Positions 1-64,000 of a stretch of DNA of 64,000 bases are shown here, one piece after another. The DNA lies in the IMG/VR virus record IMGVR_UViG_3300049320_000001, positions 1 to 64,000 of that record. One strand, 5' to 3'. Both the position numbers and the translations under genes were made by a program. The notes beneath the pieces were generated by a model. That model saw only the letters and a list, made by a program, of their open reading frames with translations, searched no databases and had not been told where the DNA came from. The DNA is from a virus (Duplodnaviria; Caudoviricetes). The first letter of the stretch is position 1; the number at the start of each line of letters is the position of its first letter.

Positions 1-2
1 GG

Positions 3-515
3 TACGAGCAGCGCATCCTGATGACGGTCCTGGCGGACTTCATTCTCGTGGGCCACCAGGACACCGGCTCCTACGCCCTGCACACCGACAAGACCGGGAT
101 CTTCCGGTCCTCCCTCAACTCCTTCGCCAACGCCATCGCGGACGTACTCAACCGGCACGAGATCCCGCGCCTCTTCGCCCTCAACGGGTGGAAGTTGACC
201 GCGATGCCGAAGATCGTCCCGTCTGACGTGGACGCGCCTGACCTCACCGAGTTGGGTGGCTTCATCGGGGCCATGACCCAGGCGGGCATGACCTTCTTCC
301 CCGACCCGGACCTGGAGGAGTTCATCCGCTCTGCTGCCAAGTTGCCGCAGAAGAGCGAGGAGACCCTAATGCTCCAGGCCCAGGCAGAGGCCCAGAGGGC
401 TGCTCAGGAGGCGGCGTACAACGCCATGGCACAAGCAGGACTTGGTGGCCCACCCGGTGGTGGAATGGGTGGAGATCCTTCTGGGCCTCCCGAGGAAAGC
501 GAGCCCGCGCTGTGA
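3..515 (+). CDS. Portal protein, C-terminal part (5' truncated by window)
   Basis: Frame open from base 3 (YEQRILMTVLADFILVGHQ..GSYAL..FANAIADVLNRHEIPRLFALNGW) resembles DUF935-type portal C-termini; directly upstream of head genes. Confidence 0.75.
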   Translation, partial: YEQRILMTVLADFILVGHQDTGSYALHTDKTGIFRSSLNSFANAIADVLNRHEIPRLFALNGWKLTAMPKIVPSDVDAPDLTELGGFIGAMTQAGMTFFPDPDLEEFIRSAAKLPQKSEETLMLQAQAEAQRAAQEAAYNAMAQAGLGGPPGGGMGGDPSGPPEESEPAL

Positions 516-3253
516 GCGTGATGGAGTACGAGAAGCACGGTTACGCCGAGCACATCGGTGACACCCTGCTTGCAGGCATCGTGGCTCGGGACGTGTACAC
601 CCACTGGGACGATGACGTTTGGCGTAACGCCTTCATCATGGCTGTGGGTGACTACTGCGAGAACCAGGTCATCGCCCACCAGGACGAACTGAACAAGTGG
701 ATCAAGATCGCCCAGGAGAAGGCGGTCGCCAAGGCCCGTCAGTCCGTGGTGAAGGCCTACCTGGTCTCCAAGGCTGCTCAGACCAAGGTGGACCCCTACA
801 CCCGTCGTGATGGCACCCACGTCGGTGGCTACAAGCGCACCTACCGTCCTGCTCGCTCTCCGCAGCAGGAGATCCCTCGGGGTCAGTCCATGCACCCCCA
901 GGACTACAACCGCGAGCAGAGCGCTGCCATGACGGCAGCGATGGTCGAGGCCTACAACCGCAAGGTGGACCCGAAGCACCACGGGTTGCAGACCGTCGCG
1001 TACTACATCGAGGACCCGATGGGGAACCTCCGCGTGGAGACCCCGGACCCTGGTAGCACTCCGTCCCTCAAGGATGGGGAGTTCGTCCGCCGTCAGCAGG
1101 CGCTGGGCTTCCAGAACCCTGCCAACTCCGGTCAGCACGCGGTCAACCTGGCTCAGGCCTTGGGTGCCAACCACGAGAAGGCTGGCTCTGCCGGTGCTGT
1201 CGTGCAGGGTGTCTCCGACATCGGCAAGGAGCACAACTGGTTCCAGCGGCTGTCCTCCATGTCGAACGTCCTGCACCACGCCACGGGTGGTTCTGGCGGT
1301 CCTGTGCCGGTCCAGGTGGCCACGGCGATGGGTGCTGCGGTGGGCCAGCACGGTCCCGAGGTCTCTCGGGTTCTGGGGCCGTCCATCCGTCGCTACTCCT
1401 ACAAGTACCGGGGGATGACTGCCTCTCCCGCCCAGTTCAACTCCACGGCACGTTCCGGCCTCCAGGAGGGTGAAGGTGGACCACGGCAGTTCGAGGCGCG
1501 TCTACTCCACACCTTGGCTTCTACTGACAAGTCAACGGGTGGACTTGGGGCCGTGCCGACTGACGCTCAGAACGCCCTGCTGCTCCAGAGTGGCTCCACG
1601 GCCCCGTCGCAGGGCTTCCTTCTCGACGCGAAGGGCAAGGTGACCCAGCAGGCTGTCGGTCACGCGGATGACCACTACGTCCCCTTCAACCTGGCCCAGT
1701 TGCACACCCTCAAGAACGGCTCGTACGTGCGTTCGAGGGCGTACGGCGGTCCCACCACTGAGGACGTCTCCCTGGCTATGCGTAGCGGGGCACGCCGGAT
1801 CTCCACCATCTCTCGTCACGGTGTGTACACGATCGAGTTCGACCCTCGGGCGAACACGAAGCGTTACGGCTACACCCCGCGCCAGGTCGTCCACCGCTAC
1901 GGGCGGCTGCTGGATGCCATCGAGAGCGGCAAGGTCAAGGACCCCAACAACGCTGACCAGATCCTCAAGTTGGACGCAAGGGGCTACGAGGTTGCCCTCC
2001 AGTCCCTCAAGGCGCAGTACCCCCTGCTGATCGCTGAAGTCCGCCACGAGGGCGCTGGTCAGATCCCTGCTCTTGAGGGTCGGCGCGCTGGCTCTGGTGA
2101 GAGGGACACCGGTTACGTCCGCCCGATGTACCTCAAGCCCAGTGATGCCAAGGCTGGCTACCACGACGCGCTGCTCAACCCTGGTGGCTCCAAGTCCTAC
2201 GACGAGTTGGAGGGCTACCGCTCTCTGAAGGCCACTCGTCTGAAGATGGAGAAGGCCAGGGCTGAGGAGATCCGCAGGCAGGAGCAGCAGCCACGCTCTG
2301 TCGCTGTTCAGCAGCACTACCGCACAGGCGGTGTCGTCCCCATCGGGGTGGCCCAGCGCAACCCAGGTGAGGCCAACCGGGCTGAGGCTGCTGGGACTGA
2401 CACAGGTGCAGTTGTGCGTAGTTACGACTACCGCCGTGACCCGTGGAGTGCTGAGCACCACGCGGAGATGCTGGGCCACGCTGAGGCTCTGATCCGTCAT
2501 CACCTCGCCCGCTCGCAGGAGACGGGGGAGAGGCCCGACGAGTTCGCCGTCGAGTGGTACAACATCTTCAAGGGTGCCCGTAACGGCGACCCCGACATGA
2601 TCGAGAAGTTGGAGAAGGTCCGCACGGGCGAAGGTGGCCACCGCGAGGACCTGATCGACGGCCTCAACACCCTCGACCTCGATGAGAGCGCTGACGGGGA
2701 CTCGGGCCTCATCACCCACTGGCAGGGCTTCCAGGACGGGTTGATCGAGAGCGGGGACGACGAGGGCTACGTCCGCGAGGTTGACCAGCACGGCGTGGAG
2801 AGTGTCGCGTCGGTCCAGGCCGATCCCGACTGGGCTGAGGCTGAGAAGCACCGGATCTTCACCATCTGGAAGAAGGACCCGAACCTCGGTGAGGCCAAGC
2901 GCAAGCAGGTCCACGAGTGGTTCGAGGAGCCTGCTGGCGAGAACGACCTCGGCTACGAGGAGACGGAGCCCAGGGGTGCTTACTGGGACGACCCGGAGTT
3001 GGACCTGGAGTTCGCCCACGAGGATGACTTCGGGCTTGCGCTGACCCCGTACCAGCAGATGGCCAACCGGATGGCGCGGGCCAAGGGTCAGAAGCCACCC
3101 TTCAAGCCTGCGGAGGACGCTGAGCCCACTGCTGTCGAGATCGACTCAGGGGCACGGGAGGGCATGACCGAGGAGGAGTTGGACGAGGCTGCTCGCAAGT
3201 ACGCCGAGAAGCAGATCCGCGACCTTGGTGGCCTTGACGATGACTACTCCTGA
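512..3253 (+). CDS. Large head accessory protein (913 aa) with degenerate JAB/MPN-like domain
   Basis: Between portal and MuF gene; ca. 1600-1860 FLLDAKG..VG....V....LKNGSYVRSRAYGGPTTEDV..A..SG..ISTISRHGVYTIEF follows the JAB pattern but lacks HxH; acidic C-terminus. Confidence 0.6.
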   Translation: MSVMEYEKHGYAEHIGDTLLAGIVARDVYTHWDDDVWRNAFIMAVGDYCENQVIAHQDELNKWIKIAQEKAVAKARQSVVKAYLVSKAAQTKVDPYTRRDGTHVGGYKRTYRPARSPQQEIPRGQSMHPQDYNREQSAAMTAAMVEAYNRKVDPKHHGLQTVAYYIEDPMGNLRVETPDPGSTPSLKDGEFVRRQQALGFQNPANSGQHAVNLAQALGANHEKAGSAGAVVQGVSDIGKEHNWFQRLSSMSNVLHHATGGSGGPVPVQVATAMGAAVGQHGPEVSRVLGPSIRRYSYKYRGMTASPAQFNSTARSGLQEGEGGPRQFEARLLHTLASTDKSTGGLGAVPTDAQNALLLQSGSTAPSQGFLLDAKGKVTQQAVGHADDHYVPFNLAQLHTLKNGSYVRSRAYGGPTTEDVSLAMRSGARRISTISRHGVYTIEFDPRANTKRYGYTPRQVVHRYGRLLDAIESGKVKDPNNADQILKLDARGYEVALQSLKAQYPLLIAEVRHEGAGQIPALEGRRAGSGERDTGYVRPMYLKPSDAKAGYHDALLNPGGSKSYDELEGYRSLKATRLKMEKARAEEIRRQEQQPRSVAVQQHYRTGGVVPIGVAQRNPGEANRAEAAGTDTGAVVRSYDYRRDPWSAEHHAEMLGHAEALIRHHLARSQETGERPDEFAVEWYNIFKGARNGDPDMIEKLEKVRTGEGGHREDLIDGLNTLDLDESADGDSGLITHWQGFQDGLIESGDDEGYVREVDQHGVESVASVQADPDWAEAEKHRIFTIWKKDPNLGEAKRKQVHEWFEEPAGENDLGYEETEPRGAYWDDPELDLEFAHEDDFGLALTPYQQMANRMARAKGQKPPFKPAEDAEPTAVEIDSGAREGMTEEELDEAARKYAEKQIRDLGGLDDDYS

Positions 3254-5690
3254 TCTTGAGGCACTGAGCCAGCCCTACCTTCCGAATGCCTCCTCTTCTC
3301 GGGAGGTGGACATCACGAAGTCGATGGCTCAGGTGTTCCTCACTGCTGTTGTCGCGGCCAAGATCCTGGACTGGTCAGGGCTGGGTCAGAGGTGGTCGAG
3401 GTCTGGGTTCAACACGGGTGACTTCGATGTCCAGATCTCGGGCCACTTCAAGGAGGCCTTCAAGGTCGGGATGTCTGTCTTGCTGGCTGAGGCAGCCATC
3501 TACGGCATCTCCAAGAAGGGCGTGGATGTCAAGGTCGAGGACAAGGTCATTCAGGACTGGTCCATCACCTATGCCGCTCAGATCGCTGAGCAGGTCGCCA
3601 ACCAGTCCACCATGGCGGTCAGAGAGATCGTCAACGCAGGGCTGAACCAGCGCCTTCCTGCCCAGGCCCTGGCGGATCGGGCTCAGGCTGCCTACGGGCT
3701 GGACCCGAGGTCGGCCAACACCTACCAGGCCTACATGAGCAGCAAGACCCTGCCCAAGAACAGCACCCCTATCGATGAGGTGTCGGCCCTGCTTGTGCAG
3801 CGGGCGATGACCATCGGGGACGTGAACACCTTCACGGGCATCAACTTCGGGGTCCAGTTGAGCCTGATGTCCGCTCTGGGGCACGGAATCCTTCCCACTG
3901 ATGCCCGCAAGGTGTGGCTCACCGCTCTGGATGAGCGGGTCTGTCCTACCTGTGGACCGATGGACGGTGTGGCAGTCCCGGTGAACGAGGTGTTCACCAT
4001 CCTCATGCCCCTGCCCAAGACCGCGAGGGGCAAGAACCGCAAGAGCGTGGACGCCATCGTCCCGCCGATCCACCCCAACTGCCGCTGCACCATCGTCCTG
4101 GAGGACGAGTTCCTCGGCGGGTTGATCACTCGTACGGCTCGGTACGACGCTGACGCCAACCACCTGGCTCGTCTGTTCTCCGAGCCGGAAGACCTGGTCG
4201 TCCAGAAGTTCTGGGAGTCCAACAAGCACCCCCGAGACGGCAAGGGGCGCTTTGCGGAGCGCTGGGGGAACATGAGTTCTGGCCAGCGAACTACGGCTGT
4301 CTACATGGGTGGGGCAGTTGGCATTGCCAGTGGGGCCATGATCGCGGACATCAGCAATCACCTGGTCAAGATGATCAAGGGCACGACTGAGGGCAAGTCG
4401 TGGTGGGACGTCAAGTACCCGACCTACACCTACTACAAGGCTCCTGTTGAACTCCCACCTAAGCCCACCTTGGCCAAGGAGACACTCAACAGTCTCGCTG
4501 CGAGGATGAACCTTCTACCTGAGTTCTCTCTCGGTGGGTCCAATCTGATTGAACAGACTTTCAAGAACCGTGACGAAGTCGCGTACCTGAAGCATCTATC
4601 AGAAGACATCAGGCAATGGACTGGTGTGTACAGGTTCAAGTCTGGTGGTTTCTCCCTAGGTAAGTACGAGACTCTTACCGAGATGGTGGAGAACGCTCCT
4701 GTCAGCGAAGAGACCATCTATCGCGGGATCAAGGGGAAGACCAGTGATCCCAAACTCAAGAAGGCGCTGGAGGAACTGACTGGCAAGTTGAGTCTTGTCG
4801 GTGAAGAAGTAGAACTACCACTTGCCTCTTGGACCAAGAACACCGAGACAGCAAAGATCTTCGCTGACGACATCCACAAGAGCGGCATTATCCTCCAGGT
4901 GAAGGGGGCTCGGGCTCTCAACATCAGCCCGATGTCACACCATGCCGAGGCTGAATGGCTGACGACTGGTCACTTCAAGGTGGTCTCTGTCGAGGCGAAG
5001 GACGCCCGGATGGGTGGCCGACTTCTCGTCACCTTGGTCCAGGTTGCCCATGTCGTGAAGGCGATGCCGCTCAATCTCATCTACCGGGACAGGTTGGGTC
5101 GGTTCGCTGCTGCGGGGGCTGGGGTTGCCGCCATCGGTGCGGGAGCCAAGGGTGCCCACTACATGGCAGTCGAGGCCCCCATTGCTGGGCGGACTCGTCC
5201 CGAGTTGAACTCACGGCTTCAGAAGACAGACCAGCGGATCAAGCACCTTCAGACCGGGACGTACATGCTCCCGCGTTCCTACCTGGATGCTCACAGGCGT
5301 GCGTGGGGGTTCCGCATCGGTCAAGACGCCCATGTCGATGCCCTCGCTGCCAAGATCAAGGAGGAGGGCTTCAAGAGGCCCATCACCCTCCACGTCTACA
5401 ACGACCAGTCCGTCATCTGGGACGGTCAGCACCGCCTAGAGGCTGCCTACCGACTCGGTCGTAGTCGCATCCCTGTTCGCGTGGTGCGTCGGCACGAGGA
5501 CTTCGATCCCTTCCAGGAGGGGTTGCTGGGGCTGATCGAGGAGCGCCGTACCCGCAGGCTCCGGCAGGAGATCGCCCGACGTCCAAACCAGAATGTGGGC
5601 AGTCTAAAGATCGGCCAGACCCCGCGTCAGAGGATTAGCAACAACGTCAACAGGGTCTTCATCGCCCGTGGCGAGGGCCAGACCGACTAA
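3240..5690 (+). CDS. MuF/SPP1 gp7-like head morphogenesis protein fused to ADP-ribosyltransferase and ParB/Srx-like domains
   Basis: KVWLTALDERVCPTCGPMDG..PPIHPNCRCTI (MuF); IYRGI..LASWT..AEAEWL (R-S-ExE ART); VDALAAKIKEEGFKRPI..WDGQHRLEAA..L..IPVRV (ParB-N). ATG 3240 preferred over TTG 3225. Confidence 0.85.
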   Translation: MTTPDLEALSQPYLPNASSSREVDITKSMAQVFLTAVVAAKILDWSGLGQRWSRSGFNTGDFDVQISGHFKEAFKVGMSVLLAEAAIYGISKKGVDVKVEDKVIQDWSITYAAQIAEQVANQSTMAVREIVNAGLNQRLPAQALADRAQAAYGLDPRSANTYQAYMSSKTLPKNSTPIDEVSALLVQRAMTIGDVNTFTGINFGVQLSLMSALGHGILPTDARKVWLTALDERVCPTCGPMDGVAVPVNEVFTILMPLPKTARGKNRKSVDAIVPPIHPNCRCTIVLEDEFLGGLITRTARYDADANHLARLFSEPEDLVVQKFWESNKHPRDGKGRFAERWGNMSSGQRTTAVYMGGAVGIASGAMIADISNHLVKMIKGTTEGKSWWDVKYPTYTYYKAPVELPPKPTLAKETLNSLAARMNLLPEFSLGGSNLIEQTFKNRDEVAYLKHLSEDIRQWTGVYRFKSGGFSLGKYETLTEMVENAPVSEETIYRGIKGKTSDPKLKKALEELTGKLSLVGEEVELPLASWTKNTETAKIFADDIHKSGIILQVKGARALNISPMSHHAEAEWLTTGHFKVVSVEAKDARMGGRLLVTLVQVAHVVKAMPLNLIYRDRLGRFAAAGAGVAAIGAGAKGAHYMAVEAPIAGRTRPELNSRLQKTDQRIKHLQTGTYMLPRSYLDAHRRAWGFRIGQDAHVDALAAKIKEEGFKRPITLHVYNDQSVIWDGQHRLEAAYRLGRSRIPVRVVRRHEDFDPFQEGLLGLIEERRTRRLRQEIARRPNQNVGSLKIGQTPRQRISNNVNRVFIARGEGQTD

Positions 5691-5725
5691 GCGACAAGCA
5701 AGGCTCTGAAAGCGAGGCTGGTCTC

Positions 5726-7807
5726 ATGGGTGACGTGTTGAAGGCTGCGGCAGAGGCTGCGTGGAAGACTGACCCGGCCTTTCAGACAGTGGCCAAGTTC
5801 CTCTACGGCGACGATGTCGATCTTGACGAGATCATCCAGGACATCTCCAAGATGGACCCTGCTCCTGCCGACCTCCACGCTCCCGGTGTCGAGGACGATG
5901 AGGAAGAGGACGACGAGGACGAGGTCAAGAAGAAGAACGACCACCATGACGAGCACAGTGGTCGGTTCGTCTCTCGGGGCCGGAGGGCTGTCCAGGTAGG
6001 GGCCGAGGTTGGCTCGGCAGGTCTGCTGGGTGGCCTGGCTGCCTACTCGACGTACAAGTCCCCCCTTCTGGCCAAGGAGACTCTTGAGGCTGCCCGTGCT
6101 GGCCGCAAGATCAAGGCGGTCAAGGAGGGGGCTAAGACCGTTGGCCTTGCTGGTACTGGTCTGACGTCTGCCGTTGCGGCTGGGGAGAACGCCCAGGACG
6201 CTCACGACGAACTGCGGGGGCGCAAGGGGAAGCAGATCTTCGGGGTCAAGGCTGCCCGCCTTGAGGACCCTGTTCGTCTTCTGGGCGAGGCTGTCGCCAA
6301 GAACCTGATCACTCCCCAGCAGGCCATCGTCATCGCCAAGGAGTTGACCGACAAGCAGCGTCGTGGTGGTACCGCTGTCCTGTCTGGTATTGGTGCTGTG
6401 GCTGGGGCTGGTGGGTTGGCCTACGGCATCCACGACGCGAAGGTAAAGCGCAGGCTGGGCAGGAAGATCCCGCTCAAGACCAAGGCGCTGATCCCTCTGG
6501 AGATCGCTGGTCTGACGGGTGAGATTGCTGCCACCCACATCCTCCATGACGACGTGAAGCACAAGAAGCCTGTTGTAGGTGTGAAGGCTGCTCGTGACAA
6601 CCGGGACCGGGACAGTCTTAGCGCCGTTGCTGGTGGTACTGGTGTGGCGCTTGGGTCCGAGAAGGCTGCTGAGGCAGCCCGCATCAAGATGCTGGCTCGT
6701 CATACCGTCAAGGATGCAAGTCTCTACAACTTCGTTCACGCGCATGAAGGCAAAGAGTTGGCCGACATGGTGATGAACGACTCTGGCAAGAAGACCAAGG
6801 CCATCAACGCTGCTGCCAGGAAGGGTGGCAAGGCTGGTGTCGCTCTCGGTGCTACTGCCGCTGTCGCTGGTGGGGCCAAGTTGCTCCATGACGCCCACGC
6901 CAAGAAGAACTTCGACCCGGATGACCACGAGGTCACCTGGGAGGGCGAGTTCTCCAAGATCGATGAGGACAAGCGCCAGGTCTTCGGCTGGGCCTCCGTG
7001 ACGGAGATCGACGGCCAGCCCGTCGTGGACCTCCAGGGGGACTACATCCACCCCTCGGAGATGGAGCGTGCTGCTTACGACTACGTGGTCAAGTGCCGTG
7101 TCGGTGGTGACATGCACTCCCGTGTTGACGCTGACGGCAACCTGATCGAGAAGGGTGACCGTCCGCTCCACATCTCCGACATGATCGAGTCGATGGTCTT
7201 CACCCCAGAGAAGGTGGAGAAGTTGGGCCTCCCTGAGGGCTCGCTCCCCACTGGTTGGTGGGTCGGCTTCAAGGTCAACGATGACAAGACCTGGGACCTG
7301 GTGAAGAGCGGGGAGCGTCAGGGCTTCTCGATCCACGGCATGGGGGCGCGGATGGAGAAGCGCCTCGATGAGATCGGCAAGTCGAAGGACCCCATCGAGA
7401 CCTTGATCGAGAAGGCCTACGACTACTCCGACACCATCGAGGAGTTCCACGAGAACCTCGACGCGATCTACGAGCGGACCGGCCTGGAGGTCTTCAAGGC
7501 TGTCGGCACCCAGAACCGCTCTGGGTCTACCGCCCAGCGGCAGGACGCCTACGCCCAGCACTACCTCCAGCAGGCCACCCAGATGATGGCCCCGCAAGTC
7601 GCTCAGCACATCCAGCAGTTGCAGCAGCAGCAGTGGCAGATGCAGCAGATGGAGCAGCAGTCCCTCCAGAACGGTGCCCAGCAGCAGAACTGGCAGACCC
7701 TGAGCCAGATGGGTCCACGCCCTGCTTCTGGCCCGACTGGTCCTACCGGTCCCAGTGTTGGTCCTTCCGCCCCCGCTGGACCTAGTGGCCCAACTATGGC
7801 GTTCTAG
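5726..7807 (+). CDS. XkdF-like (peptidase S78-type) prohead protease with long N-terminal extension
   Basis: KIDEDKRQVFGWASV..DLQGDYI..EMERAAYDY..GGDMH..ESMVFT..GWWVGFKVNDDKTWDLVKSGERQGFSIHG; Q-rich and GPT-repeat tail. Confidence 0.85.
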   Translation: MGDVLKAAAEAAWKTDPAFQTVAKFLYGDDVDLDEIIQDISKMDPAPADLHAPGVEDDEEEDDEDEVKKKNDHHDEHSGRFVSRGRRAVQVGAEVGSAGLLGGLAAYSTYKSPLLAKETLEAARAGRKIKAVKEGAKTVGLAGTGLTSAVAAGENAQDAHDELRGRKGKQIFGVKAARLEDPVRLLGEAVAKNLITPQQAIVIAKELTDKQRRGGTAVLSGIGAVAGAGGLAYGIHDAKVKRRLGRKIPLKTKALIPLEIAGLTGEIAATHILHDDVKHKKPVVGVKAARDNRDRDSLSAVAGGTGVALGSEKAAEAARIKMLARHTVKDASLYNFVHAHEGKELADMVMNDSGKKTKAINAAARKGGKAGVALGATAAVAGGAKLLHDAHAKKNFDPDDHEVTWEGEFSKIDEDKRQVFGWASVTEIDGQPVVDLQGDYIHPSEMERAAYDYVVKCRVGGDMHSRVDADGNLIEKGDRPLHISDMIESMVFTPEKVEKLGLPEGSLPTGWWVGFKVNDDKTWDLVKSGERQGFSIHGMGARMEKRLDEIGKSKDPIETLIEKAYDYSDTIEEFHENLDAIYERTGLEVFKAVGTQNRSGSTAQRQDAYAQHYLQQATQMMAPQVAQHIQQLQQQQWQMQQMEQQSLQNGAQQQNWQTLSQMGPRPASGPTGPTGPSVGPSAPAGPSGPTMAF

Positions 7808-7867
7808 TGGACGACAATCCCACTCACCCAATGCCACGCTCCGTAACAGACGAAGGGAGGTTCAACC

Positions 7868-9922
7868 ATGGCTCGCAGGCCACGTAACGGTGTTGTGAAG
7901 CAGTTGTCGAACCTGTCCATCGATGAGGTCTCTCTAGTGGACCGGGGTGCGAACCAGCACGCCACCATCGCCATCTCCAAGCGCGCCCCCGAGGTGGAGG
8001 AGTCCTTCGAGTTCGAGAAGAAGGCAGCCCCCAAGTCTGACGCTCGGAAGTTGGCCGAACTCGGCAGTTTCCTCGCGCCTGGTGGTATCGGAGGCGCTGT
8101 TGGTGCTGGTGTTGGAGCCAAGCACCACAAGGTTGGCCATGCTGTTGGCGGCGGCGTTGGCTCTGCTGTCGGTACTTCTGTAGGCACTGCTGTAGGTGCA
8201 GCAGCCACTAAGGGCAAGGTTACTGGCGCAGTCGCTGGCGGATACCTCGGCTCTGTCGTGGGTGGTAGCAAGGGCACTCAGGTGGCTGAGGAGCACTACG
8301 CCACCAAGAAGAAGGGCTTCAAGAAGGCCCTGGACGAGATGGACCTGGACGCCCTCTTCGAGAAGAAGGAAGGCGGTTTCTGGGAGCGTCAGAAGCAGGA
8401 ACAGCGTGATGCCAACGAGTGGGTCAAGCAGACTGGCGGACCTCTAGGTGGCTACAAGGAGCGCACTCGGCAGATCAAGGCTGAGCCTAAGTACAAGGAA
8501 GGCCAGAAGAAGGGCTACCAGGCCCTTGGCCTTGAGGCTGGCGGTGTCGGTCTTGGTGTGCATGGAGCAATGCGCGGGAGCAAGCCCGAGATGGTCGCAG
8601 GCGGTGCCCTCTGGGCGGGTGGCGTTGCCCATAGCGTTCACGGGTGGAAGGACCACAACACGGCCCTCCGTAATGCACGCGAGAAGTCCCTGGCCAAGAA
8701 GAACTTCACGAAGGCGTTGGATGAGATGAACCTCGATGACCTGTTCGACGTGAGCAAGAAGGGCTCGTTCGGCCAGGGTGGGGAGCACGCTGGCGTGGAC
8801 TCCTTCTCTGGCTCCGACCCCTCGGGCATCCTCAAGGACTCCGACAAGGAGAAGAACGTTGGCCCTGATGGCAAGATTGGCGGGGTTGAGCACATCGAGG
8901 GTGAGGACACTCCCCCGAAGAAGGCTAAGAAGAAGGGTGCCTCCTCGGAGGTGAACCCCTCTGAGTTGAGCGGCCTGGGCAAGAGTGCTGACTTCTGGAC
9001 CGGGATCATCGAGAAGGTCCTGGAGGATGGCGACCAGGAGTTCATCGAGAAGCACTTCCCCGGTGGTGGCGGCAACCCGATGGACCCGTCCCAGTCGCCG
9101 TTCCCCGGTGCTCAGGGTCCTGCCATGGGTGCCACCATGCAGACCCCCGGTGTTCAGCCGATGGGTATGGGCCAGCCCACTGCACCCCCGGCTAGTGCAG
9201 GCGGAATGCCTGGTGCGATGGGTGCCCCTGGTGCCCCCACGGGTGGTATGCCTCAGCAGTTGCCCCCGGACGTTGTCGCCTACATCCAGCAGTTGGAGCA
9301 GGCCTTGCAGCAGGCGCAGGGCGGTTCTTCTGAGGGAGATAGCGACAACAGTGACGCAAGCAGCAACAGTGACAACAGCGAGAAGAAGAACCCCTTCGGG
9401 AAGTCTGGAGACTTCGGCATGGACACCAACGACCTCTTCCTCCAGGAACTGGCGAAGTCTCTGGACCAGGAAGACAACCGCGAGTTGATCGGCAAGGCCT
9501 ACGAGGCTGTCAGCAAGGCTGAGGAGCGCGCTCAGGCTGCTGAGGAGATCGCCAAGGCTGAGCGGGACCTGCGCCTGGAGCGCGAGTTCATCGCCAAGGC
9601 CGACGAGTTCAACGTCCCGGTCTCCTCCAAGGAGTTGGGTCCGGTCCTCAAGCGCCTCGCTGAGAGCGCGACCGTCGAGGACTTCCAGGTCATCGTGAAG
9701 TGCCTGCGTGGCACCAGCGAGCAGGCCAGCCTCTTCTCGGAGGTCGGCAAGCGTGGTGGCGGCGACAACGGCTCCATCCTGGACGAGGTCAACGCTCGCG
9801 CCCAGGAGTTTGTCGGCAAGGCCCTCACCCCCGAGCAGGCCGTGACGCAGGTCTTCGAGATGGACCCCCGCGCCTACGACGCCTACGTGGCCGAGCGCCG
9901 CGCCGCACGTAACTCCTTCTAA
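7868..9922 (+). CDS. Capsid scaffolding protein with inserted glycine-zipper/hydrophobic modules
   Basis: N-terminal LSNLSIDEVSLVDRGANQHATIAISKR; C-terminal coiled coil; lies between protease and cement/capsid genes. Confidence 0.7.
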   Translation: MARRPRNGVVKQLSNLSIDEVSLVDRGANQHATIAISKRAPEVEESFEFEKKAAPKSDARKLAELGSFLAPGGIGGAVGAGVGAKHHKVGHAVGGGVGSAVGTSVGTAVGAAATKGKVTGAVAGGYLGSVVGGSKGTQVAEEHYATKKKGFKKALDEMDLDALFEKKEGGFWERQKQEQRDANEWVKQTGGPLGGYKERTRQIKAEPKYKEGQKKGYQALGLEAGGVGLGVHGAMRGSKPEMVAGGALWAGGVAHSVHGWKDHNTALRNAREKSLAKKNFTKALDEMNLDDLFDVSKKGSFGQGGEHAGVDSFSGSDPSGILKDSDKEKNVGPDGKIGGVEHIEGEDTPPKKAKKKGASSEVNPSELSGLGKSADFWTGIIEKVLEDGDQEFIEKHFPGGGGNPMDPSQSPFPGAQGPAMGATMQTPGVQPMGMGQPTAPPASAGGMPGAMGAPGAPTGGMPQQLPPDVVAYIQQLEQALQQAQGGSSEGDSDNSDASSNSDNSEKKNPFGKSGDFGMDTNDLFLQELAKSLDQEDNRELIGKAYEAVSKAEERAQAAEEIAKAERDLRLEREFIAKADEFNVPVSSKELGPVLKRLAESATVEDFQVIVKCLRGTSEQASLFSEVGKRGGGDNGSILDEVNARAQEFVGKALTPEQAVTQVFEMDPRAYDAYVAERRAARNSF

Positions 9923-9951
9923 CCAGTAGCACCCAAGAGAGGTAAAGAACC

Positions 9952-10359
9952 ATGGCGTACGAGGAAGTTCTCCAGAGCATCACCCTGGATGCTGACGCTT
10001 CCATCGGCGTCTTCACGGGTGTTGCTGGTCTCCGTGGTGCTCCTGCTAACCAGAGCGCCCTCCAGTACCGCTTCGTGAAGATCACCGGTGAGCACATCGC
10101 TGGCTTGGTCTCGGCCACGTCGGACGCCGTTGTGGGTGTCCTCCAGAACAAGCCCCAGGCTGTCGGTGACGCGGCCACGGTCGCTATCGGCGGCATCTCC
10201 AAGGTCGAGGCGGCTGGTGCCATCGCGGCTGGGGCTCCGGTGTACACCGACGCAACTGGTCGGGCCACCGCAACGGTCGCTGGCTCGCTCATGGGCTACG
10301 CGATCCACAGCACTGCCGCTGCGGGAGAACTCGCAACTGTCCTCCTCCGGCTCAAGTAA
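9952..10359 (+). CDS. Capsid cement/decoration protein (DUF2190-like)
   Basis: GVLQNKPQAVGDAATVAIGGISKVEAAGAIAAGAPVYTDATGRA; immediately upstream of capsid; strong RBS. Confidence 0.8.
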   Translation: MAYEEVLQSITLDADASIGVFTGVAGLRGAPANQSALQYRFVKITGEHIAGLVSATSDAVVGVLQNKPQAVGDAATVAIGGISKVEAAGAIAAGAPVYTDATGRATATVAGSLMGYAIHSTAAAGELATVLLRLK

Positions 10360-10395
10360 CCGGCTGACTCAGGATCTCTAAGGGAGTAACGAGAC

Positions 10396-11391
10396 ATGAA
10401 CCCCACCCAGAGCGACCTGCACGTCAGTCAGCCGCTCACCAACATCTCGATTGCGTACATGCAGTCGTCCGATGCCTACATCGCAGACAAGGTCTTCCCT
10501 GTCGTCCCGGTGCAGAAGCAGTCGGATCTGTACTGGAAGTACCTCAAGAGCGAGTGGCGTCGTACGGACGTCGAGAAGCGTGCGCCGAGCACTGAGACCC
10601 CTGGTGTCGGCTGGCACGTCACCACGGACTCGTACTTCGCGTCCGTCTACGGCGTCCACAAGGACATCGATGACCAGTTGCGTGCGAACGCGGACTCCAA
10701 CTTCTCGCTGGACCGCGACTCCACCAACTTCGTCACCAACCAGTTGCTCCTCAAGCGGGACATCGACTGGAACAACAAGTACTTCAAGACGAGCGTCTGG
10801 GCACGTGACCGTGCTGGCGTGACCGGCACCCCGACTGGTCTCCAGTTCAAGCAGTGGGACCAGGCTGGTAGCACCCCGATCGAGGACGTCACCGCCGAGA
10901 TCATCCAGTTCCGCCAGAACACGGGCTACGCCCCGAACGTCATGGTGGTCGGTGCCTACGTGCTCCAGGCTCTGCGTAACCACGCTGAGATCCTGGACCG
11001 CATCAAGTACACCGAGCGCGGCATCGTGACCGAGGACCTCATCGCCTCCCTCTTCGGGGTGAAGAAGTTGCTGGTCACCTACGCCACCTACACCACCACC
11101 CCGGAGTTCCAGAACCCGCTGACGACGGACTCCAACGCCACCTACGCCTTCATGGGTGGTGGCAAGAGCGCCCTGCTGGCCTACAGCCCGGAGCGCCCGT
11201 CGCTCATGGAGCCTGCGGCTGGCTACACCTTCACGTGGAACGGCTACCTGGGCGGCAACGCCAAGGGCATCCGCATCAAGACCTTCCGCATGGAGAACAT
11301 CGCCTCCGACCGCATCGAGGGCGAGATGACGTACGACATGAAGGTTGTCGCTGCTGACATGGGCACCTTCTGGTCCGCAGCCGTCGCGTAA
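10396..11391 (+). CDS. Major capsid protein (HK97 fold, lambda gpE-like family)
   Basis: SDLHVSQPLTNISIAY..IADKVFPVVPVQKQSD.Y..; PN.MVVG..V..AL..H; 331 aa; highly biased codon usage. Confidence 0.9.
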   Translation: MNPTQSDLHVSQPLTNISIAYMQSSDAYIADKVFPVVPVQKQSDLYWKYLKSEWRRTDVEKRAPSTETPGVGWHVTTDSYFASVYGVHKDIDDQLRANADSNFSLDRDSTNFVTNQLLLKRDIDWNNKYFKTSVWARDRAGVTGTPTGLQFKQWDQAGSTPIEDVTAEIIQFRQNTGYAPNVMVVGAYVLQALRNHAEILDRIKYTERGIVTEDLIASLFGVKKLLVTYATYTTTPEFQNPLTTDSNATYAFMGGGKSALLAYSPERPSLMEPAAGYTFTWNGYLGGNAKGIRIKTFRMENIASDRIEGEMTYDMKVVAADMGTFWSAAVA

Positions 11392-11401
11392 GGAGTAGGC
11401 A

Positions 11402-11713
11402 ATGCCTAAGCCTGGTGACATCGACTACACGGCCATGACGTACGTCGCTCTCAAGGACATGAGGGTGGACGGCTCAGTGCGGGCCAAGGGTGAAGAGGTT
11501 CCCGAGGCCGCTGGGTGGCGCAATCTGCACTCGTACATCTCGCAGGGGTACATCGCTATCGCTGCTCCGCAGACCAACCATCCAGCGGCTATGAAGAGCG
11601 CTGGTGCCAAGACCAGTAAGACGGGTAAGTCTGAGGGGAACGCCGAGTACACCAGGTACCGCCCCACAGACCACACTGGTCTGCCTGCCAAGATCGCCAA
11701 CGACGCTTCTTAG
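11402..11713 (+). CDS. Hypothetical head-region protein
   Basis: ORF with RBS (AGGAG) in the structural operon. Confidence 0.7.
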   Translation: MPKPGDIDYTAMTYVALKDMRVDGSVRAKGEEVPEAAGWRNLHSYISQGYIAIAAPQTNHPAAMKSAGAKTSKTGKSEGNAEYTRYRPTDHTGLPAKIANDAS

Positions 11714-11719
11714 GAGCCG

Positions 11720-12106
11720 ATGATGACTTCCCCGAATAACCCGCTCAACAACAAGGACGCTGCGGACCCCTCTGTGTCCTACGACTTCAACGCTCTGGCG
11801 AAGAAGGACGTGCGTGATCTGGAGCCTGGTGAGGCTGAGGCGCTGGCCTACCACCGCTCCATGGTGTCCCTCCAGGACTACGACCCCAACAAGGTCGCCC
11901 CGGAGGACCGCGTTGTGGAGACTCCTGACCACGCTTCTCTGACGATTGGCGAGTTGGCCAACGACGAGAACGTCGAGGACTCTCTCCGCAGCGAGGCGCA
12001 GGACATCATCAACAACCTGAAGCAGAATGAGGACACGTCCTCGGCCGACAGCAAGACCGTCACCCCGAAGACTGACAGTCCGACCAAGTCTGCTGACGCT
12101 AAGTAG
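11720..12106 (+). CDS. Hypothetical acidic protein
   Basis: ORF with RBS, operon spacing. Confidence 0.65.
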   Translation: MMTSPNNPLNNKDAADPSVSYDFNALAKKDVRDLEPGEAEALAYHRSMVSLQDYDPNKVAPEDRVVETPDHASLTIGELANDENVEDSLRSEAQDIINNLKQNEDTSSADSKTVTPKTDSPTKSADAK

Positions 12107-12114
12107 GAGTCTGA

Positions 12115-12432
12115 ATGACAAGGCCCGTCAGGTTCTGCCCTGCTTGTCAGACAGCAGACGACAGCAACCGCCACGCCATCTACGGGATGGACCCCAACGT
12201 GGCGTTGCACCTGTCCTGCTGTGCTGCACAGGGTTGCCCTGACGGGTCTTGTCCGATTGTGCTCCAGGGTGCTGAGGGGCTGGACGCTGATGCGCTTCAG
12301 CAGCACCTGACCAGCCTTGGTGATGATGTTCAGCAGGCTCTGGATGCTCGGGACGAGACCACTCGCTCCTTCACGCTGGCGGACGTCAACGAGAACGCAA
12401 CGCCCATCGTCCTCACCATGCAGGGGGAGTAA
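12115..12432 (+). CDS. Small Cys/His-rich virion-region protein
   Basis: CPAC..H..H..CC..GC...C pattern; RBS AGGAG. Confidence 0.65.
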   Translation: MTRPVRFCPACQTADDSNRHAIYGMDPNVALHLSCCAAQGCPDGSCPIVLQGAEGLDADALQQHLTSLGDDVQQALDARDETTRSFTLADVNENATPIVLTMQGE

Positions 12433-12435
12433 CCC

Positions 12436-12837
12436 ATGTCTGCCTTCACTCAGGCCCACGGCCAGAACGTCTTGAACTTCACGTTCATCCCGGCCTCTGC
12501 GGTCTCCATCACCTCCCCCATCAAGATCAAGCAGATGTCCACCACGGGCTCTGAGTCTGCTGCTGGTACGGAGTTGTCTGGCTCGGGGTTCACCGCTGGC
12601 GGTGTCACCATCACCTGGAACGCCCCGGCCACCTCCACGGGTACCTACAGTGCCACCATCGGCAACCAGGCTCTGACCATCACCAACGCCCCTGCTGGCA
12701 CGGTCAACGGCATCGACATCGTGGACTCCACCGGCACCCCGCGCCGTCTTGCCTGGGGCGCTCTGACGACACCTCGCACGCTGGTGGCTGGAGACACGCT
12801 CTCCTACCCGGCGAATGCCATCGTCGTTTCGATCTAG
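12436..12837 (+). CDS. Small beta-rich virion protein, paralog 1 of 4
   Basis: ELSGSGF.AGG..ITW..N...T..AP..V.GI.I.D...G....WG.L..P.T...GD.L.YPA..IVVS, shared with 28366, 28844 and 33294. Confidence 0.65.
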   Translation: MSAFTQAHGQNVLNFTFIPASAVSITSPIKIKQMSTTGSESAAGTELSGSGFTAGGVTITWNAPATSTGTYSATIGNQALTITNAPAGTVNGIDIVDSTGTPRRLAWGALTTPRTLVAGDTLSYPANAIVVSI

Positions 12838-12839
12838 CC

Positions 12840-13712
12840 ATGCCTGGGCCGTACTCGACCCACGCTGACGTCCGGGCCAACATCGAGGCACTTGAGGCTG
12901 CCAAGGACGTCCAGGTCTTCACCTCTAACGGCACATGGACCAAGCCAACCGGCTGCAAGGCTGTCATGGTCATCGTGGTGGGTCCGGGCGGCTCTGGCGG
13001 CTCTGGGCGGCGTGGTGCTAATGGCGCTATCAGGTGTGGTGGTGGCGGCGGTGCTGCTGGTGGCCACGCCTTCTACATCTTCCGCGCCTCCTCCTTGGGT
13101 GGGACTGTCTCGGTCACTGTCCCCGGTGCCCAGGCTGGTGGGGCTGCTGTCACCGTTGACGACACGAATGGCAACAACGGCTCCTATGTAGGCACTGGTA
13201 CCTCCTTCGGCAGCCACCTACGCGCTGCGGCAGGGAACAACGGCAGCGGTGGTACGGCCACTACGGGGTCCGCTGGCGCATCTCCCACCTCCATGTACAC
13301 AGGTGGTGCTGGTGGGGCAGCAAGCACTACCGGTGGAAGCGGTACTGCCGGTAACTCTGTCTCCGTACAGGCTCCTACCGGTGGTGGAGGTGGTGGAGGC
13401 CTCAACGCGGCCAACACAGCAGCGTCCGGTGGTGCTGGCGGTGCCACCAACATCTTCTCGGGCGAGGCTGGTGGCACAGCAGGCTCGGGTGGTAACCCAG
13501 GCAGTTCTGGCGGCAGCGGTAACACCTTTGGTGACCGCCTGGGGACCGGTGGTGGTGGAGGCGGTGGATCGGTCTCGGGCGTTGGTGGCTCTGGAGGGGA
13601 TGCAGCCAGTTACGGCGGCGGTGGTGGTGGAGGCGGTGCTTCCTCCAACGGCAACAACTCAGGTGCTGGTGGCGCTGGTGGCCCAGGCGTCTGCATTGTG
13701 ATCTCATGGTGA
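12840..13712 (+). CDS. Glycine-rich fibre/minor virion protein
   Basis: VQVFTSNGTWTKPTGCKAVMVIVVGPGGSGGSG..GGGG..; ends GAGGAGGPGVCIVISW, typical Gly-rich virion domain. Confidence 0.75.
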   Translation: MPGPYSTHADVRANIEALEAAKDVQVFTSNGTWTKPTGCKAVMVIVVGPGGSGGSGRRGANGAIRCGGGGGAAGGHAFYIFRASSLGGTVSVTVPGAQAGGAAVTVDDTNGNNGSYVGTGTSFGSHLRAAAGNNGSGGTATTGSAGASPTSMYTGGAGGAASTTGGSGTAGNSVSVQAPTGGGGGGGLNAANTAASGGAGGATNIFSGEAGGTAGSGGNPGSSGGSGNTFGDRLGTGGGGGGGSVSGVGGSGGDAASYGGGGGGGGASSNGNNSGAGGAGGPGVCIVISW

Positions 13713-13732
13713 TCGACGTAGGGAGGTAGCCC

Positions 13733-16700
13733 ATGGCTATCTCCTTCCGTGCTGCCGCCGCTTGGGCCGCTAGTGCCTCTACGTCTACCGCACCTACGGT
13801 CGCACTGCCTACAGGCTGGCAGCCAGGCGATCTGCACATCCTCACAGTTCTGTGGAAGCAGAAGACCGCCACACTGACCGCCCCTTCGGGGTGGACTGAG
13901 GTCACTGATGCAAGTGGCGAGTCGAACAACGGCACTGCTTACGGCAGCAGTACTGGCGATGTTGAGATCAAGCGGTACTACAGGGTTGCCGAATCTGGTG
14001 ACAACTCTGTAGTGATCGCCGCATTGAGTGGCGGTAGCACTAACAACACCTCTGGCAATGTTGTCATTGCTGAGATCACTGGTTTCCAGAATGCTACGGG
14101 TTCCTGGGTTGTTGCTGGCGCGCTAGCACTCATCAACACCAGCAGTTTGGTTTGGAACGGCTCATCCTCTACTGCGCCTGGCCTAGCGACAGGTGACTAC
14201 CTAGCCTGGGCCACAGGCATGAACTCTGCTGCCTTCACCCAGAGCGGCACAAGTCTCACAGCAACAGGTGCCACGATCAGCGCCTTCACCGCCGCCCCTG
14301 GCAAGGGCAGCAGCACTGTTGGCTCTGACATCGCTGGCTGGACTGGCTATGCCTCTGTCACGGCTGGTTCCAACAACACCACGGTGACCTTCCAGCAGTC
14401 GCAGTCCAGCAGCATGTACGGCTTGATGTCGCTGGTACGCATCCGTGAGTTCGTTCCACCGAACGCACCGGAGAACGTCAGCGCGACCGGTGATGTGGAT
14501 TCTGTCCTGGTCGATTGGGACGCCCCGGCGTCCGGTACGGCCCCTACGGCGTACAAGGTCTACCGCGAGGACGAGCGCCTCACCGGCAACTCGGCCACCT
14601 TCACGTCCGGCACCGGCACGTGGACCGTGGACGCCAACGCGACCGTCTCCCACAACGCCACCGACGGTCGGCTCGTAGTCACGGCTACCAGCGCCGTCGC
14701 GAACGCCACGGTCCGAAACACCTCCACGGCGAGCATCACCACCACGGGCCAACCCGTTCTACCGGGTGACGTCATCACCTACACGGGCCAGTTCCGGGTG
14801 TCGTCGGGTGCCCGCACCTGGCGGCCCCACCGCATCTTCGTCTACGACGCATCCGGTGCGCTCCTGACTTCCACGCTCGGGAGCAGCACAGCCCCGACCA
14901 CGATGACGGCCTTCAGTTCCAGTGTCACAGCACCGGCGAACGCCGCGTTCGTGCTGGTTGGGCCTGAGGGCTACACGATCTCCAGCGCCGTCGGCGACGC
15001 CATCGAGATCGACAACGCCTCTGTCGTGATCCGCCGGGTTGTCGGCACCCCCTCGGCCCCCACGACGCAGTACGACGACACCAGCGTCGTAACTGGTGTC
15101 ACCTACACCTACTGGGTTACCGGCGACTCTGCTGGTGGTGAAGGCGCAGCCTCAAGCACTGTCACAGGGCAGATAGCCACGCCTACTACCTACACAGGTA
15201 GTGCTGCGCTCAATGCTCCCGCGAGTATGAGTACCAGTGGTCTGCGGGAGACCACTGGCACCCTCAACCTCAACGCTCCCGCTTCGGTCGTTGTCCAGCC
15301 CATAGTTGAAGCGCTGCCAACTTCTTCACTCAATGCTCCTGCCAATCTCGCGGTAGTTGGCTCTCTTGAAGCCTTTACGAGCGCTTCGTTCTCAGCCCCG
15401 GCCAACATGGTTGCGAACGGCGTCATCGTCACCGCGGACTGGTCTGACAGTGATGCGTGGAGCGACTCCGATCCTTGGCCTGGACCACACGGTGGCGGTG
15501 GAACGACCTACACCGGAACCGCCTCCCTTACGGCTCCAGCCAGCCTGTCTTCCGCAGGGACACGACAGACCTCCGGGACGGTCCCTCTCAACGCTGCGGC
15601 CTCCCTGTCGGCAACAGCCACCATCACGGCCAATGCGGCTGCCGTTCTCAACGCCCCGGCCAACCTGGCTACTGCTGGTACGCGGGAGACGACGGCTGCT
15701 GTTCCACTGAACGCTGCTGCCTCCCTTACGGCTCAGCCCTTGGTGGTGAAGAGCGGGGCAGCAGACCTCAACGCTCCTGTCAGCATCTCGATCTCTCCCG
15801 TGGTCACAGAGATGGCGGCAGCCTCGCTGACTGCTCCGGTAGCCATCTCCACATCCGCGACCCGTACCACTACAGCAGCCACCAACCTCAACGCCCCTGG
15901 GTCACTGAGTGCCACTGCTGTCGTCACCGAGATGGCGGCGGCGGATCTTTCGGCTCCCCCCAGCATCTCCACCAGCGGGACCAGGACGACAGCAGCCGCC
16001 GTCACCCTCAACGCCCCCGCACTGGTCACGGCTCAGCCCATCGTCACGATGCCTGTGACGGCAGGACTGGCTGCTCCTGCTGCTCTGACCGCGACTCCTC
16101 TGGTCGATGCTCAGGTTGCTGCTGCTCTGGCTGCGCCCCCTTCACTGAGCACCGCAGCCACTCGCACGACCACTGGGGCCACTGGGCTCAACGCCCCTGC
16201 GGATCTGACCGCCACAGCGACGGTCACCCAGTTCGTCAGCGCTGCTCTGTCCGCTCCTCCTTCTCTGAGCACCGAGGGGACCAGGGCCACCGAGGCGACT
16301 GTCGCCCTGACAGCCCCAGTCAGCCTGGCTGTCTCGGCTACCCGTACGACGGAAGCACAGGCAAGCCTTACCGCCCCTGCTGCACTCAGTGCGGACGCCA
16401 GCACCAACAGCATCGTCTCTGCCTCTGCTGCCCTCAGCGCTCCAGCAGACCTCTCCACCTCTCCCATCCAGACCTCCTTCGGGGCAGTCGGGCTCACTGC
16501 TCCGGCTTCTCTCAGCGCCACTGCCCAGGTCACTGTGTTGGTGGCTGCTGACCTCACGGCCCCTGTGGTACTGGACCTTCTCCCGTACGTCACCGAGATG
16601 GCTTCGGTGGCGATCAGCGCCCCTCCAGACATCACGGCTCAGCCCTACGTCGAAGCACTGGTCAGTGCGCCCCTTGCGACTCCCGCCAGCATGGCGACAG

Positions 16701-17917
16701 ATGCCCTGCGTGCCACTTCTGGTGTAGTTGCCCTGGATGCTCCTCTGGGGCTGACGGCTCAGCCAGTGGTCGAGGCGCTGGTTGGTTCGTCCCTCAGTGC
16801 TCCTGCGTCACTTGTTGCACAGCCGTTGGTGGTTGCACCTGTCAGCGCCTCGCTGACGGCTCCTGCCTACCTGGCGGCTGGTGTCACTCCCACCACCTCG
16901 GGAGAGGCGCTCCTGGCGGCTCCTGCGGCTCTCACTGCTGACCCAACAGTCACAGCGTTCACCTCTGCTTCTCTAGTCGCTCCTGTATCGATGACCACCC
17001 AGCCGCTGGTCTCGATGCCTGCGCTGGTGGATCTCAGTGCCCCTGCCGCACTCACGGTCAGTGGACTCAGGGAGACCGCAGGAGCCACAGGCTTCACCGC
17101 ACCCCTCTCGCTGTCTGTCAGTGCCACACGGACCACCACAGCCTCTGCTGACCTCACTGCACCGGCAGCCCTCTCTACGAGTGGGAACCGTGAGACCACA
17201 GGGACGGTGGATCTCACCGCACCTGTCTCTTTGACGGCTGCCCCTTACAAGACCACCACCGCATCGGCTTCCCTGAACGCCCCTGCGACCCTCTCGGCCA
17301 ACTTCCAGTCCACCATCGAGGCGTTCGCAGAACTGCACGCCCCTGCCTTCTTGAGCACCGGTCCGCTGGTGGTGAAGAGTGCTGGGGCTCTCCTCAACGC
17401 CCCCGCTGCTCTCACCGCAGTTGAGGCCCTCACCACCTACGGCTCCACCTCCCTGTCGGCTGCTCCTTCCCTGACCGCACAGCCCACGGTCACCAGCAGC
17501 GCTAGTGCCTCGCTGAGCGCTCCTGCCACCCTCACGGGGGCAGTCACCCAGACCTCTCTGGGATCAGTCAGCCTCAATGCGCCCCTGGCTCTGAGTGTCA
17601 GTGCTAACCGCGTCATCGAGGTGGCCGCAGCGCTTGATGCTGCTGCCCTGGTGGTGGTGGGGGCTGAGCGCACCACGAGCACTCAGGTGCTGCTCACCGC
17701 GCCCCTGGACCTGGTGGCTTCTGCCACCCACATCAGTACCAACCGGGTCTACACCAAGGCTCGGGGTGGGACGAAGGCGGGGACGGCCACGGGCATCTCT
17801 CGGGTGCTCGTCAGCGCTGGTAGCACCGTGGGTAGTTCAGCCATCGGGAGCGACAACGCCGTACTCTCGGCTGAGGGTGGCACCTCGTCGGCTACAGGGA
17901 AGGGCGGGACCTTGTGA
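13733..17917 (+). CDS. Large virion protein (1394 aa): Fn3 and carbohydrate-binding-like N-terminal half, about 20-aa repeat C-terminal half
   Basis: PPNAPENVSAT..V.V.W.AP..G..P..YKVYR and YDDTSV..GVTY.Y.V (split Fn3) flanking a CBM-like insert; many LxAPAxL repeats. Confidence 0.75.
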   Translation: MAISFRAAAAWAASASTSTAPTVALPTGWQPGDLHILTVLWKQKTATLTAPSGWTEVTDASGESNNGTAYGSSTGDVEIKRYYRVAESGDNSVVIAALSGGSTNNTSGNVVIAEITGFQNATGSWVVAGALALINTSSLVWNGSSSTAPGLATGDYLAWATGMNSAAFTQSGTSLTATGATISAFTAAPGKGSSTVGSDIAGWTGYASVTAGSNNTTVTFQQSQSSSMYGLMSLVRIREFVPPNAPENVSATGDVDSVLVDWDAPASGTAPTAYKVYREDERLTGNSATFTSGTGTWTVDANATVSHNATDGRLVVTATSAVANATVRNTSTASITTTGQPVLPGDVITYTGQFRVSSGARTWRPHRIFVYDASGALLTSTLGSSTAPTTMTAFSSSVTAPANAAFVLVGPEGYTISSAVGDAIEIDNASVVIRRVVGTPSAPTTQYDDTSVVTGVTYTYWVTGDSAGGEGAASSTVTGQIATPTTYTGSAALNAPASMSTSGLRETTGTLNLNAPASVVVQPIVEALPTSSLNAPANLAVVGSLEAFTSASFSAPANMVANGVIVTADWSDSDAWSDSDPWPGPHGGGGTTYTGTASLTAPASLSSAGTRQTSGTVPLNAAASLSATATITANAAAVLNAPANLATAGTRETTAAVPLNAAASLTAQPLVVKSGAADLNAPVSISISPVVTEMAAASLTAPVAISTSATRTTTAATNLNAPGSLSATAVVTEMAAADLSAPPSISTSGTRTTAAAVTLNAPALVTAQPIVTMPVTAGLAAPAALTATPLVDAQVAAALAAPPSLSTAATRTTTGATGLNAPADLTATATVTQFVSAALSAPPSLSTEGTRATEATVALTAPVSLAVSATRTTEAQASLTAPAALSADASTNSIVSASAALSAPADLSTSPIQTSFGAVGLTAPASLSATAQVTVLVAADLTAPVVLDLLPYVTEMASVAISAPPDITAQPYVEALVSAPLATPASMATDALRATSGVVALDAPLGLTAQPVVEALVGSSLSAPASLVAQPLVVAPVSASLTAPAYLAAGVTPTTSGEALLAAPAALTADPTVTAFTSASLVAPVSMTTQPLVSMPALVDLSAPAALTVSGLRETAGATGFTAPLSLSVSATRTTTASADLTAPAALSTSGNRETTGTVDLTAPVSLTAAPYKTTTASASLNAPATLSANFQSTIEAFAELHAPAFLSTGPLVVKSAGALLNAPAALTAVEALTTYGSTSLSAAPSLTAQPTVTSSASASLSAPATLTGAVTQTSLGSVSLNAPLALSVSANRVIEVAAALDAAALVVVGAERTTSTQVLLTAPLDLVASATHISTNRVYTKARGGTKAGTATGISRVLVSAGSTVGSSAIGSDNAVLSAEGGTSSATGKGGTL
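15190..17720 (+). repeat. Degenerate tandem about 60-bp (20-aa) coding repeat array
   Basis: Recurring (A/S)xLxAPAx(L/I)xxx every about 20 residues, interrupted once by DWSDSDAWSDSDPW. Confidence 0.8.
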
Positions 17918-18672
17918 CGTACGAGTTGGGCTCTGTTGTCCGCATTGGTCCTGAGGTCTTCACCAACATCGATGACGATCTGGTGGATCCCGCCACTGTG
18001 ACTGTGACGATCAAGAAGCCAGATGGCGCTACCGAAGACCATCCTGGTGTGCGGGAGTCACTGGGCACCTTCTACTACGACTTCACCCCTGTCACCGCAG
18101 GCACGTACTACTACAAGTGGTCTACAACTGGCACGGCCTACGTGGCGCATGTCAGTTCCTTCCAGGTGCAGGACACCTTTGCCAACCCTGTGTGGTCCTA
18201 CTCGGGCGATCCCGTCGCTACGCCAAAGGACACCGTTCGCTTCCTCCTTGGCGATACTGATCCGTCAGACCCGTTGCTCTCAGATCAGGCCATCGCCTTT
18301 CTGATCACATCATGGGTCAACGTCTACTCCGCTGCCGCTGCTGGTGCAGAGCAGATCGCGGGTCAGTTCGCCAGGGAGGTAACAAACTCCGGTGATGGGG
18401 TGACGATTGACTTCGATCGTCTCCAGGAGAAGTACATGATCTTGGCTGGCCAGTTGCGCCTGCTGGCCAAGAGAGTGGGTCGGGCTGCCTCTCCGTACGT
18501 CGGTGGGATGAGCAAGACCGAGACCGAGCGTGCCCTGATGGATGGGGACACGGAGTTGACCACCTTCGGTACCGGGATGCACGACATCTACCGCGATGGT
18601 GCCTCTGGCGGCGACACAGTTGGTCAGCGCCTCAACAAGTTGAAGTCTGACCAGTCTGGTGGGGCCACATGA
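17914..18672 (+). CDS. Head-tail adaptor with N-terminal Ig-like domain
   Basis: VTVTIKKPDG..GTFYYDF..AGTYYYKW then WSYSGDP..KDTVRFLLGDTD..LLSD..I.. Confidence 0.7.
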   Translation: MTYELGSVVRIGPEVFTNIDDDLVDPATVTVTIKKPDGATEDHPGVRESLGTFYYDFTPVTAGTYYYKWSTTGTAYVAHVSSFQVQDTFANPVWSYSGDPVATPKDTVRFLLGDTDPSDPLLSDQAIAFLITSWVNVYSAAAAGAEQIAGQFAREVTNSGDGVTIDFDRLQEKYMILAGQLRLLAKRVGRAASPYVGGMSKTETERALMDGDTELTTFGTGMHDIYRDGASGGDTVGQRLNKLKSDQSGGAT

Positions 18673-19106
18673 TCCGCCCCGCCATGCCGTCCAAGCGGGC
18701 TCTGAGGTACGCCGACCTCAAGGCTCGGACGCAGATGACCTCCAAGGTCACGGTGTACCGGCCCTCTGCCCCGGTCTTCAACGCCACCACCGGCATGATC
18801 ACCGCAACCAAGAGCCCCGATCCCATCTATGTCGGTACTGCTCGCATCCGCCCAACGACAGGTGGTCAGCAGATCAACGTGGGAGACGGGGCTCTCGTGT
18901 TGCGTACGACCACCTTCTCCTTCCCGGAGGAGGCCACGGAGATCAGGGTGGATGACCTGATCCACGTAGATACCTGTGCCGAGGACTCAGAGATGAACGG
19001 TCAGGAGTTCCGCATCCTGGACGTATCCATCGGGGGGATTCTGGACCCCACCAGAAAGGCCACTACCTCCCAGGTCGAGCCCAACCCCTTCCACCCACAG
19101 ACATGA
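18669..19106 (+). CDS. Head-to-tail stopper (DUF6093-like)
   Basis: MTSKVTVYRP..IYVGTARIRP..FSFP..IRVDDLIHV..EFRI; syntenic position. Confidence 0.65.
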   Translation: MIRPAMPSKRALRYADLKARTQMTSKVTVYRPSAPVFNATTGMITATKSPDPIYVGTARIRPTTGGQQINVGDGALVLRTTTFSFPEEATEIRVDDLIHVDTCAEDSEMNGQEFRILDVSIGGILDPTRKATTSQVEPNPFHPQT

Positions 19107-19164
19107 CAACCTTCGTGCCAGCAGGAGTGCGCCATCCCCCACTCCTGCTGGCTCGTGGGAGGTC

Positions 19165-19785
19165 GTGATGAGCAACGCAGACGCGACAGTAGACCTTCGG
19201 GCTCTCACTGCCGATCTTGCTGCTGCCTCAGGACAGCCCTACAAGCAGATCGCGGAGCGCCTGGTGTCCGAGGGGGCTCAGCAGGTCGAGAAGTTCGCCT
19301 ATGCCTACTCGCCAGTAAGAACGGGCTTCAACAGGTCCGTGATCCTCGCTCAGGTCAACGGGATGTCAGCGGAGATCGTGGCCCACGCCCCATACTCACG
19401 GGCACTGGAGTACGGCACTGGGACCCGAGGAGAGTTCCCTGGCCGTCCCATCGTGATCCACGCCAAGCCAGGAGGGGTGCTGGCCTTCAAGGGACGTGAC
19501 GGGAAGATGGTCTTCGTGAAGAAGGTGGTCAGCCCAGGTATGGCTCCTCGCCCCTTCATGCGCCCTGCCGTGGAGCGGGTTGCCTGGCCTTTGGCCACTT
19601 CCCTGGCTAACAATGCGGTGGTGATGATCACCCATGGTCCTAACCACCCTGAGTCCCTTCTCAATGCTCCTGCCTCGTCCCCCTACAACCAGACTGCCCA
19701 GGCCAAGGGGCAGGCTGAGGCTCTGGCGCTGGTGCAGACAGGTCTGCACTCCAAGCGCACCATCCAGAAGTCGTTGATCCAGTGA
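19165..19785 (+). CDS. HK97 gp10-like neck/tail completion protein
   Basis: SPVRTG.NRS.I..A..APY...LEYGTG..V..PG..PRPFMRPA. Confidence 0.8.
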   Translation: MMSNADATVDLRALTADLAAASGQPYKQIAERLVSEGAQQVEKFAYAYSPVRTGFNRSVILAQVNGMSAEIVAHAPYSRALEYGTGTRGEFPGRPIVIHAKPGGVLAFKGRDGKMVFVKKVVSPGMAPRPFMRPAVERVAWPLATSLANNAVVMITHGPNHPESLLNAPASSPYNQTAQAKGQAEALALVQTGLHSKRTIQKSLIQ

Positions 19786-20261
19786 GCGGGGCCAGGCTCG
19801 ACCGTGGGGCGATCACGGACGCGGTGATCGCTACTGCTGAGTTGGTGGGCTTCCCCATCGGTGACGCCGAGGCTCCTCGGGATGGGGTCGCTGGATGGCA
19901 GGGAGGTCAGCCCAACCAGGACGGGACGAACTTCGTGCCGTACTCGGTGATCACACCCCTTTCTGTCACCACGGGTAGTGGACCACTGAGCGACAGCGAG
20001 GGTGACCTCGTGATCCCCTATGCAGTGACGTCCTATGGGGTGTCGCGTAAGCAGTGTGAGTGGATGGCGGACTCAGTCCGCTTGGTACTAGACGGGCTTA
20101 CGCGAACCAACATCGTGATGTTTGCAGGTAAGCCAACTGAATACGCACGACGAGTACAGCAAGTCGTTGATCAGACCATCGGGGCTGTTCAGCGTGTAAG
20201 CGACACCGACCCTGCCTACTACGGGCAGTCAGACGTACTGGCTCTCTGGACGAGTCGGTAG
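19782..20261 (+). CDS. Tail terminator
   Basis: Position before major tail gene; PY.V..VTSYG.SR.Q.EW.AD.VR. Confidence 0.65.
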   Translation: MSGARLDRGAITDAVIATAELVGFPIGDAEAPRDGVAGWQGGQPNQDGTNFVPYSVITPLSVTTGSGPLSDSEGDLVIPYAVTSYGVSRKQCEWMADSVRLVLDGLTRTNIVMFAGKPTEYARRVQQVVDQTIGAVQRVSDTDPAYYGQSDVLALWTSR

Positions 20262-20272
20262 GAGGAGATCAG

Positions 20273-20512
20273 ATGTCCGAGTACGGCAACCGCGAGGTCA
20301 CCATCGTCGCCCCCTTCGACAGCACGGTGAGTGCCACGGTCCAGGAGGAGTCCCTCCCGGTCTGGCTCGCCAACGGCTGGCGTGTTGGTGCCCCTGACTC
20401 CCCGGAGGCTCAGGCCCCCGCTCCCGATGCTCAGGCTCCGCAGGATGGTGTGGTGGCTGACCCGCAGGTACAGCCCGCGCCTGCGCCTGTTGCGCCTGTT
20501 GTCAAGAAGTAG
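20273..20512 (+). CDS. Small hypothetical protein
   Basis: RBS AGGAGGAG; V..ESLPVWLANGW then P/A-rich tail. Confidence 0.7.
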   Translation: MSEYGNREVTIVAPFDSTVSATVQEESLPVWLANGWRVGAPDSPEAQAPAPDAQAPQDGVVADPQVQPAPAPVAPVVKK

Positions 20513-20583
20513 TCCACGACACCACACCAGCCAGCAGTCACGATGACCACGGTTGTCTTGGACGCTGAACAAGGAGATCTCTG

Positions 20584-21408
20584 ATGGCCCGCATCATCCC
20601 TAACCAGAACTCGTACATCTTGTTCTGTGCGTCCATGGCGAACTACAACGCCCCGACTCAGGCCGAGGTACAGGCCGGGATCAACCTGACCCCGTTCATC
20701 GTCTCGATCAACGCCTCGACTCGCGGCAACGTGGTTGCTACTCCGGACTTCTCCACGCGGTTCGAGACGAACATCCCCGGTACGGTCACCTCGACCTTCG
20801 AGTCCGACATGTACCGGGATGACTCGGCTGACACCGCGTGGCTGGCCCTTCCGCGTAGCACCTCTGGGTACTTCGTGATCAGCCGCTTCGGTGGCAAGGG
20901 TGGTCCTGGTATCACCCTCACCACGCCCACCGGCACCACGGTGACCCCGCAGGGCACCTCCGGCTCGACCACCTACTCCTACCGCGTGTCTGCGGTCGGT
21001 GGTGGTGGTGAGACGCTGGCGGCTACCGCTGCGACCACGGCCACGGGTAACGCCACCCTCAGCCCGACCAACTTCAACCGGGTCACCTGGGGTGCGGTGG
21101 CTAACGCCACTGGCTACAACGTCTACGGTCGTACGGCGGCTGGTGAGCAGAAGTTGGCCTTCGTCCTGACCAACACCTTCGATGACACGGGCTCGCAGTT
21201 CTACACGCCCTCCGGTGCCGTTCCTGGCTCCAACACCACGGGCACCACGACCCCGCTCTACAGCCCGGTTGCTGGTGACCTGGTCGAGGTCTGGCCGACC
21301 CGGATCGTCGCTCGTGCGGCTCAGAACCTGACGAACAACACGGCACAGATGTTCAGCGTCCAGGCTGCTGTCTACCTGACGCCGAACGAGGCTGCTCGTA
21401 TCGTCTAA
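20584..21408 (+). CDS. Major tail protein with inserted Ig/Fn3-like domain
   Basis: APTQAEVQAGINLT..TPDF.TRF..IPG..MYRD..AW..L..GY.VI.R.G, insert TYSYRVSAV..VTW.AV.NATGYNVYGR, then GDLVEVWP. Confidence 0.85.
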   Translation: MARIIPNQNSYILFCASMANYNAPTQAEVQAGINLTPFIVSINASTRGNVVATPDFSTRFETNIPGTVTSTFESDMYRDDSADTAWLALPRSTSGYFVISRFGGKGGPGITLTTPTGTTVTPQGTSGSTTYSYRVSAVGGGGETLAATAATTATGNATLSPTNFNRVTWGAVANATGYNVYGRTAAGEQKLAFVLTNTFDDTGSQFYTPSGAVPGSNTTGTTTPLYSPVAGDLVEVWPTRIVARAAQNLTNNTAQMFSVQAAVYLTPNEAARIV

Positions 21409-21433
21409 GCAGCGTTAGACAACTAGGCCGGGG

Positions 21434-21865
21434 ATGGCCATGGTTAGGAACACAACCTTGGAGGCACTGAAAGTGGCTGACGCGCAGCGTAAGAGGGCTT
21501 CGCTCGACATCCTGACTAGCAAGCGTCAGGTCGAGAAGGAAGTCACGATTGTGGTCCCAGGCGAAGATGGACCGGAAGAGATGACACTTCTCTTCCGGTC
21601 CATCGGGTCTAAGGAGTACGACAGGCTGGTGACCTCCTGTCCCCCGCGTGCTGATCAGAAGCGCGAGGGCTCGTCGTACGACATCGACAAGTTCGGGCCT
21701 GAGTTGATCTCTCGCGTGTGCGTGGACCCGGTGATGACCGTGGAGGATGCACGGGCTATCTGGAACTCTGAGCACTGGAACCGTGGTGAGGTCTGGTCGC
21801 TGTTCTCCTCGGCGGTCGAGGTCTGCACCAACGGCCTAGAGGTGGGACCTACCAACAGCGGCTGA
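21434..21865 (+). CDS. Tail assembly chaperone
   Basis: Between major tail and tape measure; FRSIG..YD.L...PP..F.PELI..CVDP..W..GE..LF..A. Confidence 0.8.
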   Translation: MAMVRNTTLEALKVADAQRKRASLDILTSKRQVEKEVTIVVPGEDGPEEMTLLFRSIGSKEYDRLVTSCPPRADQKREGSSYDIDKFGPELISRVCVDPVMTVEDARAIWNSEHWNRGEVWSLFSSAVEVCTNGLEVGPTNSG

Positions 21866-21891
21866 GGGATGATCCTCAGTTCGCTCTGGAG

Positions 21892-22194
21892 ATGGGCTAC
21901 TGCTACGACAAGGCCATTCCCCACTCGGAGTTCATGGAGTGGGATGGCGTTGATCGTTCCAAGATCTTGGCCTATCGCATGGAAGAAGCCTCCAAGTGCC
22001 AGATGTGTGGCACCGCTCCATGGGAGTGGGAAGAGGACAGGTTCGCCTATGAGCCGGTCCAGCACATGTGCCACGGCTGCTACCTGAAAGACATTGCCTC
22101 GGAAACGGAGCAGAATACGCCAGGGGTGTCTGTCATCCTGCTGCCGTCCAGGGCAGTGACAGATGACATGCGCCAGGGAGGTAGGCAGCGGTGA
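21892..22194 (+). CDS. Second tail assembly chaperone segment (probably a -1 frameshift product)
   Basis: Frame is open upstream of the ATG across the first chaperone stop (GGTYQQRLRDDPQFALEM); classic G/GT arrangement. Confidence 0.65.
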   Translation: MGYCYDKAIPHSEFMEWDGVDRSKILAYRMEEASKCQMCGTAPWEWEEDRFAYEPVQHMCHGCYLKDIASETEQNTPGVSVILLPSRAVTDDMRQGGRQR

Positions 22195-25100
22195 CCACTC
22201 CCTCGGGCGGCATGGATCGCAACGTCAAGGTCAACCTCACTGCTGACGTCGATCCCTTCCAGCGCTCCATGGAAGTGGCTACCAAGAGCATCGAGAAGAC
22301 GACCAACGCCGTCGTGGTGCTGGCCAAGAAGATCGATGAGTTGTGGAAGTCCGCTGGCAAGAAGTTGGAGTTGTTCGGGGCCGGTGGCCTCGCCTCTCTC
22401 GTCGCGGCTACTGAGGCTGCCTCTCGTCTGGACATCGCCTTCCGGGGGGTGAGGTCCACCGCTGCTGTCACCGGACAGGCGGTCAGGGAACTCAAGGAGG
22501 GAGCCGAAGGTCTCGCCCGAGCCCTACCGGCGAGTAACTCTCAGGTAGCCCAGTTGATGGGTCAGGTCCAAGACCTGGGAGTGCGGGGTACTGAGAACAT
22601 CGTCAAGTTCACCGAGGTGGCCCTGAGGCTGGCGACAGCCACCAACACGGCCCCTGGTGAGTTGTTCTCCGGCCTCATGCAGTTGACCCGCACCATGAAC
22701 GGTTCGACCCAAGACCTGGAGCGGTACTCCTCCTCCCTGGTGGCCCTGTCCAAGAACAACGGGGTGGCTGCCCAGAGCGTCATCGGCTTCTCCAACGCAA
22801 TCGAGGCGGTCGCCTCCCGTGCCGGTTACACCCAGGCACAGGTGCTTGGCCTGTCTACCGCCTTCGCCAGGGCTGGTGCCGACTCTGGTGCCGGTGCGAC
22901 CGCCTTCATCAAGGTCACCAATGACATCTCGGAGGCCATGCGTACTGGATCCAAGCAGTTGGACACCTACGCCAACCTGGTGGGGATGAGCCGCCAGCGC
23001 TTCCAGGCTCTCGCTCAGGACAACCCGGCTGAGGCCTTCATCAAGGTCATCGAGGCCATCAAGGACTCCGGTCCCAAGGGGATCGCCATCCTCCAGCAGT
23101 TGGGTCTGGACAGCATCCGCACCCAGCGCGCTGTGGCAGCCCTGACCTCGGGGCAGGCCAACCTCAAGCAGACCCTTGAGGAGTCCTCGGAGGCCTACCG
23201 CAAGAACGAGGCCCTGAACAAGGCTTCCAACGCTGCCTACGCCGATCTGTCTAGTGCGATGACCAAGTTCCGCACTGCCATCGCTCAGGTTGCGGAAGCC
23301 ATGGGTGGCCCCTTCTTGGGAGTGGCCACCAAGATGGTGGAAGCCCTCACCAAGGTCATCAACGTCTTCAACACCCTCCCTGGCCCGGTGAAGACCACCA
23401 TCGCTGTGTTGGCGGCGGTGGGTTCCTCCCTCACCATCGGTGCTGGGGCACTGATGATCATCTCCCTGGCCGTGGTGAAGTTCGGCCTGGCTTGGCGTCT
23501 GATGTCAGGAGCCATGGCCAGCAACGTCTTCAAGGGTCTGTTCGATGGGCTCCGGGGTGCGCCGAGGGCTCTGGACAACACCTCCTCGGCCATGACCCGG
23601 CTGTACAACGCCACCTATAAGACCTCCAACGCCATGCGTGGGTCACGGATGGCAGACACCGGGCCTGGGTTGTTCGGCACGGTTATGGGGGAGTCGGGGA
23701 CCTCCAACCCCATCGGTCTGCCTGGTCGCTACCTCCGCTCCCAGTTGCGTGAGGTGGGCGACACCCTTCGGCACCCACTGGACTACCGCAAGCGCAACCC
23801 TCTGGCCTACTCCGAATACTCCATCGCGGGCATGGGGGTCCGCACCCAGAAGTGGGCTGAGGGACAGGGCAGGCCCGACGAGCACCCCTTCCTCGCCAAG
23901 GCTCGTGATCTCCTCAAGGGCAACCCTGAGGAGAACCTGAGCAAGGCGCAGCAGGAGAACCTGCGTCTTCGTCAGATCGCTGATGAGAAGGCACGGGCCT
24001 ACAAAGAGGGCTACGCCAAGATCAGGGAGGCGATGAGGGAGGACCCCGAGGGGTTCGACCAGCAGGCCGCTACCCACTTCGGCAAGAAGGCCTCCGGTGG
24101 GCTCACTGACAGGCACCGTGAGGTCTACGCCCAGAACGTTGCTCAGGCAGCGGCGAACGAGGCTGCCAAGGCGAAGAAGAAGACCTTCGACCAGGCTGAC
24201 ATCGACAGTGGGCTAGCCCCCTTCAAGGCGATGACCCTGAAGATCAAGACGATGTCTGGCGAGATGGTCGCTGACGTCGGCACCGGCACTGCCAAGATCA
24301 TGGACCTGGTGACTGCGGCCTTCGCCCAGTCGGTAGCCAAGATCGTGGAGTTGGCAGCGCGGGCCAAGATGGCATTGCTGGAGGTCTCCTCTGGCTCTCC
24401 TGGAGTAGCGACCCACGGTCTTGCTGGGGCCATCTCTGGCATGAGCGGAGCCGCCACCAACGCTGGCGAGAAGATCCGTGGCGTCGTCGCTGGGATGAAC
24501 ACCCCCACTGCTGGGCGGGCGGGGATGAACCTCCCCCTCCCCAGCATCCTGGGAGGTTGGGGGCCACTCGCTCCTCACGATGGCACCGGCAACAAGATCA
24601 TCACGCTTTCACAAGCCGGACGGGCTGAGGAGTTTGCTGCGGGCTCTACCCGGCGTACCGGTGCTCTGATGGCCAGCCTGGGGGAGAAGGCTTCTGGCCT
24701 GGCGGCTGGGTTCACTGACATCTCAGGCAAGGTCATGGGCGTGGTAGGCCCCCTTGCCCTCATCGGCACGGCTGCCTTTGCAGCAGGCTCTGCCATCCAC
24801 GCCTTTGCGGAGAAGGGCAAGCAGGCTGCCCTGAAGATGGCCACCACGGGCGAGGAGTTCGCCAACGCCCTAGGCCAGAAGTTCAAGTTGCCCACCTACC
24901 AGGGTGGGGCCAACCTCGAACCCGGTGACCGCCCGAACCCCTATTCGGATGCGGAGTACGCGAAGGCGAACGCTCCTGACTTCATCAAGAAGCACAAGGA
25001 GGACATCGAGCGGTTCCAGACTCTGGGTGACCACGGTGGTGGGGTCAAGGGACAGGCGGCTTACGCCCGCATTCTGCTGGACCGGATGGTGGCCTCTAGT

Positions 25101-27914
25101 GGAGGCAACCTCAACTCGGATGCTCAGCAGGAGTTCCGCCAGTTGCTGATGAGCACCATGGGTCGTGAGCAGGGCACCGCCCTCTCTCGGCAGTTGCTCG
25201 CCAACCAGCGTCCCGGTCCTCAGACCATTGAGTCCATCCAGGAGTTGGTCGCCGCTGGTGGGCGTGGTCGTGGGTCCCTCCTGGGCTCAGGAAGTGGTGA
25301 TGCTCAGCAGGCGTATGCCGCTCTGGGCAAGGGGTCCTTGCAGATCGATGCTCAGGGGCGTCCGGTCTATGCGGCTGCCGCCCTGCTTGCTGGTGAGCGG
25401 GAAGTGCAGGACCCCAGGAACCGCATCAAGATGCAGAGTGGCGGTGAGGCAGGCGATACCGGTACCTACTACGACACTGACCCCAAGGTAAAGGCGCAGT
25501 ACGCCGCTGTCCGTGAGGCACTCGCCAGGGAGTTCCAGGACAAGTACCCCGGTCAGAAGGTCAACCTCAAGAGTGCTGACAGCATCGAGGAGATCCTCAA
25601 GGCCTTCCGCGACAGCGGTGGGGTGGGGGGCAAGTTTGCCGACGACCTCGAAGCGATCTTCAACTCGATCAACTACAAGGGGGCAGACGCTGCTACTGCC
25701 CTCAAGCGGCTGGGTGTCGAACTCGCCAACGTGGCTCAGGCTGCGGACGAGGACCCCAACTCCGCTGGCTACAAACTGCGTCACGGCTACCTGGGCCAGA
25801 TCATGCAGGGCGCTGACATCGACTTCAACCTCGATGCTGACCGGCCTGCCTACCGCCTGGGTGGGATGGCCCTCAACACCTTCGCCGGTTACGACAAGGA
25901 CCAGCACCAGGGTGCCTTCAACGACATCGCCACCTACACCCGGCAGTTGGCGCACTGGATGGAGGTCCGTGCCTCCAACCCCGGCAACGGTCAGTTGCTG
26001 GACCTGGCGAACGCCAACATCGCTGCTGCTCAGGGCGGGATCAACCAGCAGCGCACCCTGACGATGAGTGGCACCCAGCAGATCGGTGCGATCTCCAACG
26101 ACATCATCACCATGGCCAACAGCCCGGACGCAGTGGAGAACACCGACTCCATCCAGGCTCAGTTGGAGAACGTCACGGGTCTGTACAACCAGCAGTTGGA
26201 CCAGTTGAAGGGCTTCATCCTCCAGGTGCGTTCCCTGCGTCGTCAGGAGCGCTACGAGGAGCAGGACCACACCAAGCAGTTGGGTCGGATGTGGCGGGAC
26301 CGCAACCTCCAGATCAGGGAGATGCAGTACCAGTACGGGGAGAACATCCGTCAGTCCACCATGGCGATCTCGCAGTCCTTCGGTAACCCTGGGGCCTTCG
26401 TTCAGTCCTCCTACACCCAGAGCGCCTCGTCTGCGATGACGGGCCTGCGGGCGCAGAACGAGTACCTCCAGCGCTCCAAGAGGGCGATGGACACCTTGGG
26501 TGGGATGGGGGTGTCCAAGGACGTCATCCGCGAGATGGGTCTGGACGACCCCAAGAACTTCGTCCAGGCAGAGCGCTTCGTGAAGGACCTGGCTGGCAAC
26601 CCCAAGTTGGTGAGCGCTTGGAACACGGCGATCAAGAACCGGCTCAGGATCTCTGAGGGCATCGCCACTGACCCGAACAACTCCAAGTTCGCGGAGATGA
26701 AGCGGCAGTTCGACAAGCAGGGCAAGGACGCTGCTGCTGCCTTCAAGCGCTCCCTGCACGACTTCGATGACGCCTACAAGACGGCCCAGAAGCGCCAGTT
26801 GGACAGCATCAACCAGTTGGCCGCAGACGCCATGGACGGCGTCGGCAACATTATGAGGGCAGCCAAGGACACCGGGATCAGGAACATCCGGGCCTACGCC
26901 AACGAGATCGTTCGTCAGTCTGGCAACGTCCAGGCTGCCATCGCCGCCATGACCCGCGCTGGGGTGTTCGCTGCCAACATCGGGGGTGGTGGTCCTGGTG
27001 GTGCGACAGGTACCTATCGGAACCCCACTGCTGTCACAGGTGGTCAGCGCGGTGGTGGTTACGGTGACGTTGGCGTCACGTCCTCGATCCGCACAGGTGC
27101 TGGTGGTGCGGGCCACATCGGGGACTCCGACATGGGGAGTGTCACCCAGGGTGGGACGACCTACGTCATGCCTGGCACCGGCACGGTGTACTCAGGTGGT
27201 CGCAGCACCTACTCCGGTCGGGCCACTGACAACTTCCAGCCGTCCGAGGAGTTCATGCGGGCACACCCCGCCAACCCCTCGTTCAACAAGAGCATCGCCC
27301 GGTCCATGATCGGTGCCTACCGGTGGAACACGACCGAGTTCAACGCTCTGGACAAGTTGTGGACCCGTGAGTCGGGCTGGAAGCAGTACGCCGACAACCC
27401 CGGCTCCTCTGCCTATGGTATTCCGCAGGCCCTTCCTGGCACCAAGATGGGCACCTTCGGCAAGGACTGGCGCACCAACCCGGCCACGCAGATCGCTTGG
27501 GGTCTGAGTTACATCGCCAACCGGTACGGCAGTCCCTCCGCAGCCTGGTCGCACGAGCAGAAGGTGGGCTGGTACGGCAAGGGCGGTGTTATGACGGGCC
27601 GTCAGATCATCGGTGTGGCCGAGAACGGCCCCGAGATGGTCCTGCCCCTGAACGGCGCTGGTGTGTCCTTCGTGGCCCACGTGGTGGCCCAGACCATGGC
27701 ACGGAGCGGGCTGACCACTGCCGCCATGATGTCCACCCGGACAGCCGGTCATGCCGGGGCTACCTACTACGGGGACACCACCTACCACGTGGACTCCTCC
27801 ACCAACTTCACCGGGGCCATCACGGTGGAGGCTTCGGACCCGAACGAGATGGCCCGCAAGTTGGCAGCCCAGAAGCGCCTCAAGGCGCTGACCCGACCCC
27901 CGAGCAGTAGGTAG
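22191..27914 (+). CDS. Tape measure protein with C-terminal lytic transglycosylase domain
   Basis: 1907 aa, helical Ala-rich with TP901-like N-terminal region; LWTRESGW..A.NP.SSAYGIPQALPG.KM..DWRTNP.TQI.WGL.YI..RYGSP..AW. Confidence 0.92.
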   Translation: MTTPSGGMDRNVKVNLTADVDPFQRSMEVATKSIEKTTNAVVVLAKKIDELWKSAGKKLELFGAGGLASLVAATEAASRLDIAFRGVRSTAAVTGQAVRELKEGAEGLARALPASNSQVAQLMGQVQDLGVRGTENIVKFTEVALRLATATNTAPGELFSGLMQLTRTMNGSTQDLERYSSSLVALSKNNGVAAQSVIGFSNAIEAVASRAGYTQAQVLGLSTAFARAGADSGAGATAFIKVTNDISEAMRTGSKQLDTYANLVGMSRQRFQALAQDNPAEAFIKVIEAIKDSGPKGIAILQQLGLDSIRTQRAVAALTSGQANLKQTLEESSEAYRKNEALNKASNAAYADLSSAMTKFRTAIAQVAEAMGGPFLGVATKMVEALTKVINVFNTLPGPVKTTIAVLAAVGSSLTIGAGALMIISLAVVKFGLAWRLMSGAMASNVFKGLFDGLRGAPRALDNTSSAMTRLYNATYKTSNAMRGSRMADTGPGLFGTVMGESGTSNPIGLPGRYLRSQLREVGDTLRHPLDYRKRNPLAYSEYSIAGMGVRTQKWAEGQGRPDEHPFLAKARDLLKGNPEENLSKAQQENLRLRQIADEKARAYKEGYAKIREAMREDPEGFDQQAATHFGKKASGGLTDRHREVYAQNVAQAAANEAAKAKKKTFDQADIDSGLAPFKAMTLKIKTMSGEMVADVGTGTAKIMDLVTAAFAQSVAKIVELAARAKMALLEVSSGSPGVATHGLAGAISGMSGAATNAGEKIRGVVAGMNTPTAGRAGMNLPLPSILGGWGPLAPHDGTGNKIITLSQAGRAEEFAAGSTRRTGALMASLGEKASGLAAGFTDISGKVMGVVGPLALIGTAAFAAGSAIHAFAEKGKQAALKMATTGEEFANALGQKFKLPTYQGGANLEPGDRPNPYSDAEYAKANAPDFIKKHKEDIERFQTLGDHGGGVKGQAAYARILLDRMVASSGGNLNSDAQQEFRQLLMSTMGREQGTALSRQLLANQRPGPQTIESIQELVAAGGRGRGSLLGSGSGDAQQAYAALGKGSLQIDAQGRPVYAAAALLAGEREVQDPRNRIKMQSGGEAGDTGTYYDTDPKVKAQYAAVREALAREFQDKYPGQKVNLKSADSIEEILKAFRDSGGVGGKFADDLEAIFNSINYKGADAATALKRLGVELANVAQAADEDPNSAGYKLRHGYLGQIMQGADIDFNLDADRPAYRLGGMALNTFAGYDKDQHQGAFNDIATYTRQLAHWMEVRASNPGNGQLLDLANANIAAAQGGINQQRTLTMSGTQQIGAISNDIITMANSPDAVENTDSIQAQLENVTGLYNQQLDQLKGFILQVRSLRRQERYEEQDHTKQLGRMWRDRNLQIREMQYQYGENIRQSTMAISQSFGNPGAFVQSSYTQSASSAMTGLRAQNEYLQRSKRAMDTLGGMGVSKDVIREMGLDDPKNFVQAERFVKDLAGNPKLVSAWNTAIKNRLRISEGIATDPNNSKFAEMKRQFDKQGKDAAAAFKRSLHDFDDAYKTAQKRQLDSINQLAADAMDGVGNIMRAAKDTGIRNIRAYANEIVRQSGNVQAAIAAMTRAGVFAANIGGGGPGGATGTYRNPTAVTGGQRGGGYGDVGVTSSIRTGAGGAGHIGDSDMGSVTQGGTTYVMPGTGTVYSGGRSTYSGRATDNFQPSEEFMRAHPANPSFNKSIARSMIGAYRWNTTEFNALDKLWTRESGWKQYADNPGSSAYGIPQALPGTKMGTFGKDWRTNPATQIAWGLSYIANRYGSPSAAWSHEQKVGWYGKGGVMTGRQIIGVAENGPEMVLPLNGAGVSFVAHVVAQTMARSGLTTAAMMSTRTAGHAGATYYGDTTYHVDSSTNFTGAITVEASDPNEMARKLAAQKRLKALTRPPSSR

Positions 27915-27916
27915 CC

Positions 27917-28366
27917 ATGCCTGGGTTCACTCCTGTCGTCTCTGCCTCTGTCACGCGGGCGCAGTTGTCCCTGGCTGACCTCAACCTGTCGGACCACACG
28001 AACTTCTACGTCTCCGGGGACATCTTCGGCGGGACCGTCACGTGGCGGCGTACCACCGTCAAGAGCCCCTACGTGGAGAGCGAGTTCACCACCAACCGAG
28101 TGCGCGGGATCGTGGAGGACAAGTTCGGGGTCAACGTCATCGGGACGGACCAGGTCACCATGGCCAACAACATCGCCGTCCTGATCGCTGCCTTCTCCCA
28201 GGACACCTTCAACCTGACTGTCCAGTTGGACTCCCAGCCCTACACCTACGCCTGTGAGGCCTCGGACTACACGATGGACTGGAGCATCGGACGGATGCAC
28301 TCCCTCCAGACCGAGATCAAGTTTCAGTTGCGACGGTCACCCGTCCCGATCAACGGACCTATCTGA
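27917..28366 (+). CDS. Distal tail (Dit)-like protein
   Basis: Immediately after tape measure, 149 aa, beta-rich. Confidence 0.6.
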   Translation: MPGFTPVVSASVTRAQLSLADLNLSDHTNFYVSGDIFGGTVTWRRTTVKSPYVESEFTTNRVRGIVEDKFGVNVIGTDQVTMANNIAVLIAAFSQDTFNLTVQLDSQPYTYACEASDYTMDWSIGRMHSLQTEIKFQLRRSPVPINGPI

Positions 28367-28806
28367 TGGCATCGAACGTCACTGACTGGGGTGAGAACGC
28401 CTTCCTGGGCGCTCTCATCGGAGCCACCTCTGCGGTCCCTGGGACCTTCTACATGGGGCTGCTCACCCAGGCCCCTGTGGCTTCTGACGACGGCACCACC
28501 GTCATGGAGCCGCTTTCCGCCTCGGGGTACTCCAGGGTCAGTTTCAGCAACTCCTCTTCCTTCTGGAGTGCTGCTTCCGGTGGCGTGGTGATCAACACCG
28601 GAACGATCACCTTCCCCATCGCCTCTGCTGACTGGACAGTCGTGACCCACTACGGGCTCTTCACGGCAGCAACAGCAGGCAACATGTACATGTACGCCCC
28701 TTTGCAACTCCCACGAGTGGTTCAGGCAGGCCACTTGTGCAAGTTCGATCCAGGCCAGTTGTCCATCTCTCTGCAAGGCGCACGTCAGACCATCATGTCC
28801 AGTTAG
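28366..28806 (+). CDS. Small beta-rich virion protein, paralog 2 of 4
   Basis: YMGLLT..P..E...GYSRV.F..N.GTITFP.A..W..VTH.GLF.A.T.GN. Confidence 0.7.
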   Translation: MASNVTDWGENAFLGALIGATSAVPGTFYMGLLTQAPVASDDGTTVMEPLSASGYSRVSFSNSSSFWSAASGGVVINTGTITFPIASADWTVVTHYGLFTAATAGNMYMYAPLQLPRVVQAGHLCKFDPGQLSISLQGARQTIMSS

Positions 28807-28843
28807 CGTTAGACAACGCTGCGCCACCTGAGAGGATGTCACT

Positions 28844-29224
28844 GTGGCTGCTCTTTCGACTTACCTAGAGAACGCTCTGCTGAACGAGACTCTGCGGAAC
28901 GTCGGCTACACCCCCGCTGCCACCGTGTACCTGGCCCTCTACACCACGAACCCCACGGTGGCCGACTCAGGTACTGAGGTCACAGGTGGGTCCTACGCCC
29001 GACCATCTGTGGCCTTCGCTGCGGCTTCCGGTGGCATCTGCACCAACTCCGCGCTCATCACCATCACCAACATGCCTGCGGTCACGGTGACCTACATGGG
29101 TATTCGGGACGCCGCTACGGCGGGCAACTTGCTGTACTTCGGTGCTCTGTCCACCGCCAAGACCCTCAACGCTGGTGATGCCTTCGTCGTCCAGGTCGGG
29201 GACCTCTCCGTCGCTCTCTCGTAG
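28844..29224 (+). CDS. Small beta-rich virion protein, paralog 3 of 4
   Basis: LSTYLENALLN..VYLALYT.NPT..GTEVTGGSYAR..N...IT..MP..VT.MGI.DA.T.GNLL. Confidence 0.75.
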   Translation: MAALSTYLENALLNETLRNVGYTPAATVYLALYTTNPTVADSGTEVTGGSYARPSVAFAAASGGICTNSALITITNMPAVTVTYMGIRDAATAGNLLYFGALSTAKTLNAGDAFVVQVGDLSVALS

Positions 29225-29230
29225 GTCCCG

Positions 29231-31198
29231 ATGCAGAGCATCGTCAACGGAATCTGGGCCGAGGACTTCAACTACGGCTATCCCTATGGGAACTCCACCC
29301 TCACTGCTACGGCTAACGCTATGCGAAACCGTAGGTTCCTCCCGCCTGAGTTCACCTACTCCGGGACCATCGTGTCTCCTCGGGGGGTTATCTCCTCCAC
29401 CAGGTACGCCAGGACTGACTTTCAGATCCACTACCTGACCCCCGCGACCGAGCCCAACAACCTGGACACCTCCAGTCATGGTGGGGCGCACTCCCTGGCT
29501 CCGTACTACCTCAGGTTCCCGAGGTTGGTGTGGAACGAGACCCAGATGCTGACGTTGGACATCACGCTCTTCGCTGATGGCACGCTGACCTACGACCGGG
29601 CCTACGACGGGCACAAGAACGACCGCTTTCTCCTGATGGTCAACGGGCGTGAACGCCGCACCGTCACCCACACCGCAGGGCACTCCTGGGTAACCGACTC
29701 CACCTTGCTGAGGAAGGGTCGCAACAGGATCAGTTGGGTGATCAAGACCGCCACCTACGTTCCGCCCGTCACCCGTAACGGTGTCACGGTCAGCACCACC
29801 CCTCCGACCGTGAGTCGCTCCTTCCGGCTGTGCCGGTTCAGCATCCAGAACGTCAACACCTTCCCTGGCGGAACAGTCGGGCTGCGAGGTGCCCCGGTCT
29901 ACATCGACCTGGATGCGACAGGCACAGCCACCTTCACTGGCAGAAGGGGGGCACGGGGACAGGTCAGCCTGCGTACCAACTCCACACTGGGCTACAAGGC
30001 CAAGCCAGCCATGGCGTCGATGAACGGCGCGGCCAGTGTCACCTTCACACTCCGCTCGAACACCAACGCCCAGTGCGCGATGCTGGGCGAATCCTTGTTC
30101 GGGCAGACCGGCGCGGTCTCCTTCAGCCATGCGGCCAATGACTGCCCCATCGAGGTGAACTCCACCGGGGCACTCACTGTGGCGGTGCCCTTCAACACCC
30201 CGCAGACGGTCACCAGCCTGATCCGCAACCTCCAGTCGGTCAGCCTGACGATGAACACCCCGGTGTTCATCAAGGGCCTGCCGATGATGCCCAAGTACCA
30301 GAACACCCAGGTCACCAACATCAGCACGGCTGGTGGCTACGTCTACACCGACCCGGTCTCACCCACTTCGATCAACCACGTCTATCCCATCGCTGCTCCT
30401 AAGTACCGATGGGTGGCAACCGACATCGCTGGTGCAGACAACGCTCAGGTTCTCACCTGGCCAGAGCACGGTGGGACCGGACCTTCCTGGGTGTCCACCA
30501 CCGCCTACGCCCCCACGATCAACCCGCACGAGCGGTACAGCGACCTCACGGGCACCTACACCACCTACTCCAGGACGGTGCGCTTCTACAGCGACAACCT
30601 GGACCACATGTGGCTGACCATGCCAGCCAACGCCTTCCCCACCACCGTCACCAACGTGACGCCCTTCCAGCCCTACTCCTGGGTCATCGTGGCCATGGTC
30701 CACCCGATGTTCGCTGAAGAGCCCAACGTCATCCTGGATGCCTTCCTCAACGGGGCGACCCCCACGGACTACTCCGAGCAGATCGAGATGGATGACGTAG
30801 ACATCGACGTCAACGACGGGACAGGAGGGTGGCGCTCCACCATCCGGCTCCAGAACGAACATGCCTGGTTGCAGAGCAACAACACCACTGCTCTCTATGG
30901 GCGGTTCGTCCACAACTACAAGCCGGTGGTCTACACGGGGGTCTTCAACGGGGCCAGTTCGTCCCTGACAGGCTGGGGGACCAACTACATGCAGAAGATG
31001 TCGGGGTCTGTCGGCGCTGGCTCGAACTACCAGCAGGGCTTCGTGCTGGGGCGGCGTACCAACCACTACTGGCGGCGCAACTCCTCCAACATGACAGTGT
31101 TCGAGGTCGCCTTCTACAACCGGGCCATCTCTGCTACCGAAACCATGGTGCTGAGCCAGTACCTCATGGGCGTCTACAAGTTTGATAGTTACCAATGA
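29231..31198 (+). CDS. Minor tail protein, possible LamG-like C-terminal domain
   Basis: Tail tip position; SWVIVAM..GFVLG..MTVFEVAFYNRAIS. Confidence 0.65.
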   Translation: MQSIVNGIWAEDFNYGYPYGNSTLTATANAMRNRRFLPPEFTYSGTIVSPRGVISSTRYARTDFQIHYLTPATEPNNLDTSSHGGAHSLAPYYLRFPRLVWNETQMLTLDITLFADGTLTYDRAYDGHKNDRFLLMVNGRERRTVTHTAGHSWVTDSTLLRKGRNRISWVIKTATYVPPVTRNGVTVSTTPPTVSRSFRLCRFSIQNVNTFPGGTVGLRGAPVYIDLDATGTATFTGRRGARGQVSLRTNSTLGYKAKPAMASMNGAASVTFTLRSNTNAQCAMLGESLFGQTGAVSFSHAANDCPIEVNSTGALTVAVPFNTPQTVTSLIRNLQSVSLTMNTPVFIKGLPMMPKYQNTQVTNISTAGGYVYTDPVSPTSINHVYPIAAPKYRWVATDIAGADNAQVLTWPEHGGTGPSWVSTTAYAPTINPHERYSDLTGTYTTYSRTVRFYSDNLDHMWLTMPANAFPTTVTNVTPFQPYSWVIVAMVHPMFAEEPNVILDAFLNGATPTDYSEQIEMDDVDIDVNDGTGGWRSTIRLQNEHAWLQSNNTTALYGRFVHNYKPVVYTGVFNGASSSLTGWGTNYMQKMSGSVGAGSNYQQGFVLGRRTNHYWRRNSSNMTVFEVAFYNRAISATETMVLSQYLMGVYKFDSYQ

Positions 31199-33297
31199 GT
31201 AGCAAGTGGACAGTCGCCTCTACCACCCGCTCCACGCTGGGTCGGTTCCAGATCGTCTTCGGCCCTCCGGGTGGGGCGCAGAAGGACGTCACCTTCTTCC
31301 GTGACATCCCAACCGTGCTGGAGACCTACTCCAGCGCTGATCCCTTCGGGGACTCCACCATCTCGATGTCCTTCCCGCAGATCACGATCTTCGATGAGAT
31401 CGGTGAGGGGGAGTTGTCCTGGCTCAACGACTTCTCCGACATCGACATCTACATCGTGCCTCCGGGAGCAGCCAACCCGGCACTGGGGACAGACACCCGC
31501 ATCAAGGTCTGGGAGGGCTTCCTCACCTCCATGGACTGGGTAGCCAACGAGGACTCATCGGCCCTGCACATCCAGGGCCAAGGAGCGCTCTTCCAGGGCG
31601 ACAAGTACGTGCAGGGGCCGACCTTCCCCCCGCGTCCGGTGACCTACGAGCGGCTCATTAGGCTGGCTCTGGATCCTGCCAAGCGCCCGCATCTGCGTAC
31701 CAAGCCGGTCCAGATCGTCTGGCCTGCTGGCTGGACCAAGGTGCAGCCTGCTGGGGCTGTCACGATGTTCACCCCGTACGGGACTGCTCCTGGCGAGAAG
31801 ATCTCCGGCTACACCACACGCTCGACAGGGTCGTGGGACCGCACCCTCACCTCCTACATCCAGAACATGCTCCAGGTGATGTACACGGACACGGGCGACC
31901 AGTGGACGATGTACAAGAACACCGGCAGGCAGCCTGTTCTCACCGTTCGTCAGCGCAGCGCCACCCCCCAGTATTCGGTGTGGGCCTCCCAGCCGGGTGT
32001 GCAGATGAACATCAGCCGCGACATGACCCAGTACGCCAACATCGTCTTCGGCCAGGGGATCGACAGCAACGGCGCTGAGTTCCACCGGCAGATCATCTCC
32101 AGGGATGGGGCCACCACCACCTACGAGCCGATGGCCTCCGACCCTCGCGTCTATCCCGAGGTCTCCCTCACCAACCCCCGGTTCGACAACCACATCATGC
32201 GGGTCGAGACCTTCGTCAAGTACGACAACGGCTTCAATGAGCGCCAGGCCTTGGTCTCGGCCAAGAAGACGCTCCAGAACGACATGGACCCTGGGTTCTC
32301 CGGTGAGATGACACTGACCATCGACCCAGTCGGTGGATCCCGGTACCTGATCAAGGCTGGGGAGAAGATCACGGTCAAGTACCTGGTCGGCAGCGGCAGC
32401 ACTGGGGTGACGTTCCACATCGCAGAGGTGAACGTCAACGTCGTAGATGGGTCGGTGTCGCTGAAGATCGACACCAAGTTCCGGGACCTGCTGACCCTGG
32501 AGGAGTCCCTCGTCCGGGCACGTGACCCGCTCACCCCGGTCAAGATGCTCCAGATCAACAAGCGCTCGCAGTTGATCCAGGACGTCCTCGCCCCCTGGGA
32601 CTACAGCAAGGGGTCGGGCTACGTGCCCAAGGCCTCGATCCCCTACTACCGCAACGTCCCTTCGACAGAGCGGTTCCCCTACCCCGCCCAGGCGGTCAAG
32701 TACAACCCTCGCCTCTACCCGACCTTCTACGTGAAGGTCAACGCCAACGCTGGGCTGGCGAACAACAGGTGGACCGTGCGGGTGCCGATCAGGATGGCCC
32801 AGCGGGTGGACATCAGGCACACCCAGTTCTGCGCCTACGACATCGCGGGAAACCGGGTCCGCTGCCCGTTCCACATCTCCTTCTACTACAACCCGGTGGG
32901 TGTGGACCAGATGCCTCGGGGCGACAACGGGCAGCACAGTCCGTTCATCCCGAACGCCTTCGAGTCCACCAATCAGTACGGCGAGCCCATCCCTGCCGGG
33001 ACTCCTGGTGCGGTCCGCATCCCCGACCAGAGCCTCATCATCGGCTGGGGCAACCACGACCAGCCTGCTGGCTACTCTCCCGGCTCCCACTCCTCAGGTG
33101 ACCCTGCCACTGGGATGCTGGTAGACGACGTCTCCTGGAGTGCTGACCTCACCAGGAACCAGTCCTTCGACCTGAACCCGGCTATGGCGGGCAAGGAGAC
33201 CGAAGAGTCCATCACCATCTACGCGAACTTCTACGCGGAGTGGCACACCCCGGTCTACTTCATGGGCCGTCTGTTCAGGAAGGAGCCTGGGACATGA
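31195..33297 (+). CDS. Minor tail / hub (Tal-like) protein
   Basis: 700 aa at the tail tip; VWEGFL.S.DW and ..ETFV.Y..G..GE.TL..DP..I.AG..I.V hub-like segments. Confidence 0.7.
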   Translation: MSSKWTVASTTRSTLGRFQIVFGPPGGAQKDVTFFRDIPTVLETYSSADPFGDSTISMSFPQITIFDEIGEGELSWLNDFSDIDIYIVPPGAANPALGTDTRIKVWEGFLTSMDWVANEDSSALHIQGQGALFQGDKYVQGPTFPPRPVTYERLIRLALDPAKRPHLRTKPVQIVWPAGWTKVQPAGAVTMFTPYGTAPGEKISGYTTRSTGSWDRTLTSYIQNMLQVMYTDTGDQWTMYKNTGRQPVLTVRQRSATPQYSVWASQPGVQMNISRDMTQYANIVFGQGIDSNGAEFHRQIISRDGATTTYEPMASDPRVYPEVSLTNPRFDNHIMRVETFVKYDNGFNERQALVSAKKTLQNDMDPGFSGEMTLTIDPVGGSRYLIKAGEKITVKYLVGSGSTGVTFHIAEVNVNVVDGSVSLKIDTKFRDLLTLEESLVRARDPLTPVKMLQINKRSQLIQDVLAPWDYSKGSGYVPKASIPYYRNVPSTERFPYPAQAVKYNPRLYPTFYVKVNANAGLANNRWTVRVPIRMAQRVDIRHTQFCAYDIAGNRVRCPFHISFYYNPVGVDQMPRGDNGQHSPFIPNAFESTNQYGEPIPAGTPGAVRIPDQSLIIGWGNHDQPAGYSPGSHSSGDPATGMLVDDVSWSADLTRNQSFDLNPAMAGKETEESITIYANFYAEWHTPVYFMGRLFRKEPGT

Positions 33298-33656
33298 GCA
33301 TGACCAACTCTCTTGCTGCCAGCATCCTCACGGCCTACTACGTCACCCCAGTGATCTACCTAGGGCTGCACTCAGCAGACCCCACCACCAGTGGCAACGG
33401 TGCTACCGAGATCGCTGGTGGCTCCTACACCCGGCAGCGGATCATCTTCGGTGCACCTTCCAACCGTGCAGTGGCCAACGACAACCAGATCATCTTCCTG
33501 AACCTCCCGGCCACTACGGTGACCTGGTTCGGGATCTGGAGTGCTTCCACGGGTGGTACCTGTCGCCACACCATCCAGGCGGGTGCTGGGTTGACCTTCA
33601 GTTCCGGTGGGACTCTGGTCATCCCGGTTAGTGACATCGCAATCACACTCGCATAG
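33294..33656 (+). CDS. Small beta-rich virion protein, paralog 4 of 4
   Basis: IYLGLHSADP..GATEIAGGSYTRQ.I.F..N...I.F.NLP..VTWFGIW.A.TGG; ATG 33294 overlaps the upstream stop. Confidence 0.7.
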   Translation: MSMTNSLAASILTAYYVTPVIYLGLHSADPTTSGNGATEIAGGSYTRQRIIFGAPSNRAVANDNQIIFLNLPATTVTWFGIWSASTGGTCRHTIQAGAGLTFSSGGTLVIPVSDIAITLA

Positions 33657-33677
33657 TGTGGGGGTACCTAGAGAGGG

Positions 33678-33947
33678 ATGGCTATGTCCAAAGTGAGTGA
33701 AGCCCTTGCCAGGCCTACTCGTACCGGTACGCAGTTCGGTGCCGCCGAGATCCTGGTGCAGTTCGTGGAGGCCTTTCTCAGGGACCTCAACGAGGCTCAG
33801 CACGTGGCCCTGGTAGGTGTACTGACCCTGGTGGTTGGCACGATCCAGGTCCTCATCGAGAACAAGACCGGCGTGGGCTTCCTGCGCCAGGTGCCTCCTA
33901 CTGAGGTGCCTGTCATCGATCCCCCCGCAGACGGGCCGGAGGACTGA
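33678..33947 (+). CDS. Putative holin
   Basis: Hydrophobic segment VALVGVLTLVVGTIQVLIE..GVGFLR; directly before endolysin. Confidence 0.6.
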   Translation: MAMSKVSEALARPTRTGTQFGAAEILVQFVEAFLRDLNEAQHVALVGVLTLVVGTIQVLIENKTGVGFLRQVPPTEVPVIDPPADGPED

Positions 33948-34642
33948 TGGCAACCTCGTACAACGGTTGGCCTGCCTCAGCAGACCCGGCAGCCATCAAC
34001 ATCAACCGCAACGCGGTTGCACGTGGAACGACGGTCAGGTTCCCGGCTGGCCTCAAGAACGGCGATGTGGCCTTCGTCCTGGGGTACGTGGCCGGGGAAC
34101 TCCACAAGCGAGTCGAGCGTGCCGGGACGGGGGTGTGGGGCTACGCCTACCGGCAGAACCGCAACGCCCGCAACCTGTCCTGTCATGCCTCGGGGACTGC
34201 CTTCGACTGGAACGCCCCTCGGCACCCCAACGGCAAGTCGGGCACCTTCACGTCCAGGCAGAAGGCCACCATCCACGCGATCCTCAACGAGGTCGAGCAC
34301 GCGGTGAAGTGGGGCGGGGACTTCACCGGCACCAAGGACGAGATGCACTTCGAGATCTGCGTCGGTGCTCGGGACCTGGCTGCCATCGCCAAGCGGCTAC
34401 GGGCTCGGCTTGCTGCCCAGCGCCCTGTCCCGGCCTGGTGGACCACCAACCTGCGTCGTGGGATGACCAACCGCTCGGACATCCGCATCGTGCGGCAGAA
34501 GTTGCACCTCCCACTGGACGGGAGCGCCAACGATGACGACTTCGACGCCGAACTCGATGGTTACGTCCGTCGCTTCCAGCAGAGGTCTGGACTGGAGCCT
34601 GACGGAGTCGTGGGCAAACTGACAGCGAAGGTGTTGGGCTAA
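33947..34642 (+). CDS. Endolysin: M15-family Zn peptidase plus peptidoglycan-binding domain
   Basis: SYNGWPA..WGYAYR..NLSCHASGTAFDWNA..WGGDF..DEMHFEI; C-terminal VRRFQQRSGL.PDGVVGKLT. Confidence 0.9.
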   Translation: MATSYNGWPASADPAAININRNAVARGTTVRFPAGLKNGDVAFVLGYVAGELHKRVERAGTGVWGYAYRQNRNARNLSCHASGTAFDWNAPRHPNGKSGTFTSRQKATIHAILNEVEHAVKWGGDFTGTKDEMHFEICVGARDLAAIAKRLRARLAAQRPVPAWWTTNLRRGMTNRSDIRIVRQKLHLPLDGSANDDDFDAELDGYVRRFQQRSGLEPDGVVGKLTAKVLG

Positions 34643-34899
34643 TGGACCCCAAGGCGGGATACCTCTCCACAGAGTTCTGGACCACCCTCCTGGTGCACGT
34701 GGCGGCTATCGCCTCGCTGTTCTTGGACGTGGAGCCGATGGTGTCGGTAGCAGCCCTGGCTGCCGCTGGCGTCTCTCAGGCGCTCTACAGCCTCTCCCGG
34801 AGCCAGGCCAAGGTGGCGAGTACCCAGGCGGCTGCCCAGGTCGTCTCCACGCAGGCTGCGGTGGCTCAGATGTACGAGGACGAACGCGAACAGTCCTAG
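34642..34899 (+). CDS. Second holin-like membrane protein
   Basis: GYLSTEFW.TLL..two hydrophobic helices..Y.LSR. Confidence 0.6.
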   Translation: MDPKAGYLSTEFWTTLLVHVAAIASLFLDVEPMVSVAALAAAGVSQALYSLSRSQAKVASTQAAAQVVSTQAAVAQMYEDEREQS

Positions 34900-34904
34900 A
34901 ACGC

Positions 34905-34950
34905 AAAGAAGCCCCCTCCCCGACCCGAAGGTCAGAGAGGGGGCTTCTTT
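34905..34950. terminator. Bidirectional intrinsic terminator between convergent late and early blocks
   Basis: AAAGAAGCCCCCTC...GAGGGGGCTTCTTT inverted repeat with A/T tracts on both ends. Confidence 0.9.
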
Positions 34951-34989
34951 GTCTTGAGGGTGTGTTACTCCAGGGGTTGGAGCCAGGCG

Positions 34990-35199
34990 CTACGCGACGC
35001 CCATCTCTTCCTTGGCCTGCTGGTACAACGCGTCGTACTCGGCCTTGTGACGGGACTTGAGCACTGAGCCAGCAAGAGCAGCGGCCTGCGCCTGCTTCTT
35101 GTTGCGCTCGACCTTCTCCTGCTCGGTCAGCCCAAGTCCCTTCGGACCCCTTCGGTGTGTGATCTCATCCCTGAGGGACTTCTTGGGGGTATCAGTCAC
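34990..35199 (-). CDS. Hypothetical protein (69 aa)
   Basis: GTG 35199 with upstream AAGGA; ends at the terminator. Confidence 0.6.
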   Translation of the reverse strand: MTDTPKKSLRDEITHRRGPKGLGLTEQEKVERNKKQAQAAALAGSVLKSRHKAEYDALYQQAKEEMGVA

Positions 35200-35300
35200 T
35201 TTCCTTGACTCCTTCGATTTCCGTGATGATGAGGCCGATGATAGCCACAAGCAGTTTACCTGCTTTGACCAGGGCTTCCTTACTGGGAGCCTTCAACTTC

Positions 35301-35582
35301 TTACACATCGGCACCACATCCCTCACATTGGCAAACCCAAGGTGACCACCACCTAAGGTCTCCCGTGGACATCCACTGGACATACGTGGCTGTCATGGGG
35401 TGGTCTTTCACTGCATCTGTCGCGCAGTTCTGACAGAGCGCTATCTCCTCGGCCATGGGTACGGCCTGGGAGAAGTCGATGCTCTGGGCATTACACCTCA
35501 AGCACCGCCGTGAGACAGGGGGTAGGTGTCTCTCGGCATCCTTGACCCACCACCTTTCGGGCGTCTCATCTGTGACGTCCAC
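35301..35582 (-). CDS. Hypothetical Zn-binding protein
   Basis: CxxC..CxxC..CxCxxC; RBS GGAG. Confidence 0.55.
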   Translation of the reverse strand: MDVTDETPERWWVKDAERHLPPVSRRCLRCNAQSIDFSQAVPMAEEIALCQNCATDAVKDHPMTATYVQWMSTGDLRWWSPWVCQCEGCGADV

Positions 35583-35627
35583 AGCGACTCCCTAGAAACG
35601 AAGAAAGACCCACGAATGGGTCTCTCC

Positions 35628-36143
35628 TCATGCTGACTTGCGGACTGGTACGACTGCCTTGCTGTTGCTGATCTTGTAGCCAGGTCGAAGACCTCGCATG
35701 GTGTAGATCCAGCGCTGGCACTCACTCACGTACCGCCACTCGTTCATCTCTCCCGACTCGATGATGTCGAGGATGGCCGACCAGAATCCGTCCCTGATGG
35801 AGTCAACGGCCCCCTCTTCGCGCAGTCGATCGCGTGTCTTCCACACAACCGGTGGGGGCATGACCCCCGGCACGTACTGGATGGCTTGGTCGAAACCACC
35901 GAGGACTCTGACCATCTCCTCGAAGTCGAGGGGGTAGATGTCCACGTAGTCGATGACGATCTTTAGTACCTGCTTGAACGAGGAGTCGGCACCACGATTG
36001 AGGTGAAGTGCCCGTACTCGCTCGACCAGCGGGCGCTGTGACTTACCCGCCATGGCTAGGACTTCTTGGGACTCCTGCAAGACCGCTTCGGTCAAGTTTC
36101 CGCCCTGTCCGTAGTCAAAGGTGAACGACGGCTTGTCGCTCAT
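35628..36143 (-). CDS. Hypothetical protein
   Basis: Strong RBS GAGGAGG before ATG. Confidence 0.75.
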   Translation of the reverse strand: MSDKPSFTFDYGQGGNLTEAVLQESQEVLAMAGKSQRPLVERVRALHLNRGADSSFKQVLKIVIDYVDIYPLDFEEMVRVLGGFDQAIQYVPGVMPPPVVWKTRDRLREEGAVDSIRDGFWSAILDIIESGEMNEWRYVSECQRWIYTMRGLRPGYKISNSKAVVPVRKSA

Positions 36144-36219
36144 GGTTGCCTCCTCTCTCGTCTAGGTAGATGGAACAACCACCTACATGATCTCACACCC
36201 TATACACCATGGTCAACTG

Positions 36220-36726
36220 TTACACCAGAGCAGGCTCCGTGGGGCAGTCCTTGACCCGGTCGAAGAAGTCCTCCACCTTCTTGTTGAAGGCGTCGAGTTC
36301 CCGCTGCGCCGCATCGAGGTCCCTCTGCGCCGCTTCCAGCCTGTGCCGCTTGATGGCGACGACCCACTGGGAGCGGAGCGACTTCTCCTCGCTCTCCATG
36401 GTGTTGCCGTAGAAGGAGAGGAAGGTGCCGTGGAGGACACCGGGGATGGAGAACCCGTAGTGACGAACCACGGACCACGCTGGCCTGCGGAGGAGGAAGA
36501 TCCACCCGAAGAGGTACTTGCTGCGGTGCCGAGTCACCAGGTCGAACATGGCCTGGCGGAAGTCCCCTGCGCGCTCTTCCTGGAGGTAGACCTGCCCCAG
36601 GACGCACATGTAGATGGACAGCAGGTCGAGGCGGTTGGTGTCCACCTTGTTCTCCCAGCCGGGGTGGTGCTTGTCGAGGTAGGCCATCCCTCGATTGATC
36701 TTCTTGTTGTAGTTCACAGTTCGCAT
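36220..36726 (-). CDS. Hypothetical protein
   Basis: RBS AGGAGG; G.A.LD...PGW...D..RLD...CVLGQ.Y pattern; C-terminal coiled coil. Confidence 0.75.
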   Translation of the reverse strand: MRTVNYNKKINRGMAYLDKHHPGWENKVDTNRLDLLSIYMCVLGQVYLQEERAGDFRQAMFDLVTRHRSKYLFGWIFLLRRPAWSVVRHYGFSIPGVLHGTFLSFYGNTMESEEKSLRSQWVVAIKRHRLEAAQRDLDAAQRELDAFNKKVEDFFDRVKDCPTEPALV

Positions 36727-36730
36727 GTTG

Positions 36731-37438
36731 CTACCTCCTGAAGTCGGTCTGATCGTGGACGACGAGTCCGATGATGTCCTCGCCTGGTTGCTGTTCCTGC
36801 TGGACGACAGGAGCCTGACGGCCCTGCGTCAGAGCCAGCAGCCGTGGGGTCTGCTGCATGGCCTCCAAGATGGTCTCCTTGGGGTCGGGGAGGGAGCCGA
36901 TCAGTGCTCGGGCCTCCTCGGGGATGCCGCCGTGCATGATGAGCGCACGGATGGCCTCGCTGCGCTTCTTGTCCAGAGCGTGCTTGGCGCGACTGATGAC
37001 GATGTTGACGTCATCTTCGATCTCTCGAAGAGCCCGCTCCTTGCCGGTGATCTTGTAGTCCGGGCGAGGCATGTCCAGCAGGCCGCTGCCGTAACTACGA
37101 CGACTCTCGCCAACCGTGATCCCGGCCTGAAGACAACGCTGCTTCCACTCCCCGAACTCGGTCTGGAAGCGCTCCTTCATCGCCACCCACTCCTCGTGGA
37201 GCCCAGCAGCGATGCCATCCAGTTCAGCGAACTGCGTGTTGACCTCCACAGTCCGCTGACGGACGAGTTCGACCTTGTACTGAGTGAGGTCTTTGATCAG
37301 CAGGTCGTAGTCCGCATTGATCAACTTCTCGATCTGCTTCTTCTCGGTGATCCCGAGAGCCTTGGTGCGGACTGGTGCTTTCGCAGCCGCTTCCGCTGCG
37401 ATCCTTTCTGCCTCGGCCTCACTGGACGGTCGTGTCAT
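36731..37438 (-). CDS. Hypothetical coiled-coil protein
   Basis: ATG 37438 overlaps upstream TGA; phage-like codon usage. Confidence 0.7.
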   Translation of the reverse strand: MTRPSSEAEAERIAAEAAAKAPVRTKALGITEKKQIEKLINADYDLLIKDLTQYKVELVRQRTVEVNTQFAELDGIAAGLHEEWVAMKERFQTEFGEWKQRCLQAGITVGESRRSYGSGLLDMPRPDYKITGKERALREIEDDVNIVISRAKHALDKKRSEAIRALIMHGGIPEEARALIGSLPDPKETILEAMQQTPRLLALTQGRQAPVVQQEQQPGEDIIGLVVHDQTDFRR

Positions 37439-37710
37439 CTCTTCTTCTTCCTGTCGAGGATGTCCTTGTTCCAAGCGTCGGTGCAGGGCCTGCATCTGCA
37501 CCCCCAGTTGCCGTACGTCGAAGGCCTGCCGTGTGGGACCAAGTCGGGGTTGAACAGCAGGCGCTGAGCGCGCTCCTTTCTCTGCTTCCTACAGAAGACG
37601 TTGTTGGCTTCTCGGCACAGGTCGCACCGACAGCCGAGGTTGAGGTAGCCGTTGTAGGTGCCGTGCCGTGGGTCGTCTGGTTCCAGAGGCTTGCGTTCTC
37701 TCTTGGGCGT
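37435..37710 (-). CDS. HGT-Y..GCRCxxC double-repeat Zn-binding protein, apparent ACG start (absent from ORF track)
   Basis: Manual translation (T/M)PKRERKPLEPDDPRHGTYNGYLNLGCRCDLCREAN..PHGRPSTYGNWGCRCRPCTDAWNKDILDRKKKR; SD-like AAGGTGGTG then ACG. Confidence 0.65.
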   Translation of the reverse strand, partial: TPKRERKPLEPDDPRHGTYNGYLNLGCRCDLCREANNVFCRKQRKERAQRLLFNPDLVPHGRPSTYGNWGCRCRPCTDAWNKDILDRKKKR

Positions 37711-37778
37711 GGTTCACCACCTTGAGTAGTAGGGGCAGCAAGAGGGGCCAGGAGTTGGAATCCCTGGCCCCTCTTGCA

Positions 37779-38969
37779 TCAGACCCCGATGGTCTGGCGC
37801 TCGCGCTGGTTGGCTTCCTCTGCTGCGAAGAAGCGCTCCAGTTCGGCGTCAGTCGGCTCCCTGGTCCCCCAGTGGACGTTGGCCTTGGCCAAGATCTCGT
37901 CCTCATCGATCTGGAGGTGGAGCATCTGCTGGATCATGTGATCCTCGTGCGGGAGGTGTCCGGCGACGAGACCGAACTGCTCCATCGTGCGATCGATCCT
38001 GGACACGGAGTGGACGCAGAACGCGGCCTCGCCCTTGCCAGGATCGGTGCGGCTGACGACTCGCCGGATGTTGCCCGACGAACCCTTGTGGATGCGGTAC
38101 AGCCGCCCCTTGGAGCCCACCACGTGGAAGTAGTTGAACCTTGCGTACTCCTCACGCTGCTCCTCGGTGAGCAGGCCCAGGAGAGTCCCCAGAGCCCGCT
38201 CGGAGGCCGACTGCGTTGCCAGCCGCTCTGCCTCGACCCGCTGGAAGAGAGCCAGGGCTTCCGCCTGCTGGCGGGCCTGCCTCTCCTCGGGAGTCTCGAC
38301 AGGCCGTGCGTAGGTCAGTCCTCTACGAGCGACTTCCCGCTGAACATCGGCACCGTTGTACGCCTGGACGCCGTAGCCCACCCAGTTCCGCTCCCAGATC
38401 GTCTGGTTGGCAATGTAGGCGTTGGTGGAGATGGTGTACTGCTCGTTCCATCTACTCCAGGTGTAGGTATCGGTCATCAGCGTCACCGTGTTCGTCATGG
38501 CCGCTGTGGGCAGCCCGTTGATGTTGAAGATGTACTGCCCAGCGGTGTTGGTGGTACTGGACGTCATGGTGATCTCGAAGGGATGGTCTCGGACATGTGT
38601 GTAGAACCTGGTGACCCCGCCTGTTCCTTCGTGACGCACCAGCCCCAGCGTGTCGTAGCCCCTGTTCACCGTGACGGTCTGGTTGACCGGCCTGGAGTAC
38701 GTGGACACTGGGGGATGACGGATGATCTCCGTCATCTTCCGGTACCGCTCTGCCCACTGTCGCCGCCCGGTGTCCCAGGGCTGCTTGGCGGGAGAGTGAG
38801 CCACCAGGACCGTGTCCTCACCCTTGGGCCGGGTGCGGAGGACCCTGTTGCATCGAGCGCACGATCCGTATCCACCGCTGTAGTGCTGCTTGCCGTTCCG
38901 CAGCGGGTAGTAGTGGATGGCCTTGTAGATCGTGGCTGGGGCTTCACCAGCCCCCTGGCACTTAGCCAC
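37779..38969 (-). CDS. Partner of ubiquitin-like protein; N-terminal Cys motif and conserved-looking C-terminal domain with FCVH
   Basis: GTG 38969 overlaps the upstream stop; LL..L..EQ.EEY..F.V.GS.G..YRI..G..GNI..FCVH..LP.ED.M..Q.L.L..DE..L..AN. Confidence 0.65.
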   Translation of the reverse strand: MAKCQGAGEAPATIYKAIHYYPLRNGKQHYSGGYGSCARCNRVLRTRPKGEDTVLVAHSPAKQPWDTGRRQWAERYRKMTEIIRHPPVSTYSRPVNQTVTVNRGYDTLGLVRHEGTGGVTRFYTHVRDHPFEITMTSSTTNTAGQYIFNINGLPTAAMTNTVTLMTDTYTWSRWNEQYTISTNAYIANQTIWERNWVGYGVQAYNGADVQREVARRGLTYARPVETPEERQARQQAEALALFQRVEAERLATQSASERALGTLLGLLTEEQREEYARFNYFHVVGSKGRLYRIHKGSSGNIRRVVSRTDPGKGEAAFCVHSVSRIDRTMEQFGLVAGHLPHEDHMIQQMLHLQIDEDEILAKANVHWGTREPTDAELERFFAAEEANQRERQTIGV

Positions 38970-39252
38970 CGACCAACTGCGGGGCCATGATGATCTTCTC
39001 GGCGGTCGGGTCGAAGGTGTCGATCCGCTCGCCCTTCTCGCCCTGCGCGTTGACCTTGTAGGCCAGGTAGCGCTTCTCCTTGAGGGCCTCGAACTGCTTC
39101 TTGGCAGCCGCGACCTCGTCGGGGTTGTCCTTGCTCCACATGAATCGAGAGTCACCCGATCCGTCGAGCACGTACAGGCCGTGCTGACCCTGGGCCAGGA
39201 CCTCGTTCTCGGCCTGGCTGGCGGTCATCTTCTCGCTTGCGGTGGTGGTCAT
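38962..39252 (-). CDS. Putative ubiquitin-like (beta-grasp) protein ending in VGG
   Basis: Predicted beta-beta-alpha-beta-beta-beta order; C-terminus KIIMAPQLVGG-stop. Confidence 0.55.
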   Translation of the reverse strand: MTTTASEKMTASQAENEVLAQGQHGLYVLDGSGDSRFMWSKDNPDEVAAAKKQFEALKEKRYLAYKVNAQGEKGERIDTFDPTAEKIIMAPQLVGG

Positions 39253-39410
39253 GGTGCCCTTTCAGAGTCATCAGTTTCAGTGGATAGCCCTGGAAACATC
39301 TCGTCCAGGATCTTGTCGAGCCGTTCCTTTACTTCTGGTTCTTCGAGCCGAGCCCAGTCCTCCTTGGTGTGTGGTTGGGGAAACCCCAAGAGGCAGAGTG
39401 GGCAGGGCAC
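39249..39410 (-). CDS. Small hypothetical protein (53 aa, absent from ORF track)
   Basis: VPCPLCLLGFPQPHTKEDWARLEEPEVKERLDKILDEMFPG..; fills the gap with an overlapping stop/start. Confidence 0.45.
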   Translation of the reverse strand: MPCPLCLLGFPQPHTKEDWARLEEPEVKERLDKILDEMFPGLSTETDDSERAP

Positions 39411-40202
39411 CTAGACGTCCTTGAACATCGCCTCCACGGCCTTCTTCTTGGCCTCCTGGGCGAGGTCGTAGGCCTTGCTGTAGCCGACCTTGCCGTCGCC
39501 CTGGACGTCACCGTCCTCGTCGCGGGTGAGGTTCTCGTCGTCCACCTGGGGCTCGGACTCCCAGACGATGCCGCCGTCGTAGTGGACCTGACCGACGTGG
39601 CCAGCCTTGACCTGAACTACATGAAGAGTGAACATGGCTTCCGTTTCTGTGAGAAGTGCTTCGAGGTCCTTGGGTGTTTCTGTGAGTAGTGCTGTGGTGT
39701 CCTTGGACTTGACGTCCTTGATCAGGTCCGTTTCGTATACCGTCTTCTTCTTGCGCTCGGTGCAGTCGCGGCACTCTGCCTTGCAGACTGGAACGCCGTA
39801 CTGCGAACGCACAGGAGAGGTCGTCGCTGAGACGACGTAGGCATGACCGACGCAGGCGTAAGTGATCCCGCTGATCGTCTGGACGTTGGTCCGCTTCACC
39901 ATCGTGAAGGTGTCACCGACCTTGAGGTTGAAGTCCTGTGCGGGCTTCCCCTCGTCCCTGTCCAGCCACTCGATCACCGTTCCCGGCACGAAGGCTGAGA
40001 CGTACTTCCTGTCGTAGCCGGGGAACTTGGCGATGACCCTCTGGTGTGGGGGTTCATAGGTGCTGTAGGTGTCGACCACACCCTCTGCCCCACGCCATGG
40101 TGTGGTGGTACCCACCCACGGGCGATGGCCTTCCTCGATGATCCTGATCCGTTCCCCGATCTTCGGCTGGAAGTCCGGGGGTCCTGTTGTTCTGAGAACC
40201 AT
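39411..40202 (-). CDS. Hypothetical protein, possibly a fusion of two small genes
   Basis: RBS GGGAGG before ATG 40202; internal ALLTET duplication. Confidence 0.65.
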   Translation of the reverse strand: MVLRTTGPPDFQPKIGERIRIIEEGHRPWVGTTTPWRGAEGVVDTYSTYEPPHQRVIAKFPGYDRKYVSAFVPGTVIEWLDRDEGKPAQDFNLKVGDTFTMVKRTNVQTISGITYACVGHAYVVSATTSPVRSQYGVPVCKAECRDCTERKKKTVYETDLIKDVKSKDTTALLTETPKDLEALLTETEAMFTLHVVQVKAGHVGQVHYDGGIVWESEPQVDDENLTRDEDGDVQGDGKVGYSKAYDLAQEAKKKAVEAMFKDV

Positions 40203-40309
40203 GTTCCTCCCTATGTGATGGGTGCGGGGTACCACTCCCGCTCCTGGGTAGGTACTCGTGACCCGGTGTCCTAGACGTCCTAGAAACACCGCCCAGCCCT
40301 TCCGGTCGC

Positions 40310-40450
40310 CTACTTCTTGAGGCTTCCCGGTCGCTTGGTTCCGACCTTGTCACTTGCTGACAGTGCCTCCCAAGCCTTGCGACGTGCTTCGAGCCCGAAG
40401 ACGTTGTTCTTCTTCGGGCTCTTCCTGCGGAGTGCCTTCCTTCCCTTCAT
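40310..40450 (-). CDS. Small basic protein (46 aa)
   Basis: RBS AGGAGG; MKGRKALRRKSPKK.. Confidence 0.6.
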   Translation of the reverse strand: MKGRKALRRKSPKKNNVFGLEARRKAWEALSASDKVGTKRPGSLKK

Positions 40451-40457
40451 GTGCCTC

Positions 40458-42047
40458 CTAGACGGTCTTCTCGGGGACCTGGATCCGAGCCCAGTCCTCG
40501 TCCCCACCACGGTTGATGGTGGCGATGGACAGGGTGTCGCTCGTGGCCGAGGTGACCAGGCCCTTCATGGCGGTGTGCAGCGAGTCCGGGATGTGGCCCT
40601 CGCTGGCACCGGTCATCAGGTCGTACTGCTTGCGGATGGACGTCGCCGCGTGGACGAAGTCCTCCGTCCGCAGCACGTCCGGTGCCCCCTTCGTGCGGGA
40701 GATCGAGTAGCGGATCGTACGCCCGATGGCCTCCGCGATGAAGGCGGGGAGGAAGCCCTCCATCGCCTCACCGATGGCCTGGTAGTCGAGCGCCGTGTCC
40801 AACTTCTCGTCGGGCACGATGGCGTGGATCATCTTCTCCACGCCGGGGCTGTCGAGCGCCGAGATCTCGATGTAGGCGTCCGTACGACCCGAGCGGAGCA
40901 TCCCCTTGTGGATGTTGTCCGCGTGGTTGGTCGTCATCACGCAGATCAACTGCGTGTTCTTCTTCTGGATGCCGTCGAACATCTCCAGCAACTGCGACAC
41001 CTTGTCCGGGTCACCGCTCTGCGCGACCGTGTCGATGTCCTCGTAGAAGACGACAGCGGGCTGGTAGAGCAGGGCGGTCTGCATGACCTCGCCCAGGTTG
41101 TCCTTGCCGGGGCGGCACTGGATGAAGGTCCAGCCGTTGTCCACGGCAACCTGCGCCGTGAGCATCGCCGCCAGGGACTTGCCGGTGCCGTAGGGACCAG
41201 CGAGGAGAGCGGACCGCTTGAGGGACTGCCCGTTCGCCACCTGGACCTCCGGGAACCGGATGACGTCCCAGATGTTGGCCTCCAACTCCGTCTGGACGTG
41301 CTCGGAGTAGACGACCTTGGAGGGGTCCACCGTGAAGGGGTCGATGAACGTGGGCTGGGTGGCCCCCGTGATCGCTCGACCCTTGTAGATGGAGAACTCC
41401 TTCAGTTCGGCCTCGATCAACTTGAAGAGGCCCTGCACCTTGTTGCTGTGCTTGCGGTAGGTCTCGACGTGGAGCCGGAACAGGAGACCCAACTCGGCAT
41501 CCTGCATCTGGTCCGTCGTGAGGGTGGCCTCCAGCGGCGGGAACTCGATGACACCCCAGGGGACCTGGATCTGCTGGTCCACACCGCTGTCGATGGTGAT
41601 CATGCGGGGCGGGTTCTTCCCGAAGAGGGAGAACGTCGCCTGCGCGATCCCCGTCGTGCCGAAGTTGCGCTTGAGCGCCGACTGGAGCGCCGCAGCACCA
41701 TCCCAGGGCCGGTACTTGAAGGTCTGGGTGAAGGTCGTGACCTCCTCCTTCTGGGCGATGCGCTTCTCCCAGAACTTGAGCACCTCCCGGTCCTTGCCCT
41801 CGTACTGGGTCGGCACGACCCACTTGCCACCGTCGTCGTAGACGACGTCGTCGTCTCCGACCTGCTTGCCGCCGAGTTCTGCGAGGAGAGCCAGGAGGCG
41901 CTTCTCACCGATGCGGTCGGACTTGTCCTTGTCAGTGGGCACTTGGAACCTTTCGGGGTTGGTACCTACCTCAATGACGGGATTGTCACTGAGGAAGCGA
42001 ATGACGCTCTTCTCGAACGCCTTGCTGCTGAACGTGACGCTGGCCAC
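40458..42047 (-). CDS. Classical-clade AAA+ ATPase with BCS1-like Walker B
   Basis: GPYGTGKS (Walker A), VVFYEDID (Walker B), MTTNH (sensor 1), LRSGRTD (SRH/Arg finger). Confidence 0.88.
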   Translation of the reverse strand: MASVTFSSKAFEKSVIRFLSDNPVIEVGTNPERFQVPTDKDKSDRIGEKRLLALLAELGGKQVGDDDVVYDDGGKWVVPTQYEGKDREVLKFWEKRIAQKEEVTTFTQTFKYRPWDGAAALQSALKRNFGTTGIAQATFSLFGKNPPRMITIDSGVDQQIQVPWGVIEFPPLEATLTTDQMQDAELGLLFRLHVETYRKHSNKVQGLFKLIEAELKEFSIYKGRAITGATQPTFIDPFTVDPSKVVYSEHVQTELEANIWDVIRFPEVQVANGQSLKRSALLAGPYGTGKSLAAMLTAQVAVDNGWTFIQCRPGKDNLGEVMQTALLYQPAVVFYEDIDTVAQSGDPDKVSQLLEMFDGIQKKNTQLICVMTTNHADNIHKGMLRSGRTDAYIEISALDSPGVEKMIHAIVPDEKLDTALDYQAIGEAMEGFLPAFIAEAIGRTIRYSISRTKGAPDVLRTEDFVHAATSIRKQYDLMTGASEGHIPDSLHTAMKGLVTSATSDTLSIATINRGGDEDWARIQVPEKTV

Positions 42048-42413
42048 CTACGTGGCCTGTGGCACGTGCTGCCGGTAGGGGTCGCCAACGGCGTTCTCCT
42101 TGTAGGCAGCATGCACCAGGAAAGCCACGGTCAGGAGGTGATCGGTGATCAACTCCCTCTCGCGGCCTTGTTCGGGATGGTCAGCGAGGTACTGCTCGAC
42201 CATCCGGTTGGCGAGGTCGTCCCACTTCTCGTGCTGGACGCCCTCCCCACACGGGTCACAGGCAAGCCAGGGGCCGGTGTTGGTCGCAGTGACCACCTTG
42301 GTCTGGCCGTCTTCGCTCCCGGCGAGGATGTCCGTCTGGAAGGACTTCGCCGGGAACGCCCAGGCTTGCTCGGGAAGGTTCGCGCCACAGAAGTCGCACT
42401 TACCTCCCTGCAT
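42048..42413 (-). CDS. Zn-binding hypothetical protein
   Basis: CDFC..W.ACDPC. Confidence 0.65.
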   Translation of the reverse strand: MQGGKCDFCGANLPEQAWAFPAKSFQTDILAGSEDGQTKVVTATNTGPWLACDPCGEGVQHEKWDDLANRMVEQYLADHPEQGRERELITDHLLTVAFLVHAAYKENAVGDPYRQHVPQAT

Positions 42414-42664
42414 CAGTTCCTCTTGTCCGCTCGCTGGGCGGAACAGGATTCGCAGTGCTGGTCGTCGTTGGAGACGTGCTGGTGGAACACGTCCTCGGTG
42501 TATCTGGACGGAACGATCTCCAGCGTGATCCCGTTGCGCTTCTGCTCGCTGCTAGGAGCGAGAGTCGCCTTCTCCAGGATCTCCTGGACGATCCCCCGGA
42601 CCTGCTGCGTGTCCAGGATCCCCTTCGGATCCAGGATGTCGGTGAACACTCGGTATCTGGGCAT
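42413..42664 (-). CDS. Hypothetical protein
   Basis: ATG 42664 with GAGAGG upstream. Confidence 0.55.
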   Translation of the reverse strand: MPRYRVFTDILDPKGILDTQQVRGIVQEILEKATLAPSSEQKRNGITLEIVPSRYTEDVFHQHVSNDDQHCESCSAQRADKRN

Positions 42665-43274
42665 CAGCCTCTCTCTTCTGCCGTCGTGTGGCGGCGGATC
42701 GGGTGGCACGTTCAGCGCGGGCCTTGGCCTTCTCCTCTTCGGAGAGTGCCGCCCACTCCTCACGTGCCTTCTGCCTGAGTTCGTACTTCCGAGGGGCATC
42801 GGGGTCGATCCCTCGGTTGATCAAACGAGCCCGGTAAGCCTGACGAGCCCGCTCCTTGCGCTGCTCCACTTCCTGCTCTGGCGTGAGAGGAGGTGGCTTG
42901 GGGCGGAACTCGTGCAGCATGTGCTTGCCGGTGTTGTTCACCTGGTACTTGCGGTCAGGACTGAGGCGTACCAATCCCTTCTCCGGATCCCTCTCGAAAG
43001 AGGGTCCCCGCATGACCTTCTTGGCGAAGGCACGACCTCCGACCCGCATCAAGAAGTCGATGTCGTGGTTCTTCTTGCGAGGTTGGAGCGGCTCACCAGG
43101 GTGCTCCCTGCGCCACGCCAGTTCGCGCTGCCTCTCGGCGGTGCGGATCGCCAGCCCAGGTGGACAGGCCTGTGTGCCGACACGAAGAGCGGCCTCGTAG
43201 GAGTGCCACTTCTCGTCCGACAGGAACTCCACCAAGGAGTGGTAGACGATCCCACCCCTGCCCCTGGCAGGCAC
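42552..43274 (-). CDS. Basic hypothetical protein
   Basis: GTG coupled to upstream stop; overlaps the next gene by about 110 nt so the 3' end is uncertain. Confidence 0.55.
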   Translation of the reverse strand: MPARGRGGIVYHSLVEFLSDEKWHSYEAALRVGTQACPPGLAIRTAERQRELAWRREHPGEPLQPRKKNHDIDFLMRVGGRAFAKKVMRGPSFERDPEKGLVRLSPDRKYQVNNTGKHMLHEFRPKPPPLTPEQEVEQRKERARQAYRARLINRGIDPDAPRKYELRQKAREEWAALSEEEKAKARAERATRSAATRRQKREADAQIPSVHRHPGSEGDPGHAAGPGDRPGDPGEGDSRS

Positions 43275-44281
43275 TAGGACTCCGTCTGGCGCTTCTTGAC
43301 CAGTTCCGTGAGGGTGTCCAGGTGCTCCTTGGCAGTGGCGATGCGGGCCAGCAGGTCTGCCTCCTCCTGAGTGGCCACGGAGTCCAGGAAGGCCTGCTCC
43401 CTGTTGTACGCACCCTCGATGAAGCCGAAGGCGATGTACAGCGCCTGCTTGGGGGACTGGGCTCGACCCCGCTTGCCGAAGGCACCAGCCCCAGAGGCCT
43501 GGATGCGCGAACGGTTGGCAGCGATCAGGTCCTCGATGGCCTTCTTCTGGCGCACCGTGGACCGCTCCTTGTTGAGGCGGCTTACCAGGTCATCGACCTC
43601 GTCCGTGTTGAACTTCGCACGGAAGACGAGGTCGCACGCCGCCGAGAAGGTCTCGTCCGACTGGATGGCTCCCAGTCGAGTGCGAGCCTGATTGGGCAGG
43701 GACTCCCACTTGCTGCGGAGCAGACCCACCTCCTCGGCCCGGTCATCGGCCTTGCTCTTGGCGTAGGCACGACGCAGGGCGTGGACGGTGACGTTGAGCC
43801 GAGCCGCCGCCACCTCCTGCGTGGTGCCGTTCTTGACCATGTAGATCGCGTGGCGGATGCGCTCGTCCACGCTGTTGGGGAGGCCGTGCTTGGCGTTGGC
43901 CTCGTAGGTCATCAACACGATGGTCTTGGGATCGGTCTTCGGGTCGATGATGTAGGCAGCCACCGTCTTCTTGCCCGCGATCTTCGCAGCCTGGAGTCGG
44001 TGGTTGCCGTCGATGGCGAGGTACTTGCCCTGGTCCTTGTAGCAGAGGACGCCGGGGAAGATGTCTCCCCGCTTCATGGCCTCGACGTAGGTCTCGACCT
44101 GCCCCTCGTTCAGGACCTGGTTGATGCGAGCCTGGTTCCTCAGGGAGAGGTCCAGGTCGAAGTCAGCCAGCGGCACCTCGGGGTCGAACTTGTAGACGAC
44201 GGCCTTCTCGTCCAAGAAGGCTTCGATGTCCTGCCTTCGAGCGCGTTCGGCCTTCTTGGTTGCAGCAGCGGTAGTGGCCAC
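43274..44281 (-). CDS. ParB/Srx N-terminal domain protein with HTH
   Basis: VETYVEAMKRGD.FP..IDGNHRLQAA..ANAKHG; TTQEVAAARLNVTVHALRR. Confidence 0.8.
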   Translation of the reverse strand: MATTAAATKKAERARRQDIEAFLDEKAVVYKFDPEVPLADFDLDLSLRNQARINQVLNEGQVETYVEAMKRGDIFPGVLCYKDQGKYLAIDGNHRLQAAKIAGKKTVAAYIIDPKTDPKTIVLMTYEANAKHGLPNSVDERIRHAIYMVKNGTTQEVAAARLNVTVHALRRAYAKSKADDRAEEVGLLRSKWESLPNQARTRLGAIQSDETFSAACDLVFRAKFNTDEVDDLVSRLNKERSTVRQKKAIEDLIAANRSRIQASGAGAFGKRGRAQSPKQALYIAFGFIEGAYNREQAFLDSVATQEEADLLARIATAKEHLDTLTELVKKRQTES

Positions 44282-44787
44282 TAGAAACCCTCCGAATCGA
44301 TGTCCACTTCGCCCAGACGGGCGAAGAGGTCCTTCATCTCAGCCTGCTCCTCAGGAGAGGGCTCCGGGGTCTTCTCCCGGAGCGGCTGAACAGGACGACG
44401 GTCCTCGGGGGCCTTCGCCTGCTCCTTCTCGTACTCCTGGCCAGCGATGAACATCATCGCGCCGATACCGGCGAAGATGCCCCTGATGGCCGAGACGGGG
44501 TCTGCCTTGCCACTGGAGACGACCTGGTAGACCGCCTGCGCGCTGGCGTCGGTGATCCCCAGGCAGACCCGGTAGAGCCCCTCGTACTCAGCAGACGGAG
44601 AAGAACCCGCCTGCACGAGGGTCATGCCGATGATCTGAGCCCGGTCGATGGCTTCGAGGATCGCGTCGAGCCCCTTCCGCTGCTCGTCGTCCAACCCCCC
44701 TCCGTAGATGTGGACCGGCATGACCATGCCGTCGCCGTTCTCCTCCAGTTGACGCATGAGGTCTTCCGGATCGAAGTCATCAGCCAT
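44281..44787 (-). CDS. Hypothetical protein
   Basis: RBS GAGG; phage codon usage. Confidence 0.7.
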   Translation of the reverse strand: MADDFDPEDLMRQLEENGDGMVMPVHIYGGGLDDEQRKGLDAILEAIDRAQIIGMTLVQAGSSPSAEYEGLYRVCLGITDASAQAVYQVVSSGKADPVSAIRGIFAGIGAMMFIAGQEYEKEQAKAPEDRRPVQPLREKTPEPSPEEQAEMKDLFARLGEVDIDSEGF

Positions 44788-45037
44788 GTTCGGCCTCTTC
44801 CTCTCTGAGTTGCGCCCAGGCCTGTCCTAGACGCTGGACGATCTTGGCTGTCTCACAAGGCCAAGGGGCCTTGCAAGCCTTGCAGTGGGTGAAGTCATCG
44901 GGCGAGTGGATGTCCGTCAACTTCACCAGTTCGGCAGCGGAGTGCAGGAAGAACTGCATGACCTTGCTCAGTCGTGCCAGAGCCTCATGCGCCTCGTCCC
45001 GCCACCTTTCTGCCTCGGTCTTACGAGGTGGTGGCAT
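44780..45037 (-). CDS. Hypothetical protein with H..C..C..WPC motif
   Basis: RBS AAGGAGG; HCKACKAPWPCET. Confidence 0.65.
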   Translation of the reverse strand: MPPPRKTEAERWRDEAHEALARLSKVMQFFLHSAAELVKLTDIHSPDDFTHCKACKAPWPCETAKIVQRLGQAWAQLREEEAEHG

Positions 45038-45242
45038 CACTGCCTCCTTCCTTGGAGTGGTCGTTATCGACGGGTGCGATCCACTGGAACAGCGGGAAGC
45101 CAGCACCCCCATAGACCTCGTGCCGAGGATCGCCAGGGTGTGTTTCACGCTCACACTGGAAGGACTCTCGACCCAGACCCTCAGGCATCCATTCATCACA
45201 CTGAGGCTGGTCCTCCGGTCCAGAAGGCGACTTCTCAGCCAT
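45021..45242 (-). CDS. Small hypothetical protein
   Basis: RBS GAGGAGG before ATG 45242. Confidence 0.55.
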   Translation of the reverse strand: MAEKSPSGPEDQPQCDEWMPEGLGRESFQCERETHPGDPRHEVYGGAGFPLFQWIAPVDNDHSKEGGSDATTS

Positions 45243-45399
45243 AACCCCTCCTCTTGCTGCGAAGCCCCTTGTACAAGACGTACAAGTAGAGGAGCGCCTT
45301 GGCCAAGGCCAGTGTCCACAGGACAAAGATGGCCAGCAGAACGAGGAAGAGCACCACCAGGACGAACGCTGCTAGCGCCCACCCGATGACGGCCTCCAC
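45235..45399 (-). CDS. Small membrane protein
   Basis: Long hydrophobic stretch followed by basic tail. Confidence 0.6.
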   Translation of the reverse strand: MEAVIGWALAAFVLVVLFLVLLAIFVLWTLALAKALLYLYVLYKGLRSKRRGYG

Positions 45400-45401
45400 G
45401 T

Positions 45402-45884
45402 CTAGTAGGCCGGGACGCGGGTGTAGACGGCCAGACGGCACTCGGAGTTCGCCATGGCCTGCATCGCCAGGACGAGGTTGCCCTCCACCTGACCGTGCTT
45501 CCGCATCTTGCCCCGCCCGATCCAGGTGCAGCGGAAGGGACGGACGTAGTCCTCCTCGTGCTCCTCCCAGATCTTGTTGAGGGCCTCCGTGATCCTCTCG
45601 TAGCCCTCCTCCTCCCATCCTCTGGCAACGGAGTAGGAGATCACGCAGTGGAACCAGACGTACTCGGCCTCGTCGTACCAGGAAACGACGTCACCGACCT
45701 TGCCCTTCGCGGACCCCAGGAGCGTGGTCCAGTGGTCCTCCGCGATCATGTTCACGAGGGAGAACCCGACGCTCTCGTCCGGGTAGATCCCCTCCTCGTT
45801 CCCCGCGAAGATCACGTGGTCCTTGCGTCGAAGACCCTCCGTGATGTCGGTGTCTTCGTCGGTGTACATCTCGATGATGGACAT
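45402..45884 (-). CDS. Possible degenerate macro-domain protein
   Basis: DITE..VIFAGN..G..GF..I..GKVGDV..FHCV..YERITEALNKI..WIGRG..LAVY follows the macro-fold motif order. Confidence 0.45.
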   Translation of the reverse strand: MSIIEMYTDEDTDITEGLRRKDHVIFAGNEEGIYPDESVGFSLVNMIAEDHWTTLLGSAKGKVGDVVSWYDEAEYVWFHCVISYSVARGWEEEGYERITEALNKIWEEHEEDYVRPFRCTWIGRGKMRKHGQVEGNLVLAMQAMANSECRLAVYTRVPAY

Positions 45885-45905
45885 GCAGGTAGTACCTCTT
45901 TCTGG

Positions 45906-46475
45906 TTAGGAGTTGTCTTCCAGGTCGTTGAAGTCGATGTCGCCGTGGCCACTGGACACGTGCCACACGTGGACCTGACCCGTGTCCGGGTCCGTCCACT
46001 CGAACGATCTCGCCAGGCGCACGCTCAGTTGCTCCTTGAACGACTCTCTGAGGCTGCGGCACATCCCGATGGGTACGTCGTACCGCCCTCTCTCCTTCCG
46101 GTCCTTGTCACTGGTGTCCGGGAAGTTCTCCAGTTGGAGGGTGAGGGAGAGCGTTGCCGACTCCATCTTGGGGGTGATGGTCAGGCCCACCTTGCCAAGG
46201 ATGGAGTTCACCTCGGACACCCCGTCATCGCACCAGTCCGTGCCATAGGACTGGACGATCTGGTTGACGACCTTCTGGACCTCCTCCTTGTAGACGTCGA
46301 GGGCGTCCTTGGGGACGGCGGCGGCACCCACCTGACGTCCCGTGGCCCTGGATCGAATGAGGTCCTCCAGGTCCTTCGGGACACTGTTGGACGCACCCAA
46401 GGACCTGGGAGCCATCCAGATGTTGGCCTGCTCGTTGCTGATCCCGAGTTCTCGGGTGAGTTCGTAGAGCCTCAT
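45906..46475 (-). CDS. Protein with IF2-N-like HTH N-terminus
   Basis: MRLYELTRELGISNEQ. Confidence 0.6.
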   Translation of the reverse strand: MRLYELTRELGISNEQANIWMAPRSLGASNSVPKDLEDLIRSRATGRQVGAAAVPKDALDVYKEEVQKVVNQIVQSYGTDWCDDGVSEVNSILGKVGLTITPKMESATLSLTLQLENFPDTSDKDRKERGRYDVPIGMCRSLRESFKEQLSVRLARSFEWTDPDTGQVHVWHVSSGHGDIDFNDLEDNS

Positions 46476-46915
46476 GCGATGAAGGCCTTTCGGTTGCGGC
46501 TGTCGTAGGCGTTCTGCCACTTCTTGCCTTCGTAGGAATCAAGCCACTTCCGGTGCATGGCGTAGGCCTCGGCCTCGACCCTGACAGCCTTGATCTTCTC
46601 GGGGGTGTCAGTCCCCCAGGCCCCCTCGAAGGGCTCGGAGCGGCCGTAGCGGTCCGGTACCAGGAAGAGGCGGTTCTTCTCGGTGGCCAGCGCCTGGGCC
46701 TGGGCCAGATGCGACTCCTTCTTGGCGTACTTGAGGGAGCCCTTGTCGTGCTTCTTGATGATGCGGGTGATCTTGCGCTTGAGGCGACCCTCGAAGCCGG
46801 GAAGCACGGTGCTGATGATCTTCTGCTGGTCCCCGTAGTCGATGACCAGCCTCTTGTTGCTGCTGTACGAGGTGCGGATCTGCACCTCGTGGGTGTGCGG
46901 CTGTGCGTTGCTCAT
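46472..46915 (-). CDS. Hypothetical protein
   Basis: RBS AAGGAG. Confidence 0.7.
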   Translation of the reverse strand: MSNAQPHTHEVQIRTSYSSNKRLVIDYGDQQKIISTVLPGFEGRLKRKITRIIKKHDKGSLKYAKKESHLAQAQALATEKNRLFLVPDRYGRSEPFEGAWGTDTPEKIKAVRVEAEAYAMHRKWLDSYEGKKWQNAYDSRNRKAFIA

Positions 46916-46924
46916 TCCTTCTCC

Positions 46925-47434
46925 TTAGATGAAGCCCAAGATGCGGGCACACGTCCAGGGTTGCCATCCCCTGTCCAGGAAGCCCCGGTAGGCGACCTGG
47001 TCTTGCATCCACGGCGGTGCCTGGTCAGCCGTCAGGCTGGGGTCGCCTCCGTAGGTGAGCCAGAAGGACCTGTCCATCTGGTAGGCCCCTCGGTAGGTGC
47101 CGGAGCCAGAGACTGCTCGGTATCCCTTGGCTCCTCCCTCGCACTTGCGGAGTCGCTGCACTCGGTCTGAGGCAGCCCAAGACACCGCTCCAACAGGTGC
47201 GGGTCGTACAGGTGCCACTCGCTCGGTTCTGGGAGCAGAGTGACGGCTTCGGCTTGCCTTCTTCTGAGTTGTTCCCCTGCCATCGAGGATGGGGGTGGGA
47301 ACAGGGTCAGCAGCAGGCTGCGATACAACCTGCGCGCTAGTCGCCGTGACCTGCTGTGGCACATCACGACCCTCCGTCCTCAGGCCCAGGATCACGAGCA
47401 TGACCATGAGTCCAAGCGAAAGAGTTCTCTTCAT
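46925..47434 (-). CDS. Secreted Rpf-like lytic transglycosylase
   Basis: Signal peptide MKRTLSLGLMVMLVILGL; LRKCEGG..GTYRGAYQMD..W..YGG..A.P..QD..A..RGWQPW.CA. Confidence 0.8.
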   Translation of the reverse strand: MKRTLSLGLMVMLVILGLRTEGRDVPQQVTATSAQVVSQPAADPVPTPILDGRGTTQKKASRSRHSAPRTERVAPVRPAPVGAVSWAASDRVQRLRKCEGGAKGYRAVSGSGTYRGAYQMDRSFWLTYGGDPSLTADQAPPWMQDQVAYRGFLDRGWQPWTCARILGFI

Positions 47435-47705
47435 CGAGTAGTTCCTTTGTTCGGCGGATCGCGTCCGCAAAGCCTCGACCGTAGTCTCGGCTCTTCGTGG
47501 CGTGGTCTTCCGGGTCCGGCAATGGAACCACCAGACGCTTGTTCTCCTCCACTGCATCTGCGATCACCGTTGCGAGATGAACTCGGTGATCGTCAGCGAA
47601 GGCAACAGTGTGACCGCACCCGCAAATACCCCAAGTCCCTTGCTCACTTTGGTGTTGATGCTTGTCGAGCACTTCCAGGATGAGGTTGTCCAGCGGTGCG
47701 TTCAC
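47364..47705 (-). CDS. Hypothetical protein
   Basis: RBS GAGGAGG before GTG 47705; H..CGCG..H..H. Confidence 0.55.
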   Translation of the reverse strand: MNAPLDNLILEVLDKHQHQSEQGTWGICGCGHTVAFADDHRVHLATVIADAVEENKRLVVPLPDPEDHATKSRDYGRGFADAIRRTKELLDEENSFAWTHGHARDPGPEDGGS

Positions 47706-47825
47706 GTTCCTCCTCTCTGACAGTCGAATCCGGATTGCCGTAGTCGTAGGGATCTTCACACTTGGTGTTGGGTCGGTGAGAGTTCACCCACTTGGTCCAA
47801 GCGATCCCCTTGATGACCTCGACCA

Positions 47826-48767
47826 CTACTTCGGACTAGGTGCCGTACCGGGATAGATGTACGTCGGCTGGTACGGGTTGCAACCGTGCTCGATGCACTC
47901 GTGCCGGTTGTAGTTGTCCACGCCGCCGTAGCCACGGATCTCCGCAGCCTTCTTGCGAGCCTCAGCCTCGGCCACAGCGACCTCAGCCTGGGCCTTGGTC
48001 AGGTTGGCCCGTGCCTCAGCCTCCTTGGCCTGAGCCTCAGCCACACGACGCTGTCCGTCGATGATGGCCTGCTGCGCCTGCTTGCCCGCCTCACCGACGA
48101 GGGTCGGCACACCGATGAGAGGCTGGAACTTGTTGTAGAACTCGACCTCTGTCGGGGTGGTGCGGTTCACCAGTTCCGGCACGAGGGCCAGCACCTTCTT
48201 CTCCCACTCGGCCTTGGTAGCCGGGTTGAAGACCAGGTCACGCCAGTTGTACTCCTGGCTGATGCGGTCCATGGCCGTCTCCAGCGGGGTCTCGATGTAG
48301 AGCCGCTGGATCTCGCGCCACCCGCCCGGGACCTCGTTCGGGCCGTTGTTGAAGGATGCCCCGTAGCGCCGACCGAGGTTCAGGTGGAACTGCACGATGG
48401 GCGACTTCTCGGCGTCCTTGCCCTCACCGCTGGCGCAGTCGGTGTTGAGGTAATACTGCAACTGCCCCGGCACCGCCAACTCCACGCCGTCCTTGGACAG
48501 GACATGGATCGGGTCACGGTCGTGACCCTTGCCCTCGGTGAAGTCCACGACCCGCTGGTCCGAGGGGTAGGTGTAGGTGTGGCCACCGGAGTCCCAGTCA
48601 CCTCGCTGCCCACCAGGGACACAGCGGATGAACTTCTGGGCTGCCGGGACGACGGCACCACCCTCGAACTGGAGGGCGACCATCTGCTGCTCGGGTCGAG
48701 GCCCGACGCAACTGGTGAGGGAGAGCATGGCGAGCACCGCCATGATCACCAACAGGACCTTCTTCAC
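47826..48767 (-). CDS. SPFH/band-7-like lipoprotein
   Basis: Lipobox-like LSLTSC; V.SKDG.EL.V..Y.LN..; C-terminal EA-rich coiled coil. Confidence 0.75.
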   Translation of the reverse strand: MKKVLLVIMAVLAMLSLTSCVGPRPEQQMVALQFEGGAVVPAAQKFIRCVPGGQRGDWDSGGHTYTYPSDQRVVDFTEGKGHDRDPIHVLSKDGVELAVPGQLQYYLNTDCASGEGKDAEKSPIVQFHLNLGRRYGASFNNGPNEVPGGWREIQRLYIETPLETAMDRISQEYNWRDLVFNPATKAEWEKKVLALVPELVNRTTPTEVEFYNKFQPLIGVPTLVGEAGKQAQQAIIDGQRRVAEAQAKEAEARANLTKAQAEVAVAEAEARKKAAEIRGYGGVDNYNRHECIEHGCNPYQPTYIYPGTAPSPK

Positions 48768-49042
48768 GTGATCTCCTTCGTGTTCTCGATGACGGTGCTG
48801 TTCGCCCGCATCTGGATGAGGTCAAGAGCCATGCGCTCCTGACCGGGCACAACGAGGCTGTCGTGTGCCATGGCAGCGATCTCAGTGAGTGCCTTGAGGG
48901 CTGCCTTGTGCTGCTGTTGTAGTGCCCTTACCTCCTTCTTCTTGATGGACTTGTTGGTCTGTCTGCCGTCCCAGACGGTGAAGAACACCCCCGTGAGAAT
49001 CACCAACACAAGGATCGCCAAGATCATCAGTCCGGGGTACAT
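48764..49042 (-). CDS. Single-pass membrane protein
   Basis: N-terminal TM helix then coiled coil. Confidence 0.65.
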   Translation of the reverse strand: MYPGLMILAILVLVILTGVFFTVWDGRQTNKSIKKKEVRALQQQHKAALKALTEIAAMAHDSLVVPGQERMALDLIQMRANSTVIENTKEIT

Positions 49043-49263
49043 TTCTCGTCCTCCTTCGCCTGCTCGATGGCTTCTGCCAGTTCCTTTCTCCTGGCCCGAA
49101 GCAGCCAAGTTGTGTGGATGGTCGCCACTGGCATCAGAGCAATGACGAAGAAGATGACCTTCACCCAAATGGTGGGGGCGATAGCCATCCAGAACATGCA
49201 CCAGGCCAAGAGGATGAAGTCCGACACGCTGTACTTGTAGAGGTCTATCTCCTTCTTAGCCAT
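49027..49263 (-). CDS. Two-pass membrane protein
   Basis: Two hydrophobic helices. Confidence 0.6.
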   Translation of the reverse strand: MAKKEIDLYKYSVSDFILLAWCMFWMAIAPTIWVKVIFFVIALMPVATIHTTWLLRARRKELAEAIEQAKEDEKCTPD

Positions 49264-49417
49264 CATCGGCCCCCTGCTGCGAGTGGTCGTTCTGCACCGG
49301 GGATGGCCAGGCGTCGGGTCCTTCGTAGTGACACTCCAGCCCGTCTGGACACGGACAAGAGGGGTCACCGTGCGGGCAGTAGATGACGGTCCGCGAAGGC
49401 GACTTCTCGCCCGTCAT
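49256..49417 (-). CDS. Small Cys-rich protein
   Basis: CPHGDPSCPCPDGLECHY. Confidence 0.55.
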   Translation of the reverse strand: MTGEKSPSRTVIYCPHGDPSCPCPDGLECHYEGPDAWPSPVQNDHSQQGADDG

Positions 49418-49716
49418 CGACTCAGTGCCTGGGTGATGAGCCCGACAATGAAAGCGGCCACGGCAACCATCGCCATGGCCGTTACGACGTAGTCCAGGAA
49501 GACGACGCCATCGATGATCTTCAGTTGGTAGGTGGCAACTGCTCCGAAGGACAGCCAGTGAGACAGGCAGTACGGGCAACCAATGAGTTGCCCGAACCAC
49601 TTGCTCTTGAGCATGACCTTCTTGCGGAGCGGCTCAGTGACCTTGGTACGGGCGATGGTGAAGGCCACCGACGCCACCGAAGCGGCAAGGATGAGGAACT
49701 GGGTGTACCTCAGCAC
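49414..49716 (-). CDS. DUF1360-like membrane protein
   Basis: EPLR..G.LIGCPYCLSHW with flanking TM helices. Confidence 0.65.
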   Translation of the reverse strand: MLRYTQFLILAASVASVAFTIARTKVTEPLRKKVMLKSKWFGQLIGCPYCLSHWLSFGAVATYQLKIIDGVVFLDYVVTAMAMVAVAAFIVGLITQALSR

Positions 49717-50144
49717 ACGCAACCCCCACGGGTGCTCTTGACCCTGCCCATGGAGAGGCCGCGCAGGTCGTGCCACTCCTCGGTGCGCTCGTCGTGGGCG
49801 GACTCCACCTCGTGGTAGAAGTTCCACATGGCGTCGGAGTCCTCCTCCGAGCGGTTCTCGTCCCACCACGCCATGAACTCGGCCATGGAGGGCATGGACG
49901 GCCTGTCGTCCATCGGGTCGTACTCGGCGTCCGGATGCCACGCCGGGAGCGCCTTCGCCTCCTCGACCGTCTCCTCCTCCGGGTCAGGGAGGACGGCGTC
50001 CATGTCGTTCAGGAGGTCATCGATGTTGGTGAGGCAGCAGGTTGCCCCCTCCACGACCTCCTGGGATCGACTGGTGTCGGCCTCAGAAGTCGTCGTCTCC
50101 TGCTCCGAGTCCTGCGAACGCTGCTGCTTGGTCTTCTGAACCAT
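49710..50144 (-). CDS. Pup-like protein with acidic C-terminal extension
   Basis: Disordered Q/E/T N-terminus then NIDDLLNDMDAVL (cf. Pup DDLLDEIDDVL); ends RGGCVC; RBS GAGGAG. Confidence 0.6.
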   Translation of the reverse strand: MVQKTKQQRSQDSEQETTTSEADTSRSQEVVEGATCCLTNIDDLLNDMDAVLPDPEEETVEEAKALPAWHPDAEYDPMDDRPSMPSMAEFMAWWDENRSEEDSDAMWNFYHEVESAHDERTEEWHDLRGLSMGRVKSTRGGCVC

Positions 50145-50448
50145 GACTCTCCTCAGTGGTGTCTCCGTTGGAATCGGTGATGGTCCCGTCGCTCCAGAAC
50201 TTCCTCCAGAAGCGGACGGGGGTGGTGGTGCGCGTGAAGGACAGACCGGTGAGGTCGTCCACGAGTGTGATCTCCCAAGGCTCGCCAACCTCGGGCTCGG
50301 TGATGCGGTCGTACGCGATCCACTTGCCGTCACGGCGTGCCCCCCTGGCTCGATCACCAGGGGAACGGAGCACCTTCTTGACCACGCAGTTCGTGTGGTG
50401 GTTCGACAGTTCCGTGAACACGATCAACAGATCGACCGTCGCGGGCAT
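50083..50448 (-). CDS. Hypothetical protein
   Basis: RBS AGGAGGAG. Confidence 0.6.
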   Translation of the reverse strand: MPATVDLLIVFTELSNHHTNCVVKKVLRSPGDRARGARRDGKWIAYDRITEPEVGEPWEITLVDDLTGLSFTRTTTPVRFWRKFWSDGTITDSNGDTTEESHGSEDQAAAFAGLGAGDDDF

Positions 50449-50614
50449 TCATCTCCTCCTTGTACTTCACTCCATCGGCCAGCCACTTTGACAGGCCGTT
50501 CCGGTACTCCTTGGTCCCGAAGATCTTGAGGACCATGTTGGCGAGCCACACAGCGAACCGGTCGCGTTGTGTGGCCTTGTAGAGAGATCGGCTCCCCACA
50601 GATAGTGGCTTCAC
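50354..50614 (-). CDS. Hypothetical protein
   Basis: Coupled GTG start; 3' overlap makes the end uncertain. Confidence 0.45.
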   Translation of the reverse strand: MKPLSVGSRSLYKATQRDRFAVWLANMVLKIFGTKEYRNGLSKWLADGVKYKEEMNARDGRSVDRVHGTVEPPHELRGQEGAPFPW

Positions 50615-50907
50615 TTTGGGTCCTCCAACTCAGCAGAGCCTGGGATGAAGTCACAGACCTCAGAAGACCCGCTCTCGGACGGGCTCGAAGGCGGGCTCTG
50701 TGCGGCTCTGAATGGCCCCTCGCAGAAGACCATCGGCTCCACCGTGTAGCCACGGAAGTCCGAGGCTGACAGCACGTAGTCGGGATACGCCGCGTTCTTC
50801 ACGAGTCGGCACCGCTCCGCTCGCTCTGCGTCACTGTGAACGCAGGACACGTCGCGATTGCTGTTCCTCACGACGAAGACAGAAGGGGTCTTCTGACCGT
50901 CAGACAT
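50611..50907 (-). CDS. Hypothetical protein
   Basis: Operon-coupled ORF. Confidence 0.55.
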   Translation of the reverse strand: MSDGQKTPSVFVVRNSNRDVSCVHSDAERAERCRLVKNAAYPDYVLSASDFRGYTVEPMVFCEGPFRAAQSPPSSPSESGSSEVCDFIPGSAELEDPK

Positions 50908-51301
50908 CGAGCACCGCCCGGTCGTTCTCGGCCGCTTCCTGGACCCGGTCGATCAGGTCGTAGTACGCCGCCCGCTCCTCGTCGGTGCCGACCGGGTTGG
51001 GGTAGCGGTCACTGACGACCTCGATCCAGAACGCGAGGACAGGTGTCATCCAGGGCTTGAGGGTCCAGGGCGCTCGGTCCCACAGCCGGAGGCATCGGCG
51101 CAGGTCGGAGGGGTCCCGCGGCTCTGCTGGCCCTCGGAACGGGGGCTTCTCGCGCAGGTCCGGGTTGAGCCCGAGGGCGTACAGCCCGAGGGCCTCGCTG
51201 CTCAAGCCGAGTTCGAACTGGCCGAGCAGCATGGCCGTCTCGAACTCCCGAGACCAGGAATCGGTCGCGCGGGGCGGGGTCCTACAAGGAATCTCAGCCA
51301 C
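50900..51301 (-). CDS. Hypothetical protein
   Basis: RBS AGGAGG before GTG 51301; GLSS..P.DPSDLRRC motif. Confidence 0.6.
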   Translation of the reverse strand: MAEIPCRTPPRATDSWSREFETAMLLGQFELGLSSEALGLYALGLNPDLREKPPFRGPAEPRDPSDLRRCLRLWDRAPWTLKPWMTPVLAFWIEVVSDRYPNPVGTDEERAAYYDLIDRVQEAAENDRAVLDV

Positions 51302-51479
51302 GGCCCGCCTCCTGCTGCGAGTGGTCGTTCTCGGCCATGTCTTCGCAGACCTGGCAACAGCACTGGCAGTCTGAAACGAACGGGTTTCCCCGTTCGTCGC
51401 CAGCCTCCAGCCATGCCCTGTGCTGCTCGACGTGCTGCTCGTGCTCCGTCCGGGAAGGCGACTTCTGTGGTTCAGACAT
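51294..51479 (-). CDS. Small Cys-rich protein
   Basis: H..H..CQCCCQVC. Confidence 0.55.
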   Translation of the reverse strand: MSEPQKSPSRTEHEQHVEQHRAWLEAGDERGNPFVSDCQCCCQVCEDMAENDHSQQEAGRG

Positions 51480-51861
51480 CTTTCACCCCCTTCTCCAGGA
51501 TGTACTTGCAGCGCAAGCACTTGAGTATCTCGATGGTGCGGTCCCAGTCGTGACCGTGGTTCTGACCTGCGATGACGTGCTTGACCTCTACACCGCAGAC
51601 AGCAGTGCCCCTCTTCCGCTTGGGACCCCGCCACCGCTGGTACTTCTCATCCCAGACCATCTTGAGGGAAGGGTCTGACTTGAGGACGAACACAGCGTGG
51701 GAGACAGTCCCTCGCTTGGTACTGGCAGCCACCCAACGGGCCTCATCACCAGCACGTCGGGCTGCGTTGTAGCAACGGGTGCACAGAAACGCGCCCTTGA
51801 ACCACCACTTGGCTTCCCGTTCACGGTGTCTAACGCAAGACTTCACTCTTCCTCCTGACAT
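51472..51861 (-). CDS. Zn-binding hypothetical protein
   Basis: C..H..LCTRC..H..CG..CLRC. Confidence 0.55.
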   Translation of the reverse strand: MSGGRVKSCVRHREREAKWWFKGAFLCTRCYNAARRAGDEARWVAASTKRGTVSHAVFVLKSDPSLKMVWDEKYQRWRGPKRKRGTAVCGVEVKHVIAGQNHGHDWDRTIEILKCLRCKYILEKGVKDV

Positions 51862-51892
51862 GACAGAAGGCACCGCGATGGGTGCCTTCTGG

Positions 51893-52180
51893 TCAACTGG
51901 TAGAGGTGGCGATCCAGATGAGTTCATGCTGCTCCTCTTGGAGGAGGAGGTTCATACGACTCTCCAGTGCGCTCCTCAACTGCTCGTAGGTGGTGCCTGT
52001 CGTGATGAACATCTTGTCCATCGCCTTGCGGAACTGCCTCTCTGCTCGAAGTCCGTGACGGGACCGTATGTGGCCGCTGAGGAGGTGATAGATCCTCGCC
52101 AACTGCTCCTTCTGGATGTCGTCGCCGGTCTTCGGGGGGATACGGACAGTGACCGTGTTGGTCTTGGTAGTCGCGTTCAT
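51893..52180 (-). CDS. Hypothetical protein
   Basis: First gene after the promoter at 52242-52271; RBS AAGGAAGG. Confidence 0.7.
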   Translation of the reverse strand: MNATTKTNTVTVRIPPKTGDDIQKEQLARIYHLLSGHIRSRHGLRAERQFRKAMDKMFITTGTTYEQLRSALESRMNLLLQEEQHELIWIATSTS

Positions 52181-52241
52181 CGTCTAAATCACCTTCCTTC
52201 CTGGGCAGGGGATACCGACACCTTTGGTCGGCGTGAGATAC

Positions 52242-52271
52242 ACCCTATCGCACCCTGCACACTCAAGGCAA
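52242..52271 (-). promoter_or_regulatory. Putative SigA/HrdB-type promoter
   Basis: TTGCCT-18-TAGGGT on the minus strand. Confidence 0.55.
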
Positions 52272-52400
52272 GGGTCTACAGCGTGTCACACCAAATCAGT
52301 CTTCGCAAAGATCAAACATAGTGTCTCTGCGCTACATGCAAGTAGCAGGCAGTGAACACTTGAGGCAGACATGGCACAGCCCCGCTCGGGGGCTGGCCCA

Positions 52401-52625
52401 CTACCTACCGGCGAGATCCTTCCGCTCCTTCTGCATCTGCGGGGTGTCCGCGTCCGATGCGTTCTCGGGGATGGTCTGCTTGACGGTCTCGTAGTGGGTG
52501 TCTCCGAACGGGGCTGTCTTGCCCTTGCTCCGCTTGGCCTTGATCGTGTCGAAGGCCACCCATCCGGCCCCCAGGACGAGGGCGAAGGTGACGAGTCGAG
52601 CGATGATCAATCCGAAGGTTCGCAT
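52401..52625 (-). CDS. Small membrane protein
   Basis: RBS AAGGAG; one TM helix. Confidence 0.7.
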   Translation of the reverse strand: MRTFGLIIARLVTFALVLGAGWVAFDTIKAKRSKGKTAPFGDTHYETVKQTIPENASDADTPQMQKERKDLAGR

Positions 52626-52671
52626 TGTGGGGCTCCTTTCAGTGGACAGTCTTTCTGCCTCACGTGTAAGG

Positions 52672-52700
52672 AGCATACCATCAAACACAGCGAAAGGCCA
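52672..52700 (-). promoter_or_regulatory. Putative extended -10 promoter
   Basis: TGGCCT-17-TATGCT with TG upstream of -10. Confidence 0.55.
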
Positions 52701-52729
52701 GTTCATCCCTCAAGAATGAACTGGCCTTT
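52693..52729. terminator. Intrinsic terminator
   Basis: AAAGGCCAGTTCAT/ATGAACTGGCCTTT perfect 14-bp stem. Confidence 0.85.
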
Positions 52730-52732
52730 GCT

Positions 52733-53086
52733 TCACGATGCTCGAAGCCCGTGACGTCGTTCTCGCTGATAGCAGGCGTTGCACTTGTGCTGCGCCGCGT
52801 ACTTGATGCCGTGACGCTTGCACACGATGCACTGATCTTCTCCTAGAACCATGAGTCTGGTGACGGTGAGCGGCCAGTCCTTGGTGACGTCCATGGCGAT
52901 TCCCGCTGTGGCTTCCTCGCTGTCCGTCCCGTTGTTGGCGACGATGTTGACGACCCACTGGTTTGTGGCGTCCACATGTAGCACCCTGAGACCGAACAGG
53001 AGATCACCCTCACGAACTTCGGATGCCTCCAGTCTGACTTCATCCGTGTATGTGACTACACGGTCTCTTTGGTGAACCATCTGCAC
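52733..53086 (-). CDS. Hypothetical protein with C-terminal Zn ribbon
   Basis: RBS AAGGAGG; CIVC..H..CNAC. Confidence 0.65.
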   Translation of the reverse strand: MQMVHQRDRVVTYTDEVRLEASEVREGDLLFGLRVLHVDATNQWVVNIVANNGTDSEEATAGIAMDVTKDWPLTVTRLMVLGEDQCIVCKRHGIKYAAQHKCNACYQRERRHGLRAS

Positions 53087-53114
53087 TGTGCTTACCTCCT
53101 TTCTAGTTAGAGAT

Positions 53115-53136
53115 AACTGACCTCGTCAGTTTACCA
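53115..53136 (-). promoter_or_regulatory. Extended -10 promoter overlapped by an operator-like palindrome
   Basis: TGG-TAAACT; AACTGAC-CTC-GTCAGTT inverted repeat at 53115-53131. Confidence 0.5.
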
Positions 53137-53156
53137 CGGAAATGAACAAACGACTA

Positions 53157-53189
53157 GACCCCGTACCCTCACGTGGTGAGTACGGGGTC
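53157..53189 (-). terminator. Intrinsic terminator
   Basis: GACCCCGTAC/GTACGGGGTC stem after the 53202 gene. Confidence 0.7.
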
Positions 53190-53201
53190 GTAGTCGATCA
53201 C

Positions 53202-53522
53202 TCAGGCGTTCGTCGTGATCTCCGGCTCGACCTGCTCCTTGGCGCGGGCGGCGACGGAACGGACCTTCTTGGAGGCCTTGCGAGCGACCCAGCCGATGGT
53301 CTCGTCCGGCGCGACCCTGAACGCCAGGACGACGGCTCCGGCAGTGAGGACCGGCTTCATGGTGTCCTCGAACTGCTTGACCTCCTGGTCGTTCCGTGCC
53401 GCCGCCCAGAGGCGACGTGCTCGACCCGTGGTGCTCTTGACCTCCTCGGTGGCCGTCTCGGCGTCCTGCTTGATGCCGTGGACAGTGGCCTTGCCGGGGA
53501 CCTTCGGCGTGTCTTCCGCCAT
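53202..53522 (-). CDS. Hypothetical protein
   Basis: RBS AAGGAG before ATG 53522; own promoter and terminator. Confidence 0.75.
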   Translation of the reverse strand: MAEDTPKVPGKATVHGIKQDAETATEEVKSTTGRARRLWAAARNDQEVKQFEDTMKPVLTAGAVVLAFRVAPDETIGWVARKASKKVRSVAARAKEQVEPEITTNA

Positions 53523-53572
53523 TGGTGTCTCCTTCATCATCCGCTGGACCTGTTGTCCTGCGGTATGCCTCA

Positions 53573-53601
53573 AGTGTAAACCAGTAGTAGGAAATAGTCA
53601 A
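53573..53601 (-). promoter_or_regulatory. SigA/HrdB-type promoter
   Basis: TTGACT-17-TACACT. Confidence 0.8.
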
Positions 53602-53605
53602 GGCG

Positions 53606-54696
53606 CAACAAAGCCCCGGCTACCTTTCGTATACCGTCGCCATCACTGGGCTTATACGGGGTCAGAAAGACCGGGGCTTTGTGCCTCTATGGGCTCGTAT
53701 GGTGCAGATAAGAAACCGCAGGCATGTCTTCTTCACCAGACTTCTGAACTTTCGGAGTCCCCACACCTCTCTCGATCCTCCCGGACCTGGCCTATTCATG
53801 GGGTTGGCTCACAGCGTCTGGCCTAGACGGCGGGGTTACCCGCAGGGTTCATGTTCCTCCTACTTCGCCGTATTCCGGATCGGTGGACTTCCTGGCCTCC
53901 TACACCACGGAGGCCCCATAGAAGAGCCCCCACCCGATGACAGATGGGGGCCGGTGCGCCAGGGGAGACTCGCACTCCCAGAGAACCTTGCCATGTTGAA
54001 GTTTGGTGGACTCGTGGCTCGGAGCCAACGAGCGGGGTGACAGTCGGTGCGACGTTGTGCACTGCACCGTATGGCCGTCTCTGGCGCTGTCAGACGAGGG
54101 AGAGCCACGTTGTGTCGCTGCGGCTAACGCTCAGTCGTAGAGCGATCCTTGCCGCGCTCTCCGTGCTGACCCAGTCATCATACCGCTCCAACCCGCTACA
54201 GCGCAACACCCCCACTGCTTGGGGCAAGTAGGGGTGTTGGCTTGGCGCAGGTACGGCTCAGGAACAGGATTCCGTCATGGCCGTCCTTCGAGCGGAGGCC
54301 CGCCCTCTTCTTAGAGACAGGAGGCTCGTTGACGCCTGAGGCAAGTCTACTGCACTTACCTATACATAGCAAAGGACCCCCAGAGGTCTCTTTGACGTGG
54401 GGGTCCGCCGTACATCAGGCGCTGGCTTGCTGTGTGCAACCTATCGGATACAGAGAACCCTACGGTTCCCCTGCCGGTTGAGCAGGGCCAGCCTTACCGG
54501 CTGCTCGGCCTGATCTTCCAGAGTGTCTCGTGTTCGCTCTGGGTTGATCGTGTGCCCTTTGGTCCAGGACTGGGCACTGCATCCTGCAACACTTCGCGGC
54601 TGTTGAAGCACCGGCCTCCTGGAAGATGAGGTCTTAGCGTCCGAGTGGAGAGCGTGTCTCCCTGGCGACCAGGGCCAATCTCCATTCCTCTAACGC
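53606..54696 (-). ncRNA. Candidate large structured non-coding RNA (about 1.1 kb), family unassigned
   Basis: Bounded by a consensus promoter and a terminator, no ORF with phage-like codon usage, many local and long-range helices with GNRA-type loops. Confidence 0.65.
53610..53680 (-). terminator. Long hairpin/terminator at the 3' end of the candidate ncRNA
   Basis: AAAGCCCCGG..CCGGGGCTTT closing nested CTTTC/GAAAG and CGTATA/TATACG helices, followed by TTTGTT. Confidence 0.7.
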
Positions 54697-54702
54697 ACCA
54701 CA

Positions 54703-54731
54703 AACATAACAGATACTGCCTCTATTGTCAA
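54703..54731 (-). promoter_or_regulatory. Strong SigA/HrdB-type promoter
   Basis: TTGACA-17-TATGTT. Confidence 0.85.
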
Positions 54732-54736
54732 ACGCG

Positions 54737-54763
54737 AAAGACCCCCTATTCCTAGGGGGTCCT
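54737..54763 (-). terminator. Intrinsic terminator
   Basis: GACCCCCT/AGGGGGTC stem just after the 54770 stop. Confidence 0.7.
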
Positions 54764-54769
54764 TAGCGG

Positions 54770-55141
54770 CTAGTCCTGCTCGAACAGGCTGTCCAGCAGG
54801 CTGACGGGCTTCTCGGCCTTGGCCGCAGCCATGGCCTTCTTCTCGTCGTAGTGCCGGTAGCAGTTCTTGTCCTTGCAGTCCTGCACGATGGTCCAGGGTC
54901 CGCACTTCTCGACCGGGCGGTTCTCCCAGAGGGTGATCTTGTAGTAGTGGTGCGCCGCGTTGTGGGCGTTGATGGCCTCGATGACCTGGTTGTAGGACTC
55001 CAGGGCCTTCGCCTCCTGGATGGCCCGGATTCGAGCCATCTCTGCGCGGTGCTTGCGGATCTGCTCTCGCTTCTCCGCTCGCTCCTGCTTGATCTCCTTC
55101 CGGATCTCACCGGCCGTCTCGATGACGTCCTTGAGTCCCAT
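54770..55141 (-). CDS. Hypothetical protein
   Basis: RBS AAGGAG before ATG 55141; coiled coil plus C..C..C..H. Confidence 0.75.
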   Translation of the reverse strand: MGLKDVIETAGEIRKEIKQERAEKREQIRKHRAEMARIRAIQEAKALESYNQVIEAINAHNAAHHYYKITLWENRPVEKCGPWTIVQDCKDKNCYRHYDEKKAMAAAKAEKPVSLLDSLFEQD

Positions 55142-55183
55142 GTAGATCAACTCCTTTAGTAGGGTGGTTTCTGATCTACAACT

Positions 55184-55212
55184 AACATAGCAGAATAGTT
55201 TACATTTGTCAA
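55184..55212 (-). promoter_or_regulatory. Strong SigA/HrdB-type promoter
   Basis: TTGACA-17-TATGTT. Confidence 0.85.
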
Positions 55213-55580
55213 GTGGTACGGTGGACTTTAGGGAGGGGGCTTGTGGCCCAGGCCACACAGGTGTAGACCTGTGGCCTCACAGCACGAAGGGCCTCCCTGG
55301 CAGGAGGCCCCTCTACGTGCAACCGCCCTAGGACGAGTAGGACGTAAGAGCATGATGCTCATAGACACCAGTTAGGTCAAGACCTTCCGGTGCAGGACCG
55401 ACACCGATGTCCAGAAGTCGGAACCAGGATTGACGTGGGGAAGCCAACACGCTGCGTCTCCTGCCATCGCCCAACTGTGTGCCTCTTTCACAGGACAAGG
55501 GCACGAACGAAGAGGACCATCAAGATGCTGCTGCTACAGGGGACCGGCTGCTGCAAGCCACTCCCCAGACTGGGGTACAC

Positions 55581-56861
55581 ATGTCACGTCATCCAGAGGA
55601 GATGCTGCTCTCGGCTCTGATCAACACCGGAGACGTACTGCAAGCGGAGAACCTCGGAGTCACCACAGGTCACTTCCACGAGTGGAAAGAAGCCTACGAG
55701 TGGCTCACCGACTACAAGATCAAGTACAAGACAGAACCAAGTAGGACAGCGTTCCTGTCAGCCTTCAAGGACTTCCCCTTCTCAGACCACGCGGATGTTG
55801 AGTACGCCGCAGATCAGGTCAAGAGGAGCCACCTCAAGTACGCCGTCACCCGGCTGATCCGGGAGACCTCAGGACACATCAAGGACGACGAGCCAGAGAC
55901 TGCTCTGGACCACCTCCACTCTCAGGCTCAGAAGATCGCTTCCAACATCGACACGAGCAACACCGTGGCGAACTCGATCACCGACTACTCCGCTTCCCTG
56001 GACTTCGCCCTGGAGAGGGCTGCCTCCGACGTACCTCTCGGTGTCCCCTTCGCACACCACACGGTTCAGGAGCGAACCCTGGGGATGTACGGGGGAGACC
56101 TCTGGATCAAGGCTGCACGTCTTGGCCAGGGCAAGACCTGGGACCTGGTCAACGACTCCTGTGCTGCTCTCATGGCTGGGAAGACCGTGCTGTTCAACTC
56201 GCTGGAGATGAACAAGCGGCAGATGGAGTACCGCTTCCAGACCGTGCTGGGTCAGATGCTCGGTCACAAGTTGACTAACGACCAGATCGCCAAGGGCAGG
56301 GGCCTGGACCTGCTGGAGTACAAGGCGATGCTCTCGGACATCTCCTCGCAGGTCCCTGGAACCCTGCTCATCAACGACCGTCGTCGTGGTCGTGTCACTG
56401 CTCGGACCCTCGCTGGTCAGGTGAACAAGCACGTCCCTGACATCGTGGTGATCGACTACCTGACGTTGATGAGTTCCTCCTCGACCAACAAGTTCTCGCA
56501 GTCGTGGGAGAACATCAGCCAGATCGTGGAGGAAGTGAAGGAAGTCGCCTGTCAGTTCGACATCCCCATCCTCACTGCTGCCCAGATCAACCGTGACGGT
56601 GAGAGGGGTGGGTGGCGTCCTCCCAAGGCTGTGAACCTCGCTGGCTCCGACTCCCTGGGTCGTGATGCCGACTGCGTGGTGACGATGAAGAGGTTCGGTA
56701 ACGGAGCAATGGTCTACTCACTGGAGAAGAACCGCCATGGTGCAGCAGGGGATGTCTGGTTCAGCAGGTTCGATCCCAACAACGGTGACTTCCGTGAGAT
56801 CACTCGCACAGAAGCGGAAGCGATCCTTGCCGAAGAGGGCGAGTTCGAGGACGAGGTATGA
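55581..56861 (+). CDS. dnaB: DnaB-like (SF4) replicative helicase
   Basis: AARLGQGKTW (Walker A), SLEM, VVIDYLTLM (Walker B), AAQINR, GSDSLGRDAD, LEKNRHG; start could be further upstream. Confidence 0.92.
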   Translation: MSRHPEEMLLSALINTGDVLQAENLGVTTGHFHEWKEAYEWLTDYKIKYKTEPSRTAFLSAFKDFPFSDHADVEYAADQVKRSHLKYAVTRLIRETSGHIKDDEPETALDHLHSQAQKIASNIDTSNTVANSITDYSASLDFALERAASDVPLGVPFAHHTVQERTLGMYGGDLWIKAARLGQGKTWDLVNDSCAALMAGKTVLFNSLEMNKRQMEYRFQTVLGQMLGHKLTNDQIAKGRGLDLLEYKAMLSDISSQVPGTLLINDRRRGRVTARTLAGQVNKHVPDIVVIDYLTLMSSSSTNKFSQSWENISQIVEEVKEVACQFDIPILTAAQINRDGERGGWRPPKAVNLAGSDSLGRDADCVVTMKRFGNGAMVYSLEKNRHGAAGDVWFSRFDPNNGDFREITRTEAEAILAEEGEFEDEV

Positions 56862-56925
56862 CGGGCTTGGCTTCCCACTAGAGGAGGTCTACCTCGCCAA
56901 GGCGGACGACCAGACCGTCAGGTTG

Positions 56926-57156
56926 ATGGCCCCAGGGTCGTTCCAGAAGTACGCGGCTTCTCGTGGCCTCACCGGCAAGACCACTGCCGAGTGGTTGGCC
57001 ATCGAGTGGTACGTCTACGAGTTGGAGACCTTCCAGTCCTGCCTGTCCTACGACGAGCGGGTGAAGTGGTTCAACTCCACCAAGTTCATCGCCAGTAACG
57101 CTGCTCCCTCAGCCAAGGAGGTCAAGGCATGTCGTGCAATGGATGTGGCTGTTTGA
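56926..57156 (+). CDS. Hypothetical protein, start uncertain
   Basis: Phage-like codon usage; frame open further upstream (see frameshift finding). Confidence 0.45.
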   Translation: MAPGSFQKYAASRGLTGKTTAEWLAIEWYVYELETFQSCLSYDERVKWFNSTKFIASNAAPSAKEVKACRAMDVAV

Positions 57157-57290
57157 TCGATGACAAGGAAGAGGCCATCGAGGTCTGCTGCGACAAGATG
57201 TACTGCCACGGGTGTGCAGTCCCCTTGACCCCAGCAATGAAGAGGTACGTCGATGAGACGTTCACTCCTCTTGCTCTTCCGGGGTTGTGA
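57129..57290 (+). CDS. Small Cys-rich protein (53 aa, absent from ORF track)
   Basis: MSCNGCGC..VCCDKMYCHGC; RBS AAGGAGG; TGA overlaps primase GTG. Confidence 0.6.
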   Translation: MSCNGCGCLIDDKEEAIEVCCDKMYCHGCAVPLTPAMKRYVDETFTPLALPGL

Positions 57291-58153
57291 ACCTCCGTGA
57301 TGCGATCCGTGACGTTCTCGGAGTCAGAGAAGTCCCTAATGAGGATGAGTGGCCTTCTCATTGCTTCCACCCTGCTCACAAGGATCGCAGTCCATCTGCA
57401 TCAGTCAACGTCGAGAAGGGACTCTGGTGCTGCTACTCCTGCGGTGCCGGAGGGCGTGTTGACGATCTGCTGCGAGGAGTGCGGATCAGTGACCCATCTC
57501 CTGATCGAAACCTAGAGGCTGTCGAGGAGGCACTCAGTGGAACTTTGCCACCACGGATCTTCCCAGAGTCATGGCTTGGGTTGTACCTGGCTGGAGATCG
57601 ACCGACTTACTGGCGATCACGCTTCAGTGACGCTGCGATTGACCACTTTGGCCTCGGCTTCGACTACGAGAGCGGATGCCCTACTTACCCGCTACGCAAC
57701 GAAGATGGCGCACTCATTGGCCTTGTCCGCCGTCGTCTCGAACCTGATGGACCAAAGTACGTCTACCCCCAACACATCAAGATCAGCGAACTTCTCTTCG
57801 GATGGGAGAAGTGGAACGACGACTTCGATGGACCCGTCGTTCTCGTTGAGGGAGCCATGGACGTCGTCGCGCTCTGGGAGGCAGGGGTCCCTGCACTCGG
57901 GATCTACGGCTCTCGGTTCTCTGAGCGGCAGGGCAAGATGGTGCGCTCTCTCTACCCCAAGTACGTCGTCTGCGCCTTCGACATGGACGCTGCCGGGGAC
58001 CAGGCCACCAAGCGGGTCTACGACCTCGTAGGGGACTACGTGACGGTCTACCGGGCCTCCTGGGACCCTGACGAAGCCAAGGATGTCGCGGAACTGTCGG
58101 AGGCACGGCGTAGACAGGTGATCGAAGAAGCGACACTCTTCCTGGACTCTTGA
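57287..58153 (+). CDS. dnaG: DNA primase (Zn finger plus Toprim)
   Basis: CFHPAHKDRSPS.SV..W.CYSCGAGG; VLVEGAMDV; FDMDAAG..A. Confidence 0.9.
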   Translation: MNLRDAIRDVLGVREVPNEDEWPSHCFHPAHKDRSPSASVNVEKGLWCCYSCGAGGRVDDLLRGVRISDPSPDRNLEAVEEALSGTLPPRIFPESWLGLYLAGDRPTYWRSRFSDAAIDHFGLGFDYESGCPTYPLRNEDGALIGLVRRRLEPDGPKYVYPQHIKISELLFGWEKWNDDFDGPVVLVEGAMDVVALWEAGVPALGIYGSRFSERQGKMVRSLYPKYVVCAFDMDAAGDQATKRVYDLVGDYVTVYRASWDPDEAKDVAELSEARRRQVIEEATLFLDS

Positions 58154-58216
58154 CGAGTGGCTCGGGTGGACGTAGGTTGAGCAGGTGGCAGTCAGTGCAG
58201 CAGACAGGAGCGGCTA

Positions 58217-58636
58217 GTGCTCAAGATCGTCAAGGACCAGGGCGTGGACACCCACAACCTGGACTGGGAGATCATGCAACTTCACGTGTTGAAGGAGCAG
58301 GCACTAGCCGCTTCTACTGCTGTTCAGCAGCAGGAAGAGAAGGTCATCGACCTGCTGCGCCTTGAGGGCAAGAAGACCTACAAGGCACGTGCGGTCAACT
58401 ACCGGGCCACGCTGGTGCAGGGAACGCGCACCAAGTACAACGAGGCCGGTCTCAAGAAGGCTCTCGGCGCGCCGCTGTGGAAGAAGGTCATCAAGACCTC
58501 GCTCGACACCAAGAAGTTGGAAGAGTTGGTGAAGGACGGGGAGATCGACATCCACGTGGTGGCTGAGAACAGCGAGGTGCTCGACAACAAGCCCTACGTG
58601 AGGGTGTCTCCTCTTACCGAGGACGACGATGAGTAG
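58217..58636 (+). CDS. Hypothetical replication-region protein
   Basis: RBS AGGAG; coiled coil then ..LD.KKLE..V..G.I..KPYVRV. Confidence 0.7.
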   Translation: MLKIVKDQGVDTHNLDWEIMQLHVLKEQALAASTAVQQQEEKVIDLLRLEGKKTYKARAVNYRATLVQGTRTKYNEAGLKKALGAPLWKKVIKTSLDTKKLEELVKDGEIDIHVVAENSEVLDNKPYVRVSPLTEDDDE

Positions 58637-58922
58637 GGAGTCCAGCGCCCGTTCCAGTGCTGTCTATCGGGAGAGGCGGCCTGACTTCTACGTCAAGCAT
58701 GTCGAAGATGTGCGGAAGTGGCGACAGAACAACCCAGATAAGTACAAGGCACACATCACTCTGAACAACGCAGTGAGGAGTGGAAAGGTCGTGAAGCCAA
58801 CTTGTTGTAGTAAGTGCAACAAGGAAGGTCGGATCGAGGGAAGTCACGACGACTACAACAAGCCTCTTGAAGTTGAGTGGCTCTGCCGTCAGTGCCACGC
58901 GGCTAAGGACTTCCCGGCATGA
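58629..58922 (+). CDS. HNH endonuclease-like protein
   Basis: CSKC..IEGSHDDYNKPLEVEWLCRQCH; atypical codon usage. Confidence 0.75.
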   Translation: MSRESSARSSAVYRERRPDFYVKHVEDVRKWRQNNPDKYKAHITLNNAVRSGKVVKPTCCSKCNKEGRIEGSHDDYNKPLEVEWLCRQCHAAKDFPA

Positions 58923-59329
58923 GTGACCTGTTTGCCGATGCTGCTGCATCCCTGACAGATCTACTCAAGGAGATGAAGGGCGTGAAGCCCACGTTCAAGG
59001 AGCCGCTGCTCACGCAGCCCAAGCCAGAACGGGTACCGGTGAAGCACGTGAAGAAGGAAGAGACTCCCAAGAAGGAGTCCCCCGTGATGACGTACGTGCG
59101 ATCCCTGCCCGGAGGCCCCTACAAGACGGCCATCGAGGTCGCCAACGAACTCAACATCTCGGTCCAGGCAGTGCGTAAGTACGCCAAGAACCCCGAGTTG
59201 AGCGCCCCATCCTTCACGGCCCCGTTCGGTCGGATCAGCATCCACTTGTACACCGATGAGGACGTGAAGGAGATCCATGACTACCTCGCCGCTCGGCGTC
59301 AGGTAGTTCCCACCAAGAAGACGCTCTAG
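58919..59329 (+). CDS. HTH DNA-binding protein (MerR/excisionase-like)
   Basis: TAIEVANELNISVQAVRKY..HLYTDEDV.EI. Confidence 0.7.
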   Translation: MSDLFADAAASLTDLLKEMKGVKPTFKEPLLTQPKPERVPVKHVKKEETPKKESPVMTYVRSLPGGPYKTAIEVANELNISVQAVRKYAKNPELSAPSFTAPFGRISIHLYTDEDVKEIHDYLAARRQVVPTKKTL

Positions 59330-59340
59330 GAGCAACGCAC

Positions 59341-59952
59341 ATGGGATTCAGCGAAGACGCAGGCAGCAACATCCGCGAGGACATCAAGCGGTCCAGTGGT
59401 CAGGGTGACTGGATCAAGAACCTCCAGGATGGCAAGGACTTGAGGGTGCGCTTCCTCAAGGACCCGGAGCAGTGGAAGAAGTACCGCGAGCACTACAGCG
59501 CGGAGACGAAGTTCTTCCCCTGCTCGGGAGACAAGTGCCCTGGGTGCAACTCGGACTCTGAGCAGTTGCGGAAGTCCTCCCGCCGCTACGTGGCCACTGT
59601 GCTGGATGTGAAGGAGGCCAAGGTCATCGCGCTCAAGTTGCCCGTCGATCTGGCCAACCGCCTCATCGGCAAGGCTGACCGCAACGGCGGCACCCTCCTC
59701 ACCAGGGACTATACCCTGATCCGCACCGGCAAGGGGCTGGACACGGTGTACGACGTGGAGCAGGAGGACAAGACCGAGGTGGACGTGACCCGCTACCTCG
59801 CGGATGCTCCTGACATCGAGGAGATGCTGGTGCAGGCCTACGAGGACGCCTTCGGGCCGACCAAGTGGGAACTGCCTCAGCCCCCTGTTCCTGTCGTGAC
59901 CAGCGATGACACCCAGGACCACAAGGGCTGGAGCAATCAGCCGTCTTTCTAG
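59341..59952 (+). CDS. ssDNA-binding protein (gp32-like)
   Basis: VRFL..Y.EHY..FFPC.GD.CPGC..RY...V.D..DY.L.R.GKGLDT.Y; acidic tail ending in PSF. Confidence 0.75.
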   Translation: MGFSEDAGSNIREDIKRSSGQGDWIKNLQDGKDLRVRFLKDPEQWKKYREHYSAETKFFPCSGDKCPGCNSDSEQLRKSSRRYVATVLDVKEAKVIALKLPVDLANRLIGKADRNGGTLLTRDYTLIRTGKGLDTVYDVEQEDKTEVDVTRYLADAPDIEEMLVQAYEDAFGPTKWELPQPPVPVVTSDDTQDHKGWSNQPSF

Positions 59953-59963
59953 GAGGCCAGGAG

Positions 59964-60179
59964 GTGTCGAGTGGGCCAGTAACCATGGCCCCACCTTCTG
60001 GCGACGAGGCGCAGGCTTCTCCTCCTAGCGAAGAGGTCATCTCGGAGGAGACTCTCCGTGCCATGACCTCAGAGCAACTGCGTGACCTGTGCTCCAAGAA
60101 CGGCGTCACCATCCCTGCTGAGGTGACAGACAAGGATCTGCTGGACTGGCTGCTGGCCGAGTTCGGCGTATCCGAATGA
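59964..60179 (+). CDS. Small SAP/HEH-like nucleic-acid-binding protein
   Basis: LRAMTSEQLRDLCSKNGV..KDLLDWLL. Confidence 0.55.
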   Translation: MSSGPVTMAPPSGDEAQASPPSEEVISEETLRAMTSEQLRDLCSKNGVTIPAEVTDKDLLDWLLAEFGVSE

Positions 60180-60496
60180 TCATTCTGACAACACGCTTCA
60201 TCAACAAGGTGGAGTTCACAGACACCTGTTGGATCTGGAAGGGTGCTGTCAGGGGATCGAAGATGAAGCACGGAGTGCTGCGGCGGAACAAGATCTACTA
60301 CGCAGCGCACAGGTGGGTGTACCTCCGTACTCGTGGCCCCATCCCAGACGGGTTGGTTGTCAGGCATAAGTGCGATGTACCTGTGTGTGTGAACCCGCAG
60401 CATCTGGAGTTGGGGACTCAGAAAGACAACATCCATGACATGTGGACACGTGGACGCGCCGCACCATACGGACGGCGCGGTCTGAGTCTCAAGTAG
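60176..60496 (+). CDS. HNH homing endonuclease
   Basis: CWIWKG..AHRW.Y..GPIP.GL.V.H.CD.P.CVNP.HL.LGT..DN..DM. Confidence 0.9.
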   Translation: MIILTTRFINKVEFTDTCWIWKGAVRGSKMKHGVLRRNKIYYAAHRWVYLRTRGPIPDGLVVRHKCDVPVCVNPQHLELGTQKDNIHDMWTRGRAAPYGRRGLSLK

Positions 60497-60580
60497 GAGT
60501 CCCGGACGACCGGGGGTGGAACCTTGGTCCATGGGATAGGGACAGGCGAGACGGTAGGGGAAGCCGGAGTCTGTCCCGCT

Positions 60581-60662
60581 GGTCGAGTGGTGGAACTGGT
60601 AGACACACAGCACTCAAACTGCTGCGCCGCAAGGCGTGAGGGTTCGACTCCCTCCTCGACCA
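60581..60662 (+). tRNA. trnL: tRNA-Leu(CAA), CCA not encoded
   Basis: Acceptor GGTCGAG/CTCGACC-A, D loop TGGTAGAC, anticodon arm CAGCA-CTCAAAC-TGCTG, long variable arm, GGTTCGACTCC. Confidence 0.95.
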
Positions 60663-60663
60663 C

Positions 60664-63372
60664 GTGAAGATCATCAGAAGCCCCAGGGGCATCGTGCTAC
60701 CGAAGAGAACAGAGTCCAACTTCTTCCACGTTCACGCACACTCGCGCTACTCGTGGAACGACGCCTTGCCTGAGGTCAAGGACATGGTCTCAACCGTGTC
60801 TGCGATGGGGCACAAGGCCCTCGCACTGACAGACCACGGCAACATGGCTGGGTCGGTGCAGTTGTACAAGGAGTGCATGAAGGCTGGACTCATGCCCTTC
60901 CCTGGCACAGAGGCCTACTTCGTCAAGGACCGCCAGGACAAGACTGCGAAGCGCTTCCATCTAGGCCTCCTGGCCGTCAACGCCGATGGTTACCGTGCGC
61001 TGGCCAGGTTGTCCAGCAGATCGCACACCAGGGAGAACTTCCATCACAAGCCGTTGATCGACTGGACGGACCTTGCTGAATGGAAGGAGAACGGCTGGAC
61101 GACCGGCCTTGCTCTGACGTCTGGCTGCTACTTCGGCCTGACGATCCAGACTCTCATCAGCGATGGTCCAGAGGCGGCGAAGAGCGTCCTCCAGCGGTTT
61201 GCCTGGTTGGTTCCCAACACCTTCGTGGAGTTGCAGAACCACAAGATCGATCAGAAGCCGGTCAGTGAAGACGACATCGCAGCCGCACTTGTCCACCTGG
61301 CAGACGAACTCGGCCTGCCCGTCGTCATCGCCCAGGACGCCCACTACTGCGAAGCCTCGGACAAGCCGGTGCACGAAACCCTGAAGCGCGTAGTCGCCTT
61401 CGGACCTGACACGGATGACGCGGTGTTCCCAGGTGATGGATTCCACCTGGCGGAAGCCCAGTGGGTCGCTGCCCACCACCAGGATGGGCACTGGGCTAAA
61501 GCGGAAGAGGGTTGGGGACATCTGCTGGACCTTCACGCACTGTCCATCCCCGAGTTGGACAGGTACACGTACAACATCCCGAAGGTAGCGGAGGACCCGG
61601 ATGCTGTCCTGGAAGGGCGTTGTCGCCAGGCGCTCAACGAGCGAACACTTCCGACGCCTTACGCAGATCGTCTACATAGCGAACTGTCCATCGTGCGCGA
61701 CACGGGGATGGCGGGATACCTACTTCTGGTCGCTGAAGTCACGGACTGGTGTGCAGCACATGGCGTGTTCACACAGGCTCGTGGAAGCGCTAGCGGATCA
61801 GTCATCTGCTGGCTTCTCGGAATCACCCAATGTGACCCTATTCGCTACAACCTACGGTTTGAACGGTTCATCTCCCGCGACCGCACAAAGCCTCCTGACA
61901 TTGATCTGGATGTCGAGGATTCACGACGACAGGACCTCATTGACTGGCTGAAGACCAGGTTCTCTGTGGTGCAGATCGGTACTTTCCTCACCTACGGCAT
62001 CAATGACGACGAGAAGACCCCTGAGGATGACAAGGGCAAGGGCTCGCTCATCGTGGCCTTCAAGAAGGTGGCCAAGAAGAACGGGGCCTCGAAGGAGGAG
62101 TTGGACGCCATCGAGACCATCAGGGACATCCCTGATGAGTGGCGTGATCGCCTCATGGCCCTCGCGGACCGAGGAGTGTGCAAGGCAGTAGGCACTCACG
62201 CTGGTGGCCTCATCGTCACCACCACGGACGACGAGATGGACGACCTGGTCCCCAAGATGCTCATCGTCACCAAGAACGAGGCTGGCTACCGCATTGTGAG
62301 CCAGTACACGATGGACGATGTGGAGGCGTTGGGCCTTGTCAAACTGGACGTACTTGGACTTCGTACCTTGTCCCTTCTGCGGCGCTGTACTGAACTTCTG
62401 GGAAGAGACGTCCGAGACGGGCTCGACTGGATTCCACTCGATGACACCCGGACATTCACTACGATCCGGAACGGTGCCACGGCTGGAGTGTTCCAACTGG
62501 AGGGTGGTACAGCCCAGCGTGGTTGCCGTGAGGTGAAGGTGAGGTCCCTCAAGGACATCATCGTCATCCAGGCTCTCTACCGTCCCGCTGTGATGAAGAG
62601 CGGCGGCAAGGACGCCTACATCGCTCGGCGTGAAGGCCGCGAGAAGGCCCCTGAGTACCACCCCTTGATCATGCGTAGCGTCAAGGAGACCTTCGGGGTG
62701 ATCATCTTCCAGGAGCAGGTCATCTCGATCCTCAGGGACCTGGGCATGGACCCCGACGAACTCACTGACTTCCTCAAGGCAATCAAGGCCTCCCAGAAGG
62801 CAGACATGAAGAAGGCTGCCGTCACAATGGAGGCAGCCAGGGAGCGAGTCTGGGAGTTGTGCGAGAAGCATGGCATCGGGGCTGAGGACTACGCCCTCGT
62901 CTGGAAGGCCATCGAGGGCTTCGCGGAGTACGGCTTCAACCGCGCTCACGCCACTGCGTACGGCATCACCGCCTACCGCTGTGCCTACCTCAAGACCCAC
63001 TACCCGTTGGAGTTCGCCACTGCGTTGCTCCAGACGGCTGAGGGCACCAAGAAGGAGGCCATGTACATCTCAGCGGTGCGGCAGATGGGCATCTCCATCC
63101 GCAGGCCGCACGTCAACATCAGCGGCAAGTCCTACTCCATCGACCGCAAGGCACGGAGCGTGAGGAAGGGCCTGGTGTCCATCCTGGGGATCGGTGAGCG
63201 CACCTCTGAGGAGTTGGAGGAGCACGCTCCCTACACCTCTGTTCAGGACATCATCGACCGCTGCTCTGCCACCAGGGTGAACGGTGGGAAGAAATGGGCC
63301 AAGGACAAGTCCCTCAACGGCCACCTGGCCAAGTTGAAGGACATCGGAGCACTGGAGGGCCTTGATGGATGA
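60664..63372 (+). CDS. dnaE: DNA polymerase III alpha-like (PHP plus polymerase)
   Basis: HVHAHSRYS..D..ALTDHG, ARGSASGS, PPDIDLD, HAGG, VKLDVLGL, FQEQV, YGFNRAHA.AY, P.VN.S. Confidence 0.96.
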   Translation: MKIIRSPRGIVLPKRTESNFFHVHAHSRYSWNDALPEVKDMVSTVSAMGHKALALTDHGNMAGSVQLYKECMKAGLMPFPGTEAYFVKDRQDKTAKRFHLGLLAVNADGYRALARLSSRSHTRENFHHKPLIDWTDLAEWKENGWTTGLALTSGCYFGLTIQTLISDGPEAAKSVLQRFAWLVPNTFVELQNHKIDQKPVSEDDIAAALVHLADELGLPVVIAQDAHYCEASDKPVHETLKRVVAFGPDTDDAVFPGDGFHLAEAQWVAAHHQDGHWAKAEEGWGHLLDLHALSIPELDRYTYNIPKVAEDPDAVLEGRCRQALNERTLPTPYADRLHSELSIVRDTGMAGYLLLVAEVTDWCAAHGVFTQARGSASGSVICWLLGITQCDPIRYNLRFERFISRDRTKPPDIDLDVEDSRRQDLIDWLKTRFSVVQIGTFLTYGINDDEKTPEDDKGKGSLIVAFKKVAKKNGASKEELDAIETIRDIPDEWRDRLMALADRGVCKAVGTHAGGLIVTTTDDEMDDLVPKMLIVTKNEAGYRIVSQYTMDDVEALGLVKLDVLGLRTLSLLRRCTELLGRDVRDGLDWIPLDDTRTFTTIRNGATAGVFQLEGGTAQRGCREVKVRSLKDIIVIQALYRPAVMKSGGKDAYIARREGREKAPEYHPLIMRSVKETFGVIIFQEQVISILRDLGMDPDELTDFLKAIKASQKADMKKAAVTMEAARERVWELCEKHGIGAEDYALVWKAIEGFAEYGFNRAHATAYGITAYRCAYLKTHYPLEFATALLQTAEGTKKEAMYISAVRQMGISIRRPHVNISGKSYSIDRKARSVRKGLVSILGIGERTSEELEEHAPYTSVQDIIDRCSATRVNGGKKWAKDKSLNGHLAKLKDIGALEGLDG

Positions 63373-63604
63373 GAAGCCTTGCTCACACGACTTCCATGAT
63401 GGTCGTGGCAAGAACCGTGTAGGACGCGACTCCGGTACGGAGTTGGGTCGGTGGGAGCCGTGTCTCAAGAAGTCGCCTACGAGGACCCTGTGCCGCTCTG
63501 GGGTGATGCCCGGAGAGTCCGTGGGGAGCGCCAGCGTTTGCCCTTCCGCGACGGACACCAGCCTGCCGTCCCAGAACGACCAACAGAGGAGATCTGATGA
63601 CTGA
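63365..63604 (+). CDS. Possible small hypothetical protein
   Basis: Fills the gap after dnaE; weak codon support. Confidence 0.35.
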   Translation: MDEKPCSHDFHDGRGKNRVGRDSGTELGRWEPCLKKSPTRTLCRSGVMPGESVGSASVCPSATDTSLPSQNDQQRRSDD

Positions 63605-63986
63605 ACCTTCCGAGATCGTTGACGGACGGGGTGGAGGACATCGCTGGGAGGGTCATGCCTACAGCGATGACGAGGGCGCCTGGCGTTGTGGTTGTGGTGC
63701 GTATTGCGACCACCAGCGTCCCTGTGGGCGACACGGATCATGTGATGGCTCCTACGTCGTCAAACTGACTGCTTACGAGCGTGACAACCTGCTCCACGCG
63801 CTCTACGCGGCCAGCGGTCACGGGCGCATTCGGTCTCCGCTCTACGTCCTCAACAACGGCGACTGGCTCATGCAGGTCCTCAACAAGATCGGCCTGCGCG
63901 GGGACAATCAGATGCACTGGGGGCAGCCCAACGCCACTCACGATGCACTCGCTGAGAGGGCTAACCACATGAAGCCTGATGTCTAG
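63597..63986 (+). CDS. Hypothetical protein with Cys/His-rich N-terminus
   Basis: RBS GAGGAG; H..CGCG..CDH..CG.H..C. Confidence 0.6.
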   Translation: MTEPSEIVDGRGGGHRWEGHAYSDDEGAWRCGCGAYCDHQRPCGRHGSCDGSYVVKLTAYERDNLLHALYAASGHGRIRSPLYVLNNGDWLMQVLNKIGLRGDNQMHWGQPNATHDALAERANHMKPDV

Positions 63987-64000
63987 GTTCGACTGCGCCG

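Follow-up and report, generated by a model that had tools for sequence, protein, structure and literature searches.

What are the extra domains of unusually long phage head proteins for, and how might they come to be loaded into the capsid? Phage-delivered effectors (ADP-ribosyltransferases, nucleases, anti-CBASS and anti-signalling enzymes) play a central part in the arms race between phages and their hosts, and we know of no route by which effectors enter capsids outside T4 and the giant phages. The original prediction for the locus studied here held that its head-region proteins are cargo polyproteins built on one module grammar, punctuated by hydrophobic-x-Lys sites at which an XkdF-type prohead protease would cut, and tagged by a short Arg/Gly motif. 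Throughout, "the window" refers to the whole stretch of DNA that was analysed, i.e., the first 64,000 bases of one 81,654-bp contig.

Organization of the head module

The region is the head-morphogenesis module of a new siphovirus-like phage (82 kb), whose host is probably GC-rich. The head genes are ordered as portal, a 913-aa post-portal protein (P0001), a MuF-ART-ParB protein (P0002), an XkdF protease with a long N-terminal extension (P0003), scaffold (P0004), cement and capsid (Table 1). The portal gene starts at the opposite end of the 81.6-kb contig, and relatives L154-L156 encode a Portal_Mu-type portal of 488-499 aa at the equivalent position. Megablast and tblastn searches of GenBank phages with the region and with P0002 returned no relatives, the capsid protein alone giving matches (~42%); full-length comparison gives 42% identity with the capsid proteins of KPP23, RSP and Rhizobium phages. 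The counterparts in KPP23, which has the same capsid type, are shorter (MuF protein of 325 aa vs. 816-821 aa here; 236 and 356 aa vs. 693 and 684 aa for P0003 and P0004), in agreement with the earlier view that these head proteins greatly exceed their core domains in length.

Table 1. Features of the head module (window coordinates).
Feature	Position	Strand	Evidence
Portal protein, C-terminal end	3..515	+	phrog_113 portal, E=3.9e-26
P0001, 913-aa post-portal head-module protein	512..3253	+	position; homologues L154-L157
Decayed junction motif copy in P0001, VSKA...DPY.RRDG	764..814	+	alignment A8
P0002, polyvalent minor head protein, MuF - motif - ART - motif - ParB	3240..5690	+	Pfam Phage_Mu_F; PHROG head morphogenesis and ParB
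MuF (SPP1 gp7-like) domain, ending in an HPNCRC motif	3438..4109	+	phrog_2468 aa 72-291, E=6e-12; PF04233 E=1e-6; TIGR01641
Junction motif 1, V-Q-K-F-W-E-S-N-K-H-P-R-D-G-K-G-R-F	4200..4253	+	invariant residues; HPRD-type logo
R-S-E type ADP-ribosyltransferase (ART) cassette	4560..5048	+	profile A4; Pfam matches of homologues
Junction motif 2, V-V-K-A-...-Y-R-D-R-L-G-R-F, with Gly/Ala-rich spacer	5052..5150	+	sequence; homologue comparison
ParB/Srx-like nuclease-type domain, DGQHR at 5421-5435	5307..5504	+	PHROG ParB-like families, E down to 3.6e-7; PF02195
P0003, 693 aa: N-terminal module, motif, Gly/Ala-rich region, XkdF prohead protease, Gln-rich tail	5726..7807	+	Pfam; alignment A5
Junction motif 3, V-K-K-K-N-D-H-H-D-E-H-S-G-R-F	5924..5968	+	alignment A5
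XkdF-type (Peptidase_S78_2) prohead serine protease domain	6950..7360	+	PF14550, E=5e-17
P0004, 684-aa scaffold-like protein, before cement and capsid genes	7868..9922	+	phrog_13547 at C-terminus
Conserved scaffold N-terminus, …IDEVSLVDRGANQHA…I-S-K-R	7901..7984	+	invariant in alignment A6
Scaffold insertion, ~150 aa, between duplicated linkers, F-x-K-A-L-D-E-M…L-F-x-x-x-K-K	8306..8761	+	homologue comparison
Cement/decoration protein	9952-10359	+	phrog_673 and phrog_122 reported for cement/capsid pair
Major capsid protein, lambda-gpE-type, without delta domain	10396-11391	+	phrog_673 and phrog_122 reported for cement/capsid pair

P0002 combines a MuF anchor and two effector-type domains (R-S-E ART and ParB/Srx-like) in one polypeptide, and its gene, which overlaps P0001 upstream, lies among late head genes (portal, protease, scaffold, cement and capsid around it). 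The likely start is the ATG at 3240, within an ORF opening at a TTG (3225); an identical 816-aa database protein carries precomputed PF04233 and PF02195 assignments, and the PF04233 match in P0002 is at the curated cutoff. An AF2 model of the full protein was unusable overall (pLDDT 48), the MuF domain alone exceeding 70. The ART triad is formed by YRG (4719-4727), S-W-T (4827-4835) and E-A-E (4947-4955), with Y-R-G, S and E invariant in profile A4. This profile matches the Arg-ART Vis (4xzj, E=7e-4) and HopU1, and homologues P0014, P0018 and P0022 have Pfam ART or ADPrib_exo_Tox matches over the same stretch, so that the predicted ART label is upheld, as is the ParB label by the PHROG ParB-like families and by PF02195 on the identical protein. 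No small same-strand ORF that might represent an immunity gene was found beside P0002, whose end (5690) is separated from the start of P0003 (5726) by 35 bases.

In P0003, PF14550 matches aa 409-544 with 62.5 bits (cutoff 24). The residues His464 (GDMH, 7106-7117) and Ser535 (GFSI, 7322-7333) are both invariant in alignment A5, and across 41 sequences the His is invariant and the Ser at least 90% conserved. A model of relative L134 (31% identical) aligned to T4 gp21 (5jbl_A) with Z 7.9 and rmsd 3.0 over 103 aligned positions, and to the VZV and HCMV proteases with Z 5.8 and Z 4.4, respectively (VIA-wide); with Foldseek alone, the gp21 match was weak. The XkdF domain shares its fold with T4 gp21 and the herpesvirus proteases.

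P0001 was without match in Pfam, PHROG, NCBIfam and PDB-profile searches, and homologues of 904-961 aa occupy the same place in L154-L157. Its core (aa 267-550) resembles the C-terminal extension of ~1300-aa portal-position ORFs from more distant contigs (43% identity over 130 aa), which are presumed to be portal fusions. P0001 itself was rejected as the portal, since the portal gene stops at base 515 and no similarity to the KPP23 portal is seen in P0001. The JAB/MPN metal site reads E…H-x-H-x7-S-x2-D; where a JAB-like domain, as formerly proposed, would have H-x-H…S-x-x-D, the conserved stretch of P0001 has R-S-R…P-T-T-E-D (alignment A8). PDB profile searches with alignments A1 and A8 gave nothing useful, and the ESM Atlas model (pLDDT 0.40) was uninformative.

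A junction motif at the borders of head-protein cassettes

Three copies of a peptide common to otherwise unrelated head proteins occur in the window, each where the Arg/Gly motif had been predicted to lie. For its core, [RH][DE]xxG[RK][FW], 0.11 chance matches would be expected among the 26,767 residues translated from ORFs of the whole genome; two were found, both at domain borders of the MuF protein P0002; the third copy, in the protease protein P0003, has one extra residue between the acidic residue and Gly, and therefore falls outside the strict core pattern. These counts show the junction motif to be real and non-random. Each module comprises a hydrophobic/charged lead-in, the [H/R]-[D/E]-x-x-G-R-[F/W] core, and a Gly/Ala/Ser-rich spacer, with 3 to 7 residues between the upstream Lys and the core within this clade. 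The lead-ins and cores pair as VQKF (4200) and GRF (4245-4253), VVKA (5052) and GRF (5097-5105), VKKK (5924) and GRF (5960-5968), and VSKA (764) and RRDG (803-814).

Conservation among relatives is position-specific. Across eight MuF homologues, K328, R337, G341 and R342 are invariant, and junction motif 1 matches the HPRD-type logo (W/F at -5, L/K at -1), the motif of this window being of the "HPRD..GRF" variant. Alignment A5 shows H77, G79 and F81 of junction motif 3 to be invariant, the counterpart in relatives being I-x-K-S-R-x-Y-V-R-D-H-A-G-[RK]-F; L156 and L157 have a further copy, of which P0003 of this window has a decayed form. The P0001 site reads V-[SE]-K-A-E-W-x-E-R-L-H-P-R-x-x-T-G-E-F in L154 and L156, with K87/A88 invariant (alignment A8); it is a decayed HPR..GEF copy.

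The motif lies where domains come and go. Three architectures are seen among the eight homologues: MuF-[motif]-ParB, MuF-[motif]-ART-[motif]-ParB, and a GNAT-like cassette in the order ParB-[motif]-GNAT-like. P0010-P0012 lack the ART cassette, so that motif 1 leads directly into spacer and ParB, and P0009 retains a P-R-D-N-D-G-K-F copy at the motif 2 position. Cargo swaps in relatives, put forward earlier as a check, are thus seen as ART, ParB and GNAT-like cassettes gained or lost between motif copies, and in the protease homologues extra cassettes come after extra motif copies (alignment A5). While motif-joined cassettes extend three head proteins, the scaffold cassette lies instead between two copies of its own linker (A-L-D-E-M at 8327 and 8714), and the scaffold homologues of L154, L156 and L157 have one linker copy and no insert. 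Cassette borders here, in close relatives and in hundreds of viral contigs (see below) support the predicted modular head proteins with a common junction grammar, and the placement of the Arg/Gly motif at the borders of swappable cargo cassettes. The "hydrophobic helices" once read after motif 3 are in fact Gly/Ala-rich, with a Kyte-Doolittle hydropathy of only 1.0-1.6; such moderate-hydropathy stretches follow every motif, and are more likely spacers than membrane cargo.

Hydrophobic-x-Lys strings

All 19 hydrophobic-x-Lys strings listed in the original prediction are found in the window, and were said to punctuate all four head proteins. When VILF-x-K counts were compared with 2000 shuffles per protein, no enrichment was detected in P0001 (10 observed, 7.7 expected, p=0.23), P0002 (12 vs. 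12.1, p=0.58) or P0003 (15 vs. 10.9, p=0.11), which rules out generic hydrophobic-x-K as a signal in these three. The claim holds for the scaffold P0004, the only enriched protein of the four (22 observed, 11.1 expected; 0/2000 shuffles reach 22, p<0.0005). There the hydrophobic-Lys enrichment is confined to offset 2, and conserved hydrophobic-x-K-[S/A] islands are present, the invariant islands of alignment A6 being IAKRAP, V-x-KK-x-SFG, LGKS, FGKS and LAKS; in 12 related contigs, too, the ORF that precedes the cement and capsid genes opens with the conserved scaffold N-terminus. The large tail protein (26 observed, 19.5 expected) resembles the unenriched P0001-P0003. Most of the 19 listed strings are chance occurrences.

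Distribution of the motif in other viral contigs

Also widespread is a sister variant, which reads [VIL]-x-K-[FAY]-N-P-Y-H-D-x-x-G-R-F-[TS]-[TS]: NPYHDxxGRF was found in at least 120 IMG/VR stretches (204 in-frame copies, up to 7 per ORF), and HPRDxxGRF likewise in at least 120. At least 240 stretches of viral DNA thus have unrelated domains headed or separated by one or the other variant, and copies also lie at extreme N- and C-termini. Counting only positions left open by the search pattern, 144 independent contexts of the NPYHD variant have K at -2 in 78%, V/I/L at -4 in 69% and T/A/S at +10 in 97%. In the HPRD variant (this window's type), -5 is W/F in 71% and -3 is E/P in 86%; a Lys at -7 is present in 18%, so that the upstream Lys lacks conservation, Glu or Pro taking the equivalent place. 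The predicted hydrophobic-x-K upstream of the Arg/Gly motif is therefore supported for most copies of the NPYHD variant and unsupported for the HPRD variant, the candidate sites upstream of the core being [VIL]-x-K in the former and [WF]-x-E in the latter.

Carriers are head proteins and effectors, confined to head modules, and their domains include portal, MuF, XkdF, S78, DUF2213, ART, Zeta toxin, 2H, NUDIX, Acb1 and Gln-amidase. In the unrelated proteins P0015, P0019 and P0021, the motif stands ahead of the ART cassette. Proteases and scaffold-position ORFs of related contigs also carry it, often 30-55 aa past the protease domain, the usual protease/scaffold separation point. XkdF is present at 28/119 motif loci, and other loci have S78 or DUF2213; the motif is thus not tied to XkdF alone, and is not an XkdF-specific site. 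Its core is unchanged across phages of differing portal, capsid and protease families. A motif-peptide search of GenBank phages gave no match beyond the portal of a Nitrososphaera provirus and a single prohead protease of uncultured origin, so that no motif-bearing phage with published proteomics was found. No Pfam or NCBIfam model matched the motif in the sequences tested, and we found no paper describing the motif strings.

Comparison with known loading and processing systems

Encapsulin cargo-loading peptides are short linear peptides that, set in a flexible Gly-rich linker, send diverse enzymes inside an HK97-fold shell. The junction motif is likewise a short linear motif in a Gly-rich linker on diverse enzymes, whereas encapsulin peptides have another sequence, remain unprocessed and belong to a non-viral context.

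In T4, the capsid-targeting sequence (CTS) propeptides of IPI-III and Alt are removed by gp21 at I/L-x-E (PMC9026906; bioRxiv 10.64898/2026.03.04.709575). As in that system, a short peptide is common to unrelated head-internal proteins including an ADP-ribosyltransferase, this peptide adjoins a hydrophobic-x-charged site, the protease has the gp21 fold, and the whole seems to have evolved as a way of loading cargo of different kinds. Unlike the T4 CTS, a 10-19 aa N-terminal propeptide of T4-like phages, the motif has another, longer sequence (core [H/R]-D-x-x-G-R-F), is internal and repeated between polyprotein domains, and occurs in many phage lineages. Propeptide processing of ejection proteins is also described in the giant phages SPN3US (gp245), phiKZ and 201phi2-1 (PMC10052503). 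In these, a gp21-like prohead protease trims the portal as well as numerous head-internal proteins, cutting at a short motif that occurs several times within the propeptides; that motif, [A/S/G]-x-E, serves N-terminal propeptide removal, with neither a G-R-F core nor polyprotein junctions.

Effector fusions to MuF, portal or head peptidase have been predicted to be packaged, ART, DdrB-like ParB and MuF being hub domains of the polyvalent-protein network (Iyer et al. 2017, PMC5512222; 2022, PMC9503650). P0002, with MuF, ART and ParB encoded among late head genes, conforms to this type, and the motif carriers hold the domain repertoire of the network. These papers propose autoprocessing by a metallopeptidase; the proteins of the window have no MPTase domain. 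In contrast to MuF polymorphic toxin loci (Jamet et al. 2017, PMC5576092), P0002 lacks an adjacent immunity gene. Text searches of PMC5512222, PMC9503650 and PMC5576092 found no mention of the junction motif.

Possible roles of the junction motif

We give an even chance to the motif being part of a T4-CTS-like capsid-loading and processing module, from which cargo would be trimmed free by the gp21-fold prohead protease: the motif is probably a mark of capsid-loaded cargo, which may be cut free inside. The module would dock the attached domain into the assembling procapsid core, as the T4 CTS does, and would adjoin a hydrophobic-x-Lys (or hydrophobic-x-Glu) site trimmed by the protease, such that the ART, the ParB nuclease-like domain and other cargo may become separate internal proteins leaving with the DNA. 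The motif itself, its conservation, its position at cassette borders, the identity of its carriers and the protease fold are observed here, and docking, cleavage and ejection are inferred. A cut after Lys by the XkdF protease is plausible; we found no paper giving a cleavage specificity for this family, and an AF2 model of an XkdF-plus-motif protein had a folded protease and an undocked motif (pLDDT <50). Further observations run counter to this module. The upstream Lys is poorly kept in the HPRD variant (18%), and its distance from the core varies within this clade; cutting at copies located at extreme N- or C-termini would release nothing; portal and MuF are already head-anchored, so a targeting tag should be unneeded; and a peptide that binds a fast-evolving phage partner would hardly be expected to keep one core where portal, capsid and protease families differ.

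It is tempting to generalize, and to see in [H/R]-D-x-x-G-R-F a near-universal portable load-and-process code of tailed viruses of bacteria and archaea, independent of capsid, portal and protease family. Any protein bearing the ~25-residue module would then be packaged and delivered with the genome, and polyvalent proteins would be true polyproteins cut at their junctions. We advance this wider claim tentatively, and consider it possible rather than probable.

The motif might instead be a pure docking peptide, encapsulin-like, that binds the inner procapsid surface (shell, scaffold or portal) or DNA and leaves the polyproteins uncut. N-terminal, internal and extreme C-terminal copies are typical of a position-independent linear motif, several copies would add avidity, the HPRD variant has no conserved upstream Lys, and the phage N4 vRNAP is packaged unprocessed (PMC5512222). 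However, such a tag would be redundant on portal and MuF fusions and at all 7 junctions of one protein, and docking leaves aside both the strongly kept K at -2 and hydrophobic residue at -4 of the NPYHD variant and the frequent location at the protease/scaffold split, so that we regard this explanation as unlikely.

Alternatively, the motif could act after ejection, in the host cell, as a site at which a host or phage factor frees or activates effectors, or as a tail-threading signal. A core near-identical despite unrelated portal, capsid and protease families, even in the Nitrososphaera provirus portal gene, suggests a universal partner, and Iyer et al. considered processing of polyvalent proteins after injection (PMC5512222). 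Proteases and scaffold-position ORFs are not expected to be ejected, yet carry the motif, no host factor is known, and carriers are limited to head modules; we judge a post-ejection role to be improbable.

Finally, a conserved linker edge without specific function, spread with recombining cassettes and accompanied by hydrophobic-x-Lys as composition noise, would fit the unenriched P0001-P0003 and the gain and loss of cassettes exactly between motif copies, as expected from repeat recombination, but is very unlikely in view of protein-level conservation through degenerate codons over hundreds of otherwise unrelated contigs, of strong position-specific conservation inside otherwise variable, disordered linkers, and of decayed copies beside maintained ones, which imply selection where the motif is kept.

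Implications for phage cargo

The build of cassettes and motifs explains why the head genes of this window are two to three times their usual length, and a peptide code at each cargo junction makes the question of capsid loading experimentally simple. If the loading-and-processing module is real, packaged effectors would be predictable from sequence, and the motif would offer a broadly usable means of bringing proteins into phage capsids.

Head module and its enlarged proteins

The window makes up the first 64,000 bp of a single contig of 81,654 bp. The lambda-gpE-type major capsid protein, encoded like the cement/decoration protein on the + strand behind the head-morphogenesis module (see table), has ~42% full-length identity with those of Pseudomonas phages KPP23 and RSP, Rhizobium phages and some Arthrobacter phages, and neither the window DNA nor P0002 had a match in 50,697 GenBank phage records. 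Gene order is identical in KPP23, but the KPP23 proteins are far shorter (MuF 325 aa, the next two 236 and 356 aa), which bears out the original prediction that the head proteins are oversized. In the close relatives (viral contigs L154-L157), the corresponding sizes are 488-499 aa for the portal, 904-961 for the P0001-like protein, 546-837 for MuF, 812-1023 for the XkdF protein and 571-582 for the scaffold.

Features of the head module and adjacent genes, in window positions
Feature	Position	Strand	Remarks
Head-morphogenesis module	3-9922	+	
Portal, C-terminal 170 residues	3-515	+	phrog_113, E=4e-26
GTGA	512-515		P0001 GTG start overlapping portal stop codon
P0001	512-3253	+	913 aa
P0001 core	1280-2160		aa 257-550
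P0002 (MuF-ART-ParB)	3225/3240-5690	+	
P0003 (XkdF protease)	5726-7807	+	693 aa
Segment shared with P0004	7580-7627		Gln-rich C-terminal tail of P0003
P0004 (scaffold)	7868-9922	+	684 aa
Scaffold N-terminal motif	7901-7984		
Segment shared with P0003	9254-9301		mid-scaffold
Cement/decoration protein	9952-10359		
Major capsid protein	10396-11391		lambda-gpE type

The identification of P0001 as the portal was rejected: the portal is a separate upstream gene, to which P0001 is translationally coupled, and the same holds in L154-L157. Distant contigs (L003, L004, L010, L017) carry the P0001 core within one ORF of ~1300 aa at the portal position, presumably a fusion of portal and P0001 core, so the arrangement probably reflects a portal extension that is split off in some phages and fused in others. 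The ORF of L010 has an AAA ATPase at its end. The core includes invariant D-D-H-Y-V-P-F-N-L…S-Y-x-R-S-R…G-G-P-T-T-E-D, and its relatives were not detected in Pfam, PHROGs or PDB; it is an uncharacterised head-module domain, common to the presumed portal-fusion ORFs. For the proposed JAB-like label of P0001, profile searches gave no match and the Atlas model was of poor quality.

The ART and ParB labels of P0002 held up. The ADP-ribosyltransferase (ART) cassette (aa ~445-612), with just 11 relatives among 1.84 billion representatives, has Vis (4xzj, an arginine ADP-ribosyltransferase; E=7e-4) and HopU1 as profile hits, its Y-R-G, S-x-T, E-x-E triad is invariant, and the same stretch in homologues is assigned to Pfam ART/ADPrib_exo_Tox. 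The ParB label agrees with the PHROG ParB families (E=4e-7), with PF02195 recorded on an identical database protein and with a D-G-Q-H-R motif. The P0003 protease domain (aa ~400-560) scores 62.5 bits against PF14550 (cutoff 24), with His464 and Ser535 conserved. When an AlphaFold model of a relative with 31% identity (protease part pLDDT ~77-95) was compared with 48,161 chains, the best three were T4 gp21 (Z 7.9, rmsd 3.0, 103 residues), VZV protease (Z 5.8) and HCMV protease (Z 4.4).

Hydrophobic-x-Lys strings

The hydrophobic-x-Lys strings originally listed as candidate cut sites are all present where they were placed. Measured against 2000 shuffles per protein, their frequency was unremarkable in P0001 (10 observed vs. 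7.7 expected, p=0.23), P0002 (12 vs. 12.1, p=0.58) and P0003 (15 vs. 10.9, p=0.11), and a large tail protein had 26 vs. 19.5 expected. Judged by the refuting condition set with the original prediction, the strings thus fail as a mark of head proteins in three of the four and hold for the scaffold P0004 only (22 vs. 11.1, reached in 0 of 2000 shuffles), and hydrophobic-x-Lys in general is no signal. Within the scaffold the enrichment of hydrophobic-Lys pairs is confined to offset 2, and its alignment shows invariant islands (IAKRAP, V-x-KK-x-SFG, LGKS, FGKS, LAKS) amid variable low-complexity sequence.

A motif at domain borders

The Arg/Gly motif of the same prediction proved real: for the stricter core pattern [R/H]-[D/E]-x-x-G-[R/K]-[F/W], 0.11 matches are expected across the whole-genome ORF translation (26,767 residues) and two were observed, each at a domain border of P0002. 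P0003 carries a third copy, slightly offset from the core pattern. Only eight P0002 homologues were found among 5.8 billion clusters; K328, R337, G341 and R342, downstream of the MuF domain, are kept in all eight, and architectures vary exactly between motif copies. These read MuF-[motif]-ParB in P0010-P0012, MuF-[motif]-ART-[motif]-ParB in the window phage and P0009, and MuF-[motif]-ART-other in P0006-P0008, with ParB-[V-G-K-L-F-D-P-S-E-E-R-D-S-L-G-R-W]-GNAT-like in P0010 and P0011.

H77, G79 and F81 of the motif copy in the protease protein do not vary among relatives. L154 and L156 have an extra cassette in this protein after an extra F-G-K-Y-N-P…G-R-F copy, and L156 and L157 have R-[DN]-x-x-G-[RQ]-F as a second copy at the place of a decayed A-R-D-N-R-D-R-D-S in the window. 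The V-S-K-A…D-P-Y-x-R-R-D-G noted earlier in P0001 is likewise present; its counterpart in L154 and L156 reads V-[SE]-K-A-E-W-x-E-R-L-H-P-R-x-x-T-G-E-F in the alignment, which makes it a decayed copy of the motif. The scaffold junction is different: a ~150-aa insertion, found in the window phage only, is flanked by a duplicated F-x-K-A-L-D-E-M…L-F-x-x-x-K-K linker. After each window motif, within 3-15 residues, comes a Gly/Ala-rich stretch of only moderate hydropathy (Kyte-Doolittle 1.0-1.6); we read these stretches as spacers and not as hydrophobic-helix cargo.

Distribution in other viruses

In 32 IMG/VR contigs whose XkdF protease is related, copies such as E-K-A-N-P-Y-H-D-E-R-G-R-F-T-S follow the MuF H-P-N-C-R-C, open proteins in the scaffold position and head several small genes in a row. 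A degenerate DNA pattern search for N-P-Y-H-D-x-x-G-R-F returned at least 120 stretches, with 204 in-frame copies among the matches listed, where a rough estimate of chance gives a handful. The maximum per ORF among them is seven K-F-N-P-Y-H-D-x-x-G-R-F copies, in one ORF each of L118 and L127 (2,597 and 2,811 aa). At positions left free by the search, 144 non-redundant contexts have V/I/L at -4 (69%), K at -2 (78%), F/A/Y at -1 (81%), T/A/S at +10 (97%) and T/S at +11 (82%), followed by G/A/S-rich sequence. Many proteins open with M-(A)-K-T-F-x-E-I-[IL]-E-K-[FAY]-N-P-Y-H-D…, and this lead-in is found internally too. The window variant, H-P-R-D-x-x-G-R-F, searched as a GC-rich DNA pattern, also gave at least 120 stretches, with W/F at -5 (71%), E/P at -3 (86%) and L/K at -1 (73%) among the matches listed. 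With the Asp as anchor, both variants appear to have a common skeleton, hydrophobic-x-[K or E]-x4-[H/R]-D-x-x-G-R-F.

Pfam scans of the ORFs carrying either variant (n=71 and 75) returned a single coherent domain repertoire: portal (three families), MuF, XkdF, S78, DUF2213, ART (12 and 14 members), Zeta toxin, 2H phosphoesterase, NUDIX, Acb1, Gln-amidase, LPD3 and DUF6321. The motif precedes a window-type ART cassette in unrelated proteins as well.

M-A-G-[IV]-G-x-x-W-G-[TS]-R-E-E-L-L-H-P-R-D-x-x-G-R-F-R-x-x-W-K-M opens a distinct family of very large proteins in L159, L161, L166, L173, L175, L178, L192, L198, L208, L218 and L233, many of them 1100-1800 aa, and the motif therefore also heads the N-terminus of a conserved giant protein in GC-rich phages. 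A further copy lies in a putative portal gene, that of the thaumarchaeal Nitrososphaera provirus Pro-Nvie1 (FR725450.1, 5635-5748), so bacterial viruses are not its sole bearers. This portal gene and one uncultured record were the only GenBank phage matches; cultured phages there rarely carry the motif, which may be why proteomic data are missing.

Proposed loading and processing, and alternative readings

The scaffold N-terminus reads …I-D-E-[VI]-S-L-V-D-x-x-A-N-Q-H-A…I-A-K-[RS], also in L006, L008, L009, L015 and L022-L030. This strand-like motif resembles the 'EVSLV..PAN' at the C-terminus of HK97-type S78 proteases, and might dock on the XkdF protease or complement it. Separately, the protease tail and mid-scaffold share a 48-nt (16-aa) segment at 71% DNA identity, …P-x-V-x-x-[HY]-I-Q-Q-L-[QE]-Q, which suggests a common coiled-coil co-assembly element.

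T4 has the known analogue of the junction module, its capsid-targeting sequence: IPI-III and the Alt ART enter the prohead core on propeptides of 10-19 residues, which gp21 afterwards cuts off at I/L-x-E (PMC9026906; bioRxiv 10.64898/2026.03.04.709575). The trimming site of ejection proteins and portal in giant phages is [A/S/G]-x-E (PMC10052503), and fusion of an effector to MuF, portal or head peptidase has been interpreted as pointing to packaging (PMC5512222, PMC9503650). Because of these precedents we think, by analogy, that the ~25-residue module is a loading-plus-processing signal: it would load the attached cargo into the capsid, and a gp21-fold protease would process the junction.

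Three features of the sequences favour cleavage at the junctions: the motif stands at every junction of multi-cassette proteins, though one targeting tag would suffice; its hydrophobic-x-K or hydrophobic-x-E lead-in is conserved; and a copy commonly lies 30-55 residues beyond the protease domain. A pure docking peptide, a role after ejection, and a recombination scar without function remain as other readings of the motif. Several points count against the simpler proposal that XkdF cuts after Lys: the upstream Lys is conserved in only 18% of the HPRD variant and variably spaced in the window clade, XkdF occurs at just 28 of 119 NPYHD loci (others have S78 or DUF2213), terminal copies exist where cutting would free nothing, and the motif beside the protease is unstructured in the AlphaFold model.

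No description of the motif was found in papers on polyvalent proteins, MuF toxins or polymorphic toxins, nor in a wider literature search for the motif strings, and neither Pfam nor NCBIfam had a model matching it in the sequences tested. Capsid-targeting and processing signals on polyvalent cargo are already known as a kind; the junction signal itself appears to be undescribed, and the seven-copy ORFs are suited to testing the idea that such proteins are polyproteins.

Follow-up and report, generated by a model that had tools for sequence, protein, structure and literature searches.

Small beta-grasp proteins with a C-terminal Gly-Gly have been described in bacteria and archaea as sulfur carriers and as protein modifiers, and four known systems are closest to the locus studied here. 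The first are the ThiS/MoaD-type sulfur carriers and their relatives used as modifiers (Urm1, archaeal SAMPs, Thermus TtuB), in some of which conjugation needs only an E1 (Urm1: PMC9574740). The second are the bacterial ubiquitination-like defence operons (Bil, Bub, type II CBASS Cap2/Cap3), which belong to the host, always encode an E1 and usually encode a JAB or other deubiquitinase. The third is the lambda/T1 tail assembly protein I (TAPI), a phage-encoded ThiS/MoaD-like beta-grasp domain with a conserved C-terminal Gly, which lies in the tail gene cluster, is fused to a C-terminal domain through a Gly-rich linker and pairs with the JAB and NlpC/P60 domains of the neighbouring thiol or metallo-peptidase, the JAB/NlpC protein K (PMC1779556). 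The fourth is Pup of Actinobacteria, a small disordered tag that ends in GG-Gln/Glu and is ligated through the Glu side chain by PafA. Ubiquitin-like (Ubl) conjugation in bacteria has so far been described as a host process, comprising sulfur transfer, Pup and the anti-phage Bil, Bub and CBASS type II systems, and no paper describing a phage-encoded Ubl module was found in the library searched.

The locus was found in a 64,000-nt stretch (the window, positions 1 to 64,000 of the IMG/VR virus record IMGVR_UViG_3300049320_000001, Caudoviricetes) of a complete 81,654-bp phage genome. Similar to the ThiS/MoaD-type proteins, it encodes a small, predicted beta-grasp-type protein with a free C-terminal Gly-Gly next to a dedicated partner, with Pro at position n-5 and a hydrophobic residue at n-3 after the last strand, as in host MoaD tails; however, no significant sequence-profile relation to ThiS/MoaD was found, no E1 is encoded nearby, the partner is unrelated to MoaE, ThiG, TtuA or MoeB, and the family is phage-restricted. 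In contrast to the Bil, Bub and CBASS operons, there are only two genes, they are in phages, no E1 or JAB was found in the whole genome, no defence-system model of PADLOC matched the partner domain and the partner showed no detectable E2 similarity. In contrast to TAPI, the module is outside the tail genes, stands alone and has a different partner. As with Pup, it contains a small protein with Gly-Gly at the C-terminus in an actinobacterial setting, with a proteasome-type AAA ATPase gene 1.2 kb upstream, whereas the protein has a folded model, ends in Gly, and no Pup ligase match was found in the genome.

Organisation and conservation of the two-gene locus

The original prediction reported a 96-aa ubiquitin-like protein ending in VGG, translationally coupled to a 396-aa partner with a candidate active-site Cys, and both open reading frames were confirmed at their positions. 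The following features were found, all on the minus strand.

38962..39252 (-), gene for the 96-aa ubiquitin-like (predicted beta-grasp-type) protein.
38965..38970 (-), codons of the terminal Gly95-Gly96 (GGT GGC), followed by TAA at 38962-38964.
37779..38969 (-), gene for the 396-aa partner, with a GTG start (38969) inside the GG codons of the upstream gene.
38790..38969 (-), partner residues 1-60, an all-beta, zinc-ribbon-like N-terminal module.
38400..38681 (-), partner residues 97-190, a Trp-rich, uncharged beta region.
38172..38291 (-), partner residues 227-266, a long charged helix (possible coiled coil) leading into the conserved domain.
37869..38252 (-), partner residues 240-367, the conserved C-terminal Cys/Asp domain.
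38016..38018 (-), codon of the invariant Cys318 (TGC).
37941..37943 (-), codon of the invariant Asp343 (GAT).
37738..37777 (-), a 16-bp GC-rich hairpin starting 2 nt after the partner's stop codon.

The start of the partner gene overlaps the last codons and the stop of the small gene by 8 nt (GTGGCTAA), and homologues were found to begin at the same M-x-x-C N-terminus, which supports that start. The hairpin contained no U tract, folded at -34.8 kcal/mol (z = -6.05, 0 of 200 shuffles as stable) and probably marks the end of the transcription unit. The module sits among unannotated accessory genes and not among replication or structural genes.

The observation held and proved stronger than first reported. 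The small protein was found to have 45 homologues and the partner 16 full-length homologues, which is far more than chance. In 48 of 48 loci seeded with the small protein, a gene with the same ~110-aa C-terminal domain follows on the same strand, whereas no other gene within +/-5 kb was shared by more than 6 loci. A 140-170-aa 'MCL...' gene was seen in five loci. In the reverse search from the partner domain, the small gene was found beside 5 of 6 assessable new contigs, once in reversed order. The only GenBank phage with a match, Virus Rctr197k, contained the same pair as genes 113 and 112. One small gene serves three partner paralogues in one locus, whereas another locus contained two partner-domain genes and, by the family tally, a second small gene. 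Locus GC runs from 36 to 70%, so the pair persists across very different, uncultured phages. That the two genes are merely adjacent, unrelated in function, and the GG end incidental is therefore very unlikely, although there is no direct evidence of interaction; obligate linkage fits a non-covalent complex equally well. The AAA ATPase as a third component was rejected, as it was found near the module in only 4 of 48 loci.

In cultured phages, tblastn of three diverse partners found nothing and the small protein matched only Rctr197k. Among cellular genomes, one MAG contig was found for the small protein and the partner domain was found in 3 of 401 Acidobacteriota genomes; it is therefore not a common prophage or host gene in those searched. 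A search for longer proteins containing the small protein found no fusions, which is weak evidence.

The small protein and its glycine tail

The small protein was predicted to contain about 20 disordered residues at the N-terminus followed by a beta-beta-alpha-beta-beta-beta core and the tail EKIIMAPQLVGG-stop (AF2 pLDDT 77; tail pLDDT 63, consistent with flexibility). Its GC3 is 0.91, and the family has 9.5% Lys even in high-GC phages. The residues G33, D34, W39, E46, A49, A50, P91 and G96 were invariant in the 45 homologues and G95 was kept in at least 90% of them. GG-stop was found in 44 of 48 loci, AG-stop in 3 and GG plus 3 residues in 1, and further variants PG, GGSR and GGN were seen. 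The GG conservation is not a by-product of the overlapping GTG start, as GG is kept at all spacings, which range from overlap up to 750 nt.

The secondary-structure order is that of a beta-grasp-type fold, and two independent fold searches were headed only by beta-grasp proteins (SUMO, Ub, protein L, PB1, BubA, MoaD and TtuB), though at weak scores. The sequence searches gave no family membership. No Pfam hit was found for any of the 45 members even at E up to 10, and PDB sequence profiles gave three chance-level matches (E 0.08-1.5). Hhalign placed the tail in register with 29 host ThiS/MoaD tails, however with a probability of 0.7% and a single-comparison E of 0.086, and only the tail pattern is alike.

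No ThiF/E1 (PF00899), Prok-JAB, JAB or Pup ligase match was found in the complete genome, which extends the original statement that no E1 or active JAB lies in the window. ThiF-type E1s were detected in 12 of 14 control genomes, and ThiS/MoaD was found in 39 of 41 Acidobacteriota sampled, a tally that includes one unpublished genome from which no sequence was used. The absence of E1, E2 and JAB from the phage genome, the tail pattern and the accessory location also fit a non-covalent pair acting as a decoy or inhibitor, in which the small protein would mimic the tail of host MoaD/ThiS or of a defence Ubl (Bil, Bub) and block or divert a host E1/E2, while the partner would hold, deliver or regulate it and no conjugate would be made by the phage proteins themselves. 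Bacterial Ubl systems are known anti-phage defences (10.1101/2023.09.04.556158). This reading is possible but unlikely, as a pure decoy would not need a partner with an invariant Cys and Asp, and the spread across GC 36-70% argues against targeting of a rare defence system; Prok-E2_B was found in only 3 of 401 genomes searched.

The Cys/Asp partner

The partner (AF2 pLDDT 73.5) was found to contain a variable N-terminal part, with W-x-x-W repeats in most members. Here it also contained the zinc-ribbon-like module, which is specific to this sub-lineage, with strands at residues 13-55 (pLDDT 81-91), C5, C37 and C40 conserved wherever the N-terminus is present and H58 nearly invariant; metal binding is inferred. 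The Trp-rich region contained W171-x-x-W174, W192 and W196 and corresponds to the W-x-x-W repeat region of the shorter family members, and 132 representatives contained 253 W-x-x-W motifs against 35 +/- 6 expected. Lysine avoidance in the partner, as a sign of self-protection from tagging, was rejected, as the N-terminal part is poor in both Lys and Arg whereas the C-domain has normal Lys.

The conserved C-terminal domain contained a helix and four short strands followed by C-x-H-P, a loop, a P-x-x-D helix, a helix and A-N, and the family has 11,774 cluster representatives at E<=0.001. C318 was kept in 63 of 63, 47 of 47 and 150 of 150 sequences, and only C and D were invariant in the alignment of 47. 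In the 150 independent 50%-identity cluster representatives, C318 and D343 were kept in 150, N300, P340 and Q348 in 149, P321 in 145 and H320 in 140. This is the pattern expected of catalytic residues, although the catalytic role is inferred. His320 was replaced by Gln, Ser or Tyr in about 7-17% of members. The FCVH (Cys318) and LPHED (339-343) motifs of the original prediction are present; however, of LPHED only P340 and D343 are conserved across the family, whereas H341 and E342 are lineage-specific.

Neither protein had a credible match in Pfam, NCBIfam, PHROGs or PDB sequences, nor the partner domain in PADLOC (best E 0.005-0.009, below cut-offs). The only rows of the family scans of the two proteins were Pfam matches of the partner at E 0.009-0.09, well below the curated cut-offs, and member-by-member scans of both alignments in Pfam, and of the partner domain in PADLOC and PHROGs, gave only scattered single hits at noise level. 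PDB sequence profiles gave no match for the partner domain. With the full-length model, Foldseek against PDB gave nothing below E 0.03, the VIA search was filled by coiled coils matching helix 224-267, and BFVD returned one significant row, a 268-aa unnamed protein taken to be the Rctr197k homologue. ESM Atlas searches returned only unnamed clusters.

The suggestion of an E2/UBC-like partner was not supported. The secondary-structure order of residues 269-362 (helix, four strands, two helices) is compatible with a UBC fold, but no E2 appeared among the Foldseek or VIA matches of the full-length model, where the long helix dominated the VIA list. A Pfam scan of 47 members gave one hit to Prok-E2_E at E 0.16 and none to UQ_con, RWD or Prok-E2_A-D, and hhalign against Prok-E2_B, a profile of only three sequences, gave no alignment. 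The HPN (or His) motif 7-10 residues before the Cys was absent; the family contained N300, 17 residues, C318-x-H320-P321 and then P340-x-x-D343, whereas the three Prok-E2_B domains contained P-H-x-E-x-x-G-x-L-C. No test detected any other known thiol-enzyme fold. Bacterial E2-like proteins that lack the classical His and instead have a His C-terminal to the Cys have been described (Iyer et al. 2006, PMC1779556).

The near-invariant His at i+2 of the Cys, which lies on the same face of a strand, and the invariant Asp would also fit a Cys-His-Asp peptidase or transpeptidase specific for the small protein, which would trim C-terminal extensions or remove the small protein from conjugates that a host E1 makes on its own, as in the archaeal SAMP and Thermus TtuB systems. 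A few small proteins carry 1-3 residues after GG (GGN, GGSR, GGGFA) and would need trimming first, which also counts against the tagging module proposed below. This reading is doubtful, as about 90% of the small proteins are made in mature form, with GG followed by a stop, no similarity to any peptidase family was found in Pfam or PDB, and a Cys-x-His spacing is not that of known papain-type or transglutaminase-type triads. Similarly doubtful is a sulfur-carrier pair in the manner of MoaD-MoaE, ThiS-ThiG or TtuB-TtuA, in which a tail thiocarboxylated by host enzymes would deliver sulfur into the partner's active site, or to its Cys as a persulfide relay, to thiolate a phage or host molecule. 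No similarity of the partner to MoaE, ThiG, TtuA, rhodanese or any sulfurtransferase was found, no Fe-S Cys clusters are present, and the variable repeat-containing N-terminal parts and multiple paralogues per small gene fit target recognition better than one fixed chemistry.

A proposed phage protein-tagging module

The original interpretation, a minimal phage conjugation pair or a decoy of host Ubl systems, was only partly supported. The predicted beta-grasp-type fold (at weak scores), the conserved terminal GG, the conserved pairing, the candidate active-site Cys and the absence of a phage E1 or JAB were supported, whereas conjugation and decoy both remain inferences that nothing here excludes. 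The explanation tentatively preferred is a self-contained, phage-specific two-gene module, in which the free C-terminal glycine, usually Gly-Gly, would be the essential feature of the small, Lys-rich protein. In this view, a host MoeB/ThiF-type E1 would adenylate the glycine tail, which copies the hydrophobic-strand, Pro, x-x-x, Gly-Gly pattern of host MoaD/ThiS tails, as the phage has no activating enzyme. The activated tail would then be taken up by the Cys/His/Asp site of the partner as an acyl (thioester) intermediate and passed to a target chosen by the variable N-terminal part. The analysis itself established the existence of both families, their obligate linkage, their invariant residues, a beta-grasp-type model of the small protein and the lack of E1, JAB and Pup ligase in the genome, whereas physical contact of tail and Cys, covalent chemistry at the terminal Gly and any target are inferred, and host E1 use is pure inference.

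A further reading, which is not excluded but is unlikely on present evidence, is that phages of very different hosts carry their own minimal tagging system, consisting of a ubiquitin-like tag and a previously unrecognised kind of thiol transferase, unrelated to E2 enzymes, with a swappable W-x-x-W repeat targeting part, and that a borrowed housekeeping host MoeB/ThiF enzyme activates the tag, which then marks host or phage proteins during infection. This would be the first virus-encoded Ubl conjugation machinery in prokaryotes and a new enzyme class for Ubl transfer.

If the pair conjugates, it shows that phages use Ubl tagging themselves and can do so without their own E1, and it would also define a new Cys/Asp enzyme domain. 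If it is a decoy, it is a candidate broad inhibitor of host E1-dependent pathways or Ubl-based defences.

Organization and pairing of the two genes

The two ORFs were found on the minus strand exactly at the positions given in the original prediction, and that observation was confirmed. The features of this region are as follows.

38962-39252 (minus): small gene, encoding 96 aa ending in EKIIMAPQLVGG, followed by TAA
37779-38969 (minus): partner gene, encoding 396 aa, with a GTG start at 38969 inside the two Gly codons of the small gene (GTGGCTAA, an 8-nt overlap)
37738-37777 (minus): perfect 16-bp GC-rich hairpin, beginning 2 nt after the stop of the partner gene
39249-39410 (minus): 53-aa ORF upstream, whose stop overlaps the start of the small gene (ATGA)
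40458-42047 (minus): 529-aa classical AAA+ ATPase, 1.2 kb upstream
42048-42413 (minus): 121-aa protein immediately upstream of the AAA ATPase
43274-44281 (minus): 335-aa ParB/Noc-like protein

The homologues of the partner were found to begin at the same M-x-x-C N-terminus, which supports the GTG start. The hairpin (-34.8 kcal/mol, z -6.05) was found to contain no U tract and was not reported by the consensus terminator scan, which requires a T run, although it looks like a terminator; the pair therefore probably ends a transcription unit. The GC3 of the 53-aa ORF was only 0.57 against 0.91 for the small gene and 0.78-0.93 for the neighbouring genes, and no counterpart was found in other loci; it is probably a non-coding leader rather than a gene. 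The AAA+ ATPase was closest to proteasome-activating, CDC48 and FtsH-type modules (phrog_10440, function unknown). The 121-aa protein was found to contain two C-x-x-C motifs (CDFCG and CDPCG) and is a probable zinc ribbon without any family hit, whereas the ParB/Noc-like protein gave weak ParB N-terminal domain hits. The window belongs to a complete virus record of 81,654 bp, in which the tail and lysis genes lie on the plus strand up to about 34.9 kb, followed by a long minus-strand arm of mostly unannotated genes, which also contains the ParB/Noc-like protein.

Neither protein was found to have a credible hit in Pfam, PHROGs or NCBIfam, and the only Pfam rows of the partner were at E 0.009-0.09, well below the curated cut-offs. 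The small protein had 45 homologues in a collection of 5.8 billion proteins, all from metagenomes. Their alignment contained invariant G33, D34, W39, E46, A49, A50, P91 and terminal G96, whereas G95 was kept in at least 90%. The partner had 16 full-length homologues, in which the N-terminal two thirds were variable and the last ~130 residues were strongly conserved.

The pairing, which had been named beforehand as a point to be checked, was found to be close to obligate. A scan of IMG/VR with the small-protein alignment gave 44 viral loci; the window and three loci retrieved by exact look-up were added, and all 48 were analysed with HMMs built for this purpose. In 48 of 48 loci the small gene was followed on the same strand by a gene carrying the C-terminal domain of the partner (E 1e-24 to 1e-43). 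The spacing was mostly a few nucleotides or an overlap, whereas in seven loci the gap was 195-750 nt. No other gene family within +/-5 kb was shared by more than 6 loci, and the AAA ATPase accompanied the module in only 4 of 48. In the reverse direction, a sub-alignment of the partner domain brought 7 contigs not seen before, and the small gene was adjacent in 5 of the 6 that could be assessed, one of them with the reversed gene order, whereas one 407-kb phage had none within 4 kb. Mere coincidence of the two genes is considered very unlikely.

Variants of the module were also found. In five related loci (L006, L008, L019, L022 and L031) a gene of 140-170 aa, starting M-C-L and containing G-F-H-x-Y and V-T-C-x-G motifs, was inserted between the small gene and the partner; it had no Pfam match and could be a lineage-specific third component. 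Locus L036 (3433-5842) contained three partner paralogues around one small gene. Locus L032 (5243-9001) contained a second partner-domain gene about 3 kb downstream, and the family tally also counts a second small gene, whose placement in L032 is inferred. Locus L069 (3797-4818), from a 407-kb phage, contained the partner before the small gene.

The single match in GenBank phages, Virus Rctr197k (KX853510.1, 110.8-119.5 kb), was found to contain the same pair as its genes 113 and 112, both annotated hypothetical, with annotated CRISPR repeat regions and transposase-like genes within 2-5 kb of it. The GC of the loci ran from 36 to 70%. In cellular genomes the pair was rare: one MAG contig carried the small protein, and the partner domain was found in 3 of 401 Acidobacteriota genomes, with the small protein adjacent where the contig allowed a check. 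A tblastn search with three diverse partners against 50,697 phage records found nothing. The module is therefore a mobile, self-contained cassette of uncultured phages.

Glycine end and predicted fold of the small protein

The small protein was found to end in GG-stop in 44 of 48 loci, in AG-stop in 3 and in GG plus three residues in 1. The other variants were PG, in Rctr197k and the MAG contig, GGSR and GGN, and the last core Gly was never lost. The spacing to the next gene varied from overlap to 750 nt, so the overlapping start codon in the window does not explain the conservation.

The AF2 model built on the 45-sequence alignment had a pLDDT of 77 and contained strand-strand-helix-strand-strand-strand after a disordered N-terminus of about 20 residues. 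Foldseek against PDB listed SUMO, ubiquitin, Ras-binding domains, PB1, FAT10 and a bacterial Ubl, with a best E of 0.009. Every leading match was a beta-grasp protein but none was strong, and the predicted fold is called beta-grasp-type with moderate confidence.

By sequence the small protein is not a ThiS/MoaD member, as no Pfam hit was found and hhalign against 29 ThiS/MoaD sequences taken from Acidobacteriota genomes gave a probability of 0.7%. However, that alignment was found to place the tails in register, the phage tail reading E-K-I-I-M-A-P-x-L-V-G-G and the host tail reading D-E-V-A-F-F-P-P-V-S-G-G. Both contained Pro at n-5 and a hydrophobic residue at n-3, and several phage members contained A-P-P-M-V-G-G at the end. 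The protein was Lys-rich, at 9.5% even in high-GC phages. A sulfur-carrier pair is one of the alternative readings and is considered unlikely.

The Cys/Asp domain of the partner

The AF2 model of the partner (pLDDT 73.5) contained an all-beta N-terminal module (residues 1-60), followed by a Trp-rich beta region (97-190; window 38400-38681, minus), a long charged helix (227-266) and the conserved domain. In the N-terminal module C5, C37 and C40 were conserved wherever the N-terminus was present and H58 was nearly invariant, so it looks like a zinc ribbon. The conserved domain contained helix 269-278, followed by four short strands with Cys318 at the end of the fourth, a loop, two helices (341-362) and a final strand.

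Across 63 sequences only C318 and D343 were invariant. A profile search of 1.84 billion cluster representatives found 11,774 proteins at E<=0.001 and 7,663 at E<=1e-10. In the best 150, each from a different 50%-identity cluster, C318 and D343 were kept in 150 of 150, N300, P340 and Q348 in 149, P321 in 145 and H320 in 140. The signature is N, 17 residues, C-x-H-P, then P-x-x-D; of the LPHED motif named in the original prediction, only P and D are family-wide. A His at i+2 on a strand would lie beside the Cys, so that a Cys/His pair oriented by Asp is geometrically plausible, although this is inferred. A Cys-His-Asp peptidase specific for the small protein is a further alternative, and it is likewise considered unlikely.

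The typical members of the partner family were about 200 aa, with an uncharged Ser/Thr-rich N-terminal part preceding the helix. In most of the proteins (P0063-P0212) this part was found to contain three W-x-x-W(N/T) motifs 16-25 residues apart, and 253 motifs were found in 132 proteins against 35 +/- 6 expected by shuffling. The threefold repeat hints at a small lectin-like or binding module, and the 396-aa partner of the window (P0002) had sub-threshold Pfam hits to beta-prism lectin and Inhibitor_I66 in this region.

An E2 identity of the partner could not be shown. No E2, RWD or UEV was found among the Foldseek or VIA matches of the full-length model, in which the VIA list was filled by the long helix. 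The Pfam scans of 47 members gave one hit to Prok-E2_E at E 0.16, PADLOC and PHROGs gave only single noise-level hits, none of them to an E2 or Ubl-system model, and PDB sequence profiles gave nothing. No alignment was obtained by hhalign against three Prok-E2_B domains, and the classical order of His-Pro-Asn before the Cys was absent. In favour of an E2 there is only the order of the secondary-structure elements, together with the statement that some bacterial E2-like proteins lack the classical His and contain a conserved His after the Cys (Iyer et al. 2006, PMC1779556). The domain is best described as a new Cys/Asp domain of unknown fold.

Missing enzymes and the proposed mechanism

The complete genome was found to contain no ThiF/E1, Prok-JAB, JAB or Pup ligase, and it contained a single copy of the partner domain. 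ThiF-type enzymes were detected in 12 of 14 control genomes, and the MAG that carries the pair contained two. ThiS/MoaD was found in 39 of 41 Acidobacteriota sampled, a tally which includes one unpublished genome (G025) from which no sequence was used. A non-covalent decoy or inhibitor of host E1 or Ubl defences is a possible reading, but a doubtful one.

The facts to be explained are an invariant free terminal Gly on a protein predicted to be beta-grasp-type, an invariant Cys and Asp on a close to obligate partner, variable N-terminal parts on that partner, several partner paralogues per small gene and the absence of a phage E1. The reading that fits most of them is an acyl-transfer pair, in which a host MoeB/ThiF-type E1 would adenylate the MoaD-like tail, the Cys of the partner would take the small protein as a thioester and the N-terminal part of the partner would select the target. 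This reading is favoured over the others but remains tentative. The linkage of the genes, their conserved residues and the lack of the enzymes from the phage genome rest on the sequence analysis, whereas the use of a host E1, the adenylation, the thioester and the choice of a target are inferred. The interpretation in the original prediction, a minimal conjugation pair or a decoy of host Ubl systems, was only partly supported.

The closest known systems are the ThiS/MoaD/Urm1/SAMP/TtuB-type carriers, the bacterial Bil, Bub and CBASS type II operons, lambda TAPI and Pup. No description of a phage-encoded Ubl module was found in the paper library searched. The module shares the glycine end and a predicted beta-grasp-type fold with the first three groups, whereas it fails the defining features of each as a system, namely an E1 in the operon, JAB, E2 motifs or a location in the tail cluster. 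It is regarded as a putative Ubl system which differs from those already known in having a new partner domain and no E1 of its own.

Follow-up and report, generated by a model that had tools for sequence, protein, structure and literature searches.

A phage protein resembling half of Pup, joined to a conserved cysteine-bearing domain and encoded beside DUF1360

Introduction

In mycobacteria and other Actinomycetota, the Pup-proteasome system serves virulence and survival under stress. Among phage proteins, lambda CIII is a pseudo-substrate inhibitor of the host AAA+ protease FtsH, and it is a small early protein with an amphipathic helix. In Pup, residues 21-51 form a helix that joins the Mpa coiled coil in antiparallel orientation with the N-terminus pointed into the pore, and the disordered N-terminus is the threader that enters the pore (PMC8755798). 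Pup-dependent degradation pulls on the covalently attached substrate, and a linear Pup-DHFR fusion was recruited and engaged by Mpa without ligation (PMC8755798). PafA and Dop bind the C-terminal half of Pup, and Pup is bound by them as two short helices (PMC8223512). Full-text literature searches returned no paper on a phage Pup-like protein or on a phage factor aimed at the Pup-proteasome system.

We analyzed a window of 64,000 nucleotides, which covers the opening 64 kb of an IMG/VR virus record of 81,654 bp, rated complete by CheckV. The genome is that of a siphovirus-like actinophage with 62% GC, a 1,907-aa tape measure, and MuF-like and protease-like head proteins. An earlier note on this DNA had described a Pup-like protein, here called P0001; by our analysis, it is best likened to one half of Pup joined to a different part. 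In the literature, its closest counterpart is the engineered linear Pup-substrate fusion (e.g. Pup-DHFR), in which an N-terminal Pup is likewise peptide-bonded to a folded domain (PMC8755798). Whereas the engineered fusions carry full-length Pup, P0001 is natural and keeps only the Mpa-directed half.

Gene identification and start site

The open reading frame of P0001 was confirmed as a real, coding gene. The GC content at codon positions 1, 2, and 3 was 0.62/0.43/0.91, which is the signature of a real gene in this phage genome, compared with 0.56/0.82/0.55 in the in-frame stretch 5' of the ATG; the third-position value of 0.91 against that of the upstream stretch thus identifies P0001 as coding. 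The ATG at 50144 is preceded, at a distance of 4 nt, by GAGGAG, a good ribosome-binding site. The gene call of the source (P0002) starts at Val31 instead, 30 codons downstream. Residues 1-30 are kept in the relatives, so we preferred the ATG at 50144 over the P0002 start. With the P0002 call, the entire conserved Pup-like segment at the N-terminus is lost, and automatic annotation would therefore conceal the likeness to Pup. The gene belongs to a block of small leftward genes, and consensus-like promoter matches are located upstream of it, near 55.2-55.4 kb. The translation agrees exactly with that quoted in the earlier note and comprises a Ser/Thr/Gln/Glu-rich N-terminus, CCLTNIDDLLNDMDAVL, an acidic extension with 5 Trp, and an RGGCVC end. 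The coordinates of the features are collected in Table 1.

Table 1. Positions of P0001, its segments, neighboring and other genes in the window, and example Pup loci on other viral contigs
Feature	Position	Strand	Remarks
P0001, Pup-like chimeric protein	49710..50144	-	144 aa; stop codon included
Ribosome-binding site of P0001, GAGGAGAG	50147..50154	-	3-4 nt before the ATG; read from the sequence
Source's gene call P0002	49710-50054	-	114 aa
Residues 1-24, disordered polar N-terminus	50073..50144	-	equivalent to the pore-threading segment of Pup; AF2 pLDDT <50
Residues 25-52, amphipathic helix with conserved CC	49989..50072	-	equivalent to Pup ~22-47 (ARC/Mpa coiled-coil binding); AF2 helix 25-51
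Residues 65-130, folded acidic domain	49755..49952	-	LPxWHPDAEYDP loop, then two helices with ER..WH..RGL; AF2 pLDDT about 90-95
Residues 131-144, flexible tail	49713..49754	-	ends in conserved C-x-C; pLDDT 50-58
DUF1360 small membrane protein	49414..49716	-	100 aa; GTG start, 7-nt overlap with the end of P0001
Predicted lipoprotein	47826-48767	-	313 aa
Secreted protein with Rpf-type transglycosylase-like domain	46925-47557	-	
AAA ATPase P0012	40458-42047	-	529 aa
Protein ending LVGG	38962-39252	-	96 aa
458-aa open reading frame	37779-39155	-	
Endolysin	33947-34642		strand opposite to P0001
MuF-like head morphogenesis protein	3225-5690	+	
tRNA-Leu(CAA)	60581-60663	+	
DnaE-like polymerase	60664-63372		
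Example viral Pup loci	L144:2863-3093; L141:3004-3198; L138:2923-3111		on IMG/VR viral contigs

Comparison with the Pup family

The search against Pup family profiles that the earlier note had named as a check returned Pup as the sole family match of P0001, with a resemblance above chance. The Pfam Pup profile matched residues 5-60 of P0001 over profile positions 4-60 of 69 with 17.5 bits (E 0.008), a score below the Pfam gathering threshold of 27 bits. Pup was the top family in 9 of 10 relatives, with E between 1.6e-4 and 1, and a six-frame HMM search of the phage genome found one place, the P0001 region (E 1.1e-4). When the family was compared by hhalign with 5 diverse Pups, the probability was 94.0% (E 1.3e-7, 45 columns), with family positions 1-51 aligned to Pup 1-46; against about 105 genomic Pups, which were collected with a degenerate DNA pattern for this profile-profile comparison, it was 90.6%, with family 32-52 aligned to Pup 27-47, corresponding to the helix. 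Additionally, a local Pup HMM aligned P0001, P0003, and P0004 from Met1 to the helix end. A profile search of the PDB also placed Pup at the top, but with an E of only 0.79.

The specificity of the likeness was assessed with two controls. In the shuffle control, 8 of the 10 members scored above all 300 of their own shuffles, and P0008 barely scored against Pup. For the second control, six-frame ORF pieces were taken from the window and from every fetched locus, 11,716 pieces with 1.64 million residues in total; the non-Pup matches above 10 bits were all members of the family, and the best unrelated piece reached 7.9 bits. Composition-corrected BLAST against individual Pups gave weak scores of 17-29 bits, with E values that are meaningful only in tiny databases. 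A closest relation to the Pup of Nocardioides (44% identity) was rejected, as it vanished with composition-based statistics on, and we therefore drew no host inference from it.

P0001 shares with Pup (PF05639) a disordered polar N-terminus beginning M-A/V-Q-x-T-K, then a spacer of similar length, and then an acidic amphipathic helix with a DDLL..(I/M)D.VL core, so that the alignment spans residue 1 to Pup residue ~47. Across the family, the N-terminus reads M-x-Q-K-T-K, compared with MAQEQTK in Pup. AF2 predicts the same layout as in Pup: residues 1-24 are disordered, and residues 25-51 form a helix. The spacing between Met1 and the helix core is also kept: the ID motif was found at residues 38-45 in 11 of 11 members, compared with 36-38 in 97 of 105 Pups. 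As a result, the Pup-like N-terminus claimed earlier stands at the profile level, from Met1 through the ARC/Mpa-binding helix in the Pfam, hhalign, and local HMM comparisons, although its score stays below the Pfam threshold. Taken at this level, the N-terminal region is probably either derived from Pup or a functional mimic of it.

The likeness does not extend through the C-terminal half. The Pup alignments stop at Pup position 46-55, and the sequence beyond is unrelated, with the family-conserved LPxWHPDAEYDP. The PafA/Dop-binding second helix of Pup (Pup ~48-61, the AEDFV..Y.Q segment) is missing from P0001, and the protein ends in CVC rather than in GGQ or GGE, in agreement with the earlier statement that the ligatable end is absent. 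The RGGCVC end is present in P0001, but of this end the family conserves the terminal C-x-C and not the GG that precedes CVC. Lacking the second helix and the GGQ/E end, P0001 cannot be ligated. Furthermore, P0001 is twice as long as Pup due to a folded cysteine-bearing C-domain, and it is encoded by a phage, with no dop, pafA, arc, or prcBA nearby or elsewhere in the 81.6-kb genome. Searches of that genome for the Pup-ligase (PafA/Dop) and proteasome families gave no match, and any such activity must therefore rely on host machinery. As four features fail (the threshold score, the second helix, the GGQ/E end, and the genomic context), P0001 was not classified as a strict member of the Pup family. 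On the evidence of these alignments, it is a protein that keeps exactly the Mpa-directed half of Pup and discards the ligase-directed half.

A further reading is that P0001 acts on the enzymes that attach and remove Pup. In such a case, the retained first helix (equivalent to Pup 38-47) would fill the Pup groove of the ligase or depupylase as an unligatable inhibitor. The DDLL..D.VL segment is the best-conserved match to Pup, and Pup binds PafA and Dop as two short helices (PMC8223512); however, the parts of Pup that reach the active site, namely the second helix and the GGQ/E end, are missing from P0001, and a conserved N-terminal threader would be needless for this purpose. We consider an action of this kind very improbable.

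Domain layout of P0001

In the family alignment, the near-invariant residues of the helix were V30, A34, C36, C37, L38, I41, D42, and L45. Toward its N-terminal side, the helix has a conserved half (EVVExAxCCL) that is specific to the family and not shared by Pup, so the helix may have another partner, for example the C-terminal CxC of P0001 itself or DUF1360.

Residues 65-130 were confidently predicted to fold as an extended loop followed by two helices. Foldseek searches of the C-domain fold against PDB and BFVD gave nothing at E<=0.001, and VIA wide / VIA-align returned only generic helical matches, with a best Z of 4.2. In the tail, C142 is near-invariant and C144 invariant. The cysteines of the family are thus arranged in pairs, CC in the helix and CxC at the extreme end, with variations: in P0011 and P0013 the CCL-x-D motif is duplicated and the end is CGCGC, and P0010 keeps the Pup-like part with the helix CC absent. 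The pairing suggests a metal or redox site.

Family members and linkage to DUF1360

About 11 relatives of P0001 were found, and each of them comes from a metagenome assembly or a Logan assembly. When 1.84 billion representative proteins were searched exhaustively with HMMER, nine proteins were obtained at E<=1e-3, and word-indexed searches added 2. No relative was detected by tblastn in cultured phages (50,697 phage records), by megablast of the P0001 region, or by scans of IMG/VR and GTDB genomes with the family patterns, and the JGI metagenome scan recovered only the contig of P0009. A search for shorter proteins of 30-63 aa, a range that excludes Pup itself at about 64 aa, yielded nothing. 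P0001 had no match in PHROGs or NCBIfam and no usable match in the ESM Atlas. The family alignment comprises four blocks: the M-x-Q-K-T-K N-terminus; S-EVVE-A-CCL-x-x-ID-x-LL; LP-x-WHPDAEYDP...RP; and ER-x-E-x-WH-x-x-RGL, followed by the terminal C-x-C.

The gene of P0001 is linked to a gene for a DUF1360 protein (PF07098, 28.9 bits, above the gathering threshold of 21). In every informative relative, the DUF1360 gene was located within four genes downstream of the P0001 homologue. It was directly adjacent or overlapping in 7 of 9 contexts (the window, P0003, P0006, P0008, P0010, P0011, and P0013); for P0009 the distance was one gene, and for P0007 it was three. The other neighbors differ among the contigs of the relatives. 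The DUF1360 partners share 38-64% identity and are better conserved than the Pup-like proteins, with FTI..TK..P.R...W.G.L..CPYC.SHWL invariant in 6 partners. Their hydropathy shows a first transmembrane segment, a basic loop with a net charge of +3 to +5, and CPYC opening the next hydrophobic stretch. According to the positive-inside rule, the basic loop would place CPYC at the cytoplasmic face, within reach of P0001. The tblastn search for the DUF1360 protein in cultured phages gave no match, and DUF1360 is without known function in the literature. Band_7 genes occur near two relatives of P0001, and Band_7/SPFH was considered as a third component of the module; this candidate was rejected, as the 313-aa lipoprotein of the window shows no homology to the Band_7 genes.

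The linkage and the cysteines raise the question of whether Pup matters to P0001 at all. It may instead be a cytosolic cysteine-rich, metal- or redox-active subunit or regulator of DUF1360, in which the helix likeness is convergent or a relic without ARC contact. A shared metal or redox site is suggested by the conserved CC and CxC together with the invariant CPYC of the partner; the pair is kept across relatives with as little as 26-30% identity to P0001, and the similarity to Pup is sub-threshold and weak after composition correction. However, the likeness is not confined to the acidic helix but begins at Met1 and follows the order and spacing of Pup, it is specific against shuffles and real ORFs, and P0010 keeps the Pup-like part without the helix CC. 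We regard a role unrelated to the Pup-proteasome system as less likely than not, though it deserves weight.

Compared with the earlier note, the conserved folded cysteine domain, the coupling to DUF1360, and the sub-threshold Pfam score are new. The decoy or adaptor function that the note put forward is plausible.

Proposed mode of action

Our leading reading, which we hold tentatively and at somewhat less than even chances, is that P0001 mimics Pup independently of any ligase: it would dock on the ARC/Mpa of the host, act there as a pseudo-substrate or trap, and may be held at the membrane. P0001 would be a chimeric early phage protein whose first ~52 residues either come from the degradation-tag half of Pup or mimic it closely. 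In place of the second helix and the GGQ/E end, it has a folded acidic domain in which pairs of cysteines are conserved. The protein would dock directly on the host ARC/Mpa ring, offer its N-terminus to the pore, and compete with pupylated proteins as a pseudo-substrate, as lambda CIII does on FtsH. The cysteine-rich domain probably contacts the co-translated DUF1360 protein via the cytoplasmic-face CPYC, possibly through a shared metal or disulfide; the trap would thereby be kept at the membrane or become difficult to unfold. In such a scheme, the phage would directly plug into the host proteasome ATPase or jam it. The binding of ARC/Mpa, engagement of the pore, inhibition, the DUF1360 contact, and the binding of metal are properties that we infer for P0001.

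The comparison with lambda CIII is a functional analogy only. Both are small early phage proteins with an amphipathic helix and a proposed role as competing substrate; however, there is no sequence relation between them, the target of P0001 would be ARC/Mpa-20S and not FtsH, and P0001 would act by mimicking the host's own tag.

The same architecture, a natural linear Pup-X fusion of the type engaged by Mpa (PMC8755798), would also suit a built-in degron or timer. The Pup half would then make P0001 and the cargo of its C-domain (e.g. DUF1360) a short-lived direct substrate of the ARC-proteasome without pupylation, limiting the activity of the module to a time window of infection and regulating the phage's own membrane protein with no inhibition of the host proteasome. 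The conserved extreme N-terminus and spacer length are expected if pore engagement matters, and the P0001 gene is tightly coupled translationally with DUF1360. Nevertheless, all that is weak in the case for ARC binding is equally weak here, the canonical lysis cassette lies at another place, with the endolysin on the other strand, and a toxicity of DUF1360 or a need for timing is an assumption. Both the degradation of P0001 with its cargo and the timing role that would follow from it appear unlikely to us.

As an adaptor, P0001 would bind a host or phage target through the C-domain and deliver it in trans to ARC/Mpa through the Pup half, or else recruit ARC to the membrane via DUF1360. Two modules, a docking element and a separate conserved folded domain, are consistent with this, as is the conserved membrane partner. 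On the other hand, known Pup-dependent degradation acts on a covalently attached substrate, so delivery by a non-covalent adaptor would need very tight binding; no target was identified, and the C-domain is without a recognisable fold. We rate the adaptor role as decidedly unlikely. A related possibility, to which we give little credence as well, is that actinophages have made a ligase-free weapon out of the host's degradation tag, in which the Pup half and a cysteine-rich targeting domain, anchored by DUF1360, capture ARC/Mpa at the membrane or feed chosen host proteins to the proteasome.

If this last possibility is true, P0001 would represent the first case of a virus mimicking a bacterial ubiquitin-like tag, comparable to the hijacking of the ubiquitin-proteasome system by eukaryotic viruses. 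As a natural ARC/Mpa binder without pupylation, P0001 would give direct evidence of conflict between phages and the bacterial proteasome. An ARC/Mpa-binding P0001 would also be a ready-made probe or inhibitor scaffold for Mpa and a natural transplantable ligase-independent degron for Actinomycetota. As the cysteine-rich C-domain and DUF1360 are both uncharacterised, the pair gives DUF1360 its first testable functional context.

Canonical Pups on viral contigs

An IMG/VR scan with real Pups resulted in ten loci (L137-L146) with seven distinct sequences, all canonical Pups of 59-77 aa ending in GGQ or GGE. Like P0001, they are virus-borne and have the DDLLDEID helix and a polar N-terminus; they differ from it in length and in the GGQ/GGE end, which makes them look ligatable. 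Five of these records were searched for Pup ligase/Dop and for DUF1360, and none was found. In two records the neighbors were checked; they are phage-like and include a DNA methyltransferase, a weak terminase match, a Cas4-like exonuclease, and a thymidylate synthase. The Gordonia Pup had no tblastn match in cultured phages at E<=1, and a phage-borne ligatable Pup seems not to be described in the literature. Since canonical Pups occur on viral contigs, phages appear to capture pup, which makes it plausible that P0001 originated by capture followed by truncation.

Host and other genes in the window

The phage host is probably an actinobacterium, and we assumed that it has ARC. The clues are limited to the public runs containing the stretch, which are all soil metagenomes, and to the few matches of the endolysin, most of which are lysin A proteins from Mycobacterium and Gordonia phages with an identity of about 32%. 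The best identity of the DnaE-like polymerase was 39.5%, to Gordonia phage GMA6.

The phage encodes a classic-clade AAA ATPase, P0012 (PF00004, E 2.4e-13), whose best PDB relatives are the Cdc48/p97 D2 and PAN/FtsH-type modules. Its gene is located about 8 kb downstream of the Pup-like gene on the same strand. The N-terminal 260 residues gave no Pfam domain and, read by eye, no obvious coiled coil, and the C-terminus is without the penultimate-Tyr docking motif. We considered P0012 as a candidate partner of P0001; no AAA gene was called in the stretches around the relatives of P0001.

The 96-aa protein of the same strand ends in LVGG directly before the stop codon, overlaps the start region of the 458-aa open reading frame, and had no match in PHROGs or in a PDB sequence search; the 458-aa frame itself had no Pfam or PHROGs match. 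The secreted protein with the Rpf-type transglycosylase-like domain (PF06737, E 2.5e-8) is encoded among the minus-strand small genes, far from the endolysin. Three genes downstream of the P0001/DUF1360 module, the predicted lipoprotein matched phrog_200 (E 4.6e-21) and, read by eye, has a C-terminal Ala/Glu/Lys-rich helical stretch. The tRNA-Leu(CAA) was the only tRNA found and ends one base before the DnaE-like polymerase gene. Finally, PHROG matches at residues 695-759 of the MuF-like head morphogenesis protein correspond to a C-terminal ParB-like domain.

Follow-up and report, generated by a model that had tools for sequence, protein, structure and literature searches.

The locus described here lies in a phage whose IMG/VR virus record is 81.65 kb long; the stretch that we analysed, hereafter the window, comprises its first 64 kb (G+C ~62%). 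It occupies positions 53606-54731 on the minus strand and adjoins the genes for DnaB, primase and DnaE, with the helicase-primase-polymerase genes being divergently transcribed (Table 1). The nearest cultured phages, with a DnaB identity of only ~31%, are Gordonia and Brevibacterium phages; the source phage itself is uncultured, and its hosts are probably actinobacteria. The sequencing runs containing the locus were soil metagenomes without exception, and no RNA run was listed among them. Four soil DNA runs yielded identical 151-nt pieces with no variants, and therefore added nothing to the covariation analysis presented below. In a collection of 5.8 billion proteins the protein encoded upstream of the RNA had no homologue except itself, and we found no reverse transcriptase, CCA-adding enzyme, Ro (TROVE) or RtcB encoded in the phage. 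ARAGORN called a single tRNA in the whole phage, a tRNA-Leu(CAA) at 60581-60663, and neither a tRNA nor a tmRNA in the locus.

The locus is non-coding. As a preliminary description of this DNA had held, it contains no protein gene, with the longest open reading frame (ORF) on the transcribed strand being 82 aa long. GC1, GC2 and GC3 were flat across the six frames of the locus (0.59-0.62), as compared to GC3 values of 0.68-0.93 in the neighbouring genes. Since TAA, TAG and TGA each occur in all frames, an altered genetic code cannot restore an ORF. The same description had pointed to conservation of codons, in place of base pairs, as a sign that would speak against an RNA; tblastx matches between homologues were instead spread evenly over the six frames, showing that nucleotides and not codons are conserved. 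A 9-codon ORF (53823-53852, minus strand) is located within the 3' portion of the RNA and begins 3 nt downstream of a perfect AGGAGG, a Shine-Dalgarno spacing too short for a usual start; this ORF is absent from the related phages L004 and L007 (see below).

Table 1. Features of the non-coding locus and its surroundings, in window coordinates; functional labels of promoters and terminators are predictions.
Feature	Position	Strand	Remarks
Outer promoter P1	54703-54731	minus	consensus -35, 17-nt spacer, TG-extended -10; predicted start ~54696
Conserved 5' element	54654-54674	minus	6-bp hairpin with 3-nt loop, then AGACAC; 23 nt after the predicted start
Internal hairpin and U-tract (UUUG)	54371-54406	minus	candidate terminator of a ~330-nt first RNA; -23.2 kcal/mol, z -3.2
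Internal promoter-like sequence P2	54344-54372	minus	TTG-type -35, 17 nt, TAGACT; predicted start ~54337
Strong hairpin	54204-54239	minus	possible second internal junction; conserved block after it reads as a weak promoter
tRNA-like module	53955-54087	minus	acceptor-like stem, three internal hairpins, T-arm; 81.5 bits with model R1
Acceptor-like stem of the module (7 bp)	54087-54081 with 53962-53956	minus	
T-arm of the module	53979-53963	minus	discriminator A at 53955
Hairpin directly 3' of the module	53925-53952	minus	covarying stems in L004 and L007
Long 3' hairpin and U-tract (outer terminator)	53606-53683	minus	apex conserved in relatives
DnaB gene	55587-56861		query for relatives

Promoter and terminator signals

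The two outer signals that the preliminary description had reported are both present. The promoter (P1) reads TTGACA-17-TATGTT, and the more general pattern TTGACA-17-TAYNNT has only two matches in the 64 kb, where 0.03 would be expected, the second of them driving the gene just upstream. At the opposite end, the terminal hairpin with its U-tract has a folding energy of -39.3 kcal/mol (z -3.8). The further claim that these signals delimit a single promoter-to-terminator unit is doubtful, as an internal hairpin ending in UUUG is immediately followed by a promoter-like sequence (P2; Table 1).

When promoter-like sites were sought with relaxed criteria on the minus strand between 53560 and 54760, three were found as compared to 0.04 expected, namely the outer promoter, P2 and the promoter of the next gene. 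The internal promoters are weak, matching 8 of the 12 consensus positions. A second internal junction may lie at the strong hairpin further downstream, where a -10 sequence TATGAT (54182-54177, minus strand) gives a weaker promoter match than its counterparts in L004 and L007; the conserved block to which it belongs (54206-54177) could be an RNA element instead of a promoter.

Comparable junctions were found in the related phages. In L002, a hairpin with a U-tract lies 313-333 nt after the first start, with an internal promoter behind it at the same relative place as P2; the start of this promoter is ~90 nt 5' of the tRNA-like module described below. L004 and L007 carry a hairpin followed by TTGCAT-17-TAnnnT at the place homologous to the hairpin at 54239-54204. 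The neighbouring genes each have their own promoter and their own hairpin. Since junctions of this type, joining a hairpin and U-tract to a promoter-like sequence, occur inside the locus and recur in its relatives, the signals in the sequence make it most likely that the locus consists of two, perhaps three, tandem RNA cassettes and not of one 1.1-kb RNA. Our best reading predicts a first cassette of ~330 nt (54696 to ~54370), perhaps a second of ~140 nt (54337 to ~54200), and a last one of ~565-730 nt ending at 53606, to which the tRNA-like module would belong.

Conserved elements in related phages

Searching with the DnaB protein retrieved relatives with 66-90% identity. In every contig with a DnaB identity of 66-80% that reached far enough upstream, a gene-free gap was found at the equivalent position, flanked by a small gene on one side and further small genes on the other, and always on the same strand. 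The gaps of these relatives (L002, L004, L007, L011, L017 and L018) measure ~0.8 to 1.9 kb and show almost no similarity to each other by blastn; the units that they contain vary in length from ~0.64 to 1.8 kb and also differ in the content of their modules.

A tRNA-like module of ~133 nt is common to seven phages and to a further contig, L110, giving eight sequences. Its T-arm consists of a 5-bp stem and a 7-nt loop, with the 3' strand of the acceptor-like stem following directly. All T-loops have U at position 1, a purine at position 4, A at position 5 and a closing G-C pair, in agreement with the T-loop motif; the window T-loop deviates from the tRNA consensus at the second position. The module thereby has the acceptor stem, T-arm and discriminator of a tRNA (RF00005). 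Its interior holds three hairpins of variable length and sequence, and identity with tRNA was rejected since there is neither a D arm nor a 7-nt anticodon loop, and the loops of the internal hairpins vary in both length and sequence. The tmRNA family (RF00023) was rejected as well: ARAGORN and Rfam were negative, and all eight sequences have either C-G or G-C as the 3:70 pair, not G3:U70.

With all rows in the correct register, 55 of the 56 cells of the acceptor-like stem were paired, and five of its seven positions showed between two and five types of pair. In the alignment produced by the covariance model, two rows of which were one column out of register, 88% of the cells were paired and the covariation score was 0.417, as compared to 0.121 in shuffles, with none of 500 shuffles reaching it, a statistic inflated by the relatedness of the eight homologues, which fall into two clades; in this alignment, sliding the partners by one column reduced pairing to ~50%, and the covariation collapsed at shifts of one column or more. 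The internal helices H1 and H2 start at similar positions and differ in sequence in all homologues; having been picked separately in each sequence, they pair at 100% partly by construction and constitute weaker evidence. Folded alone and without constraints, the window module formed a five-way junction. The covariance model R1 detected only these phages among 58 loci that included distant DnaB neighbourhoods, and found one copy in the source phage. On the evidence of these alignments and searches, the stems of the module covary, making it the sole element of the locus with clear covariation, and the family is absent from Rfam.

Two further elements are shared by the units. The first is a 5' hairpin of 5-6 bp with a loop of 3 nt (4 nt in L007), followed by an AGAYAY-type motif, which was found in all seven units at 16-25 nt after the predicted start and shows compensatory stem changes among them. 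The second is the 3' hairpin that closes the units, which is 55-75 nt long and covaries in its basal stems; its apex carries a ~16-nt motif, of which L002, L004, L007 and L017 have near-identical copies and the window an altered one. Consensus folding gave less: RNAalifold detected no net covariation (term +0.86) in the 3' domain of the three clade-A sequences (the window, L004 and L007), for which our structural reading is confined to the two hairpins, and the MAFFT alignment of the 5' domains, at 39% column identity, was too poor for this purpose. Since they share the module together with these 5' and 3' elements, the units are homologous from end to end, with a fluid middle.

The sequences surrounding the module include further tRNA-related elements in some relatives. 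The L018 unit contains an initiator-type tRNA-Met (3989-4065, minus strand), the L017 unit a mini tRNA-like element of 72 nt, in which an acceptor stem is combined with a T-arm and a single further arm, and the L002 unit a 96-nt tRNA-like element that ARAGORN called as tRNA-Trp. A genuine tRNA-Met and tRNA-like remnants in the gaps of relatives, together with rapidly diverging spacers and the off-consensus second position of the window T-loop, are what a decaying tRNA island might leave behind, with the module and the mini elements being tRNA pseudogenes and the remainder functionless spacer. However, the 133-nt architecture is retained with compensatory changes in all eight homologues while its surroundings have been randomised, and the phage is otherwise tightly packed and devotes to this locus a promoter that is among the best in the window; we therefore regard decay as quite improbable.

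The position of the locus also raises the possibility of an element acting at the DNA level, such as a transcription-activated replication origin beside the divergent helicase-primase-polymerase genes. The locus adjoins DnaB, primase and DnaE, and both distant relatives (DnaB identity ~52-55%) and a Gordonia phage have gaps of 1.2-1.4 kb near DnaB. We looked for iterons and for an A+T-rich stretch and found none; moreover, compensatory stem changes are the mark of an RNA and not of DNA sites, and the distant gaps are devoid of the module, making such an origin very improbable. Hidden small protein genes, for which one could invoke the 9-codon ORF at 53852-53823 with its perfect Shine-Dalgarno sequence and the short ORFs that follow the 5' hairpin in L002 and L017, are more implausible still, because none of these ORFs is conserved, L011, L018 and the window have no ATG following the 5' hairpin, and there is neither codon bias nor a frame-specific tblastx signal.

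Beyond the close relatives, the module was missing from the gaps of the distant ones, which measure 1.2-1.4 kb. One of these, in L211 (DnaB identity 52%), is a gene-free gap of 1.4 kb (3602-5000) directly upstream of DnaB that lacks the module. In the cultured Gordonia phage ChisanaKitsune (NC_071006; L254:1782-2943), whose distantly related DnaB is 31% identical, an unannotated gap of 1.16 kb lies at the divergence point beside the replication genes; this gap contained no Rfam match and no T-arm module. A DnaB scan of IMG/VR returned one true relative, and the metagenome DnaB scan returned mostly distant DnaB proteins with 30-39% identity, none of whose loci had the module. Among the 48 IMG/VR stretches that matched a T-arm pattern, the module was found only in L103 (which is the L002 contig) and in L110; the 82 stretches matching a clade-A pattern contained it in no case, and the 23 matching the motif of the 3' apex were all in unrelated contexts and within chance expectation. 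To date, the RNA family is known solely from a small clade of uncultured soil phages with genomes of ~82 kb.

Searches against known RNA families and phage sequences were negative. The comparison with known classes suggested in the preliminary description yielded no match of the locus to GOLLD, ROOL or any other family of Rfam 15 at the gathering score; with E-values up to 10, a 1.7-kb sequence covering the locus gave nothing relevant, GOLLD, ROOL, tRNA, tmRNA and YrlA included, and the same was true of the loci of nine relatives at E-values up to 1, GOLLD and ROOL included. A Twister-sister match overlapping the L007 module (E 0.22) was below the gathering score and was judged to be due to chance. 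The blastn comparison suggested alongside, run in distant mode against 50,697 phage records, also returned no match.

Folding energy is a poor guide at this locus. The long-range and local helices that had been singled out in the preliminary description do exist in the sequence, but the long-range ones are not conserved and have no evidential weight by themselves, as chance alone would yield ~36 complementary pairs of 7-mers in 1.09 kb; nor is the locus denser in helices than chance would have it, as compared to controls from the same window. For its minimum free energy (MFE), the minus strand gave a z-score of -4.5 and the plus strand one of -2.5, and six controls of equal length from the same window spanned -0.8 to -5.1, with two of the six at -5.0 and -5.1. 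Local stretches of 220 nt in the locus folded no better than its flanks. The full-length MFE structure omits the covarying module, whose acceptor stem and T-arm have pair probabilities below 0.01, which argues against trusting the MFE fold of the 1.09 kb and favours local or co-transcriptional folding, or processing. The long-range closures of this structure are unconserved and incompatible with the covarying module. It is therefore the comparative evidence, and not the folding energy, that supports a conserved structured RNA, and 'giant RNA' calls made from hairpin density in GC-rich phages need comparative support of this kind.

In the full-length MFE structure, the 5' element (54654-54674) pairs with the region of the T-arm (53956-53979, both on the minus strand) over ~10 bp. 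We considered this pairing as a conserved feature and rejected it, as it is found in the window only and is impossible in the sequences of the relatives.

An RNA-derived contig and comparison with known RNAs

Contig L110 (IMGVR_UViG_3300020069_000766; 2345 nt) bears on the expression of the locus. IMG/VR lists it as one fragment of a viral genome. Nucleotides 1-1780 encode a toti-like RNA-virus polymerase (RdRP_4, E 2.5e-104), and the last ~565 nt are collinear with the L002 and L017 units, beginning 68 nt ahead of the module and reaching into the 3' hairpin. L217, another contig from this virus, is identical up to nt 1780, after which its polymerase frame continues; L110 is hence an assembly chimera of two RNAs. 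To our knowledge, genomes of RNA viruses are recovered only from RNA-derived libraries, and we took the L110 sample to be RNA-derived solely because RNA-virus contigs came from it. By this reasoning, L110 implies that the module-bearing unit of a related phage existed as RNA, contiguous over nearly the predicted length, and it supports both expression and a last cassette of this size. The contiguous 565 nt fit an unprocessed RNA and a precursor equally well.

The closest structural parallel to the module that we examined is T4 species 1 RNA (rnaC), annotated as a small stable RNA of 139 nt (GenBank AF158101, 70908-71046; L253:2909-3047, minus strand). When we folded it, rnaC showed an acceptor-like closing stem, long arms where a tRNA has its D and anticodon arms, and a T-arm beside the 3' strand, an arrangement like that of the module. 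Beyond the T-arm the two have no similarity in sequence or by model. T4 rnaC is co-transcribed with tRNAs and sits among eight genuine tRNAs, whereas the source phage has a single tRNA elsewhere, and a tRNA inside the unit is seen only in its relatives; unlike rnaC, the module forms a five-way junction and is embedded in a much longer non-coding unit. T4 rnaC also has no Rfam family, its sole match being a sub-threshold resemblance to tRNA-Sec (17.5 bits, E 0.92), and we know of no function for it.

Class II tRNAs (Leu, Ser and Tyr; RF00005) likewise share with the module five arms, a 7-bp acceptor stem, a T-arm and a discriminator A. They are ~87 nt long, whereas the module has 133 nt and lacks an anticodon loop with U33, a D arm at position 10 and U8. 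The identity of tRNA-Leu and tRNA-Ser is independent of the anticodon. YrlA is a Y-RNA-like non-coding RNA, known from actinophages too, that has a tRNA-like domain with a T-arm; the module shares this domain, but its acceptor-like stem is closed by its own ends and not by a Ro-binding helix. As the YrlA model (RF02553) gave no match and the phage has no Ro (TROVE) gene, we rejected YrlA as an assignment.

Among large RNAs, the locus resembles GOLLD (RF01998) and ROOL (RF03087), which are large non-coding phage RNAs associated with tRNAs. GOLLD consists of a conserved and a variable part, sometimes has tRNAs in its linker, and occurs near tRNA islands (PMC12286853). This setting, a phage with tRNAs nearby or in a linker, has its counterpart here in the tRNA and tRNA-like elements of the relatives' units. 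The locus could accordingly encode a single giant ornate RNA of ~1.1 kb, functioning as one unit like GOLLD and ROOL, with the tRNA-like element placed in a linker and the internal hairpins being structural. The outer promoter and terminator are by far the strongest signals, all homologues combine the 5' element with the module and the 3' hairpin, GOLLD itself combines conserved and variable parts with tRNAs in the linker (PMC12286853), and L110 is contiguous over ~565 nt. Set against this, the GOLLD and ROOL models are negative in the locus and in nine relatives, the units range in length from ~0.64 to 1.8 kb and differ in content, and the folding energy is unexceptional; furthermore, the MFE long-range closures are unconserved and the internal terminator/promoter junctions, which set the locus apart from GOLLD and ROOL, recur in relatives, while a conserved large-scale architecture like theirs was not found. 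We therefore consider a single giant RNA unlikely, and less likely than tandem cassettes. From the structured-RNA proposal of the preliminary description we thus retain the non-coding character, the strong early-type promoter and a conserved RNA class absent from Rfam, and abandon the single giant ornate RNA.

Possible processing and role of the tRNA-like module

The reading that we favour, with a probability of roughly one half, is that of an early non-coding locus composed of two or three tandem cassettes, the last of which would release a stable tRNA mimic. For its transcription, processing and target we infer the following course. The host's housekeeping RNA polymerase would transcribe the locus early in infection. 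RNase P would then cut 5' of the acceptor-like stem, and the host's tRNA-maturation enzymes would trim the 3' end and add CCA. This cleavage would free a stable tRNA mimic of ~135 nt and at the same time set the ends of the flanking RNAs, as in the T4 tRNA cluster from which species 1 RNA arises. Among the genes of the phage itself, no CCA-adding enzyme, Ro or RtcB points to a dedicated pathway. Excision of the module is the most economical model, since the genuine tRNA in the unit of a relative must be cut out in order to work. Once released, the mimic might occupy a host factor that binds the elbow formed by the acceptor stem and T-arm of tRNAs. An acceptor stem beside a T-arm is the surface recognised by RNase P, RNase Z, the CCA-adding enzyme, EF-Tu and several synthetases.

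The locus represents a new RNA family of a known kind, that of phage tRNA-like stable RNAs and tRNA-associated large non-coding RNAs. More tentatively, and with rather less confidence than we attach to the cassettes and their product, the module may stand for a new class of phage tRNA mimics and for a wider habit, in which tRNA shapes devoid of an anticodon are placed in long early non-coding RNAs, where they would act as RNase P 'punctuation' and, at the same time, as decoys for host factors that bind the elbow. If this is true, the targets of such decoys might include, for example, defence nucleases or synthetases.

Phages spend scarce genome space on large non-coding RNAs, the roles of which are unknown fifty years after T4 species 1 RNA and despite the recent structures of GOLLD and ROOL. 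To these the locus adds a family with a defined, covarying, tRNA-shaped core that is retained while its surroundings change. The core is compact enough, at 133 nt, for RNase P cleavage, CCA addition, aminoacylation and the binding of host factors to be tested directly.

The tRNA-Met in the unit of L018 has a C1-A72 mismatch, which is typical of bacterial initiator tRNAs.
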